Below, in pieces: positions 1 through 64,000 of a stretch of 64,000 nucleotides of DNA. The stretch covers positions 1,792,001-1,856,000 of the forward strand of contig OZ242296.1 in assembly GCA_965207735.1 (NCBI GenBank), read 5' to 3'. Source of the stretch: Candidatus Versatilivorator sp. Its GTDB lineage: Bacteria; Acidobacteriota; Terriglobia; Versatilivoradales; Versatilivoraceae. The translations under genes were made by a program, and so were the position numbers. Under the pieces are notes generated by a model. It saw only the letters and a program-made list of their open reading frames with translations. It had not been told where the DNA came from and searched no databases. Positions within the stretch are counted from its first letter, which is position 1; the number at the start of each line of letters is the position of its first letter.

Positions 1-54
1 CATGACATTGGGCTGGCAACAGTGATGTTCCGGCGGTGACTACCCAGCTGCAAA

Positions 55-1460
55 GACCCTTTTGAAGGAAAAAGCCCGAATCTGATGGCCGGATGGCCAG
101 CGGTCGCCGGACGCAGGCACAGCTTACCCTCTCCCGGCCTTGAGGCGGGCGAACCTGCTGTGCGGTTGGGGGTGGCAACCCGGTCTTCAGAGCGTCAGGC
201 GCATCAACTGATCCACCGTCAGGGCCAGAATGCCGAACATCAGGTGGCACCTCACCTTGTCGGGGCCGCGAACCCTCACCTGCCTCCCGCCAAACTCCTC
301 CTTGAGCCGTCCGTTGACCCGCTCCACCGTCGAGCGTTCCCGGTAGCGCCGCGCCTCGGGAGTCACTTGGCCGATACAGCGCCGGGCCAGTGCCTCCCGC
401 TTCCGCTCGGCTTTCAAGGTAGCTCTTCGGCGGGGGTTGACGTCAATAATCGGCACATGCCCCAGCTTCTCACTGAAGGCCCGGATCTCCGGCGCATCGT
501 AGGCGCTGTCCATCAAGTCGTAGAGACTCTCGACCCGCCTTGCCGTCAGCGTCGCCAGCGGAATGGCTGCCTGAGAGTCATGCACCGAGGCCGAGGTCAG
601 CAGACAACTGACCGGAATCCCGCCGTCAATGGCGTCGAGGTGTAGCTTGTAGCCGGTCCAGCTCTCCTGATGCCCCTTGGCGTTGCGCTTGACGCCGATG
701 TCGCAGGCCTTGGGCAACTCCTTCAACATTTCCTCCAGCGTCATCGACCCCTGCCGCTCCAGCCGGCTCAACCGCTTGGGCCGTCGCTCGCCCTTCGGCG
801 GCCGGCCCCGCCGGCGTTTCCGCTTGGCCTCCGGCGCAGCCTTGGCCGCTGGCTTTTCCCGTCCCGCAATCGCCGTCGAGTCCCTCGACACATGCCCCGC
901 CAAGTGGCCCTTCAGCGTCTCCTCCAGCAATGCCTCGTGCAAACGCCCCGGCAGGTCGCTCTCAGCGAATTCCGCAAAGGCCCGCGAGAAGGTCGACTCG
1001 CTCGGTACCTCCCACGCCCTCTCCCAGCCGCACAGCCGCCGCAGCCTCCCCTCACTCCTCAGCCGCTCCACCAATCCCCGCGTGGTCGCCACCTCCAGCA
1101 TCGACTTCGCCAGATAGGCTCGCGCCAGCACTGCCCGATCCTCCAGCGGCCGGCCACGCCAGCCCCGACTGTAAGGCAGCAACTCCTCCACCCGCACCAA
1201 CTCCAATACCTGCACCAGCCGCTGGTAACGCTCTCCCAGAGGCCCCAAAACTTCCTCCAGCAGGGGAAACAGCTCTCGTTGAAACCGGAACCAGTGTCGT
1301 GATAGGGTTTCCCTAAGGGGCAAGTTCCACCTCCGTTCATCATGTGGTTCAGACACCTTCATGATACAACAGACAGTGGTCTTGCCCCTCCTTCCACCTG
1401 CCCTCCTTGATCTTTCCCCACGTGAAAATTCCCGCTATCTGCGAATTTTGCAAAAGGCTC
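55..1460 (-). mobile_element. Insertion sequence (IS1182/IS5-like DDE element)
   Basis: Contains a transposase ORF. Imperfect terminal IRs: GACCCTTTTGAA (55-66) and the reverse complement of the right end, GAGCCTTTTGCA (ends at 1460). The left boundary is uncertain. Confidence 0.6.
187..1362 (-). CDS. DDE transposase (IS1182/IS5-like)
   Basis: Motifs SRDSTAI, GYKLHLD, LMDSAYD, YRERSTVERVNGRLK; N-terminal CGW...PSESTFSR. Confidence 0.9.
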   Translation of the reverse strand: MKVSEPHDERRWNLPLRETLSRHWFRFQRELFPLLEEVLGPLGERYQRLVQVLELVRVEELLPYSRGWRGRPLEDRAVLARAYLAKSMLEVATTRGLVERLRSEGRLRRLCGWERAWEVPSESTFSRAFAEFAESDLPGRLHEALLEETLKGHLAGHVSRDSTAIAGREKPAAKAAPEAKRKRRRGRPPKGERRPKRLSRLERQGSMTLEEMLKELPKACDIGVKRNAKGHQESWTGYKLHLDAIDGGIPVSCLLTSASVHDSQAAIPLATLTARRVESLYDLMDSAYDAPEIRAFSEKLGHVPIIDVNPRRRATLKAERKREALARRCIGQVTPEARRYRERSTVERVNGRLKEEFGGRQVRVRGPDKVRCHLMFGILALTVDQLMRLTL

Positions 1461-1996
1461 GATTTCCAATTGTTTCACTCTATGTATGATCCGCCCGGCA
1501 GGGCGGGGGCCTCGCTTACCTGTAACAACGCCTGGGTTCGAATGAAGGGGAACCGATTGAGGGGTATTCTACAACGGGCACAGAGTTACACCCTACAATT
1601 CCCAGCGTCTGGTCTCGGTGCCGAGCATGAGTCAACCGCTGATTTAACTGCATAATTAACATGGATGGACAGGATATACAGGATTTCTAATTGATGGGTC
1701 TGCACAGAATGCTCCGGGACTAAAGTTCTCTCCCCCCTCGAGTGCGACCGTTACCATTTCTTCAACAAGGATTCCAAAACCCGTTCCCATGGCCATGGAT
1801 CACCTCGAACGAGCACCCGATCATCGAGCGAGTCCGCTTCCTGCGCAACAGCTTCTCATTCTGTTTATCCTGTCCATCCTGTATATCCATGTTCAATAAG
1901 TAGAAAACCAGTTCAACGGGACATTGTCCTTTTCCCGAAAGGCCATGGACCTCCGTTGTTTCACCCTCGAATGATCCGCCCCGTCGTGGGGGGGCG
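1461..1996. repeat. Composite intergenic repeat array 1 (two GTTTCA-hairpin sites around a GxxExxY-derived shell)
   Basis: GTTTCA(C/T)CT...TGATCCGCC-loop-GGGCG sites at 1472 and 1958; inverted-repeat shell at 1658-1893. Confidence 0.8.
1762..1890 (-). pseudogene. 5' remnant of a GxxExxY-family gene
   Basis: MDIQDGQDKQNEKLLRRKRTRSMIGCSFEVIHGHGNGF resembles the GxxExxY N-terminus (LT..IIG.AFEV..ELG.GF), followed by a stop. Confidence 0.6.
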
Positions 1997-2116
1997 AGCC
2001 ATAACTCAATTGTAAAGAACTCCATCCGCCTCCGCCAGAAAACCAGGCCAACCTCCTGTTCGCCCTGGTCCTGGTGGCGATGTACTGGAGCACGTAGAAA
2101 GGGTTGCGCGGCAGCG

Positions 2117-3421
2117 CTACTCGGCCGCGTCTTCGCCGCGGGCGTGCGCCCGCTCGCGGGCGCTCGGGTTGACGGATGGACGGAATGGAACCTCGCACAC
2201 CCGCGCGGGGTCCGACCGTCCCGGTTCACTGGCGTAGTCGTCGGGCAGCCGGACCCGCAGCTCGGTCCCGACCGCGGACTTGCCGAGCGGCACGTAGCCG
2301 AGGGCGATGTTGCAGCCGATCTCGGGGGCGTGCCAGGGCGAAGTCAGGTACCCGATCGGGTCGCCGCCGGCGGCGTCCGAGACCAGCCAGAAGTCCGGCG
2401 CATAGTCGTCGATCGGCTTGCCGCCCAGCCTCATGCCCACCATGACCATCTTGAACGGCGGTCTGCCGGCCTCGATCTCGGCCCGCATCCGTTCGAGGGC
2501 CGCCCGCCCGATGTAGTCGCCCCTTTTCTTGCGCGGCACCTGATAGGCCAGGTTGCACTGGAACGGCACCGTCTCATGGTCCATGTCCTGGCCCCAGGAC
2601 AGGATGCCGGCCTGGATGCGGCGCTGATGGCCGGGGGCGATGACCATCAGTTGGTGGGGTTCCCCCGCCTCGAGCACCGCGCTCCACAGCCTTTCGGCGT
2701 GCAGGGTCGCATCCCGCAGATAGATTTCGTAGCCCTTCTCGCCCGAGAAGCCGGACTGGGAGACGACGACCGAACAGCCCCCGATCTCCGCTTCCAGGAG
2801 GCCGTAATAGGGGATATCCCGGACCGCGCCGCCGACCAGATCGGCCATCAGGGCGAGCGACTTCGGCCCCTGTATCTGCACCGGGCAAACATCGATCTCG
2901 TCGATCTCCACGTCCATGCGCAAACCAACGTTGACGCCCTTCAACCAGTACAGCAGGTCCGAGTCGGCCAGCGAGAACCAGAACTCGTTGCGCGAGAGGC
3001 GCAGCAGCACCGGGTCGTTCAGGATGCCGCCCTTCTCGTTGCAGAGGATGACGTAGCGCGCGCTCATCGGCTCGATGAGGGTGGCGTCGCGGGTGATGAC
3101 GTAGTCGACGAACCGCTCGGCATCGGTGCCGGCGACCCGGATCTGCCGTTCGACCGCCACGTTCCACAGCGTGACGTGCCGGGTCAGGGCCTCGTGCTCG
3201 GCCGCGGCGCCGCCATCCTCGGGCCGGACGTAGCCGCGCGGATGGTACACGCGGTTGTAGACCGTGGCCCGCCAGCACCCCGCGGCATGGGACAGATGCC
3301 AGTAGGGCGACTTCCGCACGCGAGTGGAGATGAGCAGTTCGGTGGGGGTGAAGCCACTCTGGCGCAGGTTGATCGGTACGATGCGGTCGGATTGGTCGAC
3401 GCCGCGCGGCTGACCGCTCAT
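2117..3421 (-). CDS. GcvT-family aminomethyltransferase (DmdA-like demethylase)
   Basis: LWNVAVERQI, GGILNDPVLLRL, SQSGFSGEKGYEIY and a C-terminal GcvT barrel; GGAGGAG RBS before ATG 3421. Confidence 0.85.
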   Translation of the reverse strand: MSGQPRGVDQSDRIVPINLRQSGFTPTELLISTRVRKSPYWHLSHAAGCWRATVYNRVYHPRGYVRPEDGGAAAEHEALTRHVTLWNVAVERQIRVAGTDAERFVDYVITRDATLIEPMSARYVILCNEKGGILNDPVLLRLSRNEFWFSLADSDLLYWLKGVNVGLRMDVEIDEIDVCPVQIQGPKSLALMADLVGGAVRDIPYYGLLEAEIGGCSVVVSQSGFSGEKGYEIYLRDATLHAERLWSAVLEAGEPHQLMVIAPGHQRRIQAGILSWGQDMDHETVPFQCNLAYQVPRKKRGDYIGRAALERMRAEIEAGRPPFKMVMVGMRLGGKPIDDYAPDFWLVSDAAGGDPIGYLTSPWHAPEIGCNIALGYVPLGKSAVGTELRVRLPDDYASEPGRSDPARVCEVPFRPSVNPSARERAHARGEDAAE

Positions 3422-3578
3422 GGCTCCTCCCGTCGCATCCTTGCGAACCAGCATCCGGCAGTCGTTTGCAGGAGCGGGACGGACTGCATTATCATGCACA
3501 ATTCGGGCTGCGGTCAACCGTTCAGGGCCGCTATCGAGGGACGGCCGGCGGCCCGGTATCGTCGTGCACAACCGGGAG

Positions 3579-6131
3579 ATGAAATTGAAAGCGTTCAACA
3601 AGAGCAGCACGGTCCGGAGCGCCGCGCCGACGCGGGCAAGTATCGCCGTGATCGGCGCCGGCATCGTCGGCAACTGCCTGGTTGCTCATCTGGCCGAGCT
3701 CGGTTGGCGCGACCTGCTGCTCATCGACAAGGGGCCGCTGCCCAAGCCCGGGGGCTCGACCGGCCACGCCTCGAACTTCATCTTTCCGACCGACCACAAC
3801 CGCGAGATCGCGATGCTGACCCTGGACAGCCAGCGCCAGTACCAGGCGCTCGGCGTCAACACCACCTGCGGCGGCATCGAGGTGGCGCGCACCGAGGCCC
3901 GCATGGAGGAATTGCGCCGGCGCATGACCTCGGCGCGGGCCTGGGGCATCGAGGTCGAACTGCTGTCGTCGGCCGAGGTCGTCGCCAAGGCCCCGTTCGT
4001 GAACGGCGACGTGATCCGGGGCGGCTTCTACACGCCCAGCGCGTCGGTGGTCGACTCGGTCCGGGCGGGTACGATCATGCGGGAGCGGGCGCAGGCAAAG
4101 GGCGTGCTCACGGTGCTGGACAACACCGAGGTCACCGGACTCGAGGTGACCCGCCCGCCCATCGGCCGCCCGCGCATCCGCGCCGTGGTTACCGCGGACG
4201 GGGCGATCGAGGTCGAGCAGGTGGTGATCGCCTGCGGGGTCTGGAGCCCACGCCTCGCCGCCATGGCCGGCGCCACCATTCCCCTTGCGCCGGCCGTGCA
4301 CCAAATGGCCAACCTCGGCCCGATCGACCTTCTGCACCGGACCGGCAACGAGATCGGCTTTCCCATCGTGCGCGACATGGACACGTTCATGTATGAGCGG
4401 CAGAGTGAGGACGTGATGCAGGTCGGCTCCTACGCCCATCGGCCCATTCTGGTGCATCCCGACGACATTCCGTCGCTGGCCGAGGCCGAGCGTTCGCCCA
4501 CCGAGTTGCCGTTCACCTCCGGCGACTTCGCACCGCAGCTCGAACACGCCCGCGAGATCATGGGCGGGCTGCTGGCCGGGTCCGAGATGGGATACGCGGT
4601 CAACGGCCTGCTGTCCCTGACCCCCGACGCGCAGCAGGTGCTGGGGGAGACAGCCGAGGTGGAGAAGCTCTGGTCGGCCGCGGCCGTCTGGGTCAAGGAA
4701 GGCCCGGGCACGGCGCGGCTGGTCGCGGAGTGGATCACCTACGGCTACCCGCGCCTATGCGATCCGCACGGGTCCGACGTCACCCGATTCTATCCCCACG
4801 AGCGGACTGTGCAGCACATTCGCCAGCGCTGCCGCGAGCACTTCAACAAGACCTACGGCATTGTGCATCCGCGCGAGCAGTGGGCGTCGGCGCGCGGCAT
4901 GAAACGGGCGCCGTTCCATGACCGGACCGCCGCCCTGGGTGCCGAATTCCACGAGGCGCGCGGCTGGGAACGCCCCCAGTGGTACGCGAGCAACGCCGAT
5001 CTGGTTTCGCGCTACGGGGTTTCGGACCGACCCCACGAATGGGACCGTCGCTGGTGGTCGCCCATCATCGACGCGGAACACCTCCACTTGCGGGAGAAAG
5101 TGGGCATCGTCGATCTGAGTGGGTTCCAGATCTTCGACGTGTCCGGACCCGATGTGACACCCTACCTCGAAGGGCTGACGGTGAACCGTTGCAACCGTCC
5201 CGCCGGCCGCTGCATCTACACGCCGCTGCTCACTCCGGAGGGTGGCATCCGAGCCGATCTCACCATCCAGCGGCTCGCCGATGATCGGTTCCGCATCGTT
5301 ACCGGTGCCTTCGACGGCGCGCGCGACGAGGTCTGGTTCCGCCGGCATCTGCCCACTGACGGCTCCGTGCTGTTCGAGAACCTGTCGCCTGCGCTTTGCA
5401 CTCTCGGCGTGTGGGGTCCGGACGCCGGCGCACTGCTCTCCACCATCACCGACACGCCGCTCTCCCAAGCGGCCTTCCCCTACGGCACGCTGCAGGAGGC
5501 GATCGTCGGCGGCGTGCCGGTAACGATGCTGCGCATCTCGTACGTGGGCGAGAACGGTTGGGAGATCTATGCCGGCATGCCGCACGGCCTGCATCTGTGG
5601 GACGCGGTGCTGGAGGCCGGCTGCGCATTCGACGCCCGGCCGGTGGGCATGGGGGTGTACGGCGGCACCGGCCGCCTGGAGAAGGGATACGCGCTCATGG
5701 GCGCGGATCTCGACTCGGAGCACTCACCGGTCGAGGCCGGTCTGGGGCCGGCCCGCGTGAAAGACGCGGACTTCATTGGCAAAAACGCCTATCTGCAGGC
5801 GCGCTCGGCGGGACCCGTGGCCAAGCTGTGCACGCTGACCATGGACACCCACGACGATGGGTCGGGGCTGAGGCGCTTTCCCACCGGCGGCAACGAGCCG
5901 ATCCTCACTGCAGACGGCGCGCGCATCGTCGATGCCCGCGACCGGGAGTCGCGGGTAACCTCCGCCGGCATGGGACCTTCCGTCGGCAAGTATCTCCTGC
6001 TCGCCTATCTGCCGACCGAGCACGCGGCGCCCGGCACCAGACTGCAGGTGCTGTACATGAACAGAGCCTATCCGGTGACGGTGGCCGCCGCGCCCGTATT
6101 CGATCCCGGGAACACCCGGATGAAAGCCTAG
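3579..6131 (+). CDS. FAD-dependent oxidoreductase with GcvT domain (dimethylglycine/sarcosine oxidase-like)
   Basis: VIGAGIVG Rossmann motif, PGGSTGHA, GWERPQWY, RISYVGENGWEIY, RLEKGY. Confidence 0.9.
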   Translation: MKLKAFNKSSTVRSAAPTRASIAVIGAGIVGNCLVAHLAELGWRDLLLIDKGPLPKPGGSTGHASNFIFPTDHNREIAMLTLDSQRQYQALGVNTTCGGIEVARTEARMEELRRRMTSARAWGIEVELLSSAEVVAKAPFVNGDVIRGGFYTPSASVVDSVRAGTIMRERAQAKGVLTVLDNTEVTGLEVTRPPIGRPRIRAVVTADGAIEVEQVVIACGVWSPRLAAMAGATIPLAPAVHQMANLGPIDLLHRTGNEIGFPIVRDMDTFMYERQSEDVMQVGSYAHRPILVHPDDIPSLAEAERSPTELPFTSGDFAPQLEHAREIMGGLLAGSEMGYAVNGLLSLTPDAQQVLGETAEVEKLWSAAAVWVKEGPGTARLVAEWITYGYPRLCDPHGSDVTRFYPHERTVQHIRQRCREHFNKTYGIVHPREQWASARGMKRAPFHDRTAALGAEFHEARGWERPQWYASNADLVSRYGVSDRPHEWDRRWWSPIIDAEHLHLREKVGIVDLSGFQIFDVSGPDVTPYLEGLTVNRCNRPAGRCIYTPLLTPEGGIRADLTIQRLADDRFRIVTGAFDGARDEVWFRRHLPTDGSVLFENLSPALCTLGVWGPDAGALLSTITDTPLSQAAFPYGTLQEAIVGGVPVTMLRISYVGENGWEIYAGMPHGLHLWDAVLEAGCAFDARPVGMGVYGGTGRLEKGYALMGADLDSEHSPVEAGLGPARVKDADFIGKNAYLQARSAGPVAKLCTLTMDTHDDGSGLRRFPTGGNEPILTADGARIVDARDRESRVTSAGMGPSVGKYLLLAYLPTEHAAPGTRLQVLYMNRAYPVTVAAAPVFDPGNTRMKA

Positions 6132-6151
6132 CCCCCGCCGGGCAACCGGCA

Positions 6152-6325
6152 CCTGCCCTGCTGGGCGGATTATTCGAGAGTGCAACAATTGGAATCGACC
6201 ATTCCTTCGCGAGCTTGGTATCCCCTCGCGGTTAACCTCGACGCATTAGTGCCCCTTCGTCGTTCTTCGTACCCCTTCGTGGATCACTCTTTTTCTTTTG
6301 TCTTTTTTCGTTTGTTTCAGGTAAG
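6152..6325 (-). repeat. Inverted copy of the ~182-bp repeat unit
   Basis: Reverse complement aligns by eye to 10565-10746. Confidence 0.85.
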
Positions 6326-6334
6326 TCCGCCGGG

Positions 6335-7810
6335 CTAGGCCGAGGGCCGATCGAGCAGCTCATGCACCACCTTGGCTCCGGTCACCGGGTAGTCGGTCGG
6401 GGTCTCGTCTCGACCGTGGTGGAGATAGCTCAGCTTCTGGTGGTCCACTCCCAGTTGGTGCAGCACGGTGGCCTGCAGATCGGGCACGCTCACTCGGTCC
6501 TGCACGGCCCGATAGCCGAACTCGTCGGTGGCCCCATGGGCGTAGCCGGCCTTGAATCCCCCGCCCCCAAGCCAGAGGGTAAAGGCGTTGCGATTGTGGT
6601 CTCGCCCCATCCCGTTCTGGGAGACCGGCAGCCGTCCGAATTCTCCGCACCACATCACAATCACGCTGTCCAGCAATCCCCGGCCCTGGAGGTCTCTCAC
6701 CAGGCCTTCGACCGGCAGCTCCGTCCTGGCGGCAATGGCTTCGATCTCGTTTCGGGTGTTGGTGTGGCTGTCCCAGGGCTGGGTGGAGGGCTTGGCCGGT
6801 GGGAAGACCTGAACGAAGCGCACTCCGGCCTCCACCAGGCGCCGGGCCATCAGCAGTCGGGTCCCGTAGCTGGAGGTCTCCGGGATGTCCAGTCCGTAGA
6901 GCTGCTTGGTGGCCGCCGACTCGCGGGAGTGGTCCAGGACCTCCCCGGCCGCCAACTGCATCCGCGCCGCCAGCTCATAGTTGCGAATGCGCGTTTCCAG
7001 ATCGGAGTTGTGGGGAAAGTCGACTCGATGCCGCTGGTTGAGCTTCGCCAGAAAGTCCAGCTGGTCTCTTCGCGACTGGCCGGCCACCGGACGGGCGGGA
7101 TGCAGATCCAGGACGGCGGAACCCCGGGAACTGAATTCCGTGCCTCGATAGAGGGATGGCAACCAGCCGTTCTCCCACAACAGGGCGGCGCTGGTGCCGT
7201 AGCCTTCGGGGTCGCGCAAGACGATGTAGGCCGGGAGGTTCTGGTTCTCGGTCCCGAGAGCGTAGCTGATCCAGGCCCCCAGGGTGGGCCTGCCCGGAAA
7301 GATCTTGCAGGTCTGAAGCATGACCAGGGCTTCGGTGTGGTTGTTGTGCTCGGTGTGCATGGAGCGCACGAAGCAGAGGTCGTCCACCATGGAAGCCGTG
7401 TGGGGGATGGCGTTGGAGAGCTCGATCCCGGACTGCCCGCGAGGCGCAAACTCGAAGGGGCTGCCCAGCAGCAGGTTGGCTTCGCTGCCAGGCTGAAAGG
7501 TCTCCACCTTTTCGGCATGCCGCTTTCCGGATCGCTTCTGCAGTTCCGGCTTGGGATCGAACAGATCCATCTGGCTGGGTCCGCCGTTTTGCATGAGTTG
7601 AATCACGGCACGGGCCCGCGGCTGGATATGGGGCCGCCTGGGCAAGAGATTGGGACCGTCTGCGGAAGAGGAACGCCCGGCGGCCGGCTCCGCCTGCAGC
7701 AGGTGGGCCAAGGCCATACCGCCGAATCCCAGCCCCGACCTGTGCAGGAACTCCCGCCGCGACCAGGAGCCTTCCTGCCAAGGAGAAACGTCTGTTTTCT
7801 TATCCCACAT
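6335..7810 (-). CDS. DUF1501 protein (sulfatase-like, Tat signal)
   Basis: SRREFL, GGPSQMDLFDPKP, ARRLVEAGVRFVQ, GEFGRLP, GRDHN. Confidence 0.9.
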   Translation of the reverse strand: MWDKKTDVSPWQEGSWSRREFLHRSGLGFGGMALAHLLQAEPAAGRSSSADGPNLLPRRPHIQPRARAVIQLMQNGGPSQMDLFDPKPELQKRSGKRHAEKVETFQPGSEANLLLGSPFEFAPRGQSGIELSNAIPHTASMVDDLCFVRSMHTEHNNHTEALVMLQTCKIFPGRPTLGAWISYALGTENQNLPAYIVLRDPEGYGTSAALLWENGWLPSLYRGTEFSSRGSAVLDLHPARPVAGQSRRDQLDFLAKLNQRHRVDFPHNSDLETRIRNYELAARMQLAAGEVLDHSRESAATKQLYGLDIPETSSYGTRLLMARRLVEAGVRFVQVFPPAKPSTQPWDSHTNTRNEIEAIAARTELPVEGLVRDLQGRGLLDSVIVMWCGEFGRLPVSQNGMGRDHNRNAFTLWLGGGGFKAGYAHGATDEFGYRAVQDRVSVPDLQATVLHQLGVDHQKLSYLHHGRDETPTDYPVTGAKVVHELLDRPSA

Positions 7811-10469
7811 GGAGAAACTCGTTGCTGTTCAGAATCATCTGGCACAAGCTGGCCAGAGCCTCGAGATCGGCGGCCTCCCGGCCCGCCTCGGTTGCCGGAC
7901 GGCGCCTGACCTCCCGTTCCAGCAGTTCCCGGCTCCAGGCCAGCTCCTCCCGGCTGGGTACTCTGGCCAGAGCCAACCGAAAGGCCAGCTCGATTCTCGT
8001 GTCCGCGTCCCGGGCCAACTGCGACACTCGCCCGGCAAAGAACCGGGCCTGTTCCAGGAGGAAAGCGTCGTTCAACAGGACCAGGGTCTGCAGCACCGCC
8101 GCCGACGTCGCCCTCCGGGCGCAGTTCATCGACAACTTGGGCTGGTCGAAGACGCTCAACAGGGTCAGGTTGTAGTTCCTGCGACCCACCAGGTAGAGAC
8201 TCCTCCTCCAGCGGTCGCCCGGATGGGCCAGATCCGGCTCCGACACCGTCACCATGCCGTCGGCTCGCCCGTCCAGGCGGATGGGCGCCCCCCCCATGGT
8301 ACGGCTCAGCTTGCCGCTGACGGTCATGATGGAGTCCCGGATAACCTCGGACTCCAGGCGGCGCAAGGGCATCCTCCACAGTAGTTGGTTGCCTGGATCC
8401 TTGCTCATGCCCATCCTGGCACGTTGCCTGTCACCCGCGGATTCGTCGGGGCCGGGCAAGCGTGACCGCTGCCGATAGGCGGTGGAGGTCACCAGCAGCC
8501 GCACCAAAGGCTTGACCTGCCAGCCGCCGCTCACAAAGCCATCCGCCAACCACTCCAGCAGCTCCGGATGGGTGGGACGGGCTCCGTTGCGTCCCAGATT
8601 GTCGGAAGTGGCCACAATGCCCTCTCCAAACAAGCGTTGCCAGACACGATTGACCCGGACGCGAGCCACCAGGGCGGCGGCCCTGGAACCGGGCTCCGTC
8701 AAACGCTTGGCCAGCGCCAGCCGCCGGCCGCTGGTCTGGCCGACCGCCCCGTTTTCCTGCAGCAGGCCCCCCCCAGCGGGATCGGCGAGCACTGCCGGCA
8801 TCCCCGGCTCCACCTCCGGCCCCGGAGTGAGATAGTTCCCCCGGATCAGAAAGTAGGTCGGCAGCGGCTGTCCGGTGTCCACGGTGGGCTGCAGGGTGCC
8901 GTAGGTCCGGCGGTGTCGTTCCAGGGAGGCGATCCGGCTCTTGAGACGCGACGCCCTTGCCAGCTCCTCCGAGTTCAAGAGGGCCTGGATCTGCTCTTCC
9001 GACGGCATGACCACCGGCTCGAACTTCTCCTTGAGGTAGCGCTGCGCCGGCCGCAACTCGTTTTCAAAGGACTTGAGCGCGATCCTCAAATCCTCCCGGA
9101 TCACCTCGGGGACCTGGGCCAGCCGTTCTTCCATCAGGCGCTGTCTATAGGGATGATAGAGGGCATTGAGCTTGCGGCGGAAAGGCTTGATCCGAAGGTC
9201 CAGCCGGCGGTTGGCGCGATCGATGGACTCCTTCTCCAGCGGCGAGGCCTCGGGCAGAGACCGCTCATCGGGTTGCAGCCACTGCTGGGGGTTGTAGGCC
9301 GGCGTGAAAACGGCCGTCAACCGGTAGTAGTCCAACTGGGAAATGGGGTCGTACTTGTGGTCGTGGCACTGGGCGCAGCCCACGGTGAGCCCCATCACGT
9401 TGCTGGCGACGGTCTGAACGGTGCGCTGCAGGACCCCGTAGCGAATGTCGGGGGTGTTGAGCACATCCTGGTTGGTGTCGTCGGCGGCAACTCTGAGAAA
9501 GCCGGTGGCCTTCAGCAGGCGGCTCATGGCGGGACTGAGCTCCGGCGCCGCGCGCCAGTCCACCATCTCGTCTCCGGCCAACTGCTCGGTGAGAAAACGG
9601 TCGTAGGGCTGGTCCCGGTTGATGGCATCGATGACATAGTCCCGGTACTTCCATTTTCCGGGAACGCCCAGCGGCTGCTTGCCGGTCACAAAGTCGTTAT
9701 CGCCGCCCAGAGTGTCGGTATATCCGGCCTCGTCCAGCCAATGACGGCCCCAGCGCTCCCCGAAATGAGGGGAAGCCAACAGACGTTCCACCAGCTGCTC
9801 ATAGGCCACCGGGGAACCGTCGGCCAGGAAGGCGTCCACCTCCTCCGGCCCCGGGGGCAAGCCGATCAGGTCCAGATAGAGGCGCCGCATCAGGAAGAGG
9901 CGGTCGGCATCGGCCGAGAACCCGATCCCTTTTTCCTCCAGCTTCTCCAGCAGAAAGCCATCCACCGGGGTGCGCACCCGCTCTGCTTGGCGAACCCGCG
10001 GCGGTTCCGGCGCCACCAGATTTCGAAAGGCCCAGAAATCCCGGTCCGCCCGGGAAAGGGGCGGTGGCTGGATCTTTATCTGGCGGCGCCGGTCGCCCGC
10101 CCGGTCCGGAGCCTGGTAGAACTTGAGGGTGGGAGCTCCGGCACCGATCCAGCGGCGAATGACTTCGATGTCCTCACCGGAGGGTTTCTTCTGTCCGGCC
10201 GGAGGCATGGACCCGTCCACCAGGCGCTTGTAGATCAGACTGGCGTCGGGCGAATGCTTCACCAACCCGGCTCCACTGGCCCCGCCCTTCTCGATGAGCA
10301 GCGGGTTGGTCAGATCCAATCCGCCCATGGGCTCCAGCGACCCGTGGCAGTGGGTGCAGTAACTCGACAGGATCGGCAGGACCTCCGATTCGAACTGAGG
10401 GATGGATTGAGCCGATGCAGGCCCGGGAATTAACAGCAGAAGGACCGGCAGCCACAGCCGCATACGCAT
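7800..10469 (-). CDS. Planctomycete cytochrome c + DUF1549/DUF1553 (PSD1) protein
   Basis: Signal peptide, CTHCH, GERWGRHWLD, CAQCHDHKYDP, PTHPELLEWLA; paired with DUF1501. Confidence 0.9.
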   Translation of the reverse strand: MRMRLWLPVLLLLIPGPASAQSIPQFESEVLPILSSYCTHCHGSLEPMGGLDLTNPLLIEKGGASGAGLVKHSPDASLIYKRLVDGSMPPAGQKKPSGEDIEVIRRWIGAGAPTLKFYQAPDRAGDRRRQIKIQPPPLSRADRDFWAFRNLVAPEPPRVRQAERVRTPVDGFLLEKLEEKGIGFSADADRLFLMRRLYLDLIGLPPGPEEVDAFLADGSPVAYEQLVERLLASPHFGERWGRHWLDEAGYTDTLGGDNDFVTGKQPLGVPGKWKYRDYVIDAINRDQPYDRFLTEQLAGDEMVDWRAAPELSPAMSRLLKATGFLRVAADDTNQDVLNTPDIRYGVLQRTVQTVASNVMGLTVGCAQCHDHKYDPISQLDYYRLTAVFTPAYNPQQWLQPDERSLPEASPLEKESIDRANRRLDLRIKPFRRKLNALYHPYRQRLMEERLAQVPEVIREDLRIALKSFENELRPAQRYLKEKFEPVVMPSEEQIQALLNSEELARASRLKSRIASLERHRRTYGTLQPTVDTGQPLPTYFLIRGNYLTPGPEVEPGMPAVLADPAGGGLLQENGAVGQTSGRRLALAKRLTEPGSRAAALVARVRVNRVWQRLFGEGIVATSDNLGRNGARPTHPELLEWLADGFVSGGWQVKPLVRLLVTSTAYRQRSRLPGPDESAGDRQRARMGMSKDPGNQLLWRMPLRRLESEVIRDSIMTVSGKLSRTMGGAPIRLDGRADGMVTVSEPDLAHPGDRWRRSLYLVGRRNYNLTLLSVFDQPKLSMNCARRATSAAVLQTLVLLNDAFLLEQARFFAGRVSQLARDADTRIELAFRLALARVPSREELAWSRELLEREVRRRPATEAGREAADLEALASLCQMILNSNEFLHVG

Positions 10470-10564
10470 GGTGGAACCCAGGGAAACCGTTGTCGTCTGA
10501 AGCCATATTATCCGAGGGATTCGGCAGCCGGTCAAGAGCCCGGATTGGGGACGACCGGAAAGCG

Positions 10565-11525
10565 TGCCTGAAACAAACGAAAAAAGACAAAAGAAAAAGA
10601 CTTATCCACGAAGGGACACGAAGAACGACGAAGGGGCACTAAGGCGCTGAGGTTGGCCGCGACGGGGTACCAAGGTCGCGAAGGGATGGTCGATTTCAGA
10701 TTGTTTCACTCTCGAATGATCCGCACGGCAGGGCGGGGGCCCGGCTTGCCTGAAACAACCGAAAAACGACAAAAGACAAAGAAAAAGACTTATCCACGAA
10801 GGGGCACGAAGAACGACGAAGGGCCACTAAGGCGCTGAGGTTAACCGCGACGGGGTACCAAGGTCGCGAAAGGATTGTCGATTTCTGATTGTTTCACTCT
10901 CGAAAAGGGGGGTCAACGAAGGACACAAGGGACAAAGAGGATTTGTCCGCGAAGAAGCAACAAGGACCGCGGCGGAGCCAGTGGGGGGGCTTCCGACCCC
11001 ATCGTGATTTAAAGAGATCATTAACATCGATGCACGGGATTCACAGGATTCTTCAGGAAATGGCTGGCTTCTAATGCCGGGAATCCGCAAGTCCGCACCG
11101 GATCTTCGCCCGAGTTGGCTTCTGGTGCAGGAAGCTCTCGTCCTGTTAATCCTGTGCATCCATGTTCAATTCTTAGTCCTTCTCGATTGATCTTCCCCGT
11201 GGCGGGCCTTGGCCGTGCCCAACGCCCCGATTCCCAGTCAGCGTCCCGTGCAGCGGCCTCTGGTCCTATTAATCCTGTCTTTTTCCAAAACGCAAACAGC
11301 TGGCTGTTTCTCCTCTGAATGATCCGCACGGCAGGGCGGGGGCCCGGCTTGCCTGAATCAACCGACAAGAGACAAAAGAAAAAGACATTTCCACGAAGGG
11401 ACACGAAGAACAACGAAGGGACACTAAGGCGCTGAGGTTGACCGCGACGGGGTGCCAAGGTCGCGAAGGGTTGATCGATTTCTGATAGTTTCACTCTCGT
11501 ATGATCCGCACGACAGGGCGGGGGC
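10565..11525. repeat. Composite repeat array 2: three tandem ~182-bp units plus a ~400-bp insert
   Basis: Units start at 10565, 10747 and 11350; GTTTC sites at 10703, 10891, 11306 and 11488; shell at 11023-11166. Confidence 0.9.
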
Positions 11526-11616
11526 GACACTTGTTAGCAATTGATAATCCCCGGGCGACTCATTGAGCCGCGAAGCGGCGGCAGCAGGTAGCCGTGGGCG
11601 TGAGCCCATGGAAAGG

Positions 11617-13005
11617 TTAACCCAGCATCTCCGGCGTGATTTCCTTGCCCAGCAGGAAGTGTTTACGGTCCGGATACCACAGGATCTGCTTGCCTCCGGC
11701 ATAACTCATGGCCCCGTAGAAGGACAGCCAGGTTCTGCCACCCTCGGGCCCGCCGTTTCCCGGGCCCACCGCGACGTTTTCGGCATCGCAAAACACCTTG
11801 GGCTGGCTGAACCAGATGGGCTGATGGGCCTTGGGCTGGAACTCCCCGACGGCATAGAACATGGGAGCCCGGCGGGCGCCCATGTCGCCCGGCCCCTTGG
11901 CGCCGTAGCCGGTCCCGTCATGGTTCTGGAAGAAAAGGATGTAGCGGCCGTCCAGGAGCCGGTAAAGCGGGGCCGTATTCTTGGGATGGGGCATGAAGCG
12001 GCCCTGGTCGCGGATGCGCAGCGCTTCCGACTTCCGCCAGACCCGGCCGTCGGAATCTTCCGAAACGGAATACCAGACGTTGCCGGTGATGGTCCGCATG
12101 GCGGCAAACAGCCGCCCATCGGGCAGAAGCACGACCGCCGGCTCCTCGCCCAGGCTGTAGCCGCGGCTGCGGTGGGGCTCGAAGGGACAGGGCACTGAAA
12201 CCGAATCCCCCTCCGGGAGCCAGGTGAGCTTGAGGTCCTTGGGGTGGGGGCCGTCGTCGAGGTTGTCGAATCGAACGAATTCCGACCGGGAGTCGGGGTA
12301 CCATCCGGCGGGGCCGTTGGCCATGGGAAAGCGGCTCAAGCTGCTCCAGCGGGTAAACCCGAGCAGCGTGCGATCCTTGGAATCCCGAATGGATTGCTGC
12401 CAGAAGATCAGGTTTTTCTGCATCTTGGGATCGGGGTGGTCGTACCTGGGACGCCGCCGGACCTCCAGGTCGGCTCCCTCCTGCCAGGTGTGGCCGTCAT
12501 CGTCCGAGTAGATGCAGCGCTGCAGCGAGGTGATGGTGTAGGACATGTCGGTGACGCCCGTGTGCTTGTTGAACAGCAGGTAGATGCGACCGCTGCGGCT
12601 CACCAGCGGAACGGCAAAGGCCGCCGTAAACCCCGGGTGGTCGGTGGGGCCGACAATGGTTTCCGGTGCAGTCCAGGTCACCCCGCCGTCCTGGCTCCGC
12701 GAGGCCACGGTACGGTAGTCGCGGGACATCTCGTAGGCTCCCTGGCTCCAGGTCGCCAGCAGGTCCCCCTTGGGGGTCTCCACCACGACGAGATGCTCGT
12801 TGTCCCCATCGTCTGCGAGCGGTTCCGGAGGCAGGTAGAGCACATAGTCAGGCTGGGTGCGCTTCCACTCGTCGGTATAGCAGCGTTGCTGCCCGGCCCC
12901 GGCTCCCGAGCCGGACTCTTTGCTCCAGGAGACCCCTGGACTTGCGGCGCCCCCGGCCATCACCGGCACCGCGGCCAACGACTTGATGAGCTCTCGTCGA
13001 TTCAT
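11617..13005 (-). CDS. Sialidase/BNR-repeat family protein, Tat-exported
   Basis: MNRRELI signal; Asp-boxes SQDGGVTW and SDDDGHTW; EPAVVLLPDGRL. Confidence 0.8.
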   Translation of the reverse strand: MNRRELIKSLAAVPVMAGGAASPGVSWSKESGSGAGAGQQRCYTDEWKRTQPDYVLYLPPEPLADDGDNEHLVVVETPKGDLLATWSQGAYEMSRDYRTVASRSQDGGVTWTAPETIVGPTDHPGFTAAFAVPLVSRSGRIYLLFNKHTGVTDMSYTITSLQRCIYSDDDGHTWQEGADLEVRRRPRYDHPDPKMQKNLIFWQQSIRDSKDRTLLGFTRWSSLSRFPMANGPAGWYPDSRSEFVRFDNLDDGPHPKDLKLTWLPEGDSVSVPCPFEPHRSRGYSLGEEPAVVLLPDGRLFAAMRTITGNVWYSVSEDSDGRVWRKSEALRIRDQGRFMPHPKNTAPLYRLLDGRYILFFQNHDGTGYGAKGPGDMGARRAPMFYAVGEFQPKAHQPIWFSQPKVFCDAENVAVGPGNGGPEGGRTWLSFYGAMSYAGGKQILWYPDRKHFLLGKEITPEMLG

Positions 13006-13203
13006 CCTCTTCCTCCCACCGGTTCCCCAAGATTTGTCACTGCTATAAATGCCTCATCCACCCTTTCGGCCCGCCCTGCCAGCCGCCGGCGTTCAGAAAG
13101 TATAGTCCAATCGCGGGGCTCCCTGCACTGCTTTGATTCCAATTGGAGCCGGAGGCCAGCGACCGGTGAATATGGGGCTCATCTAGTGTCCTGTGACAGA
13201 ACA

Positions 13204-13632
13204 CTAGGTCAACGGATTCTTCCAACGCAACTCATCAAATCGGCCGAAATCCAAATCGTTGGAAAAGAGCGTGTAGCCGTGCTCGATGGCATAGGCTGCC
13301 AGGTGAGCGTCCGTGGTCAGTCCAGATCCGCCCGGAACCGATCGAAGCAACCCGGACAGAATGGGCCAATGGCGACCCGTGGGTGCAAGCAATCTGACAT
13401 TGGGCTGTGCGAGCCAGCTCTCTGCAATATCCAGCGCTTCGCCCACATCGAGGGGGGAATTAAAAACGCGACGGTTAGTGGTGAGGCGGACAAAACCCAG
13501 CAGGCTGGCGTAACACAGCCCAACCGGTTGGTCCGACGAAAGAACTCCTTCCCACCAGCGGCGCGCTCGGGCATGGAATGGACTGGCCGCGTCCACCGCA
13601 TAAACCAGAAGATTGACATCGGGAAGAATCAT
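13204..13632 (-). CDS. vapC: VapC PIN-domain toxin
   Basis: MILPDVNLLVYA, TDAHLAAYAIEHG, SNDLDFGRF. Confidence 0.92.
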   Translation of the reverse strand: MILPDVNLLVYAVDAASPFHARARRWWEGVLSSDQPVGLCYASLLGFVRLTTNRRVFNSPLDVGEALDIAESWLAQPNVRLLAPTGRHWPILSGLLRSVPGGSGLTTDAHLAAYAIEHGYTLFSNDLDFGRFDELRWKNPLT

Positions 13633-13640
13633 TGGCGCGG

Positions 13641-13898
13641 CTAATCCTCCCGTTCCCAGCGCTCCTCAGTCTCAAGCTCGTCAACCAGCTGGTTAAGCTT
13701 CACCGGGTCAAATCCCGGCCGCAGGCCCAATTTGCGCACCCTTGTGCGATACTTCTTCGCCTGCGGACGCTCCTGCCGGCTTTGCAGCCCCTCCCGCAAA
13801 AGGGAATTTATGACGCGCTTCAGCGAGTAACCATGGCGCCGCCGCTTTTCTTGGATTTGGGCTGCGAGATCATCGTCAATGGTGAGTGTAGTACGCAT
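13641..13898 (-). CDS. vapB: VapB-like RHH antitoxin
   Basis: MRTTLTIDDDL...SLKRVINSLLREGL, directly upstream of vapC. Confidence 0.85.
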   Translation of the reverse strand: MRTTLTIDDDLAAQIQEKRRRHGYSLKRVINSLLREGLQSRQERPQAKKYRTRVRKLGLRPGFDPVKLNQLVDELETEERWERED

Positions 13899-13940
13899 CA
13901 CTGCATCATATAGAATGTGATATTTGATGTCAATGATGTC
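13895..13940 (-). promoter_or_regulatory. Probable TA autorepression operator
   Basis: CATCA..CATCA / TGATG..TGATG inverted motifs over the AT-rich vapB promoter region. Confidence 0.5.
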
Positions 13941-14143
13941 ATTCCTGGTATGCATCCAGTTGCCGGATCAACGGGCTTGCTCGAGATCTTTGCCTCAGAC
14001 TCTCCTGTCTTCCCGGCCCAGATCCCCCCAAAAGCCGGTTGAGACCCATGGTTCGAGGCGGTACACTATCGGCCCCGGACACGCCTGGGGATTCTGTCCT
14101 GACACAGCCCCGGCCGTCTTGCTCCACCGAAAGGAATTTCGAC

Positions 14144-15112
14144 ATGGGATCTCGCATACTGCTGGTTCTCTCCGCGTGCCTGCTCCTGACAGGCGCCGCC
14201 GCCTGCCGAAGCCCGCAGCCTCCTTCCGAATGGTCCTTCGGCATCATCGGAGACCTGCCCTACGCACCGATGGAGGAACCGCAGTTTGAAAACCTCATCG
14301 ACGCCATGAACCGGGAGGACCTGGCCTTTGTGATTCACGTGGGCGACTTCAAGGGACAGAACGATCCCTGCGGTGACGACATCTACAAACACCGCCTGGA
14401 GCAGTTCAACCGCTTCAGTCATCCCTTCATCTTCGTCCCCGGCGACAACGAATGGACCGACTGCCACAAACCGGAAACGCCTTCCGATCCCCTGGAGCGT
14501 TTGGCCTTCCTTCGCAAGGTCCTCTATCCCACCGACCGGACCCTGGGGCAGACCAGTTTTGAGCTGGAACGTCAAAGCAGCTCGCCCGCCTTTGCCAGCT
14601 TCAGGGAGAACAGCCGCTGGAACCGGTCAGGCGTCCTCTTCGCCACCCTGCACGTGGTGGGAAGCAATGACGGATTCGGCCGCTGGCCGGAGGGAGACCG
14701 GGAGCATGCCCAGCGCCGGGCCGCCAACCGGGCCTGGATGGAGGCCGCCTTCCGCCTGGCCGCCGCGGACCGCTATCGGGCGCTGATGCTGGTTATCCAC
14801 GGCAACCCCCGCTTCGACCTGCCCCCGGGAGATTCGCGGCGCTCCGGCTTCGAGGATTTTCTAGGCTCCCTGGAGGCCGAAATGCTGGCCTTTTCCAAGC
14901 CGGTGGTCCTGGTGCATGGAGACACCCACTACTTCAGAATCGACAAACCCCTGCGGAACTCCGAGACCCGCCGCCGAATCGTCCACCTCACCCGGGTGGA
15001 ATCCTTCGGGGTTCCCGATGTCCACTGGCTGCGGGCGACGGTTCAGGAAGCCAACCCCAACGTCTTCGTCTTCGATCCGGTGTTGCTGTCGACCGATCGG
15101 GAGGAACCATGA
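14144..15112 (+). CDS. Metallophosphoesterase-family lipoprotein
   Basis: Lipobox AAAC; GDLPY, HVGD, PGDNEW, VHGDTH. Confidence 0.8.
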   Translation: MGSRILLVLSACLLLTGAAACRSPQPPSEWSFGIIGDLPYAPMEEPQFENLIDAMNREDLAFVIHVGDFKGQNDPCGDDIYKHRLEQFNRFSHPFIFVPGDNEWTDCHKPETPSDPLERLAFLRKVLYPTDRTLGQTSFELERQSSSPAFASFRENSRWNRSGVLFATLHVVGSNDGFGRWPEGDREHAQRRAANRAWMEAAFRLAAADRYRALMLVIHGNPRFDLPPGDSRRSGFEDFLGSLEAEMLAFSKPVVLVHGDTHYFRIDKPLRNSETRRRIVHLTRVESFGVPDVHWLRATVQEANPNVFVFDPVLLSTDREEP

Positions 15113-16518
15113 GTTCGGCGGACATCGGTTACGCCAGCCTGACGCAACAGGCAGAGTGGATCCGCACCAAAGCGCTTTCGCCGGTTGAGATCCTGGAGGC
15201 CCACCTGCAACGGATACAATCTCTCAACCCCTCGCTGAGAGCCATTGTCACCCTGGCGGATGGAAGCCGGGGGCGTGCCCGCCAGGCCGAAGCCGCCCTG
15301 ATGAGGGGCGAGCTGTCGGGACCCCTGCACGGTGTCCCCTTCACCGCCAAGGACTGTTTCGACACTGCCGGAGTCCGAACCACCCGCGGATCGAAATTGT
15401 TCGAGAGCCGCGTTCCTGCCGAGGACGCCACCGCTGTACGCCGCCTCAAGCAGGCCGGAGCTATCCTGTTGGGCAAAACCAATCTCCCCGAATTCGCTCT
15501 GTGGTCCGAGACCTCCAACGAGGTGTTCGGCCAGACCGTGAATCCGTGGAACGCCGACAGGACAGCCGGAGGCTCCAGCGGCGGCGAGGTGGCCGCGGTT
15601 GCTGCTGGATTGTCGCCGCTCGGAATCGGCACCGACCTGGGAGGCTCCAACCGGCTGCCCTCTCACTACTGCGGCATCGTGGGCTTCAAGCCCACTCAGG
15701 GCCGCATTCCCATCACCGGCCAGTTCCCGGAGGTGATGTCCCGCCATCTGCACGTGGGTCCCCTGACCCGCACCGTCCGGGACGCTGCCCTGGCGCTTTC
15801 GGTGCTGCTGGGACCCGATGGTCGCGACCCCTACGCCGTTCCGGTTCCGGCGCCCGACCGCATACCCTGGGACGCACCGTTGCCGCCGCTGAAGATCGGG
15901 TATTTTCCCGAGGGCCCCTTCGCACCCGTGGCCACGACCATTCAAGAGACCGTTACCCGGGCAGCCGGCAAGCTGGAGGAGCTGGGGTGCCGGCTGCAGC
16001 TTGTGGCCCTGGAAAGGTGGAAGCGATCCAAGCCCATCGAGATGGTAATGACACTGCTGGTGGCCGAGGCCGCTCACTACTTCGAGCCGGTCGTGGCCGG
16101 CAGGAAGGACCGGTTGGCGCCCTCGGTGCAACGGCTGCTGGATACTCCCCCGCCCGCTATCGCCGACTACGTGGCGGCCCTGGCCGGTTGCGAGCAGCTT
16201 CGGGTCGACCTGATGCAGCACTTCTCCAACCATGACCTGCTGCTGCTGCCGACGGCTCCGGTCACGGCCCACCCCCACGACGCCGTCAGCCTGGAGGTGG
16301 ACGGCCAGACGGTCCCGGCCGCTCACGCGGCCGCGATAACCCCGGCCTTCGGGATCACCGGTTCACCGGCAATCTCGGTCCCCTTCGGACTGAGCCCGGA
16401 CGGCCTCCCCATCGGAGTCCAACTGGTGGCCCGCCATTTCGAGGAAGCCACCCTCCTTCGCGCGGCAGCGGCCCTGGAATCGGCCGCTTCCCTGAAGACC
16501 CGCCGGCCTCCACTCTGA
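15109..16518 (+). CDS. Amidase (amidase signature family)
   Basis: LHGVPFTAKD, GGSSGG, GTDLGGSNRLP. Confidence 0.9.
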   Translation: MSSADIGYASLTQQAEWIRTKALSPVEILEAHLQRIQSLNPSLRAIVTLADGSRGRARQAEAALMRGELSGPLHGVPFTAKDCFDTAGVRTTRGSKLFESRVPAEDATAVRRLKQAGAILLGKTNLPEFALWSETSNEVFGQTVNPWNADRTAGGSSGGEVAAVAAGLSPLGIGTDLGGSNRLPSHYCGIVGFKPTQGRIPITGQFPEVMSRHLHVGPLTRTVRDAALALSVLLGPDGRDPYAVPVPAPDRIPWDAPLPPLKIGYFPEGPFAPVATTIQETVTRAAGKLEELGCRLQLVALERWKRSKPIEMVMTLLVAEAAHYFEPVVAGRKDRLAPSVQRLLDTPPPAIADYVAALAGCEQLRVDLMQHFSNHDLLLLPTAPVTAHPHDAVSLEVDGQTVPAAHAAAITPAFGITGSPAISVPFGLSPDGLPIGVQLVARHFEEATLLRAAAALESAASLKTRRPPL

Positions 16519-16530
16519 AGAGGCATCCCG

Positions 16531-17457
16531 ATGAAGCCCATCCTGGTGATCGGAAGTCTGAACATGGACTTCGTGGTTCAGACCGAAACACTCCCCCTGC
16601 CCGGAGAAACCATCAAGGGAAGGGATTTCAGCATGATCCCCGGCGGCAAGGGGGCCAACCAGGCCGTGGCTGCCGCCAGGCAGGGCGGACGCGTCCGCAT
16701 GGTGGGCCGGGTGGGACAAGACGAGTTCGGCCGCACCCTGACCGAGGGGCTCGCCTCCGCCGGCGTCGACGCAGGCCAGGTGCGGGCCACTGCCGGGGTG
16801 GCCACCGGCGTGGCCCTCATTCTGGTGGAGCGGGAGGGACAGAACCAGATCACCATTGCCGGCGGCGCCAACGACCGCCTGGAGGCCACCGATCTGGAAC
16901 CGGCTTTCCAGGACTTCATTGGGGGTATCGTTCTGCTGCAACTGGAGTCGCCCCTGCGGACGGTCGAGGCCGCCGCTCGACTGGCCCGGCAGCGAGAGGG
17001 AAAGACTATTCTGGATCCCGCTCCGGCAGCCGCCCTGCCCCCGACCCTGTTACGCAACCTGGATTTCCTGACTCCCAACGAGACCGAGGCGCTATTGCTG
17101 CTGGGAGAGCCGCCCGGAGAGATTCGCCTGGAGGATGCCCCCTCCCTGGGCCGCCGCCTGCTGGATCTGGGGCCGGCCACGGTGGTTCTCAAACTGGGAG
17201 ACAAGGGCGCCTGGGTGGTCAACCGAGACCTGAGCCGCCACTTTCCGGCCTATTCGGTCGAGGCGGCCGACGCCACCGCCGCCGGAGATACCTTCAACGG
17301 CGCCCTGGCGGCCAGCCTGGCCGAGGGAGGATCCCTGCCCCAGGCCATCGGCTTCGCCAATGCCGCCGCCGCCCTCTCGGTGACCCTGCCGGGAGCGCAA
17401 GCCTCCATTCCTTCCCGCAGCCAGGTCGATCGCTTCCTGGGCGAGCATCGAGGCTGA
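16531..17457 (+). CDS. rbsK: Ribokinase
   Basis: GSLNMD, PGGKGANQA, TPNETE, DATAAGDTF. Confidence 0.9.
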   Translation: MKPILVIGSLNMDFVVQTETLPLPGETIKGRDFSMIPGGKGANQAVAAARQGGRVRMVGRVGQDEFGRTLTEGLASAGVDAGQVRATAGVATGVALILVEREGQNQITIAGGANDRLEATDLEPAFQDFIGGIVLLQLESPLRTVEAAARLARQREGKTILDPAPAAALPPTLLRNLDFLTPNETEALLLLGEPPGEIRLEDAPSLGRRLLDLGPATVVLKLGDKGAWVVNRDLSRHFPAYSVEAADATAAGDTFNGALAASLAEGGSLPQAIGFANAAAALSVTLPGAQASIPSRSQVDRFLGEHRG

Positions 17458-17579
17458 CGGCTGCTCATCCGCCGGCCACGTCGCTTGCGGCAGCGCCGAA
17501 TTCACCCCACCCCCAAAGCTACGCCGGCGTCCGCCCCCTACCGCAACCGACGCACGCCGGCGGTTACCGCCACGGCGCA

Positions 17580-17965
17580 CAAGACCTTCGCCTGACGGCT
17601 TGGCTTGTGCGAACCCCCCACAGCATCAGCCTTCGCCATCCAGCGCTGCCGTTCGGAGGCGCCGCGAATGCCCCCCACCGCATCAGCCTTCGCCATTCGG
17701 CTCGGCTTCTGCGACTCCCCCTCAAGGGGGGAGTGATAGGTACAAACCGGTAACATCCTTTACATAATAAACCGGGAACATGGTTTACACCCCGCCCGGG
17801 AATCGAGCAAGGCGCCCCATGCAAGCCTCAAGTATCACTCCCCCCTTGAGGGGGAGTCGGAGAGACAAGGGCTCCGCCCGCAGTCGATCCGGAGGGGGGC
17901 ATTCGCGGCGTCGCGAGGGGGCCCGCCCGCAGTCGAGACGGAGGGGGGCCAACGCGGCGCCCCGT
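17580..17965. repeat. REP-like palindromic doublet element
   Basis: Perfect 27-bp inverted pair at 17712-17738 and 17833-17859, each arm itself a hairpin; flanking direct repeats. Confidence 0.8.
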
Positions 17966-18159
17966 AAGTGAATACCACCCGTCAGGGCAAGTGCGCCAAG
18001 GCAGCGTCCGCGTGGCGCAAGCCTCACAATCATGCTGAACATCTACCTCGCCCGGGGCTGCTATACTATCGCTATCGGACATTGGAAACGTGGGGACGCA
18101 AAGCCGGCGGCGTTGCCGGCGTTCATGAGGTGCGGACCCGGTTCCGGGGTCGATCTCTC

Positions 18160-20040
18160 ATGAACCCTCATCGCCGTCTCTTGCCTGCCATTGCCGGACT
18201 AGTACTGGCTCTGGGCGGAGTCCCGTCGACGGCCCAGACCGTCCCGGAATACCAGCAGCAGGCGGAGCAGCTGCGCCAATACCACCAGGTCGAGGAGGCC
18301 ATCGGGGTGCTCCAGGACGGTTTGGAGAGGCACCCCGGCGAGCCCCGTCTGCTCCTTCCCCTGAGCCTGCTCCTGGTCGAATCCGGGAGAGCGGGCGAAG
18401 CCGAGGAGCATCTTCAGCAGGTCTTGTCGTTGCAGCCGCTGGACCCTGAAACCCACCGCAGCCTGGGGGAGGCCTATCTGCGGCAGGGCCGGCTTCCCCA
18501 GGCAATCCGCCACTTTCAACAATCCATCCGGCTCAGGAACAGCGACGAGAGGGTCCACTATCGCCTGGCCTTCCTTTTCCTGATCCAGGAACGTCTGGAT
18601 CTGGCAGTAGAACACACCCGTCGCGCCATCGAGATCGACCCCGGCGAGCCCCGATTTCGCGTGCTCTATTCCATGCTGCTGGGAATCCAGGGACACGAGG
18701 AAGACTCCTATGAGCAACTCAGGATCGCCCGCCGGTTGGCCCCCGCCGATGCGTCCATCCTCTTCCGGCTGAGTGAGAAGGAGCGTGCCGCCGGCCGCAC
18801 CGCCGCCGCCCTGGAATCGCTGAAGCTGGCTTCCGGGGTGGACCCCGAGAACCCCCTCTATCACTCCGAGCTGGCCCACCTCCACGGCCAACTGGGGCAG
18901 GATCGGGAGGCGGCCGAAGCCGCCCGCAAGGCGGGGCAGCTCTACCAGGCCTTCGAGGATTACATCGAGGCCCTGAATCTGATGGGCCGGGGGAAGACTC
19001 TCCAGGCTCTGCCTCTTCTGGAGCCGGCCGTGCAACGCCACCCGGAATTCACCAGCGGCAGCCTCTTGCTGGCAGACGCCTATCAGCGGCTGAAACGGCC
19101 GCAACCCGCCCTGCAGCTCTACCTCCAAATCCTGGAAAGGGATCCCTCCAATACCAAGGCCATGCAGGAGGCCACCTGGATCCTGGCCGGCCGGTCCGAC
19201 TTCGGCTCGGCCCTGCGCATCCTGGCCGAGGTTCCCCAGGCCCATCTCAACCAGTCGCTGATCGAAGCCTACTGGAAACAGGATCAGCAACAGCCTGCCG
19301 CCGCCCTGGAGCGGTTTCGCCAAGTGGAAAGCAGGAATCCGTTGAACCCGGGCCTGTTGCAATGGATCAGCTACTGTCTCTACACCCAGGGCCAGAAAGA
19401 GGAAGCCCTGAGAGTTCTGAGGAAGGTAGCCGACCTTCGACCGGAAGACGCCGGTGTCGAGCGGAGAATCGGGGAGATCGAGCTGGAAGGCCGCCGCGAG
19501 ACGGCGTTCGGCCACATGGAGACCAAGAACTGGGAGGCTGCGCTGGCAGCCTTCCGCGACCTGGCCGGGGAGACCGAAACCGGCGAGCGCCGGGCCTCCT
19601 ATCAGCTCCACCTCGCCTACTGCCATCAGCAGCTGGGCCAGCTGCGCCAGGCGGCCCGGGCCTACACCAGCGGCCTGCGGTCCCACCCGGGAGCGCATTG
19701 GGCCCGGCTGAACCTGGCCTCGACGCTCTACCGGCTCTCCCGCTTCCGGGAGGCCGTCGAACAGTGGGAACGACTTCCCGCCCCCTCCAAGACCGCCCCG
19801 ATCTATTTCCAGTTGGGAATCTGCTACCTCCACCTGGACCGCTACGACCGGGCCGAGACGGCGTTCCGCCGGTCGCTGGAGAAAGGCAACCGCTCCCCCC
19901 AACTGCTCTACAACCTGGGAACCACCCTGCTGCGAAGTTTCAAGACCCCCGAGGGCTGGGCTCTGATTAGACGTTCAGCCGCCGCCAACTATCCGCCCGC
20001 CCTTGCCCTTCTCAGACGGGCCGGCCTGACCGGGCGCTAG
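18160..20040 (+). CDS. Secreted tetratricopeptide-repeat protein
   Basis: Signal peptide; repeated A...L...P / LG..Y...G helical TPR pattern. Confidence 0.85.
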   Translation: MNPHRRLLPAIAGLVLALGGVPSTAQTVPEYQQQAEQLRQYHQVEEAIGVLQDGLERHPGEPRLLLPLSLLLVESGRAGEAEEHLQQVLSLQPLDPETHRSLGEAYLRQGRLPQAIRHFQQSIRLRNSDERVHYRLAFLFLIQERLDLAVEHTRRAIEIDPGEPRFRVLYSMLLGIQGHEEDSYEQLRIARRLAPADASILFRLSEKERAAGRTAAALESLKLASGVDPENPLYHSELAHLHGQLGQDREAAEAARKAGQLYQAFEDYIEALNLMGRGKTLQALPLLEPAVQRHPEFTSGSLLLADAYQRLKRPQPALQLYLQILERDPSNTKAMQEATWILAGRSDFGSALRILAEVPQAHLNQSLIEAYWKQDQQQPAAALERFRQVESRNPLNPGLLQWISYCLYTQGQKEEALRVLRKVADLRPEDAGVERRIGEIELEGRRETAFGHMETKNWEAALAAFRDLAGETETGERRASYQLHLAYCHQQLGQLRQAARAYTSGLRSHPGAHWARLNLASTLYRLSRFREAVEQWERLPAPSKTAPIYFQLGICYLHLDRYDRAETAFRRSLEKGNRSPQLLYNLGTTLLRSFKTPEGWALIRRSAAANYPPALALLRRAGLTGR

Positions 20041-20101
20041 CGAGTCCGTGCCTCAAACCGAAAAGCCAAAATAAAGACCTCCACGAAGGGACACGAAAAA
20101 C

Positions 20102-20881
20102 ATGGAGAATATAGCCATGCCGCCGGTGGAAATACGCACCACCCAAACCATCCTGTCTCTGGATGCCGAGGGCCGGGACCGAGCCGCCCTCTGGTTTCCG
20201 GAATTGGTCGAGATCGGGGACACCGGAGAACGACCGGTATTCTTCGACGGTCCGTCCCCCTGCCCCGCCTGGCAATCCCGGGACGGCTCGACCCTGGGTT
20301 ACACGGTCGAGATCCCGGGTAGTCTGGCCATCGACGCCAGCATCCGGTCACACCCGCCCGGATTCGACCTCAGCCTCGAGCTCACCAACGCAAGCCCGCG
20401 GGACTGGAAGCAGGTGATTGCCGCCGTTTGCCTGCAACTGACGCCGGCAGCCTCCTTTCTGGATCTGACCAGGGAACGGACCGGCTGCGTTTGCGGCGGA
20501 CGGGTGCGGTCCTTCGCCGAAATGAAGACCATCGGAGGGCGCCCCGTTTACCTGTTTTCATTCGTCCGCGACCACACCCCCCAGAAGCTGCACGGGGACC
20601 CCACCCGACCCGGAGCCAAGTGGAGCCACACGGTCGAGCACCCCGACGACGGATTCCTGTGGGTAAGCGCCGCCGGTTCCAACCGGACGCTCTGGATGGG
20701 TTGGGACGACAGCCAGTTCCTTCAGAGCAACATCACCCCCGCCTACGGATGTGTCCACTCCAATCCCTTCTTCGGCGATCTGGCTTCAGGAGAATCGGTT
20801 CGCAGGAGAGGCCGGATCGCCGTGCTGGACGGCAGCCCCAAGGAGGCCCACCGGGACTTTCTGAGAGAGTTCGGCGGGTAG
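20102..20881 (+). CDS. Hypothetical protein
   Basis: 259-aa ORF filling the gap, with natural composition; family not recognised. Confidence 0.6.
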   Translation: MENIAMPPVEIRTTQTILSLDAEGRDRAALWFPELVEIGDTGERPVFFDGPSPCPAWQSRDGSTLGYTVEIPGSLAIDASIRSHPPGFDLSLELTNASPRDWKQVIAAVCLQLTPAASFLDLTRERTGCVCGGRVRSFAEMKTIGGRPVYLFSFVRDHTPQKLHGDPTRPGAKWSHTVEHPDDGFLWVSAAGSNRTLWMGWDDSQFLQSNITPAYGCVHSNPFFGDLASGESVRRRGRIAVLDGSPKEAHRDFLREFGG

Positions 20882-21122
20882 TGGAGCCTGCAATAGTCGC
20901 CCAATTCCAGACGCAGAGAAAGCGGGTTGCGTCGCACAAGAGATCTTAGTAGGTCAGGACGGTGCTGTCCCCCACCGACCAAAGTCCCCCTTGCCGCACA
21001 GTGCTCAATGAGATTAAAATGTCGGGTTGATCCCGGCGGTTCGGAGGGTCTTCCGCTGGTCCTGTGCCGGCCTTCTTCCCGGATGCCGGCCGGCCCTAAT
21101 GTGGCAATTCCAAGGAGAAACC

Positions 21123-21926
21123 GTGCACTTCACCCAGGAACAAATCGAATTCTTCCAAGCTAACGGATATCTGCTGGGCCCCCGGGTGCTGTCGGAGGCC
21201 CGGATCGCGGAGTTGAAGCAGCGCATCCAGGGCATCCTGGACGGCAGCGTCTCCTTTCCCCAGCTCTACAAGGGAGAAACGGTGGAAAAGTCCGATGCCA
21301 AGGGTCAGTTGCCTTCGGTGAAGGTCGTCAACCTTTCCCGCCACGACTCGGTGTTTCGCAAGGTTCTAGGCAACGAGGCCGTCAGCACTCTGGCCCACGA
21401 CCTCATGGAAGGGCCGGTACGGCTCTGGGAAGACCAGATGATCTACAAGCCGCCCTTCGACCGCGAGACCACGCTGGGGTGGCACCAGGACTACACCTAC
21501 TGGAACCACGTCTATCCTTCGGACCTGGCCACCTGCTGGATCGCCATCGACGATGCCACCGTCGACAATGGCTGCATGTACGTGGTTCCGGGAAGTCACC
21601 GCTGGGAGCTGGATTACTCCCGCGAGGACGTGGACGTGACCGACCCGGAGTGGCTCCTGAAGCGCTCCGATCTACCCGCCAAAGTGGAACCGGTGGCCTG
21701 TGAAGTGCCGGCCGGCCACTGCCATTTTCACCACTGCAGAACCTTTCACGGCTCCTACGGCAACAAGACCGACAACCCCCGGCGGAGCTACGTCATGCAC
21801 CTGATGCCGGGAAATATCCGCCGCGGCGGCGATGACTGGAACGACCGCATGGCCTCGGTGGAGGGAGTGGCCGTGGGAGAGATCGTAAAAGGCCCCAGCT
21901 ATCCGGAATTGCCGGTTTCGGCTTAG
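21123..21926 (+). CDS. Phytanoyl-CoA dioxygenase-family (PhyH) Fe(II)/2OG enzyme
   Basis: WHQD, NGCMYVVPGSH, HCRTFHGS; AAGGAG RBS before GTG 21123. Confidence 0.9.
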   Translation: MHFTQEQIEFFQANGYLLGPRVLSEARIAELKQRIQGILDGSVSFPQLYKGETVEKSDAKGQLPSVKVVNLSRHDSVFRKVLGNEAVSTLAHDLMEGPVRLWEDQMIYKPPFDRETTLGWHQDYTYWNHVYPSDLATCWIAIDDATVDNGCMYVVPGSHRWELDYSREDVDVTDPEWLLKRSDLPAKVEPVACEVPAGHCHFHHCRTFHGSYGNKTDNPRRSYVMHLMPGNIRRGGDDWNDRMASVEGVAVGEIVKGPSYPELPVSA

Positions 21927-23206
21927 TCCTCAATATTCCTCCACTCCAACTGCAGGAATTTGAAGGGCTTGTCCCCGAGCACCTTGTATCCGTGCTTGAC
22001 GAAGCGGGGCGTGAAGATGATGTCTCCGGGGCCGACCTCGCGCTCGAACTCGCCCACCTCCCACAGCGCTTTGCCCTCCAGCACGATTTCGATCTGCTCC
22101 ATGTCCGGATGGTAGTGGACAGGGGTGTTGCCCCCAGGGGCGTACTGCACCAGGGCGATGATCGCCGATTCCGAGTTGATCTGCGGTGCGAGAAAGGTCA
22201 CCTGTGAAATGCCGAAGTGCCCTCCGGCTGCCTCGGCGCTGATTTGCTGGATAGGATGGGTCTTTTCGGAGATCACGTACCCCACCGGCTCCGCCACCGC
22301 CACATCCAGGGCTCCGCTCCCGTCGAGATCCAATCCCTTCTTGGCCCTTGGCCACCAACGGGTAAAGCCTCCCAGATTGAACTTGAGTCGGGATACGGTG
22401 TGAGGGTTGGCCTTGCCGTTGGCGACGAACAGTTCCCCCGAAGCCGTGAAGTCCAGACCGCTGGGAGATTTCAGCGTCGGATTCTTGACGGGGTCTCCCG
22501 CCACCAACTCCCCCTCGCTCAACAGAACGCGGTGAAGCTGGTCAGTGGCGGCATCGGCAATGAAAGCCTCGCCCCAAGGGCTTTCGGCAGCGCCTGTCAG
22601 TTCACCTCCCGACAGAACCAGGGCGGTTCGGGGACCGCCCGCCAGGGACTCTCCCGACTTGTCGGTGAGCTGGTAGACGTGATCGCCGGAAATCCCGAAG
22701 ACCCGGCCCTGCAACACGAACACATCCCGGTAGGTGCTCCCCGTCATCTTTCCGAACTTGTCCTTCACGGGATCTCGACGGGGTGCGCTGTTCCAGTCCT
22801 TGAAGTACATATGGCTCCGTTGGCGGAAGGTCTCGTCAAGATTCGGGTCTTCAAGGAGCCGCCCGCTCAGACCGGCACGGTCCCCCGGATTGCCGTCGTA
22901 GAGCCTGAGCCGGTCGGCGGCCGGGTCGTAGACCAGCCGGCCCCTCAGGTGCCGCTGGCGGTCGTATACCGAGAGGATATTGCCCCGCTTCATGGCAATT
23001 GAGGCGGCAGGAAAGATGCCTGGGAAATCCTGGTCGCTGTAGGAAGCCACCTGCTTGACCTCGTCCTGCTTGTCTCTGATCTTGTACTGGACGATCTCCC
23101 CCTCGTTCTTGAGGATAAAGATCCGCTCCGTGGCCAGACAGGGCAACAGGGTGAAGAGCAGCAGCGGCAACCCCAACAGCGGGGTCCTCAGGGTGCGTAT
23201 TGTCAT
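21923..23206 (-). CDS. Secreted protein with beta-propeller-like N-part and C-terminal cupin
   Basis: Signal peptide; SPSGLDF NHL-like repeat; cupin motifs PVHYHPDMEQ and PRFVKHG. Confidence 0.7.
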   Translation of the reverse strand: MTIRTLRTPLLGLPLLLFTLLPCLATERIFILKNEGEIVQYKIRDKQDEVKQVASYSDQDFPGIFPAASIAMKRGNILSVYDRQRHLRGRLVYDPAADRLRLYDGNPGDRAGLSGRLLEDPNLDETFRQRSHMYFKDWNSAPRRDPVKDKFGKMTGSTYRDVFVLQGRVFGISGDHVYQLTDKSGESLAGGPRTALVLSGGELTGAAESPWGEAFIADAATDQLHRVLLSEGELVAGDPVKNPTLKSPSGLDFTASGELFVANGKANPHTVSRLKFNLGGFTRWWPRAKKGLDLDGSGALDVAVAEPVGYVISEKTHPIQQISAEAAGGHFGISQVTFLAPQINSESAIIALVQYAPGGNTPVHYHPDMEQIEIVLEGKALWEVGEFEREVGPGDIIFTPRFVKHGYKVLGDKPFKFLQLEWRNIED

Positions 23207-23289
23207 CGATTCCTCCATTCCTTTGGTTGTTCCGGAGACACGGGCAATGCCCCGACTCCATGTCATTCGGGGCAAGCCAGTCGGAAAAT

Positions 23290-24141
23290 CTAGCGAAATT
23301 GCAGCCGGGCCCACTCCTCGGCGCTCCGCACGGCGCGCTCCGGCCGGCTCCGGCTGCGGGCGATGTGTCCCTGGTCCTGGCGCAGGGTCGGTTGGCGGGC
23401 GTCCTGATAGCGCCAGTCCAGGTTCCAGCGAACCGTCCGGCTGCGATTGGGCAAGCCCTGGTGAAACAGCAGATTGCTGAACAGCACCATGTCCCCCGGG
23501 TCCAGCTCGATGGATACGGCCTTCTCGAATAAGGGCGTATACCTGGGGTCGACGATCTCCAGGTAGTAGCGTCGGCTGACGTGGGGCACCACCCCCAGCT
23601 TGTGGCTGCCCGGGACGAACTGCATGCAGCCGTTCTCCTCCCGCGCCGGCACCAGCGGCGACCAGACATTGAGCATTCGCAACTCCACCACGTCATCTTC
23701 CTGTACAGCGTCACTAGTGTGCACGAAGTGGGTGTAGCCCCCGTCCTGGTGCCACCAGATGCGAGTGCCCTCCCAGTCGGGGAGCTTGGGACGCACGGTG
23801 TAGTTGGGATAGAGGCGAATCTCGCCGCCCAAGACCGACTCGACCAGGTCGAGGAGCTCCGGATGAAAAAAATAGCCGAAGATGCCGGGCAAGTGCAGTT
23901 CGCGGCGGAAGCTTTGGGGCGCCCGGTCCAGGCAGTCCCGGAACAGCCGGTAGATCCGGGTGTCGAAGGGCTCGTCTGCAAAGGAGGACTGGACCCGTCC
24001 CTCCCGAATCAACCCGGCAGCCAGTTGGTCGACCAGCCCGTTGAGATCGGCCCGGGCATCGGCCACCACTTGCGGTTCCACCAGACCCCGCAGGACGACA
24101 TATCCCTCCTCGTCCAGTTGCTTTCTTAACCCAGATTGCAT
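23290..24141 (-). CDS. PhyH-family dioxygenase
   Basis: WHQDGGY, NGCMQFVPGSH, LLFHQG. Confidence 0.9.
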   Translation of the reverse strand: MQSGLRKQLDEEGYVVLRGLVEPQVVADARADLNGLVDQLAAGLIREGRVQSSFADEPFDTRIYRLFRDCLDRAPQSFRRELHLPGIFGYFFHPELLDLVESVLGGEIRLYPNYTVRPKLPDWEGTRIWWHQDGGYTHFVHTSDAVQEDDVVELRMLNVWSPLVPAREENGCMQFVPGSHKLGVVPHVSRRYYLEIVDPRYTPLFEKAVSIELDPGDMVLFSNLLFHQGLPNRSRTVRWNLDWRYQDARQPTLRQDQGHIARSRSRPERAVRSAEEWARLQFR

Positions 24142-24268
24142 GAGGTCATTGGAGCGGGCTTGGGGCACAGACAGACTCCCAGGAGCAAGCAGGGATCATA
24201 GAGTAAATGGGTGGATAAATAAAGAAGGCCGGCGAGGATCGCCGCAGTCGATCGCGGCAAAAAATACT

Positions 24269-25020
24269 TGCCTGAAACAAACGACAAGAGACAAAAGAAA
24301 AAGACTTATCCACGAAGGGGCACGAAGAACGACGAAGGGACACTAAGGCGCTGAGGTTAACCGCGACGGGGTGCCAAGGTCACAAAGGGATTATCGATTT
24401 CTGATTGTTTGACTCTCGAATGATCTGCACGGCAGGACAGGGGCCGGCTTGCCTCAAACAGACGAAAAAAGACAAAAGACAAAGAGTTATCCACGAAGAG
24501 ACACGAAGAACGGCGAAGGGCCACTAAGGCGCTGAGGTTTACCGCGACGGCATACCAAGGTCACAACGGGATGGTCGATTTCTGGTTGTTTCACTCTCGT
24601 ATGATCCGCCCGGTACGGCGGCGGCCGGACTCGCGGACAAAACGGGAGTTTTCCAAAAGGCGCCCGTCGGCTTTCAGAGAATTCGCCCCCCCGGATACCC
24701 TCCATCGCACCATCGGGACGCCCGCGCTCCCGGGTGGCATTCTCCCCTGACGCCGTGACACCAACGTCACAATATTGCAGAAGCGCCCGGGCGCCGCTCG
24801 TCATTGACCGAGCTCCATCCCTATTCGTCCCCATTCGTGTTCATTGGTGGTTCGTCTTCATTTCCAAAACCAAAACGGCTGGCTGTTTATCCTGTCTATC
24901 CTGTGCATCCATGTTCAATCAGTAGAAAACCGGTTTTGCACGACAGTGCCCTTGTTCCCGATAGGACATGAAGATGCGTTGTTTCACTCTCGTATGATCC
25001 GCCCGTCGTGGGGGGCGGGA
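24269..25020. repeat. Composite repeat array 3: two tandem units plus an insert with a half shell
   Basis: Units at 24269 and 24450; sites at 24407, 24588 and 24981; 24883-25018 aligns with 1861-1996. Confidence 0.85.
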
Positions 25021-25153
25021 CTTGTCCCCAAGAACCGGCGCCCGTGCGGTCACACCCGATGCCATCGTGATATGGTAGGAGCGGACGGCGTCCGACGACG
25101 ATCAGTTCCACCATCGATTCCAGCCGGTCACATCCAAAAGAACCCCAGGAGCC

Positions 25154-25945
25154 ATGCCAGTGAGAAAGAGCAAAGTCTTGAAAAAATTCCGCAGCGGCAA
25201 GTTCGCCCGGATCTGCGGAATGGGACACTTCCTTCCCTTCTTCATTCGCCACGCCGCCCACTCTCGATACGACGGGATCTGGTTCGACCTGGAACACCGA
25301 GCCATGAACGACAGAGAAGTGCAGTCCATTCTGGCCCTGTGTCAGCTCCACGATATCGATTGCATGATCCGTCCCTCCACCCGGGAACCCGCTCGCCTGT
25401 ACCGGTACCTGGAAGAGGGAGCCGCCGGCTTCATGTTTCCCTTTGTCAACAACGCCCAGGTCGCCAGGCAACTGGTCCGGGCGGTCAAGTTTCCACCTGT
25501 GGGCGACCGTGGAGTCGACGGGGCGGGAATGGATGCAGACTACACCCTGGCTGCCTGGACGCCGGGGAGCGACTACTGTGGGGAAGCCAACCGCGAGACC
25601 TTCATCCTGGCACAAATCGAGACCCCTGAGGCGCTGGAAAACGTGGAAGAAATCGCTGCCGTGGAGGGGATCGACTGTCTCTTCGTGGGTCCCGCCGATC
25701 TCACCCGTCGCATGTCCAGCTTGCCCGGGAACAAGCCGTTCGTTCTGGATGACGCCGTCCAGCGAGTGGCTGAGGCCGCCAGCCAAGCCGGCAAGGCCTG
25801 GGGGGTCACTGTGCCCTCTCTGGAGGCCTTGGCAAAATACCGCAGGATGGGAGGCCAGGTGATGCCCTGGGGAGGAGACTATTTCCTGGTCGGGGTCCTG
25901 GACCAATGCCGCCGGGACCTGGATGGAGTCCTGGAACCGGAATAG
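25154..25945 (+). CDS. HpcH/HpaI aldolase family
   Basis: WFDLEH, KFPPVGDRG, AQIET, LFVGPADL. Confidence 0.9.
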   Translation: MPVRKSKVLKKFRSGKFARICGMGHFLPFFIRHAAHSRYDGIWFDLEHRAMNDREVQSILALCQLHDIDCMIRPSTREPARLYRYLEEGAAGFMFPFVNNAQVARQLVRAVKFPPVGDRGVDGAGMDADYTLAAWTPGSDYCGEANRETFILAQIETPEALENVEEIAAVEGIDCLFVGPADLTRRMSSLPGNKPFVLDDAVQRVAEAASQAGKAWGVTVPSLEALAKYRRMGGQVMPWGGDYFLVGVLDQCRRDLDGVLEPE

Positions 25946-25954
25946 GGCCTCCCC

Positions 25955-26899
25955 TCAGCGCACGAACCAGCGGGCCGCGCAGCGCACCTGGCTCTTTTGA
26001 AACTGGAGGGTGTAGGGATTGACCAGCCAGCGGGCCAGGTAGCCGTCGGTGCGGGCCAGCACCCAGCCGAAATCCCAGCCCTTGCTCCGGTATCGGATCG
26101 GAATGGAGGGCTTGACCCGGACCACGGGTTGGGCCGCCCCCCACAGCCGCTTCTGCTCGGTATAGTAGTAATTGGGGCCCACGTGAACGAATACCTCGTG
26201 GGCCATGGCCTTTGCCGGGTCATCGGCCAGGTCGGCGCACAGACCCCGAAGCGCCACCTTGACATCCCGGCCGCGGGCGCATTCCCTGGCCAGATCCTCT
26301 ACAGAACCGGACACAACCGTGCCGTCCTCGGTGTGAGAGAGGACCTCTTCCCAGACGTCCAGCACATGGAAGCCGTAGGACTCGAAGTCATAGACAAAGT
26401 TCTGGCTGGGGGCGTTGGTGCCCGCATCCCAGTCGTCGATGCGGTGGGTGTTGGGATCGGAACCCTGATCGTACGGCGGTGAGGACCCCGGCAGGCCTTC
26501 GTCGGGCTTGCCGTCCAGGTAGGGCCGGGCGATGGCCTGAAGGCCGTTCTGGTTGTACATGAAGAACGACATGGAGGCCCTGGGTCCAAAGCCGTCCTCC
26601 ACCAGTCCCACCGGCTGCCTGAGATTCATGATTCCGGCCGTCCAGCGATCTTCCAGCAGATAGGTCACCCGAAAGTCGGAGACTTCCTGAACCAGTTCGG
26701 GATTGTCGGAGTCCCGGTCCACGTGCTCGTTGTGCCGGAACTCGGTATAGATTCTGAGATCGGCGCCCCGCCGGATGGCGTCAGCCAAGGCTTTCTCGCT
26801 GCCCGCCACCGGCTGGCGCTGCTTGTCCAGGGAGAGAGCCAGTCTCCAGCGGTTGCCTTCCGGCGGCGACTGCTCCCTTGAATCGGTATTCTCGACCAT
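25955..26899 (-). CDS. Hypothetical protein with internal two-fold repeat
   Basis: WRLALSLD...AGSEKALADAIRRGADLRI versus WEEVLSHT...SGSVEDLARECARGRDVKV. Confidence 0.7.
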   Translation of the reverse strand: MVENTDSREQSPPEGNRWRLALSLDKQRQPVAGSEKALADAIRRGADLRIYTEFRHNEHVDRDSDNPELVQEVSDFRVTYLLEDRWTAGIMNLRQPVGLVEDGFGPRASMSFFMYNQNGLQAIARPYLDGKPDEGLPGSSPPYDQGSDPNTHRIDDWDAGTNAPSQNFVYDFESYGFHVLDVWEEVLSHTEDGTVVSGSVEDLARECARGRDVKVALRGLCADLADDPAKAMAHEVFVHVGPNYYYTEQKRLWGAAQPVVRVKPSIPIRYRSKGWDFGWVLARTDGYLARWLVNPYTLQFQKSQVRCAARWFVR

Positions 26900-26979
26900 G
26901 GGTCTTGACCTTTCCTGTTTTGAAGAATGGTTGGTGTCGATGACGGCCAGTTTCAGGAAGTAACCTCCCCCTACTGAAT

Positions 26980-28557
26980 TCACTCCCGGTGCCTCAGGGG
27001 ACGACCGGGAAACCGGTCCAGCAGCTTCCCCTCCCGCAGCGCCCACTCGCCGTTCACCAGAAGGTGGTGAATGCCTCGGGGGGTATGGCGAGGGTCCATG
27101 TAGTCGGCACGGGTGCCGATCCGATCCGCATCGAATACCGTCACGTCGGCCCAGCATCCGGGGGCCAGCAACCCTCGCCGTTCCAGCTTGAATCGGCGGG
27201 CCGGCAGCGCCGTCGATTTGCGCACCGCCTCTTCGACCGTGAACCAGCCTTTCTCGCGAACGAATTCTCCAAACAGGGTCGGATAGGTTCCAAAAGTCCG
27301 AGGATGGGGATTCCCCTCGGTGTAGACGCCGTCGGTGATGATGGAGGTCAGCGGGTGACTCAACACCTTGCGTAGATTTTCTTCCGACTGGTTGAAGGAA
27401 ACTATCATCAGGGAGGCCCGGGTCTCCTGCAGCAGATCCAGGGCTGTTTCCACTCCGGAACGGAGGCGTTCCTCGGCCACCTGTTGAATGGTCCTGCCGA
27501 CGAGGGCCTGGTGGATCGTCGCCCGCGCCGATGCGATCCATTGGTGGCCCCCCTCCCGGACCGATGCAATCAACAGGTTCTCCCAGCCGTTGCCCAGGTT
27601 GGCCTCGGTCTCATCCGCGATCCTGGCCCGAGTGTCCTTGTCGGACAGCCGCTCCAGCAAGCGCTCGGTTCCCCCCTCCAGGGCCCAGCTCGGCAGAACC
27701 TGAGTCAAATGGCAGGATCCCGCCAGATAGGGATAGGCATCGATCCCCACGTCCACACCGTCCCCCAGGGCCTGATCCACCAGGTGCAGCACCGCATCCA
27801 TCTTTTCCCAGTTCTTTCGGCCCACCGTCTGCAGGTGGGAAAGCTGAACCGAGACCCCGGTCTCCCGTCCCAGGTTGAGGGCCTCCTCCACGGCCTCCAG
27901 GATGTGAAACTTGTAGTCCCGTAGATGAGTGGTGTAGAAGGCGCCGTATCCGTGAACGACCTTGCAGAGACGGACCAGTTCGGCGAAATCCCCGTAGCTG
28001 CTGGGGGCTTCGTTCAAGCCGGTGGAGAACCCGATCGATCCCTGCTCCAGGCAGGAGGACAACCTCCGCTCCATCCGGCGCCACTCCGCCGAATCCAGCC
28101 CGGCCGCCTTGATCCCGCAGACGTTGGCCCTGAGAGTGGCGTGGCCGGTGAGAGCCGCCACGTTGGTGCGGCTGCCGGTCTTCTGCAGGTCATCGAAGTA
28201 GGCGGCCGCATCGGTCCAGGCCCGCGAACCCCTCCTGTCGAACAGGTCGAAACTGGGAACCAGCTTCTCCGAGGGCAACTTGGGAAAGAGGGAAAACCCG
28301 CAATTGCCGACGACTTCGCTGGTAACCCCTTGCAGGACCTTCTCTGGGCGGTGTTCCAGCACCTCCAGGTCGCTGTGGCTGTGTACGTCGATGAAACCGG
28401 GCGTGACCGTGAGCCCGGAGCAGTCCACCACCTCCATGTCCGGCCCGGCGGTGACCGCGCCCACCTCCCGGATTCGGCCGCCTTGGATCAGGACCGACGC
28501 CTCCCTGCCGGGGCTGCCGCTGCCATCCACCACCCTTCCGTTGGACAAGAGAATCAT
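26980..28557 (-). CDS. N-acyl-D-amino-acid deacylase (D-aminoacylase)
   Basis: PGFIDVHSHSD, VVGNCG, YPYLAGS, HPRTFGTYP. Confidence 0.9.
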   Translation of the reverse strand: MILLSNGRVVDGSGSPGREASVLIQGGRIREVGAVTAGPDMEVVDCSGLTVTPGFIDVHSHSDLEVLEHRPEKVLQGVTSEVVGNCGFSLFPKLPSEKLVPSFDLFDRRGSRAWTDAAAYFDDLQKTGSRTNVAALTGHATLRANVCGIKAAGLDSAEWRRMERRLSSCLEQGSIGFSTGLNEAPSSYGDFAELVRLCKVVHGYGAFYTTHLRDYKFHILEAVEEALNLGRETGVSVQLSHLQTVGRKNWEKMDAVLHLVDQALGDGVDVGIDAYPYLAGSCHLTQVLPSWALEGGTERLLERLSDKDTRARIADETEANLGNGWENLLIASVREGGHQWIASARATIHQALVGRTIQQVAEERLRSGVETALDLLQETRASLMIVSFNQSEENLRKVLSHPLTSIITDGVYTEGNPHPRTFGTYPTLFGEFVREKGWFTVEEAVRKSTALPARRFKLERRGLLAPGCWADVTVFDADRIGTRADYMDPRHTPRGIHHLLVNGEWALREGKLLDRFPGRPLRHRE

Positions 28558-28570
28558 CGGGGTCTCCTCC

Positions 28571-29539
28571 TCAGCGCTTGAAGAAGAAATTCTCGGCCGT
28601 CTTCACCAGTATCTGGTCCTTGTCGCTTTCGCTCAGGAAGTCGGCGTGATCCTGAATCAGGGCCACCGCGGCCCCAAAGGTGTTTGGGGGCTCGAGCGCC
28701 TGAAGGGGACAGTCGCTTTCCCACATGCAGCGTTCGGGACCGAAGGCCTCCACCACCCGGCGGATGAGCGGAAGCTGTTCCAGGTAAGGAGGCTTCTTGG
28801 CCCCCAGCGCATAGAAGGCACCGACCTTCACCATCACGGCAGGGTGCTTGGCCATGGCGCACAGGGCGGTAATCTCTTCTTCGGGGAAAGTCCCCCGCCT
28901 TCCGATCAGACAGAGGTGATCGATGATGACCGGGGTCTGCGGATGGCGCCGGCACATGCGGTCCAACTCGGGCAGGTCGGGAGGCGACATCAGGAAGCTG
29001 AGGGCCAGGCGGTGGTCGGCCGCGGCCTGGAACATCCTCTCGTACCCCTCATGGTCGAGCCAGCGCGGCCCGTCACCCAGGCGCGGCCGGGTGCTTTTTC
29101 CCCGAATGCGGAAGGCCAGGATGCCTCCCCGGGCCAGGGACACCATGGTCCTGTCGGGTCGGGCCAGACTGACATCGGTCACCGCCGGGACGATCCCCGT
29201 CCCCACGAAGTTCTCGGGCTGGGCGGCGATGATGTCCAGAATATAGCTGTGGTCCAACCCGTACCAGGTCATCTGGATCAAGTTGGTGCGACGGACCCCC
29301 TGGGGCCGGCTGTGGCGGGCCAGGTCCTCCGGAGTAAAGCTGGGAAACCAGAAGTCCTTCTTGCTGAAGCCCGGCGCCAGGGGATATTTCTCGGTATCCG
29401 GAGTCCACACGTGGACGTGGGCGTCCACGATATCGGTCCGCTTGCCTGGAGCGGCAGCCGCGGGCGTTGGCCTGCCGGCCGCCAGCAACGCCAGGCCGGC
29501 GCCCGATACCAGCAATTCTCTACGGGTGATTTCTTTCAT
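28571..29539 (-). CDS. Amidohydrolase_2 family, Tat signal
   Basis: TRRELL, VDAHVHVW, IIDHL, FGPERCMWESD. Confidence 0.85.
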   Translation of the reverse strand: MKEITRRELLVSGAGLALLAAGRPTPAAAAPGKRTDIVDAHVHVWTPDTEKYPLAPGFSKKDFWFPSFTPEDLARHSRPQGVRRTNLIQMTWYGLDHSYILDIIAAQPENFVGTGIVPAVTDVSLARPDRTMVSLARGGILAFRIRGKSTRPRLGDGPRWLDHEGYERMFQAAADHRLALSFLMSPPDLPELDRMCRRHPQTPVIIDHLCLIGRRGTFPEEEITALCAMAKHPAVMVKVGAFYALGAKKPPYLEQLPLIRRVVEAFGPERCMWESDCPLQALEPPNTFGAAVALIQDHADFLSESDKDQILVKTAENFFFKR

Positions 29540-29619
29540 CGTGACCTCATGGTTTGGCAGGACTGTCTTTATCTGAACCCGGAGTCCAGGAGACCGAGAC
29601 CGGTCCGCAGCAAGGCAGG

Positions 29620-30759
29620 CTACCCCTTCTTTGCCGCCTTTGTCACGGCCTCGGTGTAGGCAGCGCCAGCGGCATTCAGGCTCCGGAGGGCTTCCTCGGG
29701 CAGGGTGATCCGGGTTCCCGCGAAATTGTCGGAAACGTGCTCCGGCTTCTCGGCTCCGGCCAGCACGCTGGTGACCTCGGGATGGCTCAAAACCCAGGCC
29801 ACGCACACCTGGGGTCGGGTGACCCCCAATTCATTGGCGACCGCGTCCAGCGCCTCTATGGGACCCTGCAACGGGGATCCCTCCGGGACTTCCCGGCCCG
29901 GGGCCAAGCGTCCTTCCCCCAGGGGGCTGAAGGTCAACAGGCCCAGGTTGCCCCGGCGAATCAGGGGAAACAGCTCCTGCGCCATGAAGTCCTTTCGCTC
30001 GGCGGCTACCAGGTTGTAGTAGTCCTCCAGCCCGGCAATGGGGCTCTTGCCCTCCCGCTTCCCCAACTCGATCAATTCCCCCACCTGACGGGCCAGGTGG
30101 TTTGAAACCCCCCAGTAGCGGATCTTGCCGGCTTTGACCAGTTCGTCCAGGCTGTCGGCGAGCTGCTCCATGTGCTCGGCTGTCGGGACATCGGCCGGAG
30201 GAGAATCCGCATCTTCCCTCGGCGTCCGCTCATCAGGTGAATGCAACAGGTATAGATCGATGTAATCCGTCCCCAGGCGCTTGAGGCTCCCCTCCGCTTT
30301 ACGGAACAAAACGTCGCGAGTAAAGACCAGCCTTTCCGATTCGGGGCCATCCACGGGCGCAGCCTTGGTGCAGACAACCACCTGGTCTCGCCTTCCGGCC
30401 ATGGCTTTGCCCAGAACCGTTTCAGAACCGCCCCAACCGTAGGCCTCGGAGGAGTCGAAGAAGTTGACGCCGATGTCGATGCAATGGCGCAGGATGCTCA
30501 GCCCCTCCGGATCATCGGCCTTTCGGCTTACCTTGCGAAAGGCGGTTCCCTGGCACAACCTGGACACGTAGAGATCGGTGTGCCCGAACCTCACCAGGTG
30601 GGAGGGCCGCTCAACCGCCGGCTCTTGGGGCGGAGCCGACTCGCACCCGGACAGATTGCCCAGCAACACCCCTCCGGCGGCCGTGCCACAGGTTTTCAGA
30701 AAGTCACGGCGATCCAGGAAAGAGGAGGCAAACGGCGAGAACCGGGAAATGACCGGCAT
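29620..30759 (-). CDS. Aldo/keto reductase with Tat lipoprotein signal
   Basis: DRRDFLK...LSGC; FFDSSEAYG, SLKRLGTDYIDLYLLH, GKIRYWGVSN. Confidence 0.9.
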   Translation of the reverse strand: MPVISRFSPFASSFLDRRDFLKTCGTAAGGVLLGNLSGCESAPPQEPAVERPSHLVRFGHTDLYVSRLCQGTAFRKVSRKADDPEGLSILRHCIDIGVNFFDSSEAYGWGGSETVLGKAMAGRRDQVVVCTKAAPVDGPESERLVFTRDVLFRKAEGSLKRLGTDYIDLYLLHSPDERTPREDADSPPADVPTAEHMEQLADSLDELVKAGKIRYWGVSNHLARQVGELIELGKREGKSPIAGLEDYYNLVAAERKDFMAQELFPLIRRGNLGLLTFSPLGEGRLAPGREVPEGSPLQGPIEALDAVANELGVTRPQVCVAWVLSHPEVTSVLAGAEKPEHVSDNFAGTRITLPEEALRSLNAAGAAYTEAVTKAAKKG

Positions 30760-30971
30760 GGCATGATCCTTTCGTCTCTTGGCTGCTGCCGCCCGGGAAG
30801 GAAGTCTGGCGGGAGCGGGAGCGCGGTTGGCTTCAAGTCGCTGCTCCTGAGGGAAGACACTCAAGAGTGAGCGCTATTCTCTACCGGCGTCTAAGGCGGG
30901 TCAAGTATGAACGGTCAGTGTAAAGGGTCAGGTCGGGACCCGGAAAGGAGGCAACGCTGCAAAACCACAAG

Positions 30972-31269
30972 GGGGAAAAGAGTTATCCACGAAGTTTCAC
31001 GAAGGGCCACCAAGGGGTTGCAGAAGAATCAAGAGCGATCCGCCAAGGGTTGGAAAGGGCCACCAAGCGAGACGGACTTGCTTCAATGGCACGCACAGCC
31101 GTTCAATGGACAATTAACATCGATGCACAGGATCCACAGGATTTTTTCGGGAAACGGCTGGCTTGCAATCCCGGGCATCCGCAAATCCGCACGGGATCAT
31201 CGCCCGAGCCGGCTTCTGGTGCAGGAAGCTCTCGTCCTTTTTATCCTGTGCATCCTGTGCATCCATGTT
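30972..31269. repeat. Partial CACGAAG module plus GxxExxY-derived shell
   Basis: 31116-31269 aligns with 11023-11166 and has terminal IRs. Confidence 0.8.
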
Positions 31270-31361
31270 TATAAAAAAAGATATCGGTCCCCGGAGGCAT
31301 ACCCTCCCGCCCATCCACGGTCCCGATACCACCAACCGGTGTTAGCCCCGCCCCCGAGCAC

Positions 31362-31398
31362 AAAAAAAGGCAGTCAGGGCGTTGGCCCTGACTGCCTT
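31362..31398 (-). terminator. Intrinsic terminator of the TonB receptor gene
   Basis: AAGGCAGTCAGGGC-GTTG-GCCCTGACTGCCTT stem with a T-run on the minus strand. Confidence 0.85.
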
Positions 31399-31422
31399 GG
31401 GTCCTTCGAAAACGCCTGGGAT

Positions 31423-34400
31423 CTAGAAGCCGATGCGAGCGCGTAAAGTGATCGTGCGGCTCCCTCCTCCGCTGCGAACGATGCCAAAGTTCGGATCGGC
31501 GACATTGGTACTGGCCCCGCTGGAATTGGCGTGGTTCAACAGGTTGCGGACGTAGGCTTCGAGCTTGAAGTAGGGACTCTGCTCCAGGGAGGGAATCAGC
31601 TTCCACTCCTTGAAGATGTTGAGGTTGAGGTCCCACCGGTTGGGATGTCTCAGGGCTCCACGAGGAGCTGTCCCGTAGCGGCTCTCGGGCGGCAGCTCAA
31701 AGCAACCCCGATTCCAGAGCTGCCCTCTCCCCTCGAAGCCGGTGTCGTTGGGATCGCAGCCTCCCACCAGGTCGGGCCGGGCGCCGTCCCCACGGAGCTT
31801 GAGGGCGGGATGGTCTCCGCCGCTGAAGGTTGGAATAAACCTGCCGCGTCCACCGGTTCTGAATTCAGGGACAAACGTCCAGTCACCGATCAGGTGATGG
31901 AGCCAGGTCGAGGCGCCGGAAGCGAACTGCTGTCCCTTTCCAAACGGCATCGGCACCACCGCCACCCAGCGGGAGGCAAGATCGGGGACGCCCGCCTGCC
32001 ACCCGTAGTCGTTGTGGCGTTGACCGGCGCTGGACTGGAAGAAGCCGGACGAGGAGCCGAACAGGCCTCCCTGGACATCGTTCAGGCTCTTGGACCAGTT
32101 GAACCAGCCTCGGAAATAGATGCCGCTGGAGAACTGCCTGGTCAACTCCAGCTCCAGGGCGTTGTACTTGGAGTTGCCCCCCAGTTGCAGGGCGTGGACG
32201 TTGGCGAACTTGGAGGTGTCGAAGGGCTGATAGCTGCTGCCCGGACGGATGGCCTGGAGGTCTTCGATGTAGGGCCAGGACACTCCCCTGGACCCCACCC
32301 AGGAGGCGCGCCCCGACCAGCCGAGGCCGAACTCCTTCTCCAGGGTAAGGTTCCACTGCTGATCGTAGGGCCAGTTGTTCTTGCGCAGGTCAACATCGGC
32401 CGAGGTCAGACTGGTGGGTCCCACGGTTCCGGCGGGGAAGGGACGCTCCCAGGTAAAGTTGGGAACCCCGTTGACGATCTCGTTGTCCTGGAACAACTCG
32501 CTGAACTGGTAGGGGCCCCAGACGTGACCGGCCAGGATTCCGGCGCGGTCGAACTCCCCGAAGACGTTGGCGATGGCCCAGGCCGTCGACTTCACGAAAG
32601 GAACGTGGAAGACGCCGTAACCGCCCCGAATGACGAAGGAATCGGTGACACGGAAGGCCACACCCAGGCGGGGATCGACCAGGACGCTCTTGAAATTCCT
32701 CAAGCCGGAGGGGTAGCCGGCCTCCCCGGCCGTGACCACGTCAACGGGAAAGCCCGGAGCGATATGCTGGAGCGCCCTGTCGTTGGGCACCACCACTTTC
32801 TGGGTCGCCTGGTCGAAGTTGTAAATGGTATCGCTCAGGACCTCTGAGGGAACCCCATAATGCTGGAAGCGAATTCCAGGCGTGATGGTAACCCTGGGCG
32901 TCACCTTCCAGTCATCCTGGAAGTAGAAGCCGAACTCGTTGTGGCGGGCCTCGGCCCTGGGACGGACACCGTCGATCTGGGTGGTGAAGGGCAGTCCCAG
33001 CAGGAGATCTCCATAGTCGTAGCCGGTGAACTTTCCGCTGAAGTCGAAGATCCCGAAGGGCGCCGGGATGCTGATGGTGCTGAACATGTGCGGGGACTGA
33101 TGACGAAACTCGATCCCGGTCTTGAAGAGGTGGGTCCCCCGATTGATGGAGACATTGTTCCGCCACTGCTGGACCTCGCCGTCTTCGTAGTCGGTCTCAC
33201 CCGAAAAGAGCGACCCGATGAGGGTGGAGGGCAATGGGTTGAAGGATCCCAGATGCGAGCTTGTTTGCCGCCCCAAGGTGCGCACCTTGATGTGGGGAGT
33301 TCCCACCCCTTCCCGCAGGACGCGGCCGCCCAACTCCGTGACTCCCAGGATCTGGGTCAGATAGTCCCGCCCCTGCACGTCTCCAACGGCCCAGACCGAC
33401 TGCTGCCGGTTCCAGGCGTACTGAAATTCGTTGACCACGTTGGCGCCAAAGGTGTGGCTGTTGGAAATGCTGATGGCCCGGGTATTACCGGTTTCCACGA
33501 AGCCGGCGTTGGGAAAGGGGTCGCCCCGGCCTTCGGGAGAGACATTGTTGTAGCGGTAGTGGGCGATGGTCAGCGTGTTGGTATCGGTGATGGCGTGGTC
33601 GAAGGTGTACTTCTGCCAGTTGTTGTCGGATGCATTGTAGGAAATGTAGCGGAAGTTATCGAACAACGCCCCCGGTGGTCCATAGTTGGGCAGAGGCAGA
33701 ACGCCGGTGTTATCCAACACTCTTCGGGCAATGGGGCTGATCATGCTCTCGGGAACGATGTTTCCCGGGAAGGGCTGCTGAATCCCGTTGACCACGTCGA
33801 AGGGGTTGGTCGGACAGGGCACGGTGGGGTTGGGATTGGCGGTGCTGGGGAACACACAGTTGGAGAAACCGACGAACTCGTTGAGGTCACCGGCGCGCAT
33901 CCTGGCGGTGGGAACGACCCGGCCCGTATTGAAGACAGGGTTCTCTCTGGAGGCCGGCTGATAGAGAAAGTGGAAGAAGGTCTTGTTGCGGCCGTCATAC
34001 AGCTTCGGGATCCAGACGGGGCCGCTGACCTCGTAAGACCATCGCTTGTTCGTCTTGGCGGGCGGCCTGGGACCTGAATTTCCGGAACTCAGGGCATTGA
34101 GAGCCGGATTCGAGAACTCCCCGAAGATCTCGCCGTGAAACTGGTTGGTTCCCTGCTTGCCGATGCCGAAAACGTTGGTCGGCACCCGATACTCGGCGGC
34201 AGCATTGAAGTCGACCTGGTGGACTTCCTGCAGGGTCTCCTGGGTCGCCCGGAAAGAGCCGTAGGCGTTGGTGGGGATTCCGTCCTGCTCCTCGCTCAGG
34301 TTGTTGGCGAAGCCGCCGTGCACCTGGGCGCGAGCTTCGGTTCCGGGGTTCTGGTAGATATTGTAAATGAGAGCGGCCCCGATATTGGCTCCATAGACCT

Positions 34401-34851
34401 CCTGATTTCCGAGGCGGTGCTTGATGACCGAGGTGTCGGTGTCGATGGTAGCTCCCTCCTCGGAGACCGTGATCTCGGTGGCTTGCTCGCCGATTTCGAG
34501 CTCGACGTCTACCCGTCGAACGTCACCGGCATACACCACCACTCCCGTATTGACGTACCGCTTGAAACCCGGCAACGTCACTGCAATGGTGTAGCTTCCG
34601 TTGTCGAGTCCTCTCAGTTCATAGTCGCCGACCTCGGTGGTCACGGTGGTACGAGAGATACCACTCCCCTCGTTGGTGGCCGTGACTTCGGCGTTGACAA
34701 TGGCGGCGCCGCTGGGATCGGTGACGGTCCCGCGGAATCCGGACAACTGGACCTGGGCTTCCAGCAGGGCCGCGTTGAACGACACGCCCGCGACCAGAGC
34801 CGGAATCAAGGCCAGGATCAGAAAAGCCTTGTTGAAAAGTAGAGACTTCAT
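31423..34851 (-). CDS. Oar-like TonB-dependent receptor with carboxypeptidase-regulatory domain
   Basis: GTVTDPSGAAI, GTNQFHG, YFQDDWKVT, C-terminal RIGF. Confidence 0.9.
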   Translation of the reverse strand: MKSLLFNKAFLILALIPALVAGVSFNAALLEAQVQLSGFRGTVTDPSGAAIVNAEVTATNEGSGISRTTVTTEVGDYELRGLDNGSYTIAVTLPGFKRYVNTGVVVYAGDVRRVDVELEIGEQATEITVSEEGATIDTDTSVIKHRLGNQEVYGANIGAALIYNIYQNPGTEARAQVHGGFANNLSEEQDGIPTNAYGSFRATQETLQEVHQVDFNAAAEYRVPTNVFGIGKQGTNQFHGEIFGEFSNPALNALSSGNSGPRPPAKTNKRWSYEVSGPVWIPKLYDGRNKTFFHFLYQPASRENPVFNTGRVVPTARMRAGDLNEFVGFSNCVFPSTANPNPTVPCPTNPFDVVNGIQQPFPGNIVPESMISPIARRVLDNTGVLPLPNYGPPGALFDNFRYISYNASDNNWQKYTFDHAITDTNTLTIAHYRYNNVSPEGRGDPFPNAGFVETGNTRAISISNSHTFGANVVNEFQYAWNRQQSVWAVGDVQGRDYLTQILGVTELGGRVLREGVGTPHIKVRTLGRQTSSHLGSFNPLPSTLIGSLFSGETDYEDGEVQQWRNNVSINRGTHLFKTGIEFRHQSPHMFSTISIPAPFGIFDFSGKFTGYDYGDLLLGLPFTTQIDGVRPRAEARHNEFGFYFQDDWKVTPRVTITPGIRFQHYGVPSEVLSDTIYNFDQATQKVVVPNDRALQHIAPGFPVDVVTAGEAGYPSGLRNFKSVLVDPRLGVAFRVTDSFVIRGGYGVFHVPFVKSTAWAIANVFGEFDRAGILAGHVWGPYQFSELFQDNEIVNGVPNFTWERPFPAGTVGPTSLTSADVDLRKNNWPYDQQWNLTLEKEFGLGWSGRASWVGSRGVSWPYIEDLQAIRPGSSYQPFDTSKFANVHALQLGGNSKYNALELELTRQFSSGIYFRGWFNWSKSLNDVQGGLFGSSSGFFQSSAGQRHNDYGWQAGVPDLASRWVAVVPMPFGKGQQFASGASTWLHHLIGDWTFVPEFRTGGRGRFIPTFSGGDHPALKLRGDGARPDLVGGCDPNDTGFEGRGQLWNRGCFELPPESRYGTAPRGALRHPNRWDLNLNIFKEWKLIPSLEQSPYFKLEAYVRNLLNHANSSGASTNVADPNFGIVRSGGGSRTITLRARIGF

Positions 34852-35100
34852 GGGGTTCGATTCCTCCAAATGGGGTGCAAGGGAGACTAAAGTCTTAAAG
34901 TGCATTCAGGCCGATATACGGTCCGAGTCGGTAGCGGGTTTCGATACCGCTCAATGACCACTATCGTGATTTGAAATGCAATTCGCCTGCCAATGAACGA
35001 TAAGGGAGCATTTTTTGCAGAATACTACAATTGATAGAGAAAAGACAGGATTTTACGTCGTTGGCAAACCAGGATCTTGCCATCGGACTGCTGAACACGC

Positions 35101-36831
35101 CTACGATCCAGCAGCGGCTTTCTCCTCGACAATTGCGTGATAGCGATTGGTTTTGAGTCCGGAGAGGCGCTGCCGTTGGCCGCTGGGCCATTGGACGGTG
35201 ACGCCCACTCGTTCGGGGCCGGCCCCGCCCAAACCAAAGATGAGGCGCTTGTCATGGGAGGCCAGGAAGCTTCCCCCTCCGGTCAGCCAGCGGACCCGTC
35301 GGTGTTCCCCCCAGTCGATCTCCACACGGGCGCCGATGGCGTCGCGGTTGCTTCGGGTTCCCTCCAGCCGGAACCCGATCCAGGTCGAGTCCTGGCCCCG
35401 GTTGTTGCGCAGAAGCAGCGGACGTTGGTTGAGCCGGACCAGCAGCGCGTCGGCGTCGCCGTCGTTGTCGAAGTCTCCCGTAGCCAGTCCCCTGGCCGCG
35501 TGACGGTTCCTGAAGACCGGCCCGGCCTGCTCCGCCAGATCCTGCAGCTTCCCCCGGCCGTCATTGCCCAACAGCAGGGGCGGCTGCAGGTAGGTGATGT
35601 CTCTGCGGGCCAGCTCGATGGTTCGGGTGACGTGGCCGTTGACGATGATCAGGTCCTGGTGGCTGTCGTTGTCGAAGTCGATGAAGCGAACGCCCCAGCC
35701 CACGTAGGGCACGGTGAAACGGGTGAGTCCGGAACTCCGTGAAAGCTCGCGGTAGGGAAATTTGCCGCCGTTGCGGTAGAGGGCGTGAAACTCGTCGTGA
35801 AAATTGGTGACCACGAAATCGGGGTTCCCGTCCCCGTCGAAGTCTCCGGCGTCGATGCCCATGCCGGACCGGGCCACCCCCTCCGAGTTGAAGGCCATGT
35901 CGGCCTCGAAACCCACTTCTTCGAAAGTTCCGTCCTGCCGGTTGAGCAAGAGCAGATTGGGTGTGGCATCTCCGGCGACCAACAGGTCCTGCCAGCCGTC
36001 GCCGTCGGCATCGATGCTCACCACTCCAAAGGCCCTGCTCTTGTGCCGGTCAATTCCCGTAGCCTGGCTGACGTCCTCAAAGGCGCCGTCGCCCCGGTTG
36101 CGATAGAGCCTGGACCGGCTGGGAAGGTAGGACTTCTGATCGCAATAGGCGGGAATCCCCTTGTGATCGCAGGTGACGGGGTTGGAGAATGACAGCTCGG
36201 CGTAGTTGCACACGAACAGGTCCAGCAGGCCGTCGCGGTCATAGTCGATCCAGGCCGCGCTGGATCCCCAGCGTTCCGGATTCTCCACACCGGCGCTCTT
36301 CGATACAGTCTCGAAGGTGCCGTCGCCATTGTTGCGAAACAGCGCCGAGAAGGGAAACCCGGTGACGTAGAGATCCTGATCGCCGTCGTTGTCGTAGTCG
36401 GCGGCCGCCGCCCCCATGCCATAGAAGTCAACCTGTGCGACCCCCGCCTGGTCCGCCACCTCCTCGAACCTGCCCTCGCCCAGATTGCGGTAGAGCGCAT
36501 TGCGCACGGGCGCCGGGCTCTTGCCTCTCGGCGTCTCGCCCCCGTTGACCAGGTAGATGTCCAGCAGTCCGTCCCCGTCGAAATCCAGGAAGGCCGCTCC
36601 CCCGCAGGAGGTTTCGATCAAGAAGCGGTCGGGGGATTCGCCGTTGAAGTGCTTCCAGGAAATGCCGGCCGGGCCGGTCACGTCGGTGAAGGCAGGAGTC
36701 CGGCCGGAGGCCCCGCCCTGTCCCGCCCGGCCCGACGGAATCGTGAACAGTGCCGCGAAAACCCCCAGCAGCAGCCCTATCCAGGGAAGCCGGGGCCTGG
36801 TACCGATGCGACTATGGCAAGAACGGGGCAA
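35101..36831 (-). CDS. CRTAC1-family protein (FG-GAP repeats + ASPIC/UnbV)
   Basis: Repeated DxDxDG motifs; SNRDAIGARV; FGLG. Confidence 0.9.
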   Translation of the reverse strand: MPRSCHSRIGTRPRLPWIGLLLGVFAALFTIPSGRAGQGGASGRTPAFTDVTGPAGISWKHFNGESPDRFLIETSCGGAAFLDFDGDGLLDIYLVNGGETPRGKSPAPVRNALYRNLGEGRFEEVADQAGVAQVDFYGMGAAAADYDNDGDQDLYVTGFPFSALFRNNGDGTFETVSKSAGVENPERWGSSAAWIDYDRDGLLDLFVCNYAELSFSNPVTCDHKGIPAYCDQKSYLPSRSRLYRNRGDGAFEDVSQATGIDRHKSRAFGVVSIDADGDGWQDLLVAGDATPNLLLLNRQDGTFEEVGFEADMAFNSEGVARSGMGIDAGDFDGDGNPDFVVTNFHDEFHALYRNGGKFPYRELSRSSGLTRFTVPYVGWGVRFIDFDNDSHQDLIIVNGHVTRTIELARRDITYLQPPLLLGNDGRGKLQDLAEQAGPVFRNRHAARGLATGDFDNDGDADALLVRLNQRPLLLRNNRGQDSTWIGFRLEGTRSNRDAIGARVEIDWGEHRRVRWLTGGGSFLASHDKRLIFGLGGAGPERVGVTVQWPSGQRQRLSGLKTNRYHAIVEEKAAAGS

Positions 36832-36885
36832 CTCATCAATCCGGCAAGGGGAGGACCCGAACCGGGGCCGGTCGGGCCAATATTT

Positions 36886-38244
36886 TCAAGACGCCGGCAG
36901 GGGGGCCGGGCTCAGAGGGACGGTCTTCCGTTCCCCTTCGTGACCGACCTCGACTTCCAGCCAGGACAGGACACGACTCAACTTCTCCACGCCCTCCCGG
37001 ATCTGGTCGGCGGTGACAATCAGAGGCGGGGCGATCATCAGCAGATTGGCGCGAGCCAGCAGGTGCAAACCTTCCGCCCAGGCCTGCCGGCGAATACGGA
37101 TGGGCAGCTGGGCATCCACAACCGGCGGAGCGAGCGGCTGCCGGGTAGCCCGGTCGGTCACCAGCTCGAGGCAGGTCAGCAGACCCTTGCCCCGAACATC
37201 GCCGATAATGGGGTGCTTTTGCCTGAGGCCCTGCAGTTCCTCCATCAGCAACCGGCCCATCCTTTGGGCATTGTCCACGCAGCCTTCCTCGCGATAGGCG
37301 ACCAGGCAGGCCCGGGCCGCGGCCGTGGCCAGCGGACTGGCCGCATAGGTGCTGCCGATCGGCAGCAGCCGGCTCTCGAAATGGCTGCTGATGCGGGGAC
37401 GAACCACCACGGCGCCCATGGGGACATAGCCGGAGGTGATCCCCTTGGCCATGACCATCAGGTCGGGAACCACCGAGTCGTGGTTGACGCCGAACCAGGC
37501 GCCGGTACGGCCGAAGCCGGTGATGACCTCGTCGGCAATCAGCAGGATCCCGTGGCGGTCGCAGAGTTCCCGCAGTCCGGCCAGGTAGCCTTCGGGAAGG
37601 GGAAAGCCGCCGGCGGCACCGGTGACCGGCTCCACCACCACCGCGGCCACGGTCGCCGGGTTTTCCAGCTCGATCTGCCTTTCCAGGGCCTTCAGGCAGT
37701 GAATGCCGCAATCGGGGTAGGTGAGGCCGAAGTCACAGCGGTAACAGTAGGGATCGAAAAAGCGGACGGACCCTGCCGGCCCGGGCTCAACCGCCATGCG
37801 CCGGGGATCCCCGGCCGTGCCCAGGGTGCTGAAGGTCGTCCCGTGGTAGCTGCGGTACTTGGCGAAGATCTTGGGCCGGCCGGTCACCATGCGGGCCATG
37901 ATGAAGGCCAGCTCGTTGGCCTCGCTGCCGCTGTTGACGAACATGCATTTGTCGAGGTCGCCCGGAAGCAGAGCCGTCAGTTCCTCCGACAGCAGGGACC
38001 TCTCGGCGGTCAGGAGCTGGGGGGAGATGCAGCAGGCCTGTTCGGCCTGACTCCTGATGGCCTCGATGACACGGCGGTTTCCGTGCCCGAGGTTGCAGTT
38101 GAACAACTGCGAGAGGAAGTCGAGGTAGCGTCGGCCCTGCCGGTCCTGGAAATAGACGCCCTCGGCCCCGGCGAACTCCAACACCGGGTCCTCGCACTCC
38201 TGGACCGTCCAGGGAATGAAAATGTGCTGTCGATCGGCTGTCAT
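36886..38244 (-). CDS. Class III PLP aminotransferase
   Basis: NSGSEAN, SYHG, ADEVITGFGRTG, AKGITSGY. Confidence 0.9.
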   Translation of the reverse strand: MTADRQHIFIPWTVQECEDPVLEFAGAEGVYFQDRQGRRYLDFLSQLFNCNLGHGNRRVIEAIRSQAEQACCISPQLLTAERSLLSEELTALLPGDLDKCMFVNSGSEANELAFIMARMVTGRPKIFAKYRSYHGTTFSTLGTAGDPRRMAVEPGPAGSVRFFDPYCYRCDFGLTYPDCGIHCLKALERQIELENPATVAAVVVEPVTGAAGGFPLPEGYLAGLRELCDRHGILLIADEVITGFGRTGAWFGVNHDSVVPDLMVMAKGITSGYVPMGAVVVRPRISSHFESRLLPIGSTYAASPLATAAARACLVAYREEGCVDNAQRMGRLLMEELQGLRQKHPIIGDVRGKGLLTCLELVTDRATRQPLAPPVVDAQLPIRIRRQAWAEGLHLLARANLLMIAPPLIVTADQIREGVEKLSRVLSWLEVEVGHEGERKTVPLSPAPLPAS

Positions 38245-38399
38245 CTTGAAACTCGCCACCACTCTACCCAAGGTCCGGTCAAGGTGTCAAAAGATTCCTG
38301 GCACGCGGCATGCGAACGAAATTGCCTGTTGATGCGTTCTGAATGACCTGTGATAGGATATACGCAGGCTATACATACAGTCTATTCGGGAGACGGTTC

Positions 38400-38648
38400 A
38401 TGTTGACCAGGGTTCAGAAATGGGGAAACAGCCAAGGGCTTCGATTCAGCAAGGCTATCTTGAACGAAGCTCGGATCGAGGTGGGCGACACAGTGAATGT
38501 CTCAGCCCGCAAGGGGCGGATCGTGGTTGAGCCTGCGACCCGAGTGCGAGGGAAATACGAATTGAAGGCGCTGCTGGCCAGAATGCCGAAAGGCTATTTG
38601 GCGGAAGAGGTGGAGTGGGGACCGCCCCCTGGAAAGGAAGTCTGGTAG
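38400..38648 (+). CDS. mazE: MazE/AbrB antitoxin
   Basis: QKWGNSQGLR, EVEWGPPPGKEVW. Confidence 0.92.
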   Translation: MLTRVQKWGNSQGLRFSKAILNEARIEVGDTVNVSARKGRIVVEPATRVRGKYELKALLARMPKGYLAEEVEWGPPPGKEVW

Positions 38649-38993
38649 GTGCCGGGTTACGTGCCACAAAAAGGGGATTTCGTGATCCTGACCTTTGATC
38701 CGCAGGCAGGGCACGAGCAAAGAGGCCGCCGCCCGGCTCTAGTCGTCAGCAATACGCCGTTCAACCGCCATACCGGGCTGGCCATGGTCTGCCCCATCAC
38801 CAACACCTTCAGGAATATTCCCTTTCACGTTTCAGTCCCCGAAGAGTCGTCTCTCTCCGGATATATCATGGCCGAACAGATCAAGTCCGTCGACTTCGCG
38901 AGCCGAAAGGTGAAGTTCGTCGAGAAGGCGCCGGGGCCGGTGATCAACGAAGTCCTGAGCCTCTTGGATGCTTGCCTCTATGACCCGGGGTGA
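38649..38993 (+). CDS. mazF: MazF/PemK toxin
   Basis: FDPQAGHEQRGRRPALVVS, CPIT, QIKSVD. Confidence 0.93.
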   Translation: MPGYVPQKGDFVILTFDPQAGHEQRGRRPALVVSNTPFNRHTGLAMVCPITNTFRNIPFHVSVPEESSLSGYIMAEQIKSVDFASRKVKFVEKAPGPVINEVLSLLDACLYDPG

Positions 38994-39065
38994 CTCCGTT
39001 GCCGGCCCCTCGCCTGAAGCCGGAATTCAGTCCGCCAGTCGGTTCGGACTCCTTCCCTTGAACGG

Positions 39066-40454
<1,389 letters not shown>

Positions 40455-40762
40455 TCCTCAGTGGATTAGTTTGAAACAAACTCTCCGCCCAGGGGGCTTC
40501 GAATTCGAAAACTATAGGGATGGATGGGGAGGCCGCTGTCAGGCGGTGAGTTCTTGCGAGTGGCCAGAGTTTGTATACTACAGAAACGCTCCTGCTTCAA
40601 ACGAATTGTTGGCCAAAAACCGGATTTGACCGCGCAAACCGGGCTCGCCTCGATTCTGCGGTTGGACTACCTCATACCGACCTGATTTTAACCGGCATTT
40701 CCCTAAGGGCAGGCGGAAAACCGGAGGCCTGACCCGCCAGGCGTCGACGGCTCGAATTCCCC

Positions 40763-42193
40763 TTAAGCCATCTGAAACGCACGGGCCCGAAACAGGAAAT
40801 CCACGATATTGCCTTCGTGAGGCTGGTGCCAGTTGAGGCGGATGGTGGGAACCGGACCCAGATTGAGGCGGTCGATGTTGCGGGCGTCCACCAGGGCCCG
40901 CCGAAAAGACTCGTCGCGGGTGATCCCGGTGGCCACCAGAGTGGGACCGATGGAGTCGATCATCTTGGCCTGAGGACAGCGCACCACCGAGACGAATGGG
41001 TACATGTACTCCTTGCCGGCCAGGACGGCTTCGGGCGACCGGCAATGCACCACCGTGGGCCGAAGGTAGTCGCAGCGCTGCTTGCGGACCAGCCGTTCGC
41101 CCTCCCTGAACCGGCGGGTTACTTCCTCGACCCCCTCCTGCTGTAGCCCGGCATCGATGTCGTTCGAGATGGCTTCCGCCTGCCCCGGCACGGTAAAGGC
41201 GGCCAGCGCGGCCCTGTCATCCTGGGGCGGCAACGGCTCTATGGGTCCCAGCCTGCGAGCCAGGGCCTCGGCGATTTCCTCCGTATGGCGGGAGGCCCAG
41301 ATGCCCGAGCAGTTGATGCAGCTGCGACCGCTGTTGACCAGGACACTGTCCACCATCAGGTCCAGGACATTTTCCCAGTCGTCCACCTGATCGTCGCCGA
41401 TCAGGATCTTGGTGAACCCGGGACCATGGACCTGGACCGCCGGATTGGCCTTGTACAGCTCCACCGTGGGGGTCCCGCCGAAGATCAGGCTTCTGGGGCA
41501 GTGGCCGACCACGGCGGCTCCCACTTCCCCGCCGCCGGGATAGAGCGCGATGGCTTGCTTGGGAATGCCTGCCTGAAAGAAGGCCTGGGCCATGCGCCAG
41601 GGGGTCCAGGGCTCCTGGGGACCGGGCTTCAGAACCAATCCGATCTGAAGCGGAATCACCGGAAGCCAAAGGCTGTGGACGCCGGGAGAATTGGAGGGGA
41701 GCACCATGCCCAGCACCGGAGTGTTGGCCTGGTAGCTGCGCATCAGTCCATCTTCTTCTCCATATCCACGACCCAGCAAACCCAGATCCAGATCTCGCGT
41801 CAGCGAGCGCAGGATATTGCCGATCTCGTCCAGGACGTACCGGAGCTTGTCCATGTTCATGCGGCACATGTGCTCGGGCAGGCCCGTGGTCGCCGACTGT
41901 TGCCGGACGAACTCCTCGGGAGTCTGAGTCCCCTCTCCCAGCGGCAGCTCGGCCGAGGAGAACAGGCTGCCGGCCCTTTGGATCCTGGCCAAGAGCTCCT
42001 CGGATGGGATCTCGCGCAACACCTGGCGGGCCCGCTCGGCACGGCGCATGTCCCTGGCCACCAGACCGGGATTGGCCTGGCTGACCTCGGCCACCGGCTC
42101 TCCGGTGGCGAAATGGACCACCTTCTCGACTTCCAGGCTCTTGTAAGGCTCTCCCCAGCGCAGCACCGGAAAGTGAATCACGCCGTCCTCCAT
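40763..42193 (-). CDS. Aldehyde-dehydrogenase-fold acyl reductase (GriD-like)
   Basis: PSNSPGVH, LKPG, HGPG, NSGRSCINCS. Confidence 0.8.
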   Translation of the reverse strand: MEDGVIHFPVLRWGEPYKSLEVEKVVHFATGEPVAEVSQANPGLVARDMRRAERARQVLREIPSEELLARIQRAGSLFSSAELPLGEGTQTPEEFVRQQSATTGLPEHMCRMNMDKLRYVLDEIGNILRSLTRDLDLGLLGRGYGEEDGLMRSYQANTPVLGMVLPSNSPGVHSLWLPVIPLQIGLVLKPGPQEPWTPWRMAQAFFQAGIPKQAIALYPGGGEVGAAVVGHCPRSLIFGGTPTVELYKANPAVQVHGPGFTKILIGDDQVDDWENVLDLMVDSVLVNSGRSCINCSGIWASRHTEEIAEALARRLGPIEPLPPQDDRAALAAFTVPGQAEAISNDIDAGLQQEGVEEVTRRFREGERLVRKQRCDYLRPTVVHCRSPEAVLAGKEYMYPFVSVVRCPQAKMIDSIGPTLVATGITRDESFRRALVDARNIDRLNLGPVPTIRLNWHQPHEGNIVDFLFRARAFQMA

Positions 42194-42245
42194 TTCATCC
42201 GGGGGCCAACCTGCCCTCCCTTTGAGGGTCCCGCGGCCGCCTGTC

Positions 42246-43352
42246 TCAATAAACCCCCACCGTGGTGGCGGCGGCGAAGCGGCTGAAGGGCCGCAGCCCG
42301 CTCACCCCGTCCCAGGGATAGGCCTCGCAGGGCGGCTCCCGTTCCCCCTCGTCCCGTTCCAGAAAACGGGGCAGGAAGAACTCCCTGGTGAGCGTGGTCA
42401 GCATGACGCGGCCGGTCCCACCGTAGTCCACCAGCCGCGAGCTGTCGTCGAAATCCACCAACTGGATCACCGCCCTGGGCTGGGGCGGGTAGTAGGTGAT
42501 CTTGTAGCCGTTCTCGGGACCGCTGGGACCACTGGCAGCCAGTCCCATCAACGTGTTGCCGTAGGTGGGAGTCAGGTAGACGCTTCCCAGGAGCTCCTCT
42601 CTGGCAAAGCGGTGCCACTGGGGAGTGAACTCGGTGCCTCCCGAGAAGATCCCCTTGATTCCGCACTGCTCCAGGCTGGAATTCTCATCCTCCAGCCGAT
42701 TGGCCAGGGCTTCCAGAAGCTTGGGCGTGGTGAACAGGCACTGGATATCGTGGCCTGCGCCCAGGAGGTTCATGGCCTGGTCGATGACATGGTCCTGGTA
42801 GGCCTTGAGATGATCCATCCAGCCCTTCCTGATCAGTTTGATCACCCAGCGCGGGTCCAGGTCCACGCAGAAACAGATGCCCCCACGGAAGTGGGCCAGA
42901 TGCTCGACAGCCAACCTCAGGCGCCGGGGACCGCTGGGACCCAGCATGAGCCAGTTGGAGCCTCTCGGAAAATATTCGTCCGGAAGGGTCTCGGAAAACA
43001 TTTCGTAGTCGATGCGAAAATCTTCGATGTTGATCCGGCTCTTGGGAATGCCGGTGGTGCCGCCGGTTTCAAAAACATAGACCGGTCGGTCGGCCAGGGC
43101 CTTGGGCACCCAGCGGCGCACCGGGCCCCCTCGCAGCCACTCGTCCTGAAAATGGCCGAATCGGTCCAGATCGGCAAAGCTGCGCACCTCCCGGCGCGGG
43201 TCCCAACCGGCCGAGGCGGCCCACTCCAGCCAAAAAGGACAGCCGGTGGCGGGATCGAAGTGCCATTGCACCGTCTCCACCACGTGGGCATCCAGTCGCT
43301 TCCGGGCCTCCTCGAATCTTTCCCGGTTGGATTCACCGGTTGCGCTGCTCAT
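42246..43352 (-). CDS. Short adenylate-forming enzyme (EhpF/GriC-like)
   Basis: WHFDPATGCPFW, ETGGTTGIPK, DLDPRWV, TTP, GGTE, YGNT, ERD. Confidence 0.8.
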   Translation of the reverse strand: MSSATGESNRERFEEARKRLDAHVVETVQWHFDPATGCPFWLEWAASAGWDPRREVRSFADLDRFGHFQDEWLRGGPVRRWVPKALADRPVYVFETGGTTGIPKSRINIEDFRIDYEMFSETLPDEYFPRGSNWLMLGPSGPRRLRLAVEHLAHFRGGICFCVDLDPRWVIKLIRKGWMDHLKAYQDHVIDQAMNLLGAGHDIQCLFTTPKLLEALANRLEDENSSLEQCGIKGIFSGGTEFTPQWHRFAREELLGSVYLTPTYGNTLMGLAASGPSGPENGYKITYYPPQPRAVIQLVDFDDSSRLVDYGGTGRVMLTTLTREFFLPRFLERDEGEREPPCEAYPWDGVSGLRPFSRFAAATTVGVY

Positions 43353-43521
43353 GAGAGTGCTTGGGGATTCAATGAAGCTGGTTCGGACACCGGCGGCTCA
43401 GCCGGTGGGTCTTCCCCTGCGGGCGCCGTCCCTTTACCGATGCGGACGGAAGGCGGATTATAGCCCAACTCGGCCGAAAACGGCATCTTTATGGCCTGGG
43501 AGGATTGGACGGGGATCATGA

Positions 43522-43562
43522 TATTGTGGATTGATGATTTTGGATTTTGGATTGATGATTGT
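43522..43562. repeat. Heptamer tandem repeat (GATTTTG/GATTGAT)
   Basis: GGATTGATGATTTTGGATTTTGGATTGATGATT. Confidence 0.7.
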
Positions 43563-43729
43563 TAGCCCGCATTGGCAGGATGATGCCGGTCAGCGTTTCA
43601 ATTTTCCCTGAACCCTTCGGACTACCAGCCAGGAAACCGCCAACCGCGGATTGGTGATGCCATCACTGGCCCGGCTCAGGCTCCCTCGTCCGGGCATCCG
43701 CGCATGCGACCGTTCCATGGAGGACCTCA

Positions 43730-44608
43730 ATGACCTCGTTCCCTTTGCCTCAACCCGGTGCCGTCAGACCCGTCCGGGCGCACTCTCTCGAATACTACTC
43801 CGAAGGCCCGGTGATCGACCGGGAGGGCAACCTCTATATATCCCACGGGACTTCGATTTCCAGGGTGGCGCCCGGCGGCGAACCCGTCGTCTGGGCCACC
43901 TCCGGGGCTCCAAACGGCCACAAGATCCTGACCAATGGAGACCACTTGGTCTGCGACGCCACACAGCACGGCGTGCTGCGGTTCGATCCGGACGGACGGC
44001 CGCTGGGCCGGGCCGCCGGGGGGCGCTGCCAGGACCTGGAGATCGACGGCCCCAACGACATCTGCCTCCATCCCGGCGAGGGGTTCTACTTCACCGACTG
44101 TCTGCCCAAGAAGGGCGCCGTCATCTTCGTGGACCTGGAGGGAAGGCAAAACGTGGTGGCCCGGGACATGGACACGCCCAACGGCATCGTGCTGTCGGCC
44201 GACGCTCGAAGCCTGTTTGTCTCCGAAAGCCTCCCCAACCGAGTGACCCTGATTCCCCTGGCCGGGCCCGGCCGGGCCGCGGGACCTCCCCGGGTCTTCG
44301 CCGAACTTCCCCGCCATCCCGACGGCGAAGCGGACGGCAAGAACCTGCCGGACGGCATGGCCCTGGACCGGGACAAGCGTCTCTGGGTCGCCCACTACGG
44401 AATGGCGGCTGTGCAGGTGCTGTCCCCCGAGGGCCGGCTCTTGGCCAGTTACGACACCGGCATGCGCTGCACCAGCAACATCTGCTTTGCCGGCCCCGAC
44501 CTGGCCACGGCCTTTGTCACCGGGGGCGACGGGGAACCCCGCCCCGGTGGCCTGGTTCGTCTGGGCGTGGGCGTTCCGGGCTTGCCTATCCTGCCGACCG
44601 CCGAGTAG
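43730..44608 (+). CDS. SMP-30/gluconolactonase family
   Basis: SEGPV, GPND, PNGI, PDGMALD, SNICFAG. Confidence 0.9.
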   Translation: MTSFPLPQPGAVRPVRAHSLEYYSEGPVIDREGNLYISHGTSISRVAPGGEPVVWATSGAPNGHKILTNGDHLVCDATQHGVLRFDPDGRPLGRAAGGRCQDLEIDGPNDICLHPGEGFYFTDCLPKKGAVIFVDLEGRQNVVARDMDTPNGIVLSADARSLFVSESLPNRVTLIPLAGPGRAAGPPRVFAELPRHPDGEADGKNLPDGMALDRDKRLWVAHYGMAAVQVLSPEGRLLASYDTGMRCTSNICFAGPDLATAFVTGGDGEPRPGGLVRLGVGVPGLPILPTAE

Positions 44609-44614
44609 AGGAAT

Positions 44615-45151
44615 TCAGTCGAAACAACAATGACACAGGACATGCTGCGTCTCGTGAGCCAGCACACCGGCCAACTCCTCGGGAGACCCGCTCTGTCCCA
44701 CCAGCGCCGTGTGCACCACCACGAAGCCGCCCGGCGCCGCAAAGGCGTTGATGGAGCGGTCTCTCTTCAGAAAATAGCGAAAGCGGTAGCCATGGGGTGG
44801 AACGGCTTCCAGCAGGCGGTCGCCGATTCCTGTCAGGACCTGGGTGCAGACCGGGTCCCATTGGCGGTCCTCCGGTGAAACCAGCATGCCCACGGCCGAC
44901 CGGCCCAGCTGTTCTTCCCAGTAGACCGGAACTCGGCCGGCCATGGCCTCGGCCATCGCCGGAATCCCCCACAGGTAGAGGGCGGCGCCCAGGAGAGGGA
45001 GGCAAAGCGCGGCCAGCAGGGTGAGCTTGCGGCGGAGGGGGCGCCTGGCGGGATGGTGGAAGGCGGTTCGCTCGGGCGCAATGGCGTGGATAGCGGTCAG
45101 GAATTCGGCGTCGTCGACCAGCAGGGCCTCGGGAAGCGGTCCCCTTCCCAT
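44615..45151 (-). pseudogene. Truncated M48 metallopeptidase
   Basis: INAFAAPGG...ELAGVLAHETQH followed by a stop 8 codons later; C-terminal half missing. Confidence 0.75.
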
Positions 45152-45268
45152 TCTTGTCCCTGCCCCGGCGGGGTCGGACGAATGGGCATTGACAGATACC
45201 GAGGCGATGTTAGTCTGTTAAGCTCAGACGAAAATAACGATCTCGGAAAGGCAGGTCGCGGGGGCACG

Positions 45269-45703
45269 ATGCGAAAGGGATTTTCTCTAATCGAGTTGCT
45301 GATTGTGGTGGCGATTATCCTGATCATCGCAGCCATAGCGGTCCCCAACCTCCTCCGGGCGAGGCGCTCGGCAAACGAAGCCTCCGCCACCGCTTCCATG
45401 CGAACGATCGGTACCGGCCAGCTCATGTATCGCTCCACCCACGGCACCTTCACCAACCTGGCCGGTCTGGCGGCGGACGGTGTCGTTCCCGCCGATCTGG
45501 GATCGGGCACCAAGAGCGGTTACAAATTCGATTCCCAACCGGGTGAAAACCCGGCGCAGCAGTTCACCGTAACCGGGGTTCCCGAAATCCCCGACGGGGC
45601 CGCCGCCACCGGCACCCGAACCTTCTTTACCGATGAATCGCAGGTAATACGCTTTGCCATCGGGTCCGAGGCCAACGCTACCAGCAAACCGGTGGGAGAT
45701 TAA
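45269..45703 (+). CDS. Type IV pilin-like protein
   Basis: KGFSLIELLIVVAIILIIAAIAVPNL prepilin motif. Confidence 0.9.
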   Translation: MRKGFSLIELLIVVAIILIIAAIAVPNLLRARRSANEASATASMRTIGTGQLMYRSTHGTFTNLAGLAADGVVPADLGSGTKSGYKFDSQPGENPAQQFTVTGVPEIPDGAAATGTRTFFTDESQVIRFAIGSEANATSKPVGD

Positions 45704-45709
45704 AGGCTA

Positions 45710-45919
45710 GTGATTAGTGGATAGTGGATAGTAACTTGATCGATGCGTTTAAGCATGTTGTAGATCTCGGCGACGAGAATGACTACATCCCGGATTCACA
45801 TCGATGGACAGGATTTTTGTTGATAGTCTGGGATGGATGCTCCGGGATAAGAGTTTTCATCACCTTCCACTCTCCACTCTCCACTCTCCACTCCTCACTC
45901 TCCACTGGCCACTAATCAC
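45710..45919. repeat. Palindromic shell with heptamer-repeat arms
   Basis: GTGATTAGTGG / CCACTAATCAC ends; AGTGGAT and CTCCACT tandem repeats. Confidence 0.75.
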
Positions 45920-45989
45920 ACCCTGTATGCTCCGGCCCGTTGTATGGGGCGGAGGCGCTGCTGAGCAGGTACCGATACGGGATTGGTTG

Positions 45990-46357
45990 GGGCAGGTCTG
46001 TAAGCCGAATTCTGTTCCCTCGAAGAGGGCAGCGGTCATTCCTCTAGCCCGGGAGTTGCCTCCCGGATCCAGCATTCTACCCGGATGTCAAGCGGCGCGG
46101 GTCACGCCTCCATCCCTATTTGAACTTGCTCCATGTGGGGTTTGCCAAGCATGCCCGTTGCCGAGCACCCGGTGCGCTCTTACCACACCATTTCACCCTT
46201 ACCCCTTGCGGGGCGGTATATTTTCTGTTGCACTTTCCGTACCCATGGAGAACCTCCATGAGCCCCCCGCGTTACGGGGCACACTGCCCTGTGGAGTTCG
46301 GACTTTCCTCCCGCTCAATGCCTGAGCAATGAGCCGGCGACCGCTCACAACCTGCCC
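45990..46357 (-). ncRNA. rnpB: RNase P RNA (type A)
   Basis: Minus strand has GAGGAAAGTCCGAACTCC, AGTGCAACAGAAA, GGTAAGGGTGAAA, GGTAAGAGC, AAACCC, ACAGAATTCGGCTTA; P1 pairing GGGCAGG/CCTGCCC. Confidence 0.97.
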
Positions 46358-46397
46358 GACGGCATTTTAGCCCGCATTTCTCGCCAGGTCGCTTATT

Positions 46398-46582
46398 TGA
46401 AACAAAAGAAAAAAGAAAAAGAAAAAAAGAGTTGTCCACGAAGGGACACGAAGAACGACGAAGGGGCACTAAGGCGCTGAGGTTGACCGCGACGGGGTAT
46501 CGAGTTCGCGAAGGGATGGTCGATTTCTGATTGTTTCACTCTATGTATGATCCGCACACCAGGGCGGGGGCCCGGCTTGCCA
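46398..46582 (+). repeat. Single ~182-bp repeat unit upstream of rnpB
   Basis: Aligns with 10565-10746. Confidence 0.9.
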
Positions 46583-46632
46583 GAAATGCGGGCTTGGTCC
46601 GGACCGAGAGGGGCGTCAAGGCGCCGGCAGGA

Positions 46633-47477
46633 TCAACCGAGCCCGACAGCGGGCTGAGGCCGGAAAGGGGGACTGTCCCCGCTCCAGTCCAGCGGCAGCA
46701 GGGATTGTCGCCACAGTCCCGGCTCCAGCAATGGCCCTGCTGAAGGCGGCTTTCTTCCGAGCTGGTACCGGTCGCACAACTGGCGGATGAGATCGGAAAT
46801 CCGCTCGCGATAGATCTTCAGCCTGCCCTGTGGGAGCCCATAGAGGTCCCGGTATACCGGCACCAGCTCCGGAAATCGCTCCCGCAGAAAGGGCACCCAT
46901 ACTCGCTCGATGGAGGAGGTGACAAACAGGACCCTGGCAGCCAGATAACCCGCGCCCCGGCGCTTGACGCTGCGCACCAGTGCCTCCAGGTCGGCGGTGC
47001 CGTCGGTAATCCGAGGAAGCACCGGCATGACCAGCACCCCTGTGTTCAAGCCCGCCTGCGACAACGCCTTCAAGGCCAGCAGCCTCCGCCGGGGCGTGGC
47101 CGCCCGAGGTTCCAGGAGCCTGGCCAATTCGGAGGAGAGGGTGGTAAGAGTGATGTTGAGATGCACCTCGTTGCGGGAGGCGATCTCCCGCCACAACTTC
47201 AGGTCCCGCAGGACCAGGTCGGACTTGGTGGTCAGCGAAATGCGGAGTCCCCGCCATTCGGCCAGCCTCTCCAGCATCGCCCGTGTCAGCTTGAAGCGCC
47301 TCTCAGCCGGCTGATAGGGATCGGTGGCGGTGCCGATGGCAATGGGCCGGTCTCGCAGCCTGGCCGAAAGCAGGTCCTTTTCCAGGACGGCATCCCCCTT
47401 CCGCTTGGCGAAGATCTCGGACTCGAATTGGCCTGCATCCTCCCGGCCCATGTATTCGTGGGTATAGCGGGCATAAC
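46633..47477 (-). pseudogene. 3' part of a SplB/Rv2578c/PA0069-like radical SAM gene, cut at CxxxCxxC
   Basis: YARYTHEYM, IGTATDPYQPAE, TTKSDLVLRD, LLEPRA, MPVLPRITD; no Cys triad. Confidence 0.85.
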
Positions 47478-47497
47478 TGTCCCTTATAGATCTTATA

Positions 47498-47629
47498 CCG
47501 TCCATAGCCGTCCATAAACATCTTCTAAGACATGTTATTTCAAATATATATGTAGACTAACTGTCTAACGGCGTCCAATAGTACTGCTTGACATCCGAGG
47601 GCAACTCGGGGCAATATTGGGGGCAACTC
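47498..47629. promoter_or_regulatory. Candidate integrase arm-type sites
   Basis: CCGTCCATA x2 (47498-47516); GGGCAA x3 (47599, 47609, 47621). Confidence 0.45.
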
Positions 47630-47653
47630 AGGAGACACTACAGGCAACCCTAT

Positions 47654-48889
47654 ATGCCTCTCACCGATATTGCGATACGTCATGCCCGCCCCGGCACCAA
47701 ACCCAGGAAGATATTCGATGGGAGTGGACTGTATCTGGAAGTGGCCCCCAGTGGCGGTAGGTGGTGGCGGCTGAAGTACCGCTTCGCAGGCAAGGACAAA
47801 CGGATCTCCCTGGGCGTCTATCCCGACGTGTCGCTGAAAGAAGCCCGGCGGCGGCGTGATGAGGCCCGCCAGCTGTTGGCCAAGGCGATAGATCCGAGCG
47901 AACACCGTAAAACACAAAAAGCAGAGAGAGACCAACGCTCAAAGAATAGTTTCGAAGCCGTGGCCCGGGAATGGTTTGGCAAGTACTCCACAAACTGGGT
48001 CCCCGATCATGCGGGTCTGGTCCTCAAACGACTGGAGCGTGACATCTTCCCTTGGATCGGAGGCAAGCCAATTGCTGAGATCAATGCTCCTCAACTGCTG
48101 ATTGTCGTCCGCCGGATCGAACAACGTGGAGCCCTGGAAACTGCCCATCGGGCGCTTCGAAACTGTGGTCAGGTCTTTCGCTACGCCGTGGCTATCGGAT
48201 GTGCCGACCGCGACCCATCTGGAGATCTGCGAGACGCGTTGCCACCGGTCAAGAGAACACACTTTGCCGCCCTCACTAATCCGAAGCGGGTTGGCCCCTT
48301 GCTGAGAGTGCTGGACGCCTATGAAGGGTCACTCATCGTTCGTTGCGCTTTGCGGTTTGCACCACTGGTTTTCGTCCGGCCCGGCGAGCTCCGCCGAGCC
48401 GAATGGTCAGATATCGACCTGGAAGCGGCCGAATGGCGTTTCACCATCACCAAGACCAATACGCCGCATCTAGTTCCCTTATCCCGGCAAGCGGTAGAGA
48501 TTCTGCGCGAACTCTACCCGCTGACCGGACACGGGCGCTTTGTCTTCCCGAGTTCCCGCGCTCCGAGAGGGGACCGTCCCATGGGTACCAATACCTTTCT
48601 GTCCACCCTACGGTTCATGGGTATCGGAAAGGAGGAGATGACAGGCCACGGCTTCCGGGCCATGGCGAGAACCCTCCTGGATGAAGTGTTGGGCTATCGA
48701 CCCGACTATATCGAACACCAACTGGCCCATGTGGTGCGTGATCCTCTCGGTCGGGCCTACAATCGCACGGCTCACCTGCCGCAGAGGCGAGAGATGATGC
48801 AAGCGTGGGCCGACTATCTGGACCGGCTCAAATCCGGTGAGGTTGACACGCCGATCAGGACAACTGCCAGTCAAGGAACGTCACAGTAG
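47654..48889 (+). CDS. P4-type tyrosine integrase
   Basis: DGSGLYL/SLGVYP arm-binding domain; RPGE, HGFR, QLAH, AYNR catalytic motifs. Confidence 0.95.
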   Translation: MPLTDIAIRHARPGTKPRKIFDGSGLYLEVAPSGGRWWRLKYRFAGKDKRISLGVYPDVSLKEARRRRDEARQLLAKAIDPSEHRKTQKAERDQRSKNSFEAVAREWFGKYSTNWVPDHAGLVLKRLERDIFPWIGGKPIAEINAPQLLIVVRRIEQRGALETAHRALRNCGQVFRYAVAIGCADRDPSGDLRDALPPVKRTHFAALTNPKRVGPLLRVLDAYEGSLIVRCALRFAPLVFVRPGELRRAEWSDIDLEAAEWRFTITKTNTPHLVPLSRQAVEILRELYPLTGHGRFVFPSSRAPRGDRPMGTNTFLSTLRFMGIGKEEMTGHGFRAMARTLLDEVLGYRPDYIEHQLAHVVRDPLGRAYNRTAHLPQRREMMQAWADYLDRLKSGEVDTPIRTTASQGTSQ

Positions 48890-49388
48890 AGAGCAAGACC
48901 TGACAAGTCCCGAAAGAACCAAAGGCATCACCAAGTCCCCACTCAGCAAGCATCGGTTTGAGTCCAACGACGCGATGAGCAAGAGAGAACAGTTAGCACA
49001 GTCACGTGAACTCATCACCGCATAGTTCTTCCCCGAATAATTCTCGACGAGGGGCCATCCCACCAGTCTGCTAATCTCCCCATGCAATCCTCTTAGTCAC
49101 GCCTTAGTCACGCCAACGACTTCACATTCGCCTTCCAAGCTAAAACCGCCGGTGCAGCCTTCCGGGGGCCGAAACATCTCCGGGTCAACTGGTCGGACAC
49201 AATGCGCTTCCGTCCACCGACGCTTTGTCCATGGTGTTCATGCGGGAACAGAATCCGCAAACCAACCAGTTGACCTGCCTGGCCGTGCCGCCTGCAATCG
49301 TTCAGCGATGTTCCGGCATTCGATAATATACCGTTAAGTCTTCCAGGATCACACCGATACGGAACCAATCGTTCAAGAGGAGGGACTG

Positions 49389-51398
49389 ATGCCATCTCAT
49401 TACTCCCCCCGAAGTTTCTTCAGGCAGGCCCCAAGAGACCTGCTCGCCCGGTACTTCGAGAGCCGCGGTTTGTCCTTCAAGCCGGACTTGGCGACCGTCG
49501 CGGATACGCCTGGGGATCCGTTGTATGCGGCCTGGCTCCAATTTCCCGAGGAGCAGCGCAACGAGATGGAGCTCGATTTTCGGGAGATCTTCAAGATGAG
49601 TTGCCGAAAGGGCGTTCAGGCTATTCTCGATGCCACGCAATCGCGCCGGGTCGACACTCCCGAAAGCGCGGGTGCTTTCATCGAGTCCCTGTCGAGGATG
49701 CCGGATCACTTCCACCGCGCAATGGCGACCTGGCTGGACCACAGGGGATGCTGGAGAGAAGCCCACCGGTTTTATGGAGGTGATGCGCCCGGTTGGTGGC
49801 GAAAGCGCAAGAACATGGGACACCGGCCGGCGGCAACCGATCCGGCCAGCCTCCGGCGCCTTGCCGACCTGATCGGCGCCTGGTTTCACCGCAGCGAAGG
49901 ACGGGGCAGCCGCTGCGTGGTGGAATCCTTCCACCGGGATGGGCTGGACTTCTATTTCGCCTACCCTGAGGACTACTCCCGGTTGAAGATGGAGTGGACG
50001 GATGGGGAGTTCAGCCCGAGACGGAGCCGGCCGGTATTCGAGGTGGTCTTCGCCTACTCGCAACGGGAGGGTTCGGTGGACCTGAGCTTCCCGGGTCCCT
50101 GCCGCGCGGTAGAACCGCTGCAGCAGATGTTCGCCAAGGCGATTCTCGGACTGGGCCGCCTGGCATCCGATCCTGCCGGCGCGCCGGTCTACGACCTCGC
50201 TCCCCTGCTCAGAAAAGACTTCGATTTCGTGTACGGTTCCGGCAGCGGGGTCGAGTCGGTAATGGTGAGGAAGCTGGGATTGGCCTCGCGGGTGCTCAAG
50301 GATTTCCGGTTCACACTGGAGCCTGGCGAGGCTTGCCCCCCCGATGACATCCACGACTATCTGCAAATGGCCGGCGCATTCGATCCGTCTCTCCTCTACA
50401 GAGTTACCCAGGCAGAGCTGGTGGCTATTCTGTCCGCTGACGGAAAAACTCCGCGCGGCAGAGTTCCGATCCACCTGGCCGTTCCGGCTTCCTGTTCGCT
50501 CGGCTACGGCGATCGGGAACTGAAGCTGCGGGAAATGGTAAGGGCCTCGGGTCTTGAGCCGGAAGGGCTCGAACGGGATCGGGACAGGAGTCCGGAAACC
50601 GTGCTGATCGATCTGGGCGCCCGTTTGTGCATCTCCCCGAACCGCAATCTCAGGATCGATTCACGGGAACTGGCCCGCTGCGCCGGCAAGGCGGTCAAGG
50701 CCCTCAAAGCCCAGAATATCCTGCGAAAGGCCCGCCCCGCCCGCAGCGCGGTGTGTCCGGGCTGCGAGCGGCATTGCCGGATGCCCGTGCACAGAGAGTC
50801 AGGGCCAGCGCGTCAAGCGACCGGGATGAAGGGTCCGGCAGCTCCTTTCATCCTGTGCGACAAGCGCGGCGACATCAACCGGGTGCCCGTAGCGGCTGAC
50901 CGGTTGACCCACTGGCAGACCGATGCGGCCAGCCTGATCCGATTCATTGCCGGCGCCCTTTCGCTGAGCGGGAGCGGCCAACGGCCACAGGAGAGGAAAG
51001 AGTTGGAAGCCGGCATGGTTTGCGGGAGGAGCCGCGGCCGGGTGGTAGGCCTGAGGATGGAGGACGAGCTGAAGCTTGTGGCGGGTTCAAGCCGATTGCC
51101 ATTTTCCAAGGTCCTGCGTTTTCGCGAGGACCGCTACGGACTGGAGGAAATGCCCGTCCGCCGCTGGCTGGACGAGGCCACCGGGGACGAGGCTCCCTAC
51201 AGCGCGAGCCGGGTCAGGTACGAGTCAAGAAAGCTCGACACCCGCAAGAAGGACCTGGCTCTTCAGAAGGCCTACCGGTCGCTGAAGCGGGAGAGGCCGG
51301 GCAGGCCTGACATCTGGTACGCGCGGCAGATCGCCAGGAGCGGGCTCGGCGGCGGACTCAGCCCGGAAACCATCCGCAAGCGGATGAAAAAAAAGTGA
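49389..51398 (+). CDS. Island hypothetical protein with Cys cluster and C-terminal HTH-like region
   Basis: 669-aa ORF with RBS; CPGCERHC...CDK; WYARQIA...SPETIRK. Confidence 0.7.
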   Translation: MPSHYSPRSFFRQAPRDLLARYFESRGLSFKPDLATVADTPGDPLYAAWLQFPEEQRNEMELDFREIFKMSCRKGVQAILDATQSRRVDTPESAGAFIESLSRMPDHFHRAMATWLDHRGCWREAHRFYGGDAPGWWRKRKNMGHRPAATDPASLRRLADLIGAWFHRSEGRGSRCVVESFHRDGLDFYFAYPEDYSRLKMEWTDGEFSPRRSRPVFEVVFAYSQREGSVDLSFPGPCRAVEPLQQMFAKAILGLGRLASDPAGAPVYDLAPLLRKDFDFVYGSGSGVESVMVRKLGLASRVLKDFRFTLEPGEACPPDDIHDYLQMAGAFDPSLLYRVTQAELVAILSADGKTPRGRVPIHLAVPASCSLGYGDRELKLREMVRASGLEPEGLERDRDRSPETVLIDLGARLCISPNRNLRIDSRELARCAGKAVKALKAQNILRKARPARSAVCPGCERHCRMPVHRESGPARQATGMKGPAAPFILCDKRGDINRVPVAADRLTHWQTDAASLIRFIAGALSLSGSGQRPQERKELEAGMVCGRSRGRVVGLRMEDELKLVAGSSRLPFSKVLRFREDRYGLEEMPVRRWLDEATGDEAPYSASRVRYESRKLDTRKKDLALQKAYRSLKRERPGRPDIWYARQIARSGLGGGLSPETIRKRMKKK

Positions 51399-51615
51399 AA
51401 AACGACGCAAAAAAGTTGGGCAAGTTCAAATCGTTTTTCTTTACCCACCCTAACTGACTCATTCCTATGGACTTATCCGAGTCCCTCGCCGCGGGCGGCA
51501 AGCCCGCGTTCCAAATCCGAATTTTCTAAACTGCTGATTATATTGCACTTGCAGGTTTCGGTCCTCCCAATTTCCGTTCTGTACTTGCCCAACTCGGGCG
51601 TTTAGCCTCGGATTC

Positions 51616-51858
51616 ATGAACGAGATCGAATCCGGCAGGGCATTGACACCGAGAATCCTGAGGCTCCCGCTGGTCCGCGAACGCACCGGACTGTCCCGCA
51701 GCAGCATCTATATGCGCATTTCCGAGGGGCGTTTCCCCAAGCCCATCTCCCTGGGGGAGCGGGCCGTCGGCTGGCTGGAGTCCGAGATCACCGAGTGGGT
51801 GAACCGGAGGATCGAGGCCAGCCGGCAGGCAGGGCCTCGAGAGGACGGTTCCAGATGA
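51616..51858 (+). CDS. alpA: AlpA-family regulator/excisionase
   Basis: RTGLSRSSIY...GRFPKPISLGERAVGWLESEI. Confidence 0.92.
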   Translation: MNEIESGRALTPRILRLPLVRERTGLSRSSIYMRISEGRFPKPISLGERAVGWLESEITEWVNRRIEASRQAGPREDGSR

Positions 51859-54152
51859 CGGGCGCATACTTGAGCCTCTACTCACAGGACCGTCCGGAAC
51901 TGGGCCGGGGGAGCGGCGCGGAGCGCATGTGCTCCTGTCCCTCGCCCGCTCACGAGGACAGAAAGCCGAGCTGCTCGGTCCAGGTGGAATCGGGAAAGTG
52001 GTTCTGCCACGGCTGCGGGGAAGGCGGCGGCGTGGTGAAGTGGCTGAGGCTCGCCCGGGGCCTGTCGGGACCGGAAGCCCTGGAAACAGCCCGGCGGCTC
52101 GGATTGGTACCGGAACACGGAGACATCATAAACAGTTCGCGGGTGAACGGAAGACTTCAGTCCGCCCCGAACGGACAGCGGCCTTACCGCCAGCCGTGTT
52201 CCGTCGAAAACGCTCCTCCGTCCGCCCTTCCGTTCCGATGCGCCGCCTGCTACCACTACCGCGCCCCGGACGGGACCGAGTACGCCCGGGTTTACCGCTA
52301 CCCCGAGAACCGGCCTGGCCGTAAGGCCGACCCTTATTCCCTGCGCAATAGGGGAGAGCACGCGGGTACCTGGACCCACCGGGCTCCGCAGAACCGCTGG
52401 CCTTACCGCGTAGAAACCCTGACTGACGCAACCCCGGTGGTGATCGTCGAAGGCGAGAAGTGCGCCGATGCCTTGGCCGGACTGGCGGAGGGATATGGAG
52501 TGCTGAGCTGGCTGGGCGGCAGCGGCGCTGTCCTGCGCACGAACTGGGACGCCCTTTCGGGGAGGGAAGTGATCCTGTGGCCGGACGCCGACGATCCGGG
52601 GCGGGAGGCGATGGCGAGGCTGGCCGGCGAGCTGGACAGGATCGGGGCGGCCGAGGTGCTGATGATCCGCCCGGAAGAGGAGCGGACCGCCGGCTGGGAC
52701 GTGGCCGACGCCATCGCGATGGAGGGTTGGGGATGGGAGGAAACCCGGCGGTATCTCCTTCAGGCCGAACCGGTCGATCAGGAAGAGTGCCGCCGGCTCA
52801 GACGGATCGCGGAGAAGGTCCTGGTGACGGCGGAGGGAATCGATCCGGATGGGATCGACTGGATCTGGGAGCCCTACCTGCCCGCCGGGGCCGTGACCCT
52901 GATGGCCGGGGCGCCCGGTTGCGGAAAGAGCTTCCTGAGCATTGCTCTGGCAGCGGAGCTGTCCCGGGGCCTGACCCCGTTTCACCGGAAGCGGACCGGG
53001 AAGGTCCCGACGGCAATCCTTTCCCTCGAGGACGATCCGGCCCGAACGATCGTTCCCCGGCTGAAGGCCTGCGGGGCCGACCTGGGTGAGATCTTGATCT
53101 TCGACTGGCGTCATCCGGAGGCGGATTCCCTGGATACGCTGTCGATGAGGGAGGGAACGGAGGGAGAGCTGCTGCGGGTCTTGCGGGAGGGAGTCAAGCT
53201 GCACGGTCTCCGGTTGGTGATCATCGACACCCTGACGGCGTTCACTCCCGCCAGGATGGACGGGCATGAGGCCGTCGCTGTCCGTCAGATGATGAAACCC
53301 ATGGCCCGGTTCGCCTCCGATTGCGGCGTGGCGGTCCTGGTGATCTGCCACGCCCGCAAGAGAAGCAGCCATGATTCGACGCACGGGGTCCAGGCGACTG
53401 TTTTGGGAAGCGTGGACTACGTGGCCGCGTGCCGGTCGGCGCTGCTGGTGCAGAAAGACCCGAAGGCGGACGAGGGGACGGCGGGCATCATGACCCATGC
53501 CAAGTGCAATTTCGGACCGTTGGGTTCCTCGCTCTCCTTCTCGATCGGCACCGACGGCTGGAAGTGGGGGGAAGAGCGGCAGGAGTCGGCCGATGAAATC
53601 GAGGAAGCGCTGCTGGCCAGGAGGGAACACAGGAGGATGAAGGAGCGGGAGGAGAGGATCAAGGCCGGGAAGGCCGAGACGAGAGCACACATTGAAGAGC
53701 GGATCCGAACCTACATGGAGCAGTACCCGGGGGAAGAGTTTTCGACCCGGGAACTGAGAGAGAACATCGAGGTCAAAAACGACACCATTGCGGGTGTGTT
53801 GCACAAGATGATGGAGGAAAAGCAGTTGATCCGCCGCAGGAAGGGCAAACAGAAGGTGTTGTGGAGCCTTGACGGTAACGGCAAGCGGCAGCGAACAAAA
53901 GACGAAGGCAATCCCTCCAAAACCGGTCCCCGTTTCTCAACCGGTCCCCAAAAATCAGAAGAAAACGGCAAGCGGTTAGTTGCTGGGAATTCAATGACTT
54001 GCCCTGTGGAAAACAAACCGGTCCCCTTGTCTCCCCCTATATACGCGCGCGCGGGGACCGGTTTGGGGGACCGGTTTTCCACAGGCGGAGAAAAAGAGCG
54101 GAAAAAAGGAAGCGGCCAGGGTCCCCCGAAACCCAAGGGGAGATCGCCATGA
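51855..54152 (+). CDS. Primase-helicase (CHC2 Zn finger + TOPRIM + RecA-like AAA_25)
   Basis: CPSPAHED...CHGC; VEGEK, WPDADD; GAPGCGKS, VIIDTL; ATGA overlap with alpA. Confidence 0.88.
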   Translation: MTGAYLSLYSQDRPELGRGSGAERMCSCPSPAHEDRKPSCSVQVESGKWFCHGCGEGGGVVKWLRLARGLSGPEALETARRLGLVPEHGDIINSSRVNGRLQSAPNGQRPYRQPCSVENAPPSALPFRCAACYHYRAPDGTEYARVYRYPENRPGRKADPYSLRNRGEHAGTWTHRAPQNRWPYRVETLTDATPVVIVEGEKCADALAGLAEGYGVLSWLGGSGAVLRTNWDALSGREVILWPDADDPGREAMARLAGELDRIGAAEVLMIRPEEERTAGWDVADAIAMEGWGWEETRRYLLQAEPVDQEECRRLRRIAEKVLVTAEGIDPDGIDWIWEPYLPAGAVTLMAGAPGCGKSFLSIALAAELSRGLTPFHRKRTGKVPTAILSLEDDPARTIVPRLKACGADLGEILIFDWRHPEADSLDTLSMREGTEGELLRVLREGVKLHGLRLVIIDTLTAFTPARMDGHEAVAVRQMMKPMARFASDCGVAVLVICHARKRSSHDSTHGVQATVLGSVDYVAACRSALLVQKDPKADEGTAGIMTHAKCNFGPLGSSLSFSIGTDGWKWGEERQESADEIEEALLARREHRRMKEREERIKAGKAETRAHIEERIRTYMEQYPGEEFSTRELRENIEVKNDTIAGVLHKMMEEKQLIRRRKGKQKVLWSLDGNGKRQRTKDEGNPSKTGPRFSTGPQKSEENGKRLVAGNSMTCPVENKPVPLSPPIYARAGTGLGDRFSTGGEKERKKGSGQGPPKPKGRSP
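53921..54085. other. Candidate replication origin (iterons)
   Basis: AACCGGTCCCC x3 direct and x2 inverted around TATATA; inverted TTTTCCACA boxes. Confidence 0.6.
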
Positions 54153-54228
54153 CCGATGCCGGCAGCGTTCACACCGGACGCCGCCCTTCGGTTGATTCGC
54201 CAAATTCCCGCAAGGAGGAAGAGCAACC

Positions 54229-54516
54229 ATGAAGTCATCTTTGTTTTCCAGCGTAGCCGTCTTTTGCCTGGGGCTCCTGCTGTTATGCCCGGGGGTGGTC
54301 TGGGCGCAGGGGACCAGTCCCTGGACAGACGCCGTGGGAGTCCTCGAAGCCGCTTTCACCGGCCCCATCGCCCGTGGCCTGTCGCTGATCGCCATTGTCG
54401 TTGGCGGCCTGATGTTCGCCTTCGGAGAAGGCGGATCGAAGAAGGCGCTGGCCGGTATCGTCTTCGGTTTGGGCATGGCCATGGGAGCGGCCAACTTCCT
54501 GGCCTGGCTGTTCTAG
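54229..54516 (+). CDS. trbC: VirB2/TrbC pilin
   Basis: SPW...FTGPIARGLSLIAIVVGGLMFAFGEG. Confidence 0.88.
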   Translation: MKSSLFSSVAVFCLGLLLLCPGVVWAQGTSPWTDAVGVLEAAFTGPIARGLSLIAIVVGGLMFAFGEGGSKKALAGIVFGLGMAMGAANFLAWLF

Positions 54517-54524
54517 GGTTTCCC

Positions 54525-54821
54525 ATGGACGGCCCGAAAATCTGGAGGGGGCATCCGACACTCAGTGCCCCCTTGAAAATGATGGGTGTCGAACGCCGCT
54601 GGTTCCTGCTGTCCGCAACGGTCGCCCTGGCGCTTTGGAACGCGATCAACTCGCTCCTTATAGGTGGCGTGATCTTCGGCGTCCTCTACACCGCCGGCCT
54701 GCTGGCCTGGAGGAAGGATCCGGCCATGCTTTCGATCCTGAAGGTCTCGGCTAGCTTCCGCGCCCGATACGACCCGGGCAAGTGGAGCAGCTTGCCCTGG
54801 GTTGTGAGAATCCGAGAATGA
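54525..54821 (+). CDS. virB3: VirB3/TrbD
   Basis: Small two-TM ORF with MGVERR and KDP, between the pilin and VirB4. Confidence 0.8.
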   Translation: MDGPKIWRGHPTLSAPLKMMGVERRWFLLSATVALALWNAINSLLIGGVIFGVLYTAGLLAWRKDPAMLSILKVSASFRARYDPGKWSSLPWVVRIRE

Positions 54822-57238
54822 ACCTGAGAGAAGAAGCCAAGGACTTCGAGGCGGCCGGTTCCCTGGCCGACGAGCTCCCCTGGTGGGGCTGGCTCCCCGA
54901 TGGCGAGTGCCTGCTGGGCCGAAACGGCAACCTCATTGCCGTCGGTCGGCTCACTCCGGCTCCCCTGGACGGCCGCGCGCCTGTCCACCTGGACCGCGTA
55001 ATCGACCGCTGGCAACGCGCCCTGTCCAACCTCGACGACAAGATGCGGCTCTATTTCTACTTTCTCCGCCGGCCGCCGGAGATCCCGAAGCCGGTAACCG
55101 ACGCCGGCGAGGTTGTGCGCCTGTCCCAGCAGCGCCGGGGCGAGTTCCTCGCCGGCCGCGTTTCAGACGTAGCCGTCTACGTTGCTTGGTGTTATGACTC
55201 GGGCCTTCAAGCAACCAGCTCCGAGGTTGACGGCGGAGTGACAACCTGGCTGCGCCAATGGATGGCCCAGCGCAAGAAGCCCAATGAGGTTGTCTATCTC
55301 CGTCGGGCCGTGGAATCAGCCGCCGAGCAGTTTCGCCAGGCGGTCTCCGCCAGCCGCGCCCTGGTCTCCGACATCACCCCCATCGAGCTGCTTGGACCGC
55401 AGGAAGGCTCCCGGGTGCTGTCCGAACTGGTGAACCGCCCCGGAACACCCTGGCGCGGAGCCACGGGCAGCGGTCTCAACTGGCAGCTCGCCGTGTCGGA
55501 GCTCGAGGCCGAGCGGCGCTTTCTTCGCTTGGACGGTGAGCGGGCGCTGGTTTATTCCATGCTGTCCCCGCCCGGGGAGGCCAAGGCCAACTTGCTGGCC
55601 GATCTTTTCCGCCTCGATGCAACCTTGACCGTGAGCCTGGAATGGAAGCGATGGGGGCTTGACGCCGCCCGGCGGAAGATCCGCAGCGCCCAGCGCCACT
55701 ACTTCTCCAAGCGCTACTCCATGGCCGCCCACATGCAGGAGACCCAGGGAACGGCCGCCGCCATGACCGATACGGCCGCCGAGGCCGAATCGAGCCGGCT
55801 CGGCAGCGCTCTTGTCGAGCTGGAGGCCGACGGTGTCTCCTACGGCTCCATAACCTGCACCGTAACTCTCCATGGCGACTACGAGCAGATCGACCACTTG
55901 GATGCCGATGTCCGGAGGATCTTCAACACCTACGACGCCAAGGTGATCCGTGAAGGCTACGGCCAGCTCCCGGCCTGGTTCTGCCGCCTGCCCGGGCAGC
56001 CCCCCGGCCGCAACGTCCGCAGCGTCTTCGCGTCCGCCGGCCTGCTGGCCTGCCTGGCTCCAGTCTTCGGAGCTTCCACAGGCAGGCCCACCAGCAAGCA
56101 CTTGGGCCGGCCGGCCCTCGCCGTTCTGGAAACCCGGAGCAAGACCCCCTACCACTACGACCTGTTCGCCGGCGACGTGGGACACACGCTCATTCTTGGC
56201 GCGACCGGCGCCGGCAAGAGCTTCACTCTCAACTTCCTGCTGGTCTCGGCCCTCCAGTACGATCCCCGCGTCCTGATTCTCGATCTGGGCGGCTCCTACC
56301 GCTGGCTCACTTCCTTCCTGGGCGGTTCCTACCTGGAGCTTTCCCCTTCCGAGAAGGGAAGCACGACTTTCAAGCTCCGGCCGTTTTCCCTGCCCCCGAC
56401 CGAGCGCACCTGCCAATTCCTGGCCGGCTGGGTAGCGCGCCTGTTGAGGATCGGCGGCGGGGAGCTGTCCGGAGCCGACACCACCGAGATCCACGACCGC
56501 ATTGCGGATCTCTACAGGCTCCCTCCAGGCCACCGGACCCTGGGCGGCCTGGTCCGCACCCTGCCCCAGAAGATGTGGCCCCCGCTGTCCCGCTGGCACG
56601 GCTCGGGAGCCTGGGGCGCGGTCTTCGACAACCCCGCCACCGATGACGATCTCGAGCTGGCCGACTGGCAGGTGATCGACCTGGCCGGCGCGGCCGAGCA
56701 CGAGGACCTGTGCGAGGCGGCCCTTTTCTACTTGCTGGAGCGCTTGCGCCTCGCCTTGGAAGACTCGGCAGAAACCGCCCGCGTCAAGCTGATGGTTGTG
56801 GACGAGGCCTGGCGCTACCTCCGCGATCCCGCCGTGCTGTCCTACCTGGCGGAAGCCGCCAAGACCTGGAGAAAGAAGAACGCCGCCCTGATCCTGGCCA
56901 CACAGTCCGCCATCGACCTTACAGGTACCGCCGGCGCGGCGGCTCTGCTTGAGTCGCTCCCGACAAAGCTGTTTCTCGCCAATCCCGACCTGCCGTCCTC
57001 GGTCGCCGAAGTCTTTCGTTTGAACGAGGAGGAGGTTGAGGCCATCCGAGGCCTCCTGCCCAAGCGGGAAATGTACCTGCGCCGCTCCGGCGAGTTCGCC
57101 ATCCTTCGCCTCGAAGTGGACCGGCAAAGCTACTGGCTTTACACGTCCTCAGCCGTGGACGCTGAAAAGCGCTCCCGGGCCGTCGAAAAGCACGGCCTCG
57201 TGGGCGGCATCGAGCACCTTGCAAAGGGGGTACAATGA
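54818..57238 (+). CDS. virB4: VirB4/TrbE ATPase
   Basis: VGHTLILGATGAGKS, VVDEAW, WRKKNA...ATQS. Confidence 0.93.
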   Translation: MNLREEAKDFEAAGSLADELPWWGWLPDGECLLGRNGNLIAVGRLTPAPLDGRAPVHLDRVIDRWQRALSNLDDKMRLYFYFLRRPPEIPKPVTDAGEVVRLSQQRRGEFLAGRVSDVAVYVAWCYDSGLQATSSEVDGGVTTWLRQWMAQRKKPNEVVYLRRAVESAAEQFRQAVSASRALVSDITPIELLGPQEGSRVLSELVNRPGTPWRGATGSGLNWQLAVSELEAERRFLRLDGERALVYSMLSPPGEAKANLLADLFRLDATLTVSLEWKRWGLDAARRKIRSAQRHYFSKRYSMAAHMQETQGTAAAMTDTAAEAESSRLGSALVELEADGVSYGSITCTVTLHGDYEQIDHLDADVRRIFNTYDAKVIREGYGQLPAWFCRLPGQPPGRNVRSVFASAGLLACLAPVFGASTGRPTSKHLGRPALAVLETRSKTPYHYDLFAGDVGHTLILGATGAGKSFTLNFLLVSALQYDPRVLILDLGGSYRWLTSFLGGSYLELSPSEKGSTTFKLRPFSLPPTERTCQFLAGWVARLLRIGGGELSGADTTEIHDRIADLYRLPPGHRTLGGLVRTLPQKMWPPLSRWHGSGAWGAVFDNPATDDDLELADWQVIDLAGAAEHEDLCEAALFYLLERLRLALEDSAETARVKLMVVDEAWRYLRDPAVLSYLAEAAKTWRKKNAALILATQSAIDLTGTAGAAALLESLPTKLFLANPDLPSSVAEVFRLNEEEVEAIRGLLPKREMYLRRSGEFAILRLEVDRQSYWLYTSSAVDAEKRSRAVEKHGLVGGIEHLAKGVQ

Positions 57239-58199
57239 TCCCAAACACCATCGCAACCATCGGCACTGGCGTCCTGACTTTCGGCCTCTGGGCTCTTGTC
57301 CTGTTCGGTGCCGACAAGGCCTCGCCGGCCGGCGAAAAGGCAGCCACTCAGCCCCTGGCGTCCTTCGCGTCCAGGCCCAACCGGACCAGATTGTCGAAGT
57401 CCGGACCAGGACCCGACACACGACGGTCCTCGTCCTGCCCCGGGGAGAAAACATCCTGGACTTCGTTGTCGGCGACTCCGACTACTGGCACCTTTCCGGC
57501 TCCGCCAACCTGGCCTATCTCAAGCCCCTCGACGAGAAGGTCCGGACCAACGTGGCTCTGGTCTGTGAAAGTGGTGCGATCTACTCATTCCTGGTGAGAG
57601 AGGCCGCCGACCCTCACCTTGTGGTGCGGATCGAAACCAAGACCGGCAACGCCGCTCCGGGCCGGCCTGCCTTTGTCGCCCGTTCGGCCATAGAGGACTA
57701 CCGGGAAATGGCCCGCGCCGCCGGCGAGGCCGCACGGGCGGCTCGCGAAGCCGCCGATCTCAGGTCCACCCGGGCCGAGGACCGAGCCGCCGGGGCCGTC
57801 AACCGGTTCAGGGCCGACTATCCCACCCGCCTGTCCTTCGCCTACCAGCTCGGCAAGAAGGCTCACGAGTGGCCCTTCCTGGTTGACGCCATGTGGCATG
57901 ACGGGCAGTTCACCTATCTCCGAAGTCGTGCCCAGGAGTCTCCCGCGATCTACGAGCTGAAGGACGGCAAGCCGAGCCTTGTCGCCTACGACCTCACTCC
58001 GGAAGGACTCTACATCGCCCGCCATGTGCTCGGGGACGGCTGGCTCCGCATCGGCAAGAAACGCGCTCGATGGCGCTTCGATCCTTCCCGCGACTTCACC
58101 CTGGCTCCCCAGAAGAAGCTCAGGCGGCTCCTGAGCGACGCCAGGCGGACCCTTGAAGGAGCCACACGCCGACCTTCCAAGGAGGAACCCAATGAGTAG
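57235..58199 (+). pseudogene. virB9: VirB9/TrbG, frameshifted near 57352-57355
   Basis: Signal peptide in the frame of 57235; body (TTVLVLP, VVGDS, WHDGQFTY) in another frame. Confidence 0.75.
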
Positions 58200-59586
58200 C
58201 CAATGGAGCCGGCTCGTTGCCAAACCCGCGGGCGCGATCCCGGGCGGCCTCTTCGGACAGATTGCCGTGGCCCTGACCACCCTGCTTATCGCCGCCTTCA
58301 TCATCGCCTATGCCATCCAGGGCGGCTCGACCGAAGAAGAACCCGAGACCACGGCCGCCGAACCCGTCCTTGCCGGCGAGGGCATCCAGCGGCGTGTGGA
58401 TCACCGCATCGAGGAACAGCGCCGGCTCGAACAGCTCCGCAAAGCTGCCCAGGCCCGCGACCGCCTGCGCGCACAAATGGAGCAGTCCCGTCCGGGCCAA
58501 CAGGCGGGCCCCGGGCGGCCTGCCACGCGCACCGCCGGCATGACTCAAGGGCGAACACCCACCGGCGGCGGCCAGCCCTACGCCGGCGACGATGCGCTCG
58601 ATGGCACGATCGACGCTGAAATCGCCGAGCAGGAGCTTCTCCAGGAACTCAGACTTCAGGCCATCCGCCGCAAGCACGAGTCGCTGCGATCGGATCCGGT
58701 CTCTCTCTCCGTCAGGCCCTCACCGGGCCAGCACCGCCCGCCCCCACCTCGGGTCGGCTCCGCTCCCCGATACGGACCGGCGCCCCGAACCTCGCCCGGT
58801 CCCGAGACCGAAAACATCCGGAATTTGCTTCAGGCCACCGAAAACCTGATCGAGCTCGAGCAACAGGCCATGACTCAAGGCACAGCCCGGCCCGGCTTGC
58901 CCGCGCAGCCAGCACTGGTGCCGGCGGGGATTCCCGCCGCGGCGGCGCAAGACCAGTCGCCGGCCCATACTCCCGAGAACCCCACCAGGGTGACTACCCC
59001 TGCCGATCCGGAAGGCTTTGAACGCATCTACGAGGGGTCGTTCCTGGAAGGCGCGCTGATTACCCAACTCTCGGGAGACTTCCCCGGGCCGGCGTTGGCA
59101 CAGGTCTCCGTGCCTTTCTACTCCAACGACCGCCAGCGCGTCCTGATCCCCCGGGGAACCCGCGCGATCGGCACGGCCCAGGCTGTAACCAACCGCGACC
59201 AGACCCGCCTCGCCGTCGGTTTTCACCGCCTCGTCTTTCCCGATGGCCGCTGGGTGTCCCTCAAGTTTGAAGGCTTGGACCAGGTGGGAACGACGGCGCT
59301 CAAGGACAAGGTGAACCGACACTACGTCCAGATGTTCGCCGCAGCGGGAGCCGTCGGCATCCTGTCCGGACTCACCCTGCAGGGCAGCAATCCCTACGCA
59401 GGAGGGCTGCAGGGTTTCCGCGCCGGCGCGGGCCAGGGTTTCGGCCAGGGGGCGACCCAAATCATGCAGCGGTTCCTGAATCGCCTTCCGACAATCACGA
59501 TCCGCGCCGGCCATCGGCTCCGGATCTGGTTTACCGCCGATGTCCTGGTACCGGCAAAGGCTGATCCACAGGCGCCGAGGTTCTGA
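58192..59586 (+). CDS. virB10: VirB10/TrbI
   Basis: TM, Pro-rich linker, VLIPRGTRAIG, DQVG...DKVNRHY, PTITIRAG. Confidence 0.9.
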   Translation: MSSQWSRLVAKPAGAIPGGLFGQIAVALTTLLIAAFIIAYAIQGGSTEEEPETTAAEPVLAGEGIQRRVDHRIEEQRRLEQLRKAAQARDRLRAQMEQSRPGQQAGPGRPATRTAGMTQGRTPTGGGQPYAGDDALDGTIDAEIAEQELLQELRLQAIRRKHESLRSDPVSLSVRPSPGQHRPPPPRVGSAPRYGPAPRTSPGPETENIRNLLQATENLIELEQQAMTQGTARPGLPAQPALVPAGIPAAAAQDQSPAHTPENPTRVTTPADPEGFERIYEGSFLEGALITQLSGDFPGPALAQVSVPFYSNDRQRVLIPRGTRAIGTAQAVTNRDQTRLAVGFHRLVFPDGRWVSLKFEGLDQVGTTALKDKVNRHYVQMFAAAGAVGILSGLTLQGSNPYAGGLQGFRAGAGQGFGQGATQIMQRFLNRLPTITIRAGHRLRIWFTADVLVPAKADPQAPRF

Positions 59587-59630
59587 TTCTCGATGCTGAA
59601 CACCAATTCAAATCCTGAAAGGAGGAAGCC

Positions 59631-60524
59631 ATGCAGTGGAAACGAATGGGAGTGATAGCCCTTAGCGTGGTCCTGGTTGCCGCGCCGGCCAGCGCGATCC
59701 CCGTCACCGATCCGGCCGCCATCGCGCAGCGAATCACCATGATGGCCAACCAGGTCTCGATCATCACCAACCAGTTGACCCAGATCCAGCAGTTCTCGGA
59801 CAAGCTCACCGAAATGAGGGACCAGGTGAGCCATCTCAAGGAGAAGGCGCTGGGAGCCTACCATTCCCTCACTTCCCCCTTCACCAGTTTGATTTCGGCA
59901 AGGACCGAGCTGGTGGGAACGGGCATGAGCTGGGTCAGTGAATTTCAAGGGACCGCCGCGCAGCTCGCCGACACCTACAAGGACCTGTCCGATGGCGTGT
60001 CCGTCCGGGGAGGATGGGACGGCCTGCTTCAGACGGCGGATACCGTCACCGAGACCGACCTGGTTGACATCTTCGTCAACCTGCCGGCTGGAGTCGGCAG
60101 CCGCGCCGGAGACCTATTCCGGCAGCAGCGGGAATCGGCCGACCGCCAGCGGGTGCTCGATCACGCCTTGGCCGATGCTTCCGGTACTCTGATCGAGTCC
60201 CTGAAGGAGGCTCAGGACGCCCTCGACAGGGTGCGGAACCAAACCGAAAAGTCCGATACCGCCCTGGCCCAGGCCAACATCACGGCCATTGCCACTCAGG
60301 CGGAGCTGATGGCCGCCCTGGCCCAGCTTCAGGCCTACCAAAGCGCCCGCGAGGCGGGCGCAAGCTATGAGCGCGAGCTGGCCCGCCGGCAGGAATTGGA
60401 GCGATGGGCCGCCGTTCTCCGCCAGTCCGAGCAGGACTTTCAGCAGGCTCAAAACGAAATTGCCGCCCTGCCGGATACCGGCGGCCGGGAAGTCCAGTTC
60501 ACCATCCATCCCCACTACCAATAG
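59631..60524 (+). CDS. VirB5/TrbJ-like
   Basis: Signal peptide, IPVTDP, helical Gln-rich body; position in the operon. Confidence 0.75.
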   Translation: MQWKRMGVIALSVVLVAAPASAIPVTDPAAIAQRITMMANQVSIITNQLTQIQQFSDKLTEMRDQVSHLKEKALGAYHSLTSPFTSLISARTELVGTGMSWVSEFQGTAAQLADTYKDLSDGVSVRGGWDGLLQTADTVTETDLVDIFVNLPAGVGSRAGDLFRQQRESADRQRVLDHALADASGTLIESLKEAQDALDRVRNQTEKSDTALAQANITAIATQAELMAALAQLQAYQSAREAGASYERELARRQELERWAAVLRQSEQDFQQAQNEIAALPDTGGREVQFTIHPHYQ

Positions 60525-60547
60525 CGCTCAGCGCCAGGGAGTAGCCG

Positions 60548-61519
60548 ATGCCGCAGCTTACGCCAGTCACGATCCCCCCGGGGGAGGAGTGGGACGCCAA
60601 GCCGTTTTTCGACCAGGTGCTTGCCGAACTCATAGGCAATGGCGCGCCGGCAATGCAAACCGCCGGCCTGGCGATCTGGACCGGCATGGCCACCGTCATG
60701 ATCGTGTGGACCGGACTGAAGACCGCCTTCTCCGGCGATTACGACATGTGGGAGATCGTCAAGCTCGTAATCGGCCTGGGTATCCCACGGACGATGCTGG
60801 CCTTCTACGACACGCCCCTTCCGGGGACCACCATGAGCTTCCCCATGCTTATCACCGAGCAGGGCGCCTGGGCCACCAACGCCTTTATCGGCGATGCCTG
60901 GAAAGACGCCGCCACCACCCTGACCGGGGCCTACAACCACGTCTTCACTCAACTCACGGACGCCATCCGCAGCTTCGGCTATACCGATGTCTTCACCAAG
61001 GGCATTTCGTTTCTCATCGCTTCGGTCCTGGGCGGCACGTTCATGGCCATCGTTCTGGTCCTGCTGCTGCTGATGTTCTGCCTGCTCATGGCTCAGGTCA
61101 TCTGGGCGCAGTTCGCCCTGGCGGTCGCCATTCTGATCGGTCCCATCCTGATTCCCTGGATGGTCTTTCCCCCCCTGAGCTTCCTCTTCTGGGGCTGGTT
61201 CCGCACCCTGTTGACCTACACCTTCTACGGCGTCATTGCCGGGGCGGTCTTCAACATCTTCATGAACGTGGGGCTGGCTTTCCTCGACAGGCTGATCACC
61301 GTGACCTTGACCTTCGAGGACCTTTCCGGAGTGTTTCGCTGGTATCTCATCCTGTGGCCGCTGATCATCTCCGGCATCCTGGCCTCCCTGAAGGTGGGCG
61401 AGCTGGCCCAGTTGCTGGTTTCGGGAGCCGGCAGCGCGAGTGCGGGCCTCGGGACGCGAGTGCGCCAGGTCGCCATGGCCGCAAAGAGTGGCGGCGCATC
61501 CCTGGCCGTGGGGAGGTAG
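60548..61519 (+). CDS. virB6: VirB6/TrbL
   Basis: Polytopic membrane protein with GPILIPW...LFWGW. Confidence 0.85.
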   Translation: MPQLTPVTIPPGEEWDAKPFFDQVLAELIGNGAPAMQTAGLAIWTGMATVMIVWTGLKTAFSGDYDMWEIVKLVIGLGIPRTMLAFYDTPLPGTTMSFPMLITEQGAWATNAFIGDAWKDAATTLTGAYNHVFTQLTDAIRSFGYTDVFTKGISFLIASVLGGTFMAIVLVLLLLMFCLLMAQVIWAQFALAVAILIGPILIPWMVFPPLSFLFWGWFRTLLTYTFYGVIAGAVFNIFMNVGLAFLDRLITVTLTFEDLSGVFRWYLILWPLIISGILASLKVGELAQLLVSGAGSASAGLGTRVRQVAMAAKSGGASLAVGR

Positions 61520-61522
61520 ACG

Positions 61523-62197
61523 ATGAAAGCAGACAAGCAGGACGCCGGCAGACAGTTTGCCGACATTTGGGCTGAGGCCGTGCAGTCCAACCGCAACCTC
61601 CGCATCATCACCGTGGCTCTTGGCATGAGCCTATTCCTGGTCCTCGTCATCACGCTCCGCCTGGCCTGGCAGCCGCCTCCCAAGCCTATCGTTGTCCGCG
61701 TCGATGAGGTCGGCCGGGCCGAGGCCCTGGCCTATGAGGCGGCGACCGCCAAGGCCGATCCCCTCGACCCCACCACCAAGTATTTCCTGAACCGCTTTAT
61801 CCACGACTTCTATTCCCGAAGGACCGCGACCGTCCATGACCACTGGACGCGCAGCCTTCGCTTTCTCACGACCAACCTGGCCGACAAGGCCTTTGCCGAT
61901 TCGAGCGAGCGGATTGCCCTGGTCTCCGGTGGCTTTGCCAAGCACGAGTCCCAGGTTGAAAGCGTCGTGCTGCGGATTCACGCCGCCGAGGAGCCGCCGC
62001 ATGGAGCCACGGCGGATTTCGACCTGGTCACCCTCGCCCGCGAGCAGGAGGCCGAACGGCAGCGCTGGTCCCTGTCGCTCAAGTTCGTTTTCCTCCAGGA
62101 CGTTCCGCCCGAGCTTGTCGTCTTCAACCCCATGGGGATCATGATTACCTATCTCCAGGCCGACCGGGCGCTGGTGACCGACGAGAGGAACCGATGA
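61523..62197 (+). CDS. virB8: VirB8/TrbF
   Basis: TM, VVRVDEVG, C-terminal NPMGIMIT. Confidence 0.88.
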   Translation: MKADKQDAGRQFADIWAEAVQSNRNLRIITVALGMSLFLVLVITLRLAWQPPPKPIVVRVDEVGRAEALAYEAATAKADPLDPTTKYFLNRFIHDFYSRRTATVHDHWTRSLRFLTTNLADKAFADSSERIALVSGGFAKHESQVESVVLRIHAAEEPPHGATADFDLVTLAREQEAERQRWSLSLKFVFLQDVPPELVVFNPMGIMITYLQADRALVTDERNR

Positions 62198-63141
62198 AGT
62201 TTCCGCACCTGCAGGGCCGCGAAAAACTGCTGGAGCCTCTTGGCTTCACCGGCCTCCAAGCTGAGTGGATCACTCTGGTATGTCTCCACTCCGGACTGTT
62301 CACCCGGGACCAGGCGGAGGTGTTCTTGGGAACCAGCCAGCCCACAGCGTGGCGCTTCACTCAGCAACTGCTCGATGCGCGACTGTCTGGCCGGCCAGTA
62401 GCGGTCGCCTCTATGACTGACGGCCGCCCTATTTGCCGGATCTTCGGCAAGTCCATCTACCGGGAACTGGGAATTGCCAACGTCCGTCACCGCCGGGACT
62501 CGTCGGTTGAGGTTACCCGGCGGAGGCTTCTGTCGCTCGACTTCGTGCTCGACCATCCGGACCTGCCCTGGTTGCCCACCGAGCAGGAAAAGGTTGCCTG
62601 CTTCGAGCAGCTCGGTATTGACCCCGAACTGCTGCCGAAACGAATCTACGCCGGCCGTGCCAACGGCCGTGTCCGCTACTTCCACATCAAGATGCCCGTG
62701 GCCGTCGAGCGGGACCGGGCCGTTTTCACCTACATCGACCCCGGCATGGGAACCCGGAGTGAACTGGACTCCTGGGGAGCCGCCCACCGGCAGCTTTGGG
62801 AGAAGCTCCGAAAGTCCGGCCGCCGTGTCGAGGTCGTTGCGGTTGCATGGGAGCAGCGCCTTTTGGACCGCGCCGAGCGAGTGCTGCAATCCTGGACGGT
62901 CCGGGACATGAGTGAGGCCGAGATAGAACTTCTCACCCTTCGCCAGGCAGTCGCACAGGCCGATGTGGACACCGTTGAACGCTATGGCGGCCTTAATGCC
63001 GCCCTCAAGAAGATCAATCAGCTCGCGCAGGAAAGCCCGGTGTCAAATGGCCGCGGAATGATCGACGATTTCCTCCTCTGGGGGTCACGGCGGTGCCGCC
63101 GTATGGGTGAATACTTTACGGAGACCAGGTTATTCACGTAG
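62194..63141 (+). CDS. T4SS-linked hypothetical protein (wHTH-like N-terminus)
   Basis: ATGA overlap with virB8; HSGLFTRDQ, LLSLDFVL, YIDPG. Confidence 0.75.
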   Translation: MKFPHLQGREKLLEPLGFTGLQAEWITLVCLHSGLFTRDQAEVFLGTSQPTAWRFTQQLLDARLSGRPVAVASMTDGRPICRIFGKSIYRELGIANVRHRRDSSVEVTRRRLLSLDFVLDHPDLPWLPTEQEKVACFEQLGIDPELLPKRIYAGRANGRVRYFHIKMPVAVERDRAVFTYIDPGMGTRSELDSWGAAHRQLWEKLRKSGRRVEVVAVAWEQRLLDRAERVLQSWTVRDMSEAEIELLTLRQAVAQADVDTVERYGGLNAALKKINQLAQESPVSNGRGMIDDFLLWGSRRCRRMGEYFTETRLFT

Positions 63142-63483
63142 ATGGTGCACACTCTTGACAACCACATTGCTTCTCTCTCAGAGGGCGGAGCACTCGCCGT
63201 TGTGGTCAGAGACTTTCACGAATCGCCGCATCAGACGCGGAACGACAAGCATTTCGCGTGTCTGATGCGACAAAGCGAAGCGAGGCTATGCCGCGCGTGT
63301 GCCCCCCTCGCTTGGCGCGGCGGCGCGCCGCACGAGAGGGGTGCTGGTGGTGGGAGCGACCCCCATATTTTGGCCGCTGATGCGCCACGGGGCAGGGGTA
63401 GGTTATTCATGCCTTTATTCATCCTTTTCCCCTGCCTCTGGAGGTCGCTCCCACCACAGTGATCCCTTGCGGGAAGGCTGCTA

Positions 63484-64000
63484 ATGAAGACCTGGAGACA
63501 ACTCATTCTCGTCAACCTGGCCTTGGCGGCCGTGGGCCTTCGGGTGTGGCTCGATCCCTTGCCGGCCCCGGGCGAGGTCGCCCTGCTTGACCTGATTCAC
63601 GCCACCGATCCGCTCATGTACGCCATCATCGCGGCCGTCCATATCGTCACGCCAGGCCTCGCCGTTATTCTTGCCGGCCTGCTTTCCCTTTCAATCTGGC
63701 GGATATGGCTGGCCCGCTGGCTCCAGGTCGAGGCGGCTCCCCCTACCGGGAGCCTTCCGCCCTGGCCGACCACGCCACAGGATGATTCCCTTTCTCTTGT
63801 CTTCGGCGAGGTCCACCATCCCATCGAGCCGCGCGAGGCTCCCCGGCCGGAGTGGCTCGTCATTCCCGAGCGGGGCCTTTACACCGGCATTTCCATCTTC
63901 GGGGCTGTCGGCAGCGGCAAGACCAGCGCCTGCATGCATCCCTTCGCCGAGCAACTCCTGTCCTGGGCCGCCGACGATCCGCGCCGGCGGGCAGCGGCCC
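63484..64000 (+). CDS. Type IV coupling protein (VirD4/TraD-like), 5' part
   Basis: Read from the sequence (absent from the ORF track): MKTWRQLILV..., two TMs, IFGAVGSGKTS Walker A; open to the window end. Confidence 0.85.
   Translation, partial: MKTWRQLILVNLALAAVGLRVWLDPLPAPGEVALLDLIHATDPLMYAIIAAVHIVTPGLAVILAGLLSLSIWRIWLARWLQVEAAPPTGSLPPWPTTPQDDSLSLVFGEVHHPIEPREAPRPEWLVIPERGLYTGISIFGAVGSGKTSACMHPFAEQLLSWAADDPRRRAAA

Follow-up and report, generated by a model that had tools for sequence, protein, structure and literature searches.

The window is the whole 64,000-nucleotide stretch of DNA analysed here, positions 1792001-1856000 of a complete 5.26-Mb genome (G000:C1). Transposases that are 93% identical belong to records titled Candidatus Versatilivorator sp. 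(Acidobacteriota). An array of four units, all on the forward strand, occupies 10563 to 11529. Unit 1 (10563..10744) is a 182-bp module, referred to below as module A, which appears to be a non-autonomous IS110 derivative. Its short end (10563-10578) has CGTG in place of the CTTG that is read in a relative (L002). Unit 2 (10745..10903) is a module A that keeps only 14 nt of its hairpin end, with a probable deletion junction at 10903/10904. Unit 3 (10904..11347) is a 5'-truncated composite with the relic of an internal inverted repeat at about 11021-11170 and a complete hairpin end at 11305-11347. Unit 4 (11348..11529) is again a 182-bp module A, and is followed by CTTGTTA at 11530. From its sequence, with two mismatches to the guide described below, CTTGTTA is probably the original target of the array. 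A separate palindromic repeat, an Acido-Lenti-1 Rfam match on the minus strand (11566..11611), adjoins the array and lies outside the IS110 units.

Related units are found elsewhere in the window. A hairpin end is followed by a composite unit that runs from 1515 to the hairpin end at 1957 (1469..1999, plus strand), and a lone diverged module A unit is found on the minus strand (6148..6325). A further array (24267..25022, plus strand) contains module A units at 24267 and 24448 and a composite stretch to the hairpin end at 24980. Finally, a lone module A unit on the plus strand (46392..46575) is followed by the target-like CTTGCCA at 46576; RNase P RNA lies directly before this unit, at 45985-46358 on the minus strand. 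The window opens with a copy of a DDE transposase (187-1362, minus strand), and between 47588 and 63141 an integrase, a primase-helicase and VirB3, VirB4, TrbI, TrbL and VirB8 genes form an integrative conjugative element. About 30 integrases similar to that of the latter are found in the genome.

The initial annotation listed a repeated site in whole or in part at 1472, 1958, 6186 (minus strand), 10703, 11306-11313, 11488, 24407, 24588, 24981 and 46533, all of which hold, and at 10891, where only the first 14 nt are kept. It also described a TGTTTC..GAA duplication flanking 10904-11304; the sequence is present, but it is not a target-site duplication. The module start at 10904 has 16 matches in all, and as the 15 others have no truncated end ahead of them, 10904 is best read as a deletion junction. 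The GxxExxY remnants suggested for the modules of the window were not recovered: 1765-1908 (minus strand) gave no NCBIfam match at E<=10 and no tblastn match below E 0.47. The motif there presumably resembles the GxxExxY family by eye only. C-terminal pieces of GxxExxY proteins do sit within three longer units outside the window, at 1369459, 2810285 and 4746671.

The site itself had been described as a single 54-nt unit. The repeat is real, but it combines the last part of one element with the first part of the following one, the two meeting at a CT core, as judged from sequence, conservation and guide matches. At 10702..10757 (plus strand) this junction comprises, in order, the subterminal repeat TGTTTCA (10702-10708), the guide-matched GAATGAT (10714-10720), a hairpin (10721-10736), a free spacer, the CT core (10745-10746) within the guide-matched CTTGCCT (10745-10751), and the repeat TGAAACA (10751-10757). 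A unit therefore reads CT-TGYC-TGAAACA ... TGTTTCA-5 nt-GAATGAT-hairpin-GGGC-NNNN. The hairpin is missing upstream of 116 of the 225 anchored starts, and conservation of 1.2-1.6 bits falls to <=0.34 bits immediately 5' of CTTG. In addition, 70 hairpin ends lack a canonical start after them, and even there four variable bases are followed by CT at a constant distance (66 and 62 of 70). Together these three observations identify the 54-mer as a unit end plus the start of the next unit. The stem is kept while the loop varies, as had been noted, with compensatory CCGCCC/GGGCGG and CTGCCC/GGGCAG versions.

A scan with a profile of the 54-nt site, the check that the initial annotation had proposed, gave 341 matches genome-wide in 214 clusters. 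Neighbouring matches no more than 1 kb apart share the same orientation in 126 of 127 cases, and the spacing between neighbours peaks at 170-190 and at 50-60 nt. The 14-mer end has 201 exact genomic copies, against none for the reversed control and 0.03 predicted from base composition. Among the 31 genomes searched this end is restricted to the genus, being found in 12 of 13 congeners and in none of the 17 other genomes. The site matches no Rfam family, and a pattern search of viral contigs gave no match. A 5-nt CTTGY duplication precedes 14 of the 201 short ends in G000 and is absent in some relatives, which suggests that a second CT is used occasionally.

There are 166 end-to-end units in the genome: 105 of module A, 24 composites, 18 minimal units of about 60 bp, 8 module A copies with another element inside, 1 other, and 10 with a long ORF. 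Module A appears to host repeated landings, as near-identical elements with ORFs of 392, 453 and 456 aa are found inside it (G000 units 4450233, 4679138, 3823402(-), 105757; 409274, 4519442, 1239242(-), 1408393(-); 2736515(-)). The N-terminus of the 392-aa protein resembles the DDE transposase region of the window, and we take the 453-aa and 456-aa ORFs to resemble a group II intron reverse transcriptase and an IS1380 transposase.

The ten long-ORF units (about 1.68 kb) encode a protein of 465-477 aa on the strand opposite the CT core. They are intact IS110 elements with the same two ends as the gene-less units, so that copies of the site do occur beside an intact recombinase gene, a setting that the initial annotation had suggested looking for. 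The protein matches PF01548 (E 2e-23), PF02371 (E 9e-12) and NF033542 (215 bits, cut-off 140), and all ten PF01548 matches in the genome are to these elements. On the strength of these profile matches the recombinase is assigned to the IS110 DEDD type, with D41, E89, D126, D129 and S361 as the presumed motif residues by position. The HUH/REP-type transposase proposed in the initial annotation is thus not supported. Close homologues of the transposase occur in 5 of the 13 congeners. Two genomes in which the transposase query found no transposase, G009 and G011, have 193 and 40 unit ends, and may hold arrays that have outlasted their enzyme. A sequence search of the PDB with the transposase gave no matches, and a single-sequence AlphaFold model was unusable (pLDDT 37).

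The 60-, 182- and 340-840-bp modules are likely to be non-autonomous derivatives of the 1.68-kb elements, to judge from their shared ends; a blastn similarity search of the module A interior against the IS110 element gave 0 matches. As in MITEPpu9-like elements, the window modules have both ends of an autonomous IS110 element around non-coding DNA, are dispersed, and are present or absent among relatives. In the orientation of the transposase the core is AG, the left end is long and contains the hairpin, and the right end is 16 nt. Members of the IS110 group carry their RNA in a long left non-coding end, while IS1111 elements have a long right end and subterminal repeats of 7-17 bp. Here the putative bridge RNA lies upstream of the gene, an IS110-group trait, yet a subterminal repeat of 7-9 bp is also present.

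The 5' region upstream of the transposase has a conserved structure with two internal loops in a consensus fold of 29 sequences, with double-sided changes in 17 of the 37 predicted pairs. The fold of the single sequence is not significant (z 0.75). In L013 the 3' strands of the two loops lie at 1976-1982 and 1913-1919 (minus strand). The first, the target guide, agrees with the target flank at 133 of 145 variable letters, where the null value is 64.6. The second, the donor guide, agrees with the element's own end at 139 of 140 (null 105.6), with cross-controls between the two at the null level. These counts are for the 30 of 43 elements kept after dereplication at 90%, with one copy per high-copy family; in the IS110 locus collection the anchor is absent in 40 of 152 loci. 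The target guide shows 45 concordant double changes over 29 independent pairs on the protein tree, in a test run without L218, L266 and L273. The elements thus combine a predicted two-loop RNA with guides that covary with target and donor, as expected of IS110. In the CT orientation the two 3' strands correspond to the guides that the IS621 scheme terms right target and right donor, as far as this is laid out in the available part of its description (PMC11208160). In 26 of 29 cases the base that follows the target guide is identical to the donor base adjoining the core, and might act as a handshake guide. For a left target guide, the 5' strand of the target loop was compared with the other flank, and matched 55 of 189 letters (null 46.3, p 0.07).

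In this lineage both guides read AGRCAAG. Guides that lie within one mismatch of each other are found in 7 of 58 loci, 6 of which belong to this clade. A subfamily of IS110 in the relatives, 79-80% identical (L153-L161), has the target guide AGGTCAG, which aims at the CAGTGGT-type short tandem repeats flanking its copies.

Comparison with relatives provides filled and empty versions of the same loci. The gap that holds the 10.5-11.6 kb array is 1120 nt here and 58-59 nt in three relatives, whilst in G002 it is 1355 nt, with different units that have the same start point; this comparison parsed 5 of 12 loci. Polymorphisms were compared for outer ends only, against 1.6 Mb of G002; unique orthologous flanks were found for 41 of 183 and 39 of 52 outer ends, and 15 gave a rejoin. 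Ten of these 15 resolved polymorphisms between G000 and G002 begin and end exactly at the CT core (1673, 161, 166, 182, 382, 142, 142, 141, 141 and 909 bp), and the other five show no clean rejoin at the core. The exact cases include a whole 1673-bp IS and a 161-bp unit in a site without a prior element end. Nine of the ten exact insertions are at the end of a unit already in place, and the other is in a naive CTTGCCT site. Two cases, those of 182 and 382 bp, could represent unit loss or duplication instead of insertion. Insertion takes place at the 2-nt core without a longer target duplication, as in IS110. The junctions are therefore fixed rather than scattered, as is also seen in the onset of conservation, and the precise occupied and empty loci bear out the expectation of the initial annotation in 10 of 15 resolved cases. 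The 141-142-bp module of G002 (L018, L020, L021) resembles by eye the last codons of the transposase gene. Unlike module A, it seems to have arisen from the IS by internal deletion.

The arrays are very probably head-to-tail runs of gene-less units that are moved in trans by the IS110 recombinase with a self-targeting predicted bridge RNA, as argued from sequence comparison. In the proposed mechanism the recombinase would excise or copy the unit between two CT cores, as a circle. The target loop would read only 7 nt (CTTGYCT), all to one side of the core, leaving the other side unconstrained. As CTTGYCT also starts every unit, new units would insert at existing ones, chiefly at the outer end, and since the target guide matches the units' own end each inserted unit would re-create the landing site. 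All ten IS copies sit on an existing unit end, as do all 14 copies of the 141-142-bp module in the 1.6 Mb of G002. By contrast, in a sister family whose target guide is unlike its own end, 36 of 40 copies are at guide-matched sites and 2 of 40 at an own end. The near-identical guides here, together with this contrast, make self-targeting the likely cause of the arrays. Some factor besides the 7-mer favours unit ends: of the 1459 CTTGYCT sites in the genome only 218 lie at a unit end, yet all 24 recent insertions went to ends, so that the 7-nt guide alone cannot account for the preference. In 24 arrays the units located at the free end are younger by a small margin only (p 0.02-0.05), a trend weaker than strict polarity.

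A full-length circle joint was not found in the assembled contigs of sequencing runs, where contigs only were searched, from 8 of 24 runs. Contigs from RNA libraries hold related IS110 pieces, although presence there does not demonstrate transcription. One such contig (run X15) joins L013:1359, an internal CT of the transposase gene, to 437 at the short end, with a depth of 7.7 and 47 letters on the short side. It is possible that this joint represents a partial circle or a one-sided duplication.

The donor side differs from the expected arrangement. Four guides of the IS621 type, matched to both strands adjoining the core, were not found: the 5' strand of the donor loop (L013 1951-1957) matches the core-adjacent DNA at only 24 of 196 letters. 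Instead, this strand matches a segment beyond the hairpin at 152 of 168 letters (null 125.5; slid controls 14-37 of 196), in a position test run without L248 and L285. Across 58 loci the displaced match covers 319 of 348 letters, on the same strand and 27-45 nt from the core, and in 58 of 58 a hairpin lies between the core and the displaced segment. The displaced guide shows 10 concordant double changes against 1-2 in controls (29 independent pairs, Fisher p 7e-12). Two of the controls also give p 0.003-0.004, from shared divergence, with 1-2 concordant changes. Both donor guides are complementary to one and the same DNA strand. Of the 58 loci, 42 have the segment at a distance of 5 nt from the inverted repeat and 55 have it at 4-6 nt, a register that places the segment opposite the core if the strand folds back.

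We therefore lean towards a reading in which the donor is recognized as a fold-back single strand, on the evidence of these sequence matches. The donor junction would fold back on one strand into an outer TGTTTCA/TGAAACA stem, an unpaired bubble and an inner hairpin, and the two donor guides would pair with the two sides of the bubble, which would mimic the melted strands of a duplex. Such pairing would account for the free variation of the hairpin loop and of the 4 nt next to the core. In other IS110 elements copy-out of the top strand only has been described (10.64898/2026.08.31.748434; 10.1101/2025.10.25.684509), at least in the parts of these reports available, and this makes fold-back more plausible. 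Predicted DNA folds of four junctions are modest (z -2.3, -2.0, -0.6 and +0.3). In that of the 10702..10757 junction (z -2.3) the outer stem forms. At 10700 the fold of lowest energy has the core side paired and the bubble closed, which counts against fold-back, as does the persistence of ISPpu9 circles despite mutation of the A-box palindrome, reported in the available text of PMC12288879. There is no bias in replication strand (103 vs 98, p 0.78), although a mechanism using single-stranded DNA of the lagging strand might show one.

It is possible, though rather less probable, that the same IS110 element and its miniature units use a donor that is ordinary duplex DNA read by one guide, as a half-match, and that the displaced match serves RNA folding or antisense regulation like that of Asr9/Ssr9. 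The absent strand bias and the modest fold energies agree with a duplex donor. From what is available of the two sources, half-match recombination has been reported for IS621 (10.64898/2026.08.31.748434), and ISPpu9 has antisense RNAs and a palindrome that is dispensable for circles (PMC12288879). However, the match occupies the loop strand expected of a left donor guide and changes in step with the DNA segment, and the distance of that segment from the inverted repeat is that of the fold-back register. A different origin of the arrays would be tandem duplication in place from one donor arm ('LD-only' expansion) rather than incoming units. Tandem non-coding units have been described beside IS110 transposases (n=468, in the available part of 10.64898/2026.08.14.744561), and the 5-nt duplication at 14 of 201 ends and two tandem IS copies in one relative would agree with such growth. 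Yet module A copies that lie side by side resemble each other no more closely than copies paired at random (median identity 0.903 in both cases; 3 of 37 are nearest neighbours), which indicates that the arrays are assembled from incoming units and largely refutes duplication in place for module A. Furthermore, modules of different types occur in the arrays together with whole IS copies, and with 214 clusters and 10 IS most clusters lack a transposase in their vicinity, so that in-place duplication is improbable as the general origin of the arrays.

A REPIN-like module moved by an HUH enzyme (RAYT or IS91-type), or an integron-like cassette moved by a tyrosine recombinase, would be in keeping with the hairpin adjoining a CT dinucleotide and with the one Y1 gene and 39 tyrosine recombinase matches in the genome. 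Such an origin is very unlikely, as the Y1 gene has different repeats of its own and no site within 20 kb, while the ends in question bound ten intact IS110 genes and the guides covary with those ends. REP or REPIN sequences with a RAYT or TIRYT were rejected since the sole Y1/RAYT-type gene is flanked by unrelated repeats (cf. PMC3733652, as far as available). This gene (G000:C1:2227208-2227438) sits in a palindromic repeat array of its own, and the same repeat family is found inside some composite units. Rolling-circle transposition of the IS91/Helitron kind, prompted by the hairpin and CTTG, was superseded by the IS110 partner, and PF04986 (IS91-type) has no match in the genome or in any control genome. 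The idea in the initial annotation that modules are added at a defined site by a recombinase in trans is borne out by junctions fixed at the CT core and by units that come from elsewhere. The annotation was therefore right about the repeat and about recombination at a fixed site in trans, but not about the enzyme class, the site as a single unit or GxxExxY in the window modules.

Several hundred intergenic repeats with no previous explanation can thus be viewed as the footprint of a single enzyme. They also offer a naturally occurring example of a guide aimed at the donor end of its own element, which the current IS110 model assumes does not arise, and the 60-bp minimal units would be the smallest donor. 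If correct, fold-back would be a second donor geometry for bridge recombinases and would bear on whether the intermediates of IS110 are single-stranded. Taking both parts together, we marginally favour a picture in which a widespread IS110 clade uses one 7-nt target guide and recognizes its donor in the form of a folded single strand, in the manner of an RNA-guided attC site. In this sponge-associated lineage the guide would have drifted onto the element's own end, so that about 60 bp of ends suffice for arrays that extend themselves and stack any DNA between those ends. The miniature elements by themselves are a larger-scale example of a described phenomenon. IS110 bridge recombination, the miniature derivative of ISPpu9 and tandem growth at IS110 ends (10.64898/2026.08.14.744561, in its available part) are already known. 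Neither a fold-back donor nor a self-matching target guide was found in the IS110 literature searched, on which preprint supplements may bear; the deviant bridge RNA models in Fig. S12 of 10.64898/2026.10.21.760802, of which part was available, may include this clade, and the available part of another preprint describes a target stem-loop for ISPpu10 (10.64898/2026.03.19.712850).

The initial annotation did not recognise the system, but its kind is partly known already from ISPpu9/MITEPpu9 of Pseudomonas putida KT2440 (PMC12288879). In the available part of that paper, ISPpu9 is an IS110-group element with an AG core in the orientation of the transposase. Its 43-bp hairpin-bearing left box (AG, 8 nt, hairpin, AAACA end) and 16-bp right box have the A/B box layout seen here. 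MITEPpu9 (the ssr9 module) is similarly gene-less with the same boxes, moves in trans and is sometimes in tandem. ISPpu9 differs in that its targets are REP sequences and its 8 miniature copies are all of a single type, whereas the target guide here corresponds to the end of the element itself and there are about 150 complete units, with cargo of several types, in arrays that reach 8 sites. Neither guide mapping nor a fold-back donor features in that part of the paper. IS621 shares PF01548 and PF02371, an upstream structured RNA with two loops, the CT core and covarying guides, but its guides pair with both duplex strands beside the core (PMC11208160; PMC13626964, in their available parts). 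Here a left target guide was not detected, the match of the left donor guide lies 27-45 nt from the core on the same strand, and the transposase lies opposite the CT-core strand. Expanded IS110 loci with tandem non-coding units are alike in their stepwise growth at the ends and in one-sided donor matches at the boundaries; in the model proposed for them, as given in the available part of the report, insertion regenerates no target and duplication in place is favoured beside the transposase (10.64898/2026.08.14.744561). In the arrays described here, by contrast, the target is regenerated and the units are incoming. Integrons also build cassette arrays, at attC sites, using a tyrosine integrase, no guide RNA and cassettes that bear genes. 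The likeness that we propose, by analogy, is that both systems would combine arrays with a recombination site that is read as a folded single strand.

Follow-up and report, generated by a model that had tools for sequence, protein, structure and literature searches.

A 43.8-kb ICE-like element interrupts the only Rv2578c/PA0069-like radical SAM gene of a single-contig, 5.26-Mb genome (G000), which contains the window, i.e., the whole stretch of 64,000 nucleotides that was analysed. The element begins inside the window and runs past its end to G000:C1 1883268. This arrangement is probably the work of a retargeted P4-type integrase that uses the conserved Fe-S-motif codons of the sole gene of this family as a landing site, exit of the element being an unregulated by-product. 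According to this account, the ICE-like defence island would have inserted just past the third Cys codon, likely by means of its own P4-type integrase, which would have shifted from tRNA 3' ends to a conserved coding motif. The crossover would take place at a 7-bp overlap and AlpA would drive excision. When precise, excision would make the gene whole again, though likely just now and then, as a side effect of the life cycle of the element and not as a regulated switch; two lineages would have been hit independently. The account draws on both gene halves and both junctions, an in-frame rejoin, a natural empty allele, a second lineage with the insertion, and an integrase that is nested among its kin and has a changed helix. 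The coordinates of the features are listed in Table 1.

The split gene and the element within it

The minus-strand ORF in the window opened with a Cys-free leader of 10 codons, MDGIRSIRDS, and then resumed at YARYTHEYM; this had been seen in an earlier inspection of the letters alone (the sequence-only reading) and was borne out by the reading frame. The ORF matched the PA0069 and Rv2578c NCBIfam models only from profile position 75–79 on. A six-frame scan of the 5.26-Mb genome returned a single match to the NPYxGCxxxCxYC-type motif, 43.8 kb away, which was the 5' half of the gene. Both the minus-strand 5' half and a repeat of the core, which the sequence-only reading had proposed to look for beyond position 64000, were thus present at the far end. 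The 5' fragment carried the whole CxxxCxxC motif, followed by a short AT-rich, element-derived tail and a stop.

Because the 5' part retains all three cysteines, the gene is cut just after the third Cys. The perfect 9-bp block at the junction extends from the second base of the third Cys codon to the first base of Arg68, and since the crossover is confined to this block (47469–47477), the whole CxxxCxxC (residues 58–65) falls in the 5' fragment. The proposed position of attB, in the codons around the third Cys, fits this block well. The related claim that the gene is cut at its Fe-S motif holds for the motif codons; the CxxxCxxC itself is unbroken and stays in the 5' fragment. Each version of the 14-bp junction occurred once in the G000 genome, and the arm-type repeats were alike at both ends of the element. 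The integrase, noted earlier as starting about 175 bp away and pointing outward, has its ATG at 47654, 177 bp from the core, and faces away from the gene. The RNase P RNA gene (window 45985–46358, minus strand) lies directly downstream of the target gene.

In-silico removal of 43,793 bp produced a stop-free frame of 345 codons with the Cys motif at 58–65, giving the in-frame rejoin on which the sequence-only reading had depended. The rejoined frame was 84–91% identical to nine near-full-length orthologues from the genus, 88% to a partial tenth and 73–76% to two more, and it aligned without a gap opening to 10 of these 12 genus orthologues and with one gap opening to the other 2. No second copy of this gene family was present elsewhere in the G000 genome. 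The split and the lack of another genomic copy support the earlier view that the gene is dead when the element is integrated; judged from its reading frames, it would be inactive in the integrated state and would become whole once the element has left precisely. The native promoter would yield no more than the 76-aa fragment, and for the 3' part no promoter was detected; the strain is therefore predicted to be without the enzyme. Separate production of the two halves, followed by their assembly into an active enzyme, would mean that the gene is not dead after all, but this is very improbable. The 5' fragment does keep three Cys under the native promoter and the 3' part does have an in-frame ATG, but this ATG looks incidental because it lies within arm-type repeats common to tRNA-targeting kin, and no sigma-70-like promoter facing the 3' part was found at 47300–47800.

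The target has the NPYxGCxxxCxYCYAR motif and a radical SAM core, and the named members of its protein cluster were Acidobacteriota. An intact orthologue scored 236 against the curated cut-off of 430 for NF038135 and 240 against that of 360 for NF033668, below both, and by these profile scores the target is a related subfamily, not an equivalog member, of Rv2578c/PA0069. SplB was absent among the NCBIfam matches of the intact orthologue, which also had no SplB match among PDB sequences at E up to 1.

As in an ICE, an integrase and att repeats at both ends are combined with VirB4, a coupling protein and mating-pair genes. No relaxase was identified in the element, in which candidates of 315 and 329 aa had no Pfam or NCBIfam match. 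The 315-aa ORF (window 62194–63141) had four full-length and many partial genomic copies, about 68% identical, scattered over the genome, and may itself be mobile. The 669-aa ORF had no match in Pfam, NCBIfam, PADLOC or ESM Atlas, and the ORF at the VirB5 position among the type IV secretion genes had none in Pfam. The defence cargo included a complete Hma system, with a HEC-01 pair, a TrlF-like ATPase and a Schlafen-domain gene set between its genes. A sister element of about 38.9 kb (G000:C1 ~2126104–2165040) sits at tRNA-Ser; its integrase is 78% identical to that of the 43.8-kb element, and it also has a homologue of the 669-aa ORF.

Table 1. Features of the split gene, its junctions, the element and the predicted operators (window positions unless a G000:C1 or locus position is given).
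Feature	Position	Strand	Remarks
3' part of split Rv2578c/PA0069-like radical SAM gene	46633..47505	-	host-derived up to 47477; leader is element arm DNA
5' part of the gene, 76 aa	G000:C1 1883233-1883463 (window-relative 91233-91463)	-	past window end; six-frame motif scan
Integrase-side junction core, 14-bp direct repeat with 1 mismatch	47464..47477	.	perfect 9-bp block 47469-47477
Predicted 7-bp overlap	47469-47475		inside perfect 9-bp block
Partner core copy	G000:C1 1883257-1883270 (window-relative 91257-91270)		past window end
Element arm	47478..47653	+	10-bp-period repeats from 47500; GGGGCAA-type repeats ~47597-47628, as in tRNA-targeting kin
Far-end arm repeats	G000:C1 1883175-1883200		
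P4-type tyrosine integrase, 411 aa	47654..48889	+	Pfam PF13356, PF22022, PF00589
669-aa ORF	49389..51398	+	53%-identical partial copy in sister element
AlpA-family protein, predicted excisionase	51616..51858	+	Pfam
Primase-helicase-like protein (CHC2 zinc finger, AAA_25)	51795..54152	+	Pfam
Type IV secretion genes	54229..62197	+	TrbC/VirB2, VirB4-like ATPase, VirB9 (CagX), VirB10 (TrbI), VirB6, VirB8
VirD4-like coupling protein, start	63484..64000	+	continues past window
VirB11, RepB primase, ArdC, HicAB	L001:5520-12814		past window
Defence cargo: HmaA, TrlF-like ATPase, Schlafen-domain protein, HmaB, HEC-01 pair, HmaC	L001:13123 to L002:11133		
Predicted LexA2 operator in target promoter	G000:C1 1883471-1883488		upstream of 5' part
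Candidate LexA2 operator GCGAAT-N5-GCGAA, period 11	G000:C1 2698664, 1454228, 1883488; L257-L268		upstream of lexA2, imuA-imuB, radical SAM gene

The integrase and its choice of target

The integrase contained the catalytic residues R242, K267, H332-x-x-R335, H359 and Y369, and its arm-binding, core-binding and catalytic domains with R-K-H-R-H-Y are those of the P4-type (IntSXT/P4 cluster). Its kin show the insertion at tRNA or tmRNA 3' ends, with the target restored, that characterizes this type, whereas the target here is a coding sequence. In a quick tree of 91 rows, restricted to integrases of at least 59% identity and 380 aa, the integrase fell in a 14-member clade from the genus (SH-aLRT 99). 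Twelve of the 13 other members had readable flanks, and all 12 were at tRNA-Ser, -Ala, -Arg, -Met or tmRNA; the kin at tRNA ends were 74–78% identical to the integrase studied here.

Residues 310–322 of the integrase are MGTNTFLSTLRFM, compared with MSENAVLAALRRM or a close variant in the kin, and G311, T318 and F321 occurred in 0 of 90 aligned kin. Since the integrase is nested among tRNA- and tmRNA-targeting relatives yet has a unique helix at 310–322, it was likely retargeted. We take this helix to be the core-DNA recognition helix, from its place before the HxxR motif, as in Cre and XerD, and as such it would set target specificity. An alignment-based model placed a helix at 312–321 with low confidence (pLDDT about 50) and had a poor catalytic domain; a single-sequence model of the integrase reached a pLDDT of 36, and lambda Int was matched weakly in a profile search. 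Among 120 homologues the helix recurred in one (P0122, 90% identical), and also in its cluster mate P0242; both fall in one 90% cluster with the integrase studied here. In Longimicrobiales, other changes in helix 310–322 went with non-tRNA sites in 11 loci (L197, L201, L208, L232–L234, and L243–L247), which are a second, independent set of retargeted integrases. The integrases of L243, L245, and L247 appear to be inserted in the VirD4-like gene of another conjugative element.

The spacing of the core differed as well, with 31 bp to the first arm repeat compared with 21 bp for the sister element, in which the final 15 nt of tRNA-Ser, at its 3' end, are duplicated. Two geometries were rejected, namely a crossover of the kin in the tRNA T-loop, as the sister element (the one element available for this point) duplicates only those 15 nt, and an overlap at a kin-like distance, as the core here is separated from the arm repeats by 10 bp more than its counterpart there.

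This extra distance of about 10 bp would fit a single old off-target insertion, made by a tRNA-type or relaxed-specificity integrase, then fixed, and inherited or spread by homologous recombination, with the element largely stuck in place. We consider such a history unlikely. It would be consistent with the finding that 0 of 109 related integrase loci, and 0 of 79 further, partly overlapping loci, lay beside this gene family, and with three integrase changes near residues 181–194, positions at which the residue of P0122 matches the consensus or comes close to it. A tRNA remnant, however, was absent at both ends of the 43.8-kb element, the changed helix was identical in proteins that are 10% divergent elsewhere, and the element was much less diverged than its hosts, a closer strain (X7, below) being empty. 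Under lenient tDNA settings, 92 of the 109 loci were labelled, 10 were unlabelled and 7 were without a flank; some of the labels are loose, and the statement on the targets of the kin relies only on the 12 genus loci. The set of 79 comprised 53 tDNA loci, 16 others and 10 without a flank.

A retargeted integrase remains the probable account, and on this account one can trace how a tyrosine integrase came to a new target. The tRNA-using kin are 74–78% identical, and the change can be localized to a single short helix. Swaps of this helix would therefore put the specificity code of P4-type integrases to the test, a point of relevance to integrase engineering.

Occupancy of the site, target promoter and excision

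The site was uninterrupted in 12 of the 13 genus genomes, the remaining one (G012) having only a fragment at a contig end. Sequence spanning the empty site, which the sequence-only reading had suggested seeking, was found in sequencing run X7. One of its contigs tracked the 5' half (9 differences over 264 bases) before continuing into the 3' half, where 29 of the 30 letters listed matched window 47434–47463. X7 therefore shows the unoccupied site as it occurs naturally in a closely related strain.

Both junctions are also present in a second lineage. In runs X3 and X5, from a different study than runs X1 and X2 (probably the source of the assembly), one contig extended across the integrase-side junction, and in X3 one contig also extended across the far junction. 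The X3 host resembled G002, with which it shared 15 of 16 and 30 of 38 of the listed differences. On the integrase side, with G002 as a proxy, about 86 of 97 differences lay in the host part (929 bases), compared with about 11 in the element part (964 bases). The far end had 5 differences in 176 element bases vs. 17 in 264 host bases. Since the two lineages differ much less in the element than in host DNA, the element appears younger than the host split, and its low divergence across hosts suggests transfer. From the G002 proxy and the listed differences, we infer transfer followed by separate insertion at the same site in the two lineages, the only two seen with the insertion.

Split copies were absent among 150 listed of 291 matches in 401 genomes of the phylum, and from 400 genomes of the class searched with junction DNA (two candidates scored per genome). 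N-terminal fragments broken at the same codon numbered 0 in the best 120 of 349. A 17-nt junction pattern had 2 matches in viral contigs, neither of them near an integrase or a radical SAM gene, and phage records contained only distant homologues of the intact orthologue. Several candidates were discarded: two-piece matches near residue 78 in G141, G161, G176, G181, and G201 were in-frame loop insertions, those in G432, G454, and G578 were frameshifts and not splits at the attB codons, and X6 had an unrelated paralogous piece only. The target homologue of G365 had an interruption of about 2.4 kb near residues 150–173 (L157/L162, G365:C8 850210–853272), and was not split at attB. The sequence-only reading had held that related integrases at unrelated targets would speak against it. 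Nearly all the kin are indeed elsewhere, at tRNA or tmRNA ends, and the expectation of a shared target survives in one case, the near-identical element at the same site in the other lineage.

In all 12 readable genus copies of the target, a direct repeat of period 11 was located between the -35 box and the start codon. In all 12 readable genomes the same repeat also preceded lexA2 (score 16.5–19.5), whereas it preceded lexA1 in none of the 12; a further copy was located upstream of an imuA-imuB-like pair. An operator common to a lexA promoter and to other SOS genes is the mark of a LexA (SOS) regulon, and the predicted operator here has this distribution. Because its promoter repeat is also upstream of lexA2 and imuA-imuB, the target is probably an SOS gene, and it would be repressed by LexA2. 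The LexA-type box in the target promoter is indirect support for a link to DNA damage. The motif score derives from the promoter of the target itself, which makes the top rank of the target site circular, and the genome-wide motif scan is unspecific by itself since several other sites score as high. The start codon lay 6–7 bases past the likely -10 region in all genus copies (L002:13464–13494), which suggests a leaderless transcript of the target.

A promoter of this kind could serve a damage-gated switch, in which damage would raise excision and lift LexA2 from the target promoter, and re-integration would reset the gene; the sequence-only reading had proposed a functional switch with possibly damage-induced excision. 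The box in every readable target promoter and lexA2 copy, and at imuA-imuB, would suit it, as would the LexA ChIP peak reported for Rv2578c in Mycobacterium tuberculosis (PMC3381160), the stop-free state of both gene halves, and the presence of AlpA and of the integrase catalytic motifs. On the side of the element, however, nothing found links excision to damage. A motif scan of the element revealed no strong SOS box at int or alpA and 19 weak matches compared with 13.5 expected, the best of which (17.5) lay inside the primase gene, and the element contained no Peptidase_S24, HTH_3 or Peptidase_M78 regulator. In X1 and X2, both junctions were crossed by unbroken, identical contigs with no branch among the loose ends listed, and neither a circle nor an empty junction occurred in these contigs, whose depth was 7–10 and from which rare forms are dropped.

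The relatives of the gene also speak against such a switch. Most kin keep it intact and unswitched, and 6 of 30 genomes of the family had no match to it. The dN/dS between G000 and G002 was 0.31, whereas 36 other pairs had a median of 0.15 (range 0.09–0.21), which hints weakly at relaxed selection. The G002 orthologue (L013, G002:C1 4688493–4692161) carries two changes, A67T in the YAR motif, within the predicted 7-bp overlap, and a frameshift close to codon 287; these may represent decay, an excision scar or an assembly error. Taken together, a damage-gated switch is quite unlikely. The same doubt applies to a two-key gate, in which a tRNA-targeting P4 integrase would have gained a new recognition helix for the Fe-S codons of an SOS-regulated gene and the enzyme would be made only with LexA2 cleaved and the island excised, so that the host would trade anti-phage cargo against damage repair in each cell. 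Unregulated exit from a landing site remains the preferred reading, and the filled and empty natural strains represent a knock-out pair for an SOS-linked enzyme family.

Comparison with known systems

In regulated gene integrity, or active lysogeny (sigK, comK), a gene is inactive with the element in and whole after precise excision. The same inactive/whole logic applies to the split radical SAM gene, whereas regulation and a benefit to the host are without support here.

The Streptomyces phage Samy is reported to insert in a radical SAM gene of the Rv2578c family, inactivating it in its native host, with basal excision seen; its authors treat a repair function as speculative and advise caution against the SplB label (bioRxiv 10.1101/2025.02.27.640095; PMC12924846). 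As described there, Samy has in common with the present element the target gene family and the inactivation of the gene. It differs in being a phage with a serine integrase, whereas the integrase here is a P4-type tyrosine recombinase and belongs to an ICE-like island of an Acidobacteriota lineage. The closest case found of an ICE in a DNA-repair gene was ICEEa1, which disrupts mutY of Elizabethkingia anophelis; according to that report, the mutator phenotype is documented, and an excision switch is proposed, not demonstrated (PMC5458099). By the same description, ICEEa1 has a CTnDOT-like integrase, a short T-run and heteroduplexes, whereas the core here is of the homology type.

In its Arm-DNA-bind_3, Phage_int_M and Phage_integrase domains, AlpA and arm repeats, the element resembles CP4So and CP4-57 as these have been described (PMC5148205, PMC8138268), AlpA being the reported excisionase of CP4So (PMC5148205). 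It differs from them in its coding-motif target, which is unrestored on integration, in having no tRNA fragment, and in helix 310–322. No P4-type integrase at the Rv2578c/PA0069 family was found in the literature searched, which lay outside the published gene-integrity target lists and the Samy att table.

The intein model NF038136 has its insert (profile ~79–334) at orthologue residues ~65–67, a few codons from attB. An intein-bearing enzyme is functional after splicing, unlike the product of a gene with the integrated element. The island thus adds a further, independent type of selfish element to the Rv2578c/PA0069 family, after a serine-integrase phage and an intein, and as several kinds of selfish element strike this family, its Fe-S codons appear to be a recurrent landing site. 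Among these systems, the present case is one of gene-disrupting integration, in which the gene is a landing pad more than a switch.
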